32,272 nt of DNA, taken from a virus. Its lineage: Duplodnaviria; Heunggongvirae; Uroviricota; Caudoviricetes. The position numbers were made by a program, and so were the translations under genes. Below, in pieces: positions 1 through 32,272 of this stretch (within the stretch, counting starts at the first letter, position 1; each line of letters starts with the position of its first letter). Under the pieces are notes generated by a model that was given only the letters and a program-made list of their open reading frames with translations, did no database searches and was not told the origin of the DNA. The stretch is from positions 1 through 32,272 of IMG/VR virus record IMGVR_UViG_2737471827_000002; one strand, 5' to 3'.

Positions 1-424
1 CACGATGAAAATCAGGCAGCTCAATCCCCGCCAGATGGTACGCATCCCGGAACAGCGTGTAACAGTCCGTCACCCCGTGCTCAAAGCGCCGCCCGGTGAG
101 ATGCGGCACACAGCGGAACTTATGAATCGCCCCCCGGCAGACCAGCAACCACGGCAAATCACTCTGCACCTGCAGCCGCCGGTCAGCCTCACTCAGCCAG
201 GGCAGACCACCGGGGTGGCTGTGGACCAGCGCCACAATCTCACCCTGCATTTCTGCCTGCAGCCAGTCCTCCGGAGCCATCCGGAAATAATCCTCCGGCT
301 CACCGGAAATATTCACGCAGGGAAAATATCTTTCCCCCTCCGGCGTTCTCACCACGAAGCCGCACGACTCCGCTGGCGCACATCGCCGGGCGTGCGCCAG
401 AATCGCTGATTCTGTCTCTGTCAT
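1..424 (-). CDS. K: Tail assembly protein K, N-terminal part (runs off window start)
   Basis: Manual minus-strand translation from ATG at 424-422 gives MTETESAILAHARRCAPAESCGFVV...LVHSHPGG, matching lambda K N-terminus. Not in ORF track because no stop lies in window. Confidence 0.8.
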   Translation of the reverse strand, partial: MTETESAILAHARRCAPAESCGFVVRTPEGERYFPCVNISGEPEDYFRMAPEDWLQAEMQGEIVALVHSHPGGLPWLSEADRRLQVQSDLPWLLVCRGAIHKFRCVPHLTGRRFEHGVTDCYTLFRDAYHLAGIELPDFHR

Positions 425-428
425 GGGA

Positions 429-1127
429 TTACTGCGAAAGTTTGTTAATGGAAAGGTAGCCGCCAAAGTTACCGATGTTATTGCGAAACTTACAGCCGCT
501 CAGGCATTTGCTGCATTTATCTTTCGTGATATCGGACGTTGGCTGGTCATATTCATCCGCGACCGCCGGACCGTGATAACCGCACTCATCACCGCGATAG
601 GTCCAGGTGCAGGTGTTGGCCAGCATGATGCGCCCCGGAAAAACGGCGCCATCCGTTTCCGTCGGTGTGGCCAGCACAAAGGAGGCACTCACCGCGCTCA
701 GTTCGCTGCACTGCTCGATGCGCCAGCGGCTGACCACCTCCTGCTCCGGGTCGGCGTCACTGTTTCCGTTGAAGAAGTTCACCGCATCCAGAAAACGGGC
801 GTAAACCTTACGTCGGACCACCGTTCCGCCAACCAGACTCTGCCAATCCTCCACCATCCCGGTGACCAGACCATACAGATTGGACACGCTCAGCACTGGT
901 CTGGCGCTGGCCCCTTTGCCATTCAGTTCAAAACCGCTCCCCTGAATGGGGTATGCCTGATACTGCCGCCCCTGCCAGGTGACCGGTTCACCTTTTTCGT
1001 TCTGCTCATTACAGAAAAAATAACGTTCACCACCGACCTCTGTCAGGTCGATTTCCCAGAGCACCACGCTGGCCGACTGCTCCGCACGGGTGCATTCATT
1101 CAGTGTTTCCTGCCGGATATCCTGCAT
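429..1127 (-). CDS. L: Tail tip assembly protein L
   Basis: 232 aa, same length as lambda L; MQDIRQETLNECTRAEQSASVVLWEIDL... near-identical to lambda L as recalled. Confidence 0.9.
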   Translation of the reverse strand: MQDIRQETLNECTRAEQSASVVLWEIDLTEVGGERYFFCNEQNEKGEPVTWQGRQYQAYPIQGSGFELNGKGASARPVLSVSNLYGLVTGMVEDWQSLVGGTVVRRKVYARFLDAVNFFNGNSDADPEQEVVSRWRIEQCSELSAVSASFVLATPTETDGAVFPGRIMLANTCTWTYRGDECGYHGPAVADEYDQPTSDITKDKCSKCLSGCKFRNNIGNFGGYLSINKLSQ

Positions 1128-1456
1128 CAGTTCACCACCTGTTTAAACTCTGCGCTGAACTCAACACGCAACATACTGACCCGCGACGTCCATTTTGCGC
1201 AGGTCACCTTTATCTGCCTGTAACCATAAGGCGGCGTCCACAGAAAGGCTTTCCAGCCTCCGTGCTCTGCCAGAAACGACTCCAGCGCCGTGGCCTCCTT
1301 ACGAGGAACAGAAAGCGTCACGCTGTACGTTTTCAGGTCGGCATTCAGTCCGGCAGGCGCTCGCTGGGAATAGCCATCACCAAAGCGCACTTCCCTGACG
1401 GAAGGGGCCGAAGCCACATCCATGCCGGGTTTCACTTTCCAGCGAAAGGTTTTCAT
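1127..1456 (-). CDS. M: Minor tail protein M
   Basis: 109 aa; MKTFRWKVKPGMDVAS... matches lambda M; start overlaps L stop as in lambda. Confidence 0.9.
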   Translation of the reverse strand: MKTFRWKVKPGMDVASAPSVREVRFGDGYSQRAPAGLNADLKTYSVTLSVPRKEATALESFLAEHGGWKAFLWTPPYGYRQIKVTCAKWTSRVSMLRVEFSAEFKQVVN

Positions 1457-4014
1457 CGTCCACCTCCGGAGAACTGACCACCATCACGCATCTGTGCCTG
1501 AATTTCATCACGGGCACCCTTGCGGGCCATGTCATACACCGCCTTCAGCATTTGTGGACCTGGCAGACCATTCGTACCGTCGTTCTGAATCACCACGTTG
1601 TTGTTCTGCTCAAATCTGATACCCTCTGAACGCCGCATTTGCGCCGGACTTCCGGTGCCACCGACATAACCGCCGGTGGCATAGCCGCGCATCAGCCGGT
1701 AAAGATTTCCCACACCAATCCGGCTGGTTGCCTCCTTCGTGAAGACAAATTCACCACGGTGAACAATCCCCGCTGGCTCATATTTGCCGCCGGTTCCTGT
1801 GAATCCTCCGGTTGCAAAATGGAATTTCGCCGCAGCGGCCTGAATGGCTGTACCGCCTGACGCGGATGCGCCACCACCAACAGCCCCGCCAATGGCGCTG
1901 CCGATACTCCCGACAATCCCCACCATTGCCTGCTTAAGCAGAATTTCTGTCATCATGGACAGCACGGAACGGGTGAAGCTGCGCCAGTTCTGCTCACTGC
2001 CGGTCAGCATCGCCGCCATATTCTGTGCAATACCATCAAAGGTCTGCGTGGCTGCACTTTTTACCTGCGACATACTGTCCGTGGCGCTCTCTTTCCACTC
2101 GCTCCAGCCGGACCTGAGGCCTGCCATCCAGCTCCCGCGAAGCTGGTCTTCAGCCGCCCAGGTCTTTTTCTGCTCTGACATGACGTTATTCAGCGCCAGA
2201 GGATTATCGCCATACTGTTCCTTCAGGCGCTGTTCCGTGGCTTCCCGTTCTGCCTGCCGGTCAGTCAGCCCCCGGCTTTTCGCATCAATGGCGGCCCGTT
2301 TTGCCCGTTGCTGCTGTGCGAATTTATCCGCCTGCTGCGCCAGCGCGTTCAGGTGCTCCTGATACGTAACCTTGTCGCCAAGTGCAGCCAGCTGGCGTTT
2401 GTACTCCAGCGTCTCATCTTTATGCGCCAGCAGGGATTTCTCCTGTGCAGACAGCTGGCGACGTTGCGCCGCCTCCTCCAGTACCGCGAACTGACTTTCT
2501 GCCTTCCACAAATCCCGGCGCTGCTGGCTGATTTTCTCATTCGCTCCGGCATGCTTCTCCAGCGTCCGGAGTTCTGCCTGAAGCGTCAGCAGGGCAGCAT
2601 GAGCACTGTCTTCCTGACGATCGCCCGCAGACACCTTCACGCCGGACTGTTTCGGCTTTTTCAGCGTCGCTTCATAATCCTTTTTCGCCGCCGCCATCAG
2701 CGTGTTGTAATCCGCCTGCAGGATTTTCCCGTCTTTCAGTGCCTTGTTCAGTTCTTCCTGACGGGCGGTATATTTCTCCAGCGGCGTCTGCAGCCGTTCG
2801 TAAGCCTTCTGCGCCTCTTCGGTATATTTCAGCCGTGACGCTTCGGTATCGCTCTGCTGCTGCGCATTTTTGTCCTGTTGAGTCTGCTGCTCAGCCTTCT
2901 TTCGTGCGGCTTCAAGCGCAAGACGGGCCTTTTCACGATCATCCCAGTAACGCGCCCGCGCTTCATCGTTAACAAAATAATCATCCTTGCGCAGATTCCA
3001 GATGTCGTCTGCTTTCTTAAACGCAGCCTCTGCCTTAATCAGCATCTCCTGCGCGGTATCAGGACGACCAATATCCAGCACCGCATCCCACATGGATTTG
3101 AAGGCCCGCGCAGTCCTGTCTGCCCAGGTCTCCAGCGTGCCCATGTTCTCTTTCAGGCGGCGGGTCTGGTCATCAAACCCTTTCGTTGCGGCCTCGTTCG
3201 CCGCCTGCAATGCCCCGGCTTCATCGCCGGAACGCTGCAACTGAGCAACATACGCAATCTGCTCCGCCGTCACGTTATGGAACTGGCGTGCCATCGCCGT
3301 CAGCCCCGACGTCGGGTCTGTGGTCAGCTTCCCGAAGGCTTCAGCGACCTTGTCCACCTCCACGCCGGATGCAGAGGAGAAACGCGCCACACTCTGGCTG
3401 ATGGACGCAATCTGAGCCTCACCGCTTACCCCCGCCTTAACCAGTGCGCTGAGTGATTCGCTGGTCTGGTTAAACGTCAGCCCTGCCGCCTGCCCGGCTC
3501 TGGACAGGACCAGCATACGATCTGCCGTCAGTCCCGCCTGATGACCGGAAAGGACCAGCGTTTTGTTGAAATCGGACAGGGTTGAGTTGCCCTGATACCA
3601 GGCATACGCCAGCGCACCGGTCGCCACCGCCAGCGAGGTGGCCCCCACCATCGGCAGGGTGATCGCACCGGCAAGCCCCCTGAACATGGGGATCATCCCG
3701 CCGAAGGAGTCCTTCACCTGCCCCCCCTGTTGCAGCAGGATCAGCCACGGACTTTGCCCGCCTGCAAGCTGCGTGGCCACGTCGGTGAACTGTGCAGGCA
3801 GCATACGCATGGCGGCTTTATACTGCCCGACGGAAATCCCCGCTTTCTGTGCAGCCAGCGCCTGTCGGCTCAGCGACTGTTCAACGACTGCCGCTGTTTT
3901 TTTCGCATCACTTTCCGTACCGGAAAAATGACGCCTGACTCTGGCCATCTGCTCGTCAAATCTGGCCGCATCCAGACTCAAATCAACGACCAGATCGCCT
4001 ACCGGTTCAGCCAT
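1453..4014 (-). CDS. H: Tail tape measure protein H
   Basis: 853 aa, same length as lambda H; Ala/Gly-rich and coiled-coil-like sequence; located between T and M. Confidence 0.92.
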   Translation of the reverse strand: MAEPVGDLVVDLSLDAARFDEQMARVRRHFSGTESDAKKTAAVVEQSLSRQALAAQKAGISVGQYKAAMRMLPAQFTDVATQLAGGQSPWLILLQQGGQVKDSFGGMIPMFRGLAGAITLPMVGATSLAVATGALAYAWYQGNSTLSDFNKTLVLSGHQAGLTADRMLVLSRAGQAAGLTFNQTSESLSALVKAGVSGEAQIASISQSVARFSSASGVEVDKVAEAFGKLTTDPTSGLTAMARQFHNVTAEQIAYVAQLQRSGDEAGALQAANEAATKGFDDQTRRLKENMGTLETWADRTARAFKSMWDAVLDIGRPDTAQEMLIKAEAAFKKADDIWNLRKDDYFVNDEARARYWDDREKARLALEAARKKAEQQTQQDKNAQQQSDTEASRLKYTEEAQKAYERLQTPLEKYTARQEELNKALKDGKILQADYNTLMAAAKKDYEATLKKPKQSGVKVSAGDRQEDSAHAALLTLQAELRTLEKHAGANEKISQQRRDLWKAESQFAVLEEAAQRRQLSAQEKSLLAHKDETLEYKRQLAALGDKVTYQEHLNALAQQADKFAQQQRAKRAAIDAKSRGLTDRQAEREATEQRLKEQYGDNPLALNNVMSEQKKTWAAEDQLRGSWMAGLRSGWSEWKESATDSMSQVKSAATQTFDGIAQNMAAMLTGSEQNWRSFTRSVLSMMTEILLKQAMVGIVGSIGSAIGGAVGGGASASGGTAIQAAAAKFHFATGGFTGTGGKYEPAGIVHRGEFVFTKEATSRIGVGNLYRLMRGYATGGYVGGTGSPAQMRRSEGIRFEQNNNVVIQNDGTNGLPGPQMLKAVYDMARKGARDEIQAQMRDGGQFSGGGR

Positions 4015-4441
4015 ACCGGACTCCTCCTGCGATCCCTTCTGATACTGTCATCAGCATTACGTCATCCTCCGTCATGTCCGCCACATCCGGGGAAGCGGGG
4101 ATAACTTCATTCCCGTCCGGGCCAAAGCGGACGCCTCCGGCAAGCCCTGCCGCTTTCTGCATCAGCACATCATCTTCAGGCTCTTCGTCAGCCTCGCGCC
4201 GGTTCAGCAGACTGAAATCCAGCGGATGCATATCCGGATCGCTGAAAAACAGGCTGAGCACGGTGTACGTCAGCCCGGAAAAGTGCATATCCAGCAGAAC
4301 ATCATGAAAATAATGGGTACTGTAAAAGCGGTGCCAGTCGGCATACTCCGTGGATGACATCCCGGCAAGCATGGCACGCCAGTCGGGTCGCCCCATCTCA
4401 CGCGCCAGTTTCAGGGCAAAACTCAGCTCACCGTCGAACAC
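4007..4441 (-). CDS. T: Tail assembly chaperone T frame (expressed as G-T fusion by -1 frameshift)
   Basis: 144-aa ORF overlapping the 3' end of G in the -1 frame; slippery GGGAAAG at the G/T overlap; position between G and H. Confidence 0.8.
   Translation of the reverse strand: MFDGELSFALKLAREMGRPDWRAMLAGMSSTEYADWHRFYSTHYFHDVLLDMHFSGLTYTVLSLFFSDPDMHPLDFSLLNRREADEEPEDDVLMQKAAGLAGGVRFGPDGNEVIPASPDVADMTEDDVMLMTVSEGIAGGVRYG
4423..4429 (-). other. Programmed -1 ribosomal frameshift slippery site GGGAAAG (G to G-T)
   Basis: Plus-strand CTTTCCC at 4423-4429 is GGGAAAG on the coding strand, exactly where G and T frames overlap, as in lambda. Confidence 0.75.
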
Positions 4442-4845
4442 TTTCCCGCAGAAACAGGCTCTGCGGGCCCGGCGTCCTCTGTCTGTTCAGGGGCATTATT
4501 CACCACAAACTCATACATACCAGACAGCCGGTACACCACGTTTTCAGCATGAGAAATTGCCTCCGTGGGCCAGGTGGTAAGCACTTCCTGCTCAATCTGT
4601 TTAACGGCTTCATTCATGGACGGCATCTGCGTCTTCTGCGGATGGTTATGCCACAGGGACATCGCCACCACAAAAGCACCGGTTCTGATGGCGTCTTCCA
4701 CAGTAAACTTCCGGTTGCTGTCTGACTCCGCCTGTTCTGCCTGCCGTTTCATCAGGGCGAGATGCTCAATACGCTGCAGGGCTGACAGTTCAGAAAGCGT
4801 GACGGTCACACCGTTATGTTCAAATGATTCGGTTTTCAGGAACAT
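4423..4845 (-). CDS. G: Tail assembly chaperone G
   Basis: 140 aa, same as lambda G; immediately downstream of V; ends at the slippery heptamer. Confidence 0.85.
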   Translation of the reverse strand: MFLKTESFEHNGVTVTLSELSALQRIEHLALMKRQAEQAESDSNRKFTVEDAIRTGAFVVAMSLWHNHPQKTQMPSMNEAVKQIEQEVLTTWPTEAISHAENVVYRLSGMYEFVVNNAPEQTEDAGPAEPVSAGKCSTVS

Positions 4846-4860
4846 CGCTGACTCTCCGGA

Positions 4861-5601
4861 TTAACTGGCGGTGACGTTGATTTCTGCAACCGCAGCAAGT
4901 TCACCATTACCGGATACGACCGGAATGTTGACCTTACCTGCAGCGACACCTTTCACGGTGATGGTCATACCACTGACCGACACGGTGGCTTTTGTTTTAT
5001 CCGAAGACACCGCACGGAAGCTCTTGTCGGTTACGCCCTCCGGCTGGAAGGCCACGGTCAGCGTGGTGCTCTGCCCTTTCACTACGGAAGCACTGGCTGG
5101 CGTTACCGTCATGCCGGTGGCCGCTGTTACCGTGCTGCGATCTTCTGCCATCGACGGGCGTCCCACATTGGTGACCTTCACCGTGCGGGTGATCACTTCC
5201 TTCGCCGTCACCGCCTTACCGATACTGCTGACCCAGCCACGGAACACATCGACCGTGCCGTTCGGGAAGCGGATTTTATAGGCACGGGTATCACCTTCAT
5301 TAAACCACGCCAGCAGCGCCTGCTGCCCCTGCTCTCCTGGCATCCACGCCAGCGTGAAGCTGGTATCTCCGGCGGATTTCTGCCCCTGCCCGGTCGCGGT
5401 CCAGTCCGCCTCTTCATCATCGAGATAACTGTCGTCATAGGACTCAGCGGTCAGTTCGCCGGGCGTCAGGTCTTTAACTTTTGCCAGACGCGACCAGTCA
5501 ACGTCTGAAAGCGGGTTCGCATAAGGGTCGCCGCTCCCGTTATAAACCCACAGGGTGGTTCCGGCACCTTTCACCGGTATTGCTGGATTTGGTACAGACA
5601 T
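4861..5601 (-). CDS. V: Major tail tube protein V (with C-terminal Ig-like domain)
   Basis: ORF 4861-5631; probable start at [20 protein letters not shown] (5601), giving 246 aa as in lambda V; Thr/Val-rich C-terminus typical of Ig-like domain. Confidence 0.9.
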
Positions 5602-5608
5602 ATCGTCC

Positions 5609-6004
5609 TCACATTTCATAGGTAATGACATAAGTCAGATCGGCTGAACTCCACATCCCCGCATCATCATCGCGCCGGTAGTCATAGCCGCTGGCCACCA
5701 TACTGGTGATCAAATCTGACAGTGCCGGGATATCGCTCATCACCGGATAAATCCGGGACTCCATCCACGCATCCAGCTCTGAATCCGGCACCTGAGCAGG
5801 CAGGAAAACTTCGATATGCAGCTCCGCCTGCCAGGTATCGCTGTCCAGCTCTTCGCCCGTGTATTCAGCGCCGGTGAGATAAACGGCAATTGCCGGAAAA
5901 TCCGCCTCATCAAAAACAGCGGGGCGACCATCAAAAAGCGTCGCCCCGGTATCATGTTTCTCCAGTGCATCCAGTACGGCTGCACGGAGTTCAGTATGTT
6001 TCAT
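5609..6004 (-). CDS. U: Tail terminator protein U
   Basis: 131 aa, same as lambda U; between Z and V. Confidence 0.85.
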
Positions 6005-6576
6005 CGCTTTATCACAATCCTCAGTTGTTGTTTCAGCGCATAGCTCAGTTCTTTAGGCAGACGTTCGCGCCGGATACGGTTAACGTTCTCATCAAAAGCC
6101 TGTTTCAGTGGGGCTGCCATCGGAATTTTCACCACCTGAATGGGAAGACGATTACGCTTTTTCCTTCCCTTATCGTCATTGCCCTTCGCATACCGGGCTT
6201 CTGGCAGACGTTGCATAACATGCCAGCGCCCATTATTCAGTCGCTGGATGAATGCCCGCTGATAACGATGCTGACCAGCTTTAAGTATGCTGTTCGGACG
6301 ACGGCCCAGCATCCTGATCCCCAGCTTAATCACAGGGAGATCACCTCGGTTAACGATAATTTTGGCATTCGGATTTCTGACCGTCGCCCGTTTCAGTCTG
6401 GATCTCTCTTTAACCAGTTTTCTCGGCACCCTGGTTTCACGGGCAACCTGTGATGAAGACTGATTAATTGCCGTTGTAGCCACGCGGTTAATAGCCATTG
6501 CTGAAGCCGCCGGAATGGCGTTTTTACGAACCCGGCTCAGATTTTCAATCGCCTGATCAAGCCCTTTTATCGCCAT
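6001..6576 (-). CDS. Z: Tail completion protein Z
   Basis: 191 aa (lambda Z about 192); synteny between FII and U. Confidence 0.8.
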   Translation of the reverse strand: MAIKGLDQAIENLSRVRKNAIPAASAMAINRVATTAINQSSSQVARETRVPRKLVKERSRLKRATVRNPNAKIIVNRGDLPVIKLGIRMLGRRPNSILKAGQHRYQRAFIQRLNNGRWHVMQRLPEARYAKGNDDKGRKKRNRLPIQVVKIPMAAPLKQAFDENVNRIRRERLPKELSYALKQQLRIVIKR

Positions 6577-6590
6577 AATTCACCCTGCGT

Positions 6591-6944
6591 TCATCGTCGC
6601 CGGTTAACTGCGGGTGGTTGCCCACGGTTGAGCCAGAGATAACAACTGCCCCCGTCATCCGGAGAAACACGATCCACCCAGAACGTCTCACCATTAATGG
6701 TCAGCGTGTCACCACGCCGCACAGCACGAACCGTATCCGTCAGCACAAATAATGACGGGCTGCTTCCTTCAATACGAACCCCGCCACCGGCAAATCCCAG
6801 CGACTCCGGATCGTCAAAAACCCCCTGAACTTCGCCGCCACGCTGTGCCCCCGAGGTGAACTGCGCACAGAGTCCCATCACTTCAACAATCGTGCTGTCC
6901 ACCCCGGCGAGGGCAGCATCGAAGGCATTCTGAAAATCACGCAT
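6591..6944 (-). CDS. FII: Head-tail connector protein FII
   Basis: ORF 6591-6959; likely start at MRDFQNAFDAAL giving 117 aa as in lambda FII; C-terminus ...WVDRVSPDDGGSCYLWL..PPAVNRRR matches lambda FII. Confidence 0.82.
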   Translation of the reverse strand: MRDFQNAFDAALAGVDSTIVEVMGLCAQFTSGAQRGGEVQGVFDDPESLGFAGGGVRIEGSSPSLFVLTDTVRAVRRGDTLTINGETFWVDRVSPDDGGSCYLWLNRGQPPAVNRRR

Positions 6945-7305
6945 AAACGGCCATTCCACTCTTGACCATGTCTTTTGCCACTGAGGGGGGCATCAGAATT
7001 ACTCTGCCAGCATCAACATACTCAACAGGCTCACCTGTTTCATCGTCAACACCGCACAGGTAAAAACACTTCAGAAGCCTGATACGTTCCAGAATACCGA
7101 AAGCATCCTCACCGGTGTTCCTGTATGCCTGCTCATAAACGGTATCATCAACATCTGCGATTTCATTTTCCGATGCGCAAACCTCCTCTTCCCACTCTGC
7201 CACACGCTGTGCGATATCCGCTGCACTCCCCGACATATCCGCCTCGCGCCCCAGCAGGCCAGCCAGTTCACGAAGACGTTTCTGATTTTCTTCTTTTGTT
7301 GCCAT
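6937..7305 (-). CDS. DNA packaging protein FI-like (divergent from lambda FI)
   Basis: 122-aa acidic protein in the FI position between E and FII; sequence not lambda-like, assignment by synteny. Confidence 0.55.
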   Translation of the reverse strand: MATKEENQKRLRELAGLLGREADMSGSAADIAQRVAEWEEEVCASENEIADVDDTVYEQAYRNTGEDAFGILERIRLLKCFYLCGVDDETGEPVEYVDAGRVILMPPSVAKDMVKSGMAVYA

Positions 7306-7357
7306 ATCCAGCCCCCTGTGAAAAAAGACACGGGGGCATTTCGCCCCCGCTCACGGA

Positions 7358-8386
7358 TTATTTCACCTGCACCACCACAAACTCATCCGGGTCCGGCAAC
7401 ACCATCAGCGGTGCGGACTGCGTCATGGTGAATTCACGGGCCGGATCGCCCACGGTCATCCAGTGTTTCGGATAACGGGAAGAAGCCACCACACCTTCGG
7501 ACAACGCCTGTGCATCCTGAATGGCACCATAGCAACGAATACCTTCTGCCGCCGTATTTCCCAGGACCAGCGTGCCCTCCGGCAGATAACGTTTTTCGGT
7601 ACCGTCCTCTGCCACATAAGACGTTTTCGCCACCACAATGGCCAGATCGCCGTAATACCCCTTGAAAGACACCACCGACCCCAGGTCTTTCACTGCCGTT
7701 TCGAGTTGTGAATTTGAGCCGCGACGGGTATCCAGTTTTTCGCGGAACAGCTTAAAGCCATTCAGCAGACGCCAGACGGTACCGTCCATGATGGCAATAT
7801 TCACAAGACCGCTGGCCTGATCACAGAAAAGGTCGATATCATGCGTCGGGTCGAACGTGTCACGGTCCTGTTTTGACCACTCCTTACCGCTACCCTGTAT
7901 GATGTTATTCTTCGTCGATCTGCCAAAATCGACCTCAATTTTCTCGAACTGGTCTCCTTCCATGGTGTATTTACCATACAGCACAGCATTTACCGCCTGC
8001 ATTTCTTCCACCTGGACAATCGCGTGCTCTTCCTGTTTGAGGTTATCGGTAATGATACGCAGACGGCGGTAAGCCGGATCGTTCAGTTGAGCCGGATCTT
8101 CACCAGGAAGGCGCTCAACCGCCTGCTGGTAATTAAATTCGTGTTTCGGCTTGACGTAGCCCGGACGCAACACGCGGGTTTCACCACCACGATGACGCAG
8201 CACTTTTCCTTCAACAACCGGGGAGACATAGGCCGCTACCGGCGTTTTTCCGGTAATTTTGTCCAGCATCACCTCTTCTGTATGGAAATTCACCGTACGG
8301 CGGAAAAACAGCTCCAGAAACAGCGCACGAAATTTCACTTTTTGTTCGGTATAACCGAGTAACTGGCGGGTCGTAAACAATCCCAT
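7358..8386 (-). CDS. E: Major capsid protein E
   Basis: 342 aa; internal stretches (GYVKPKHE, ...DPAREFTM.QSAPLM...DPDEFV) match lambda E. Confidence 0.92.
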   Translation of the reverse strand: MGLFTTRQLLGYTEQKVKFRALFLELFFRRTVNFHTEEVMLDKITGKTPVAAYVSPVVEGKVLRHRGGETRVLRPGYVKPKHEFNYQQAVERLPGEDPAQLNDPAYRRLRIITDNLKQEEHAIVQVEEMQAVNAVLYGKYTMEGDQFEKIEVDFGRSTKNNIIQGSGKEWSKQDRDTFDPTHDIDLFCDQASGLVNIAIMDGTVWRLLNGFKLFREKLDTRRGSNSQLETAVKDLGSVVSFKGYYGDLAIVVAKTSYVAEDGTEKRYLPEGTLVLGNTAAEGIRCYGAIQDAQALSEGVVASSRYPKHWMTVGDPAREFTMTQSAPLMVLPDPDEFVVVQVK

Positions 8387-8443
8387 AAATCAGTTCCTTT
8401 CATTCAGAAATCAGTCAGGCCACCGCGGTGGCCTGATAACGTG

Positions 8444-8791
8444 TTACGGCAGCGCCGCGTGACTCAGGGCACTGCCGGCAAAGGCGTTGGCCTTTTTGTG
8501 TTCATCCACACTTTCAGGCCAGCGGATTGCCTCCGTCGCAAAGGTCCCCGACTTGTAATACGTCAGCGCCGTCTCTGTGCCTTCAAGCGGCAGTACCAGT
8601 ATGCCAACCGCACTACCGGCTTTCTGTCCGTCCCAGACCACCAGTTTCCCGGTGGCCTCATCCAGCATCAGGGGTGTCAGTGCCGGTGTTGCCGAGGAAA
8701 TCCCGCTGCTGCCTGTGGCGGTATGAGCCGGATCATTACCGGCAAAAATACGTACTTCCGCACGCTGTTCAGTGATTGTTTTCGTTACCAT
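8444..8791 (-). CDS. D: Capsid decoration protein D
   Basis: 115 aa; ...DPAHTAT...TPLMLD...YKSGTF... resembles lambda D; directly upstream of E. Confidence 0.85.
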   Translation of the reverse strand: MVTKTITEQRAEVRIFAGNDPAHTATGSSGISSATPALTPLMLDEATGKLVVWDGQKAGSAVGILVLPLEGTETALTYYKSGTFATEAIRWPESVDEHKKANAFAGSALSHAALP

Positions 8792-8827
8792 ATTGTAAAA
8801 ACCTCCTGTTGATAGTCAGCACTGACT

Positions 8828-32272: not shown

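What the first reader, a model, noticed from the sequence alone, without database searches (positions are those of the whole stretch)
8387..8443. Perfect 20-bp palindrome between D and E
CAGGCCACCGCGGTGGCCTG (8416-8435) lies in the short D-to-E intergenic region without a following U-tract, so it is unlikely to be a terminator; it may affect mRNA processing, stability or relative translation of capsid versus decoration protein.
Basis: seen in the sequence. Interest (0 to 1): 0.2.

Follow-up and report, generated by a model that had tools for sequence, protein, structure and literature searches.

The report
Conserved hairpin between phage capsid genes
The palindrome is real and is this prophage's version of an RNA hairpin that sits between the head-decoration gene and the major capsid gene in nearly all lambda-like phages; it is an ordinary terminator-type element that here has lost its U-tract, so it most likely acts as an mRNA stability barrier.

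Summary
CAGGCCACCGCGGTGGCCTG lies at 8416-8435 and extends to a perfect 22-bp palindrome at 8415-8436. It sits in the 57-nt gap between the head-decoration gene (8444-8791) and the major capsid gene (7358-8386), both on the minus strand.

The module is phage 21 shp/gene 7 (98.7% nt identity), not lambda itself.

A palindrome this long is not expected by chance: 0.07 per window with arms of at least 11, against 3 observed.

Among 71 distinct D-to-E gaps from 302 related loci, nearly all carry a GC-rich hairpin at this position, with differing stem sequences. An independent alignment fold finds the same 9-bp helix, and 7 of 9 pairs show compensatory changes.

Outside the phage 21 lineage, 48 of 51 hairpins are followed by a T-tract and look like canonical intrinsic terminators, lambda's included. 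The phage 21 lineage alone lacks the T-tract.

Within that lineage the stem is conserved (diversity 0.008, against 0.09-0.17 at synonymous sites), while the loop varies freely.

A second conserved hairpin follows the capsid gene (7331-7349).

Best reading: a terminator-class intercistronic RNA hairpin, here probably a decay barrier or weak terminator. It is a known kind of element, of low to moderate interest, and its function is untested.

The parts
8415..8436 (-). Perfect 22-bp palindrome TCAGGCCACCGCGGTGGCCTGA. On the late-operon mRNA it forms a 9-bp stem with a 4-nt loop (CGCG). The reported 20-mer is 8416-8435.
   Evidence: -17.4 kcal/mol, z -4.5; persists in a 191-nt context; chance expectation.
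8405..8414 (-). Tail immediately 3' of the hairpin on the mRNA, CUGAUUUCUG. It is a degenerate U-tract with tail score -2.04, against a median of -5.0 in other lineages.
   Evidence: In L327 the same E leader is preceded by GCGGC-TTTTGTTTTTTCTGAAT.
8387..8404 (-). Leader of the major capsid gene, with the Shine-Dalgarno AAGGA at 8395-8399. It is AU-rich and very conserved among close relatives (pi 0.009 across the non-hairpin part of the gap).
   Evidence: Sequence; RBS annotated in M81255; diversity.
8444..8791 (-). Head decoration gene (phage 21 shp, lambda D homologue, 115 aa). Its stop codon TAA is at 8444-8446, 7 nt before the hairpin.
   Evidence: PF02924, E 4.6e-25.
7358..8386 (-). Major capsid protein gene (phage 21 gene 7, lambda E homologue, 342 aa).
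   Evidence: PF03864, E 1.8e-66.
7321..7349 (-). Companion element: hairpin CGGGGGC-GAAAT-GCCCCCG followed by UGUCUUUUUU, 8 nt after the capsid-gene stop. It is a canonical terminator-like site, and a hairpin is conserved at this position in essentially all lineages.
   Evidence: -17.7 kcal/mol.

Best explanation
The palindrome is the phage 21-lineage version of a positionally conserved, terminator-class RNA hairpin. It follows the head-decoration gene and precedes the major capsid gene in lambda-like head modules. It works as RNA on the sense (minus) strand of the Q-antiterminated late transcript.

In most lineages the hairpin plus its U-tract is a canonical intrinsic terminator. From established knowledge of lambdoid late transcription, Q-modified RNA polymerase reads through such sites and unmodified polymerase stops at them.

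In this lineage the U-tract has decayed, so termination is predicted to be weak or absent. I infer that the retained activity is that of a stable 3' stem-loop: a barrier to 3'-to-5' exonucleolytic decay. Such a barrier would protect the upstream decoration-gene segment after endonucleolytic cleavage or after occasional termination. Together with the second hairpin just after the capsid gene, it would help keep the messages for the two most abundant head proteins at high levels.

Shown here: the hairpin exists, its position is conserved, its pairs covary, the stem is under purifying selection, and the U-tract is missing in this lineage only. Inferred: the decay-barrier mechanism and any effect on expression.
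For: 1. Position. 62 of 67 distinct D-to-E gaps of >=40 nt (92.5%) carry a G-C-cored hairpin of <= -7 kcal/mol, against 3.8% of dinucleotide shuffles. E-protein identity to the window across these loci runs from 100% down to 39%. The more distant loci L070, L079 and L080 (30-35% identical to lambda E) also show a hairpin plus T-run just upstream of the capsid gene.

2. Structure rather than sequence. A MAFFT alignment of 37 variants gives the same 9-bp helix with RNAalifold. 93.1% of cells are paired, against 30-52% when partners are slid. 7 of 9 pairs have changes on both sides. The covariation score is 0.456, against 0.237 in shuffles (0 of 500 reach it). The phage 21 stem differs from the common GGCCGC/GCGGCC core by a compensated G-C to A-U change.

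3. Strand specificity. T-rich tails lie only 3' on the sense strand in 48 of 51 hairpins outside the phage 21 lineage. Internal wobble pairs are G.U on the sense strand far more often than A.C.

4. Selection within the lineage. Among 97 haplotypes, stem diversity is 0.032 (0.008 without the loop-closing pair), loop diversity is 0.142, and four-fold synonymous sites show 0.091 (D) and 0.166 (E). About 100 of 106 haplotypes keep a stem core of >=7 bp.

5. U-tract loss. The tail score is -2.04 in all phage 21-type gaps, against a median of -5.0 elsewhere.

6. A second hairpin directly after the capsid gene is likewise conserved in position, with varied sequence.

7. Stability. -17.4 kcal/mol, which I judge from general knowledge of mRNA decay to be enough to stall PNPase and RNase II.

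8. Literature. [quoted passage not shown] Weak, read-through terminators tune expression in other phages (PMC9163698).
Against: No expression, 3'-end or half-life data exist for this element in anything I could reach.

The near-universal T-tract in other lineages argues that termination, not just a decay barrier, is what is usually selected. The phage 21 version could therefore be a partly disabled element.

The rest of the gap (the E leader) is as conserved as the stem (pi 0.009). Low stem diversity alone therefore does not single out the hairpin; the contrast with the loop is the informative part.

The covariation alignment was built from segments chosen because they contain a hairpin, so its paired percentage is biased upward.

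Relatives in Providencia (L007/L008) and Glaciecola (L051) have no hairpin and gaps of only 22-32 nt, so the element is dispensable in some backgrounds.

Hairpins of similar energy (with G.U allowed) also occur inside coding regions of this window.
Confidence: 0.5

Rival explanations
1. It is still a working, non-canonical intrinsic terminator. Its role would be insulation: it stops RNA polymerase that has not been modified by Q (spurious or read-through transcription in the lysogen) just before the major capsid gene, while Q-modified polymerase reads through. mRNA stabilisation would be incidental.
For: Positional homologues are canonical terminators in 48 of 51 hairpins outside the phage 21 lineage, lambda among them. 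The capsid gene is bracketed by terminator-like sites on both sides in all lineages. The phage 21 stem is longer and stronger (core -14.9 against a median of -11.3), which might partly compensate for a poor U-tract. The loose terminator scan flags it. The phage L paper proposes exactly this role for intra-operon terminators.
Against: The tail CUGAUUUCUG has no U in the first position after the stem and only 4 U in the 8 nt after the G-C core. Its tail score of -2.04 is below the usual -2.5 cut-off. The whole phage 21 lineage (about 100 haplotypes) has kept this U-poor tail, so efficient termination is evidently not required there.
Confidence: 0.22
2. Its main role is translational. The hairpin locks away upstream sequence so that the AU-rich leader and Shine-Dalgarno of the capsid gene stay single-stranded, giving a standby or S1-binding platform. 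This would uncouple and boost capsid-gene translation relative to the decoration gene.
For: The distance from the hairpin to the capsid-gene ATG is fairly constant (19-41 nt, mostly 20-33), whereas the distance from the D stop varies from 4 to 42 nt. The downstream leader is AU/U-rich in all lineages and highly conserved here (pi 0.009). The hairpin does not sequester the SD in the predicted folds.
Against: This does not explain why an analogous hairpin also follows the capsid gene. It does not explain why the canonical A-tract/stem/T-tract terminator architecture is so regular in other lineages. No direct evidence exists.
Confidence: 0.1
3. It is a decaying relic of an ancestral terminator with no present function in the phage 21 lineage.
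For: The T-tract is lost. 39% of haplotypes no longer have the perfect palindrome and about 30% have the loop-closing pair broken. A few haplotypes carry mid-stem mismatches, a 1-nt deletion, or a full deletion (L215). Some relatives lack any hairpin (L007, L051).
Against: The eight outer stem pairs are almost invariant (pi 0.008), while the loop and synonymous sites vary 10-20-fold more. The changes that reach appreciable frequency fall in the loop or the closing pair, or give a G.U pair. The stem is longer than in the lineages that keep the T-tract.
Confidence: 0.1
4. It acts as double-stranded DNA: a symmetric binding site for a dimeric protein, a cruciform, or a recombination or insertion hotspot that marks a mosaic boundary.
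For: The DNA symmetry is perfect through the centre. The common variant CCGCGG to CCATGG changes both central bases symmetrically and keeps a perfect palindrome in 13 haplotypes. Mosaic junctions (L327) and an IS200-like insertion (L099/L329) lie immediately 3' of the hairpin.
Against: Other lineages have asymmetric loops (CTGT, GAA, GAT, ATCG and others) and different stem sequences, so no common protein site exists. The asymmetric T-tract and the sense-strand G.U pairs indicate an RNA function. The one-sided intermediate CCACGG exists. The half-site does not recur as an operator-like set in the window.
Confidence: 0.04

Closest known systems
Lambda D-E intergenic stem-loop (AAAGGCCGC-CTGT-GCGGCTTTTTTT, NC_001416 about 6100-6125) and its enterobacterial variants
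   Same: Same position (between the HDPD-family decoration gene and the Phage_cap_E capsid gene). Same strand. Alignable GGCCRC...GYGGCC core. Similar distance to the capsid-gene start.
   Different: Lambda has a 5-bp G-C core (9 bp with A-U and G.U pairs) followed by seven T, a textbook intrinsic-terminator form. The window has a 9-bp stem (a fully symmetric 22-bp palindrome) and no T-run. I could not retrieve any paper that assigns a function to the lambda element. My recollection that early lambda sequence papers noted it is unverified.
Intra-operon intrinsic terminators of lambdoid late operons (for example P22 and phage L)
   Same: Hairpins lying inside a single antiterminated late operon at the edges of the procapsid gene block. 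The proposed roles are partial termination or stopping non-antiterminated transcription.
   Different: Those were predicted as full terminators with T-tracts. This copy fails the T-tract criterion.
Intercistronic mRNA-stabilising hairpins (malE-malF REP, Rhodobacter puf operon stem-loops; from my own knowledge of the literature)
   Same: A stable stem-loop just 3' of a cistron whose product is needed in high amounts, inside a polycistronic mRNA and without efficient termination. The expected mechanism is a block to 3' exonucleases.
   Different: It is not a dispersed REP repeat: it is unique in the window, and there is a median of one place per genome in E. coli genomes, with every listed place under the capsid genes. 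No half-life data exist for it.
Weak, read-through terminators flanking capsid genes in other phages (T7 T-phi; Pseudomonas phage LUZ7)
   Same: Hairpins around the most highly expressed structural genes that tune transcript dosage.
   Different: Those act on phage or host RNA polymerases without Q-type antitermination and have measured termination efficiencies. Nothing has been measured here.

Membership tests
Canonical intrinsic (Rho-independent) terminator | G+C-rich stem-loop on the transcribed strand | tested here: met
   9-bp stem with 6 G-C pairs and a 4-nt loop, -17.4 kcal/mol.
Canonical intrinsic (Rho-independent) terminator | U-tract (about 5 or more U within the 8 nt immediately 3' of the stem) | tested here: not met
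   The tail is (A)CUGAUUUCUG, with 4 T in the first 8 nt after the G-C core. Its tail score is -2.04, against the usual cut-off of -2.5 and a median of -5.0 in relatives.
Canonical intrinsic (Rho-independent) terminator | Measured termination of RNA polymerase | not testable with these tools
   Needs in vitro transcription or Term-seq.
Conserved D|E intercistronic hairpin of lambda-like head modules (defined here by comparison) | Lies in the gap between an HDPD-family decoration gene and a Phage_cap_E capsid gene, on the sense strand | tested here: met
   The same layout is found in 302 loci with 71 distinct gaps.
Conserved D|E intercistronic hairpin of lambda-like head modules (defined here by comparison) | Stem aligns with the relatives' stems and is maintained by compensatory change | tested here: met
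   In alignment A2, RNAalifold finds the same helix, 7 of 9 pairs have double changes, and 93% of cells are paired. Caveat: the segments were selected for containing a hairpin.
Conserved D|E intercistronic hairpin of lambda-like head modules (defined here by comparison) | T-rich tail 3' of the stem | tested here: not met
   Present in 48 of 51 hairpins outside the phage 21 lineage and absent in the phage 21 lineage.
mRNA-stabilising intercistronic hairpin (REP or puf type) | Stable stem-loop 3' of a highly expressed cistron inside an operon | tested here: met
mRNA-stabilising intercistronic hairpin (REP or puf type) | RNA 3' ends at the hairpin and a longer half-life of the upstream segment | not testable with these tools
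   Needs 3'-end mapping and a rifampicin chase.
REP / dispersed palindromic repeat | Many dispersed copies in the host genome | tested here: not met
   Unique in the window with up to 3 mismatches. Among matching E. coli genomes the 251-nt region has a median of 1 place per genome (highest 5), and all 40 listed places lie under a decoration or capsid gene.
RNase III processing site | About 20 bp or more of near-continuous double-stranded RNA | tested here: not met
   Only 9 bp, or about 13 with a bulge and weak outer pairs.
Any curated Rfam family | Covariance-model match | tested here: not met
   No hit at gathering threshold in the window at this site. Nothing overlaps the site at E <= 10 in 7250-8550.

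The most novel reading that the evidence does not exclude
The two hairpins that bracket the major capsid gene (after the decoration gene and after the capsid gene) could form a conserved, previously uncatalogued regulatory architecture of all lambda-E-type head modules. It would set capsid-protein dosage through segmental mRNA stability, or keep the capsid gene transcriptionally silent in lysogens, for example to avoid triggering capsid-sensing abortive-infection defences. The phage 21 lineage, which kept and lengthened the stem while losing the U-tract, would then be a natural separation-of-function variant showing that the hairpin has a role independent of termination.
Probability: 0.25. Interest if true: 0.4.

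Novelty: new member of a known kind. Interest (0 to 1): 0.22.

Why it matters
If the hairpin does modulate message stability or insulate the capsid gene, it is one of the few cis-acting elements inside the otherwise tightly packed lambdoid late operon. It would help explain how one 20-kb transcript yields proteins at copy numbers that differ by two orders of magnitude.

The phage 21-type module is present in about a third of complete E. coli genomes (1909 of 5426), including EHEC prophages, so the element is very widespread.

Practically, it is a compact natural part for phage and operon engineering: a strong hairpin without a terminator tail, next to relatives that have the tail. It also offers a ready-made comparison for separating termination from RNA stabilisation.

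As it stands, it is an ordinary feature of a known class.

Tried and rejected
1. Rfam. No family covers the site at gathering threshold or at E <= 10.

2. Operator-like or repeated site. The palindrome is unique in the window. Half-site matches with 1 mismatch (15, against 8.8 expected) are unremarkable.

3. REP-like dispersed repeat. Rejected: among matching genomes the region has a median of one place per genome, and all listed places lie under the capsid genes.

4. RNase III site. Rejected because the stem is too short.

5. Chance. Rejected by simulation and by positional conservation.

6. Literature. Searches for a described function of the lambda or phage 21 D-E stem-loop found nothing specific. 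Liu et al. 2013 (ribosome profiling of lambda) and Casjens & Hendrix 2015 are not held. PMC5737525 discusses general folding signals in lambda late genes and does not use the words 'terminator' or 'intergenic'.

7. My first hairpin finder extended stems into the A/T tracts and gave misleading tail scores. I replaced it with a G-C-anchored core definition.

8. Three apparent 'no hairpin' cases (L090/L194 and L215) were checked. The first two are frameshifts in D with the hairpin intact. L215 is a real deletion between CCTGA direct repeats.

9. Locus counts contain some contigs fetched twice, so I report distinct sequences and haplotypes instead.

Full report
OBSERVATION

The sequence read shows CAGGCCACCGCGGTGGCCTG at exactly 8416-8435. 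With T8415 and A8436 it becomes a perfect 22-bp palindrome.

It lies in a 57-nt gap (8387-8443) between two ORFs on the minus strand: a 115-aa ORF at 8444-8791 and a 342-aa ORF at 7358-8386. Pfam assigns these to the lambda head-decoration family (HDPD, PF02924, E 4.6e-25) and to major capsid protein E (PF03864, E 1.8e-66). The neighbouring genes encode an S49 protease/scaffold protein and FI.

At the nucleotide level the region is 98.7% identical to the phage 21 head operon (M81255, genes shp and 7). It has no nucleotide-level match to lambda. The window is a phage 21-type lambdoid prophage of E. coli. The 251-nt region around the site is found in 1909 of 5426 complete E. coli genomes. The late operon is transcribed on the minus strand.

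IS IT MORE THAN CHANCE?

In 300 first-order Markov simulations of the window, perfect inverted repeats with arms >=11 nt and a loop <=8 nt are expected 0.067 times. Three are observed. For arms >=9 nt, 0.9 are expected and 7 observed.

On the sense strand the RNA folds into a 9-bp stem with a 4-nt loop: -17.4 kcal/mol, z = -4.5, with 0 of 200 shuffles as stable. The hairpin is kept in both the MFE and the centroid structure of a 191-nt context.

The palindrome is unique in the window, and no Rfam family covers it.

The tail after the stem is CUGAUUUCUG. It passes only the loosest terminator filter. Its TransTerm-style tail score is -2.04, below the usual -2.5 cut-off.

COMPARISON WITH RELATIVES

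Lambda's D-E gap has a different hairpin, AAAGGCCGC-CTGT-GCGGC, followed by seven T. Gifsy-1 has AAGGCCGC-GAA-GCGGCCTT followed by TATCGTATTT.

I collected 334 loci using the capsid protein and its homologues. In 302 of them the interval from the D stop to the E start could be delimited, which gave 71 distinct sequences. E-protein identity to the window across these loci runs from 100% to 39%.

- Among 67 distinct gaps of >=40 nt, 92.5% contain a G-C-cored hairpin of <= -7 kcal/mol. Only 3.8% of dinucleotide-shuffled gaps do.
- Three more distant loci have no D hit in my search: L070, L079 and L080, whose capsid proteins are 30-35% identical to lambda E. They also show a GC hairpin plus T-run just upstream of the capsid gene.
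- Outside the phage 21 lineage, 51 of 54 distinct gaps have the hairpin. In 48 of those 51 the tail score is <= -3.5 (median -5.0, typically 6-7 T in the first 8 nt), which is the form of a canonical intrinsic terminator.
- In the phage 21 lineage the tail score is uniformly -2.04. The one exception is the recombinant L327. There a different decoration gene and a canonical terminator (GCCGC-ATT-GCGGC-TTTTGTTTTTTCTGAAT) are joined to the same capsid-gene leader.
- Hairpins are truly absent only in Providencia (L007/L008, 32-nt gap) and Glaciecola (L051, 22-nt gap).

STRUCTURE, NOT SEQUENCE, IS CONSERVED

A purely sequence-based MAFFT alignment of 37 distinct hairpin segments lines up on a GGCCRC...GYGGCC core. 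RNAalifold independently predicts the same 9-bp helix.

On that helix:
- 93.1% of cells form standard pairs, against 30-52% when the 3' partners are slid by 1-3 columns.
- 7 of 9 pairs show changes on both sides.
- The covariation score is 0.456, against 0.237 in shuffles, and 0 of 500 shuffles reach it.

The phage 21 stem differs from the common core by a compensated G-C to A-U exchange. A caveat applies: the segments were chosen because they hold the best hairpin of each gap, so the paired percentage is inflated. The shuffle test on whole gaps does not have this bias.

Internal non-Watson-Crick pairs are mostly G.U on the sense strand rather than A.C. The T-tracts lie only on the sense side. 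Both point to an RNA-level function on the late mRNA.

SELECTION WITHIN THE PHAGE 21 LINEAGE

Among 106 distinct D-E haplotypes:
- 52 carry the CCGCGG centre and 13 carry CCATGG. Both forms are perfect 22-bp palindromes.
- 30 carry GCGT, which breaks only the loop-closing pair.
- 3 carry a G.U variant, and 1 carries the one-sided intermediate CCACGG.
- About 4 have a mid-stem mismatch or a 1-nt deletion.
- 1 has the element replaced (L327), and 1 has it deleted between CCTGA direct repeats (L215).

Nucleotide diversity among 97 full-length haplotypes:
- Stem: 0.032, or 0.008 without the closing pair.
- Loop: 0.142.
- Rest of the gap: 0.009.
- Four-fold synonymous sites: 0.091 in D and 0.166 in E.

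A conserved stem with a freely varying loop is the signature of a selected hairpin. It argues against a functionless relic.

A COMPANION ELEMENT

On the sense strand of the structural-gene region, the only strong intergenic hairpins are this one and a second at 7331-7349. The second is CGGGGGC-GAAAT-GCCCCCG followed by UGUCUUUUUU, 8 nt after the capsid-gene stop.

A hairpin at that second position is also present in essentially every lineage, again with different sequences. Lambda's is GGCCC-UUCG-GGGCC.

The two genes whose products are needed in the largest numbers are therefore each followed by a stable stem-loop. This statement about lambda head composition comes from my own knowledge.

MECHANISM

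Shown here:
- a conserved sense-strand RNA hairpin of terminator class;
- loss of the U-tract in this lineage only;
- purifying selection on the stem.

Inferred:
- In relatives with a U-tract, the element terminates polymerase that lacks the Q modification and is read through by Q-modified polymerase. This rests on established lambdoid late-gene regulation. The same possibilities are raised for phage L and P22, where the authors state that the roles of intra-operon terminators are unknown.
- In this window termination should be weak. The retained activity is most likely a 3'-exonuclease barrier that stabilises the upstream decoration-gene segment of the late mRNA. This would be analogous to REP or puf intercistronic hairpins (my own knowledge) and to weak, read-through terminators that tune dosage in other phages.

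Rivals:
- a still-functional non-canonical terminator acting as an insulator before the capsid gene;
- a translational role that keeps the AU-rich capsid-gene leader open (the hairpin-to-ATG distance is more constant than the stop-to-hairpin distance);
- a decaying relic;
- a DNA-level site, suggested only by the symmetric CCGCGG to CCATGG change and by mosaic and IS junctions next to it. This is contradicted by the asymmetric loops and differing stems elsewhere.

COMPARISON WITH KNOWN ELEMENTS AND NOVELTY

The element works like an intra-operon terminator or intercistronic stabiliser hairpin.

It fails one defining feature of a canonical intrinsic terminator, the U-tract. It is not a REP repeat, not an RNase III site (the stem is too short) and not an Rfam family.

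The GenBank records for phage 21 (M81255), lambda and Gifsy-1, and the RefSeq annotation of an E. coli prophage, list no feature at this position. I found no paper that assigns it a function.

The kind of element is well known, so I rate it a new member of a known kind with low interest.

The modestly new observations are these:
- the hairpin's position is conserved across the whole E-type capsid family;
- a second hairpin sits after the capsid gene in the same way;
- the phage 21 lineage is a natural variant with a strong stem and no U-tract.

None of this has been tested experimentally.

Noticed in passing
window 7321-7349 (minus strand): Canonical terminator-like hairpin CGGGGGC-GAAAT-GCCCCCG plus UGUCUUUUUU, 8 nt after the major capsid gene stop. 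A hairpin at this position is present in essentially all related lineages with different sequences (lambda: GGCCC-UUCG-GGGCC).
   Followed up: yes
window 17916-18104, 20764-20848, 20874-20951, 24628-24803 (all minus strand): Rfam gathering-level hits to STnc100, C4 antisense RNA, isrK and the sok antitoxin RNA. They lie in the early/regulatory half of the prophage, so several small RNAs are encoded there.
   Followed up: no
window 31972-32018, 30941-30979, 31464-31490: Perfect AT-rich inverted repeats near the immunity end of the window: 20-nt arms with a 7-nt spacer, 15-nt arms with a 9-nt spacer, and 10-nt arms with a 7-nt spacer. The first two share the motif ACAGTTTTT/AAAAACTGT. They may be operators or bidirectional terminators.
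   Followed up: no
window 14570-14634: Imperfect 30-nt inverted repeat (80% complementary, 5 nt apart) just upstream of the small terminase gene (14002-14550, minus strand), that is, in the expected cos region.
   Followed up: no
window 17461-17487 and 18241-18272 (minus strand): Two strong canonical terminators with T6-T7 tails, between the lysis region and the late-promoter region. They are candidates for tR'-type sites read through by Q.
   Followed up: no
loci L012-L027, L050, L052, L055-L076 (genome contigs): About 40 short, low-coverage contigs in assemblies of unrelated taxa (Chromatium, Kitasatospora, Neobacillus, Bradyrhizobium, Corynebacterium, Vibrio and others) match lambda's capsid region. 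In those that span the D-E gap, D and E are 100% identical to lambda's. This looks like lambda DNA contamination of the assemblies.
   Followed up: partly
L099 / L329 (IMGVR_UViG_2654587509_000011), about 130-440 of L099: An IS200-like tnpA with its own terminal hairpin (CCTCCGGC-TAT-GCCGGAGG) is inserted exactly where the tail of the D|E hairpin meets the capsid-gene leader. The contig ends inside the IS, so the other junction is not visible.
   Followed up: partly
L215 and L327 (viral contigs): L215 has a 52-nt deletion between CCTGA direct repeats that removes the D C-terminus and the hairpin. L327 joins a different decoration gene and a canonical terminator to the same capsid-gene leader, which places a mosaic junction just 3' of the hairpin.
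   Followed up: partly
MT713136.1 (Aeromonas phage AP1) 250152-250339: A 188-bp stretch of this 254-kb Aeromonas phage record is 97.9% identical to the E. coli prophage capsid gene and has no annotated feature. It is probably a chimeric or contaminated record.
   Followed up: no
window about 8447-8480 (minus strand) and 8474-8501 (plus strand): A further 10-bp stem forms within the last codons of the decoration gene in the 191-nt fold. On the opposite strand there is a terminator-like GCCGGCAAAGGCGTTGGC plus CTTTTTGT. Its significance is unknown.
   Followed up: no
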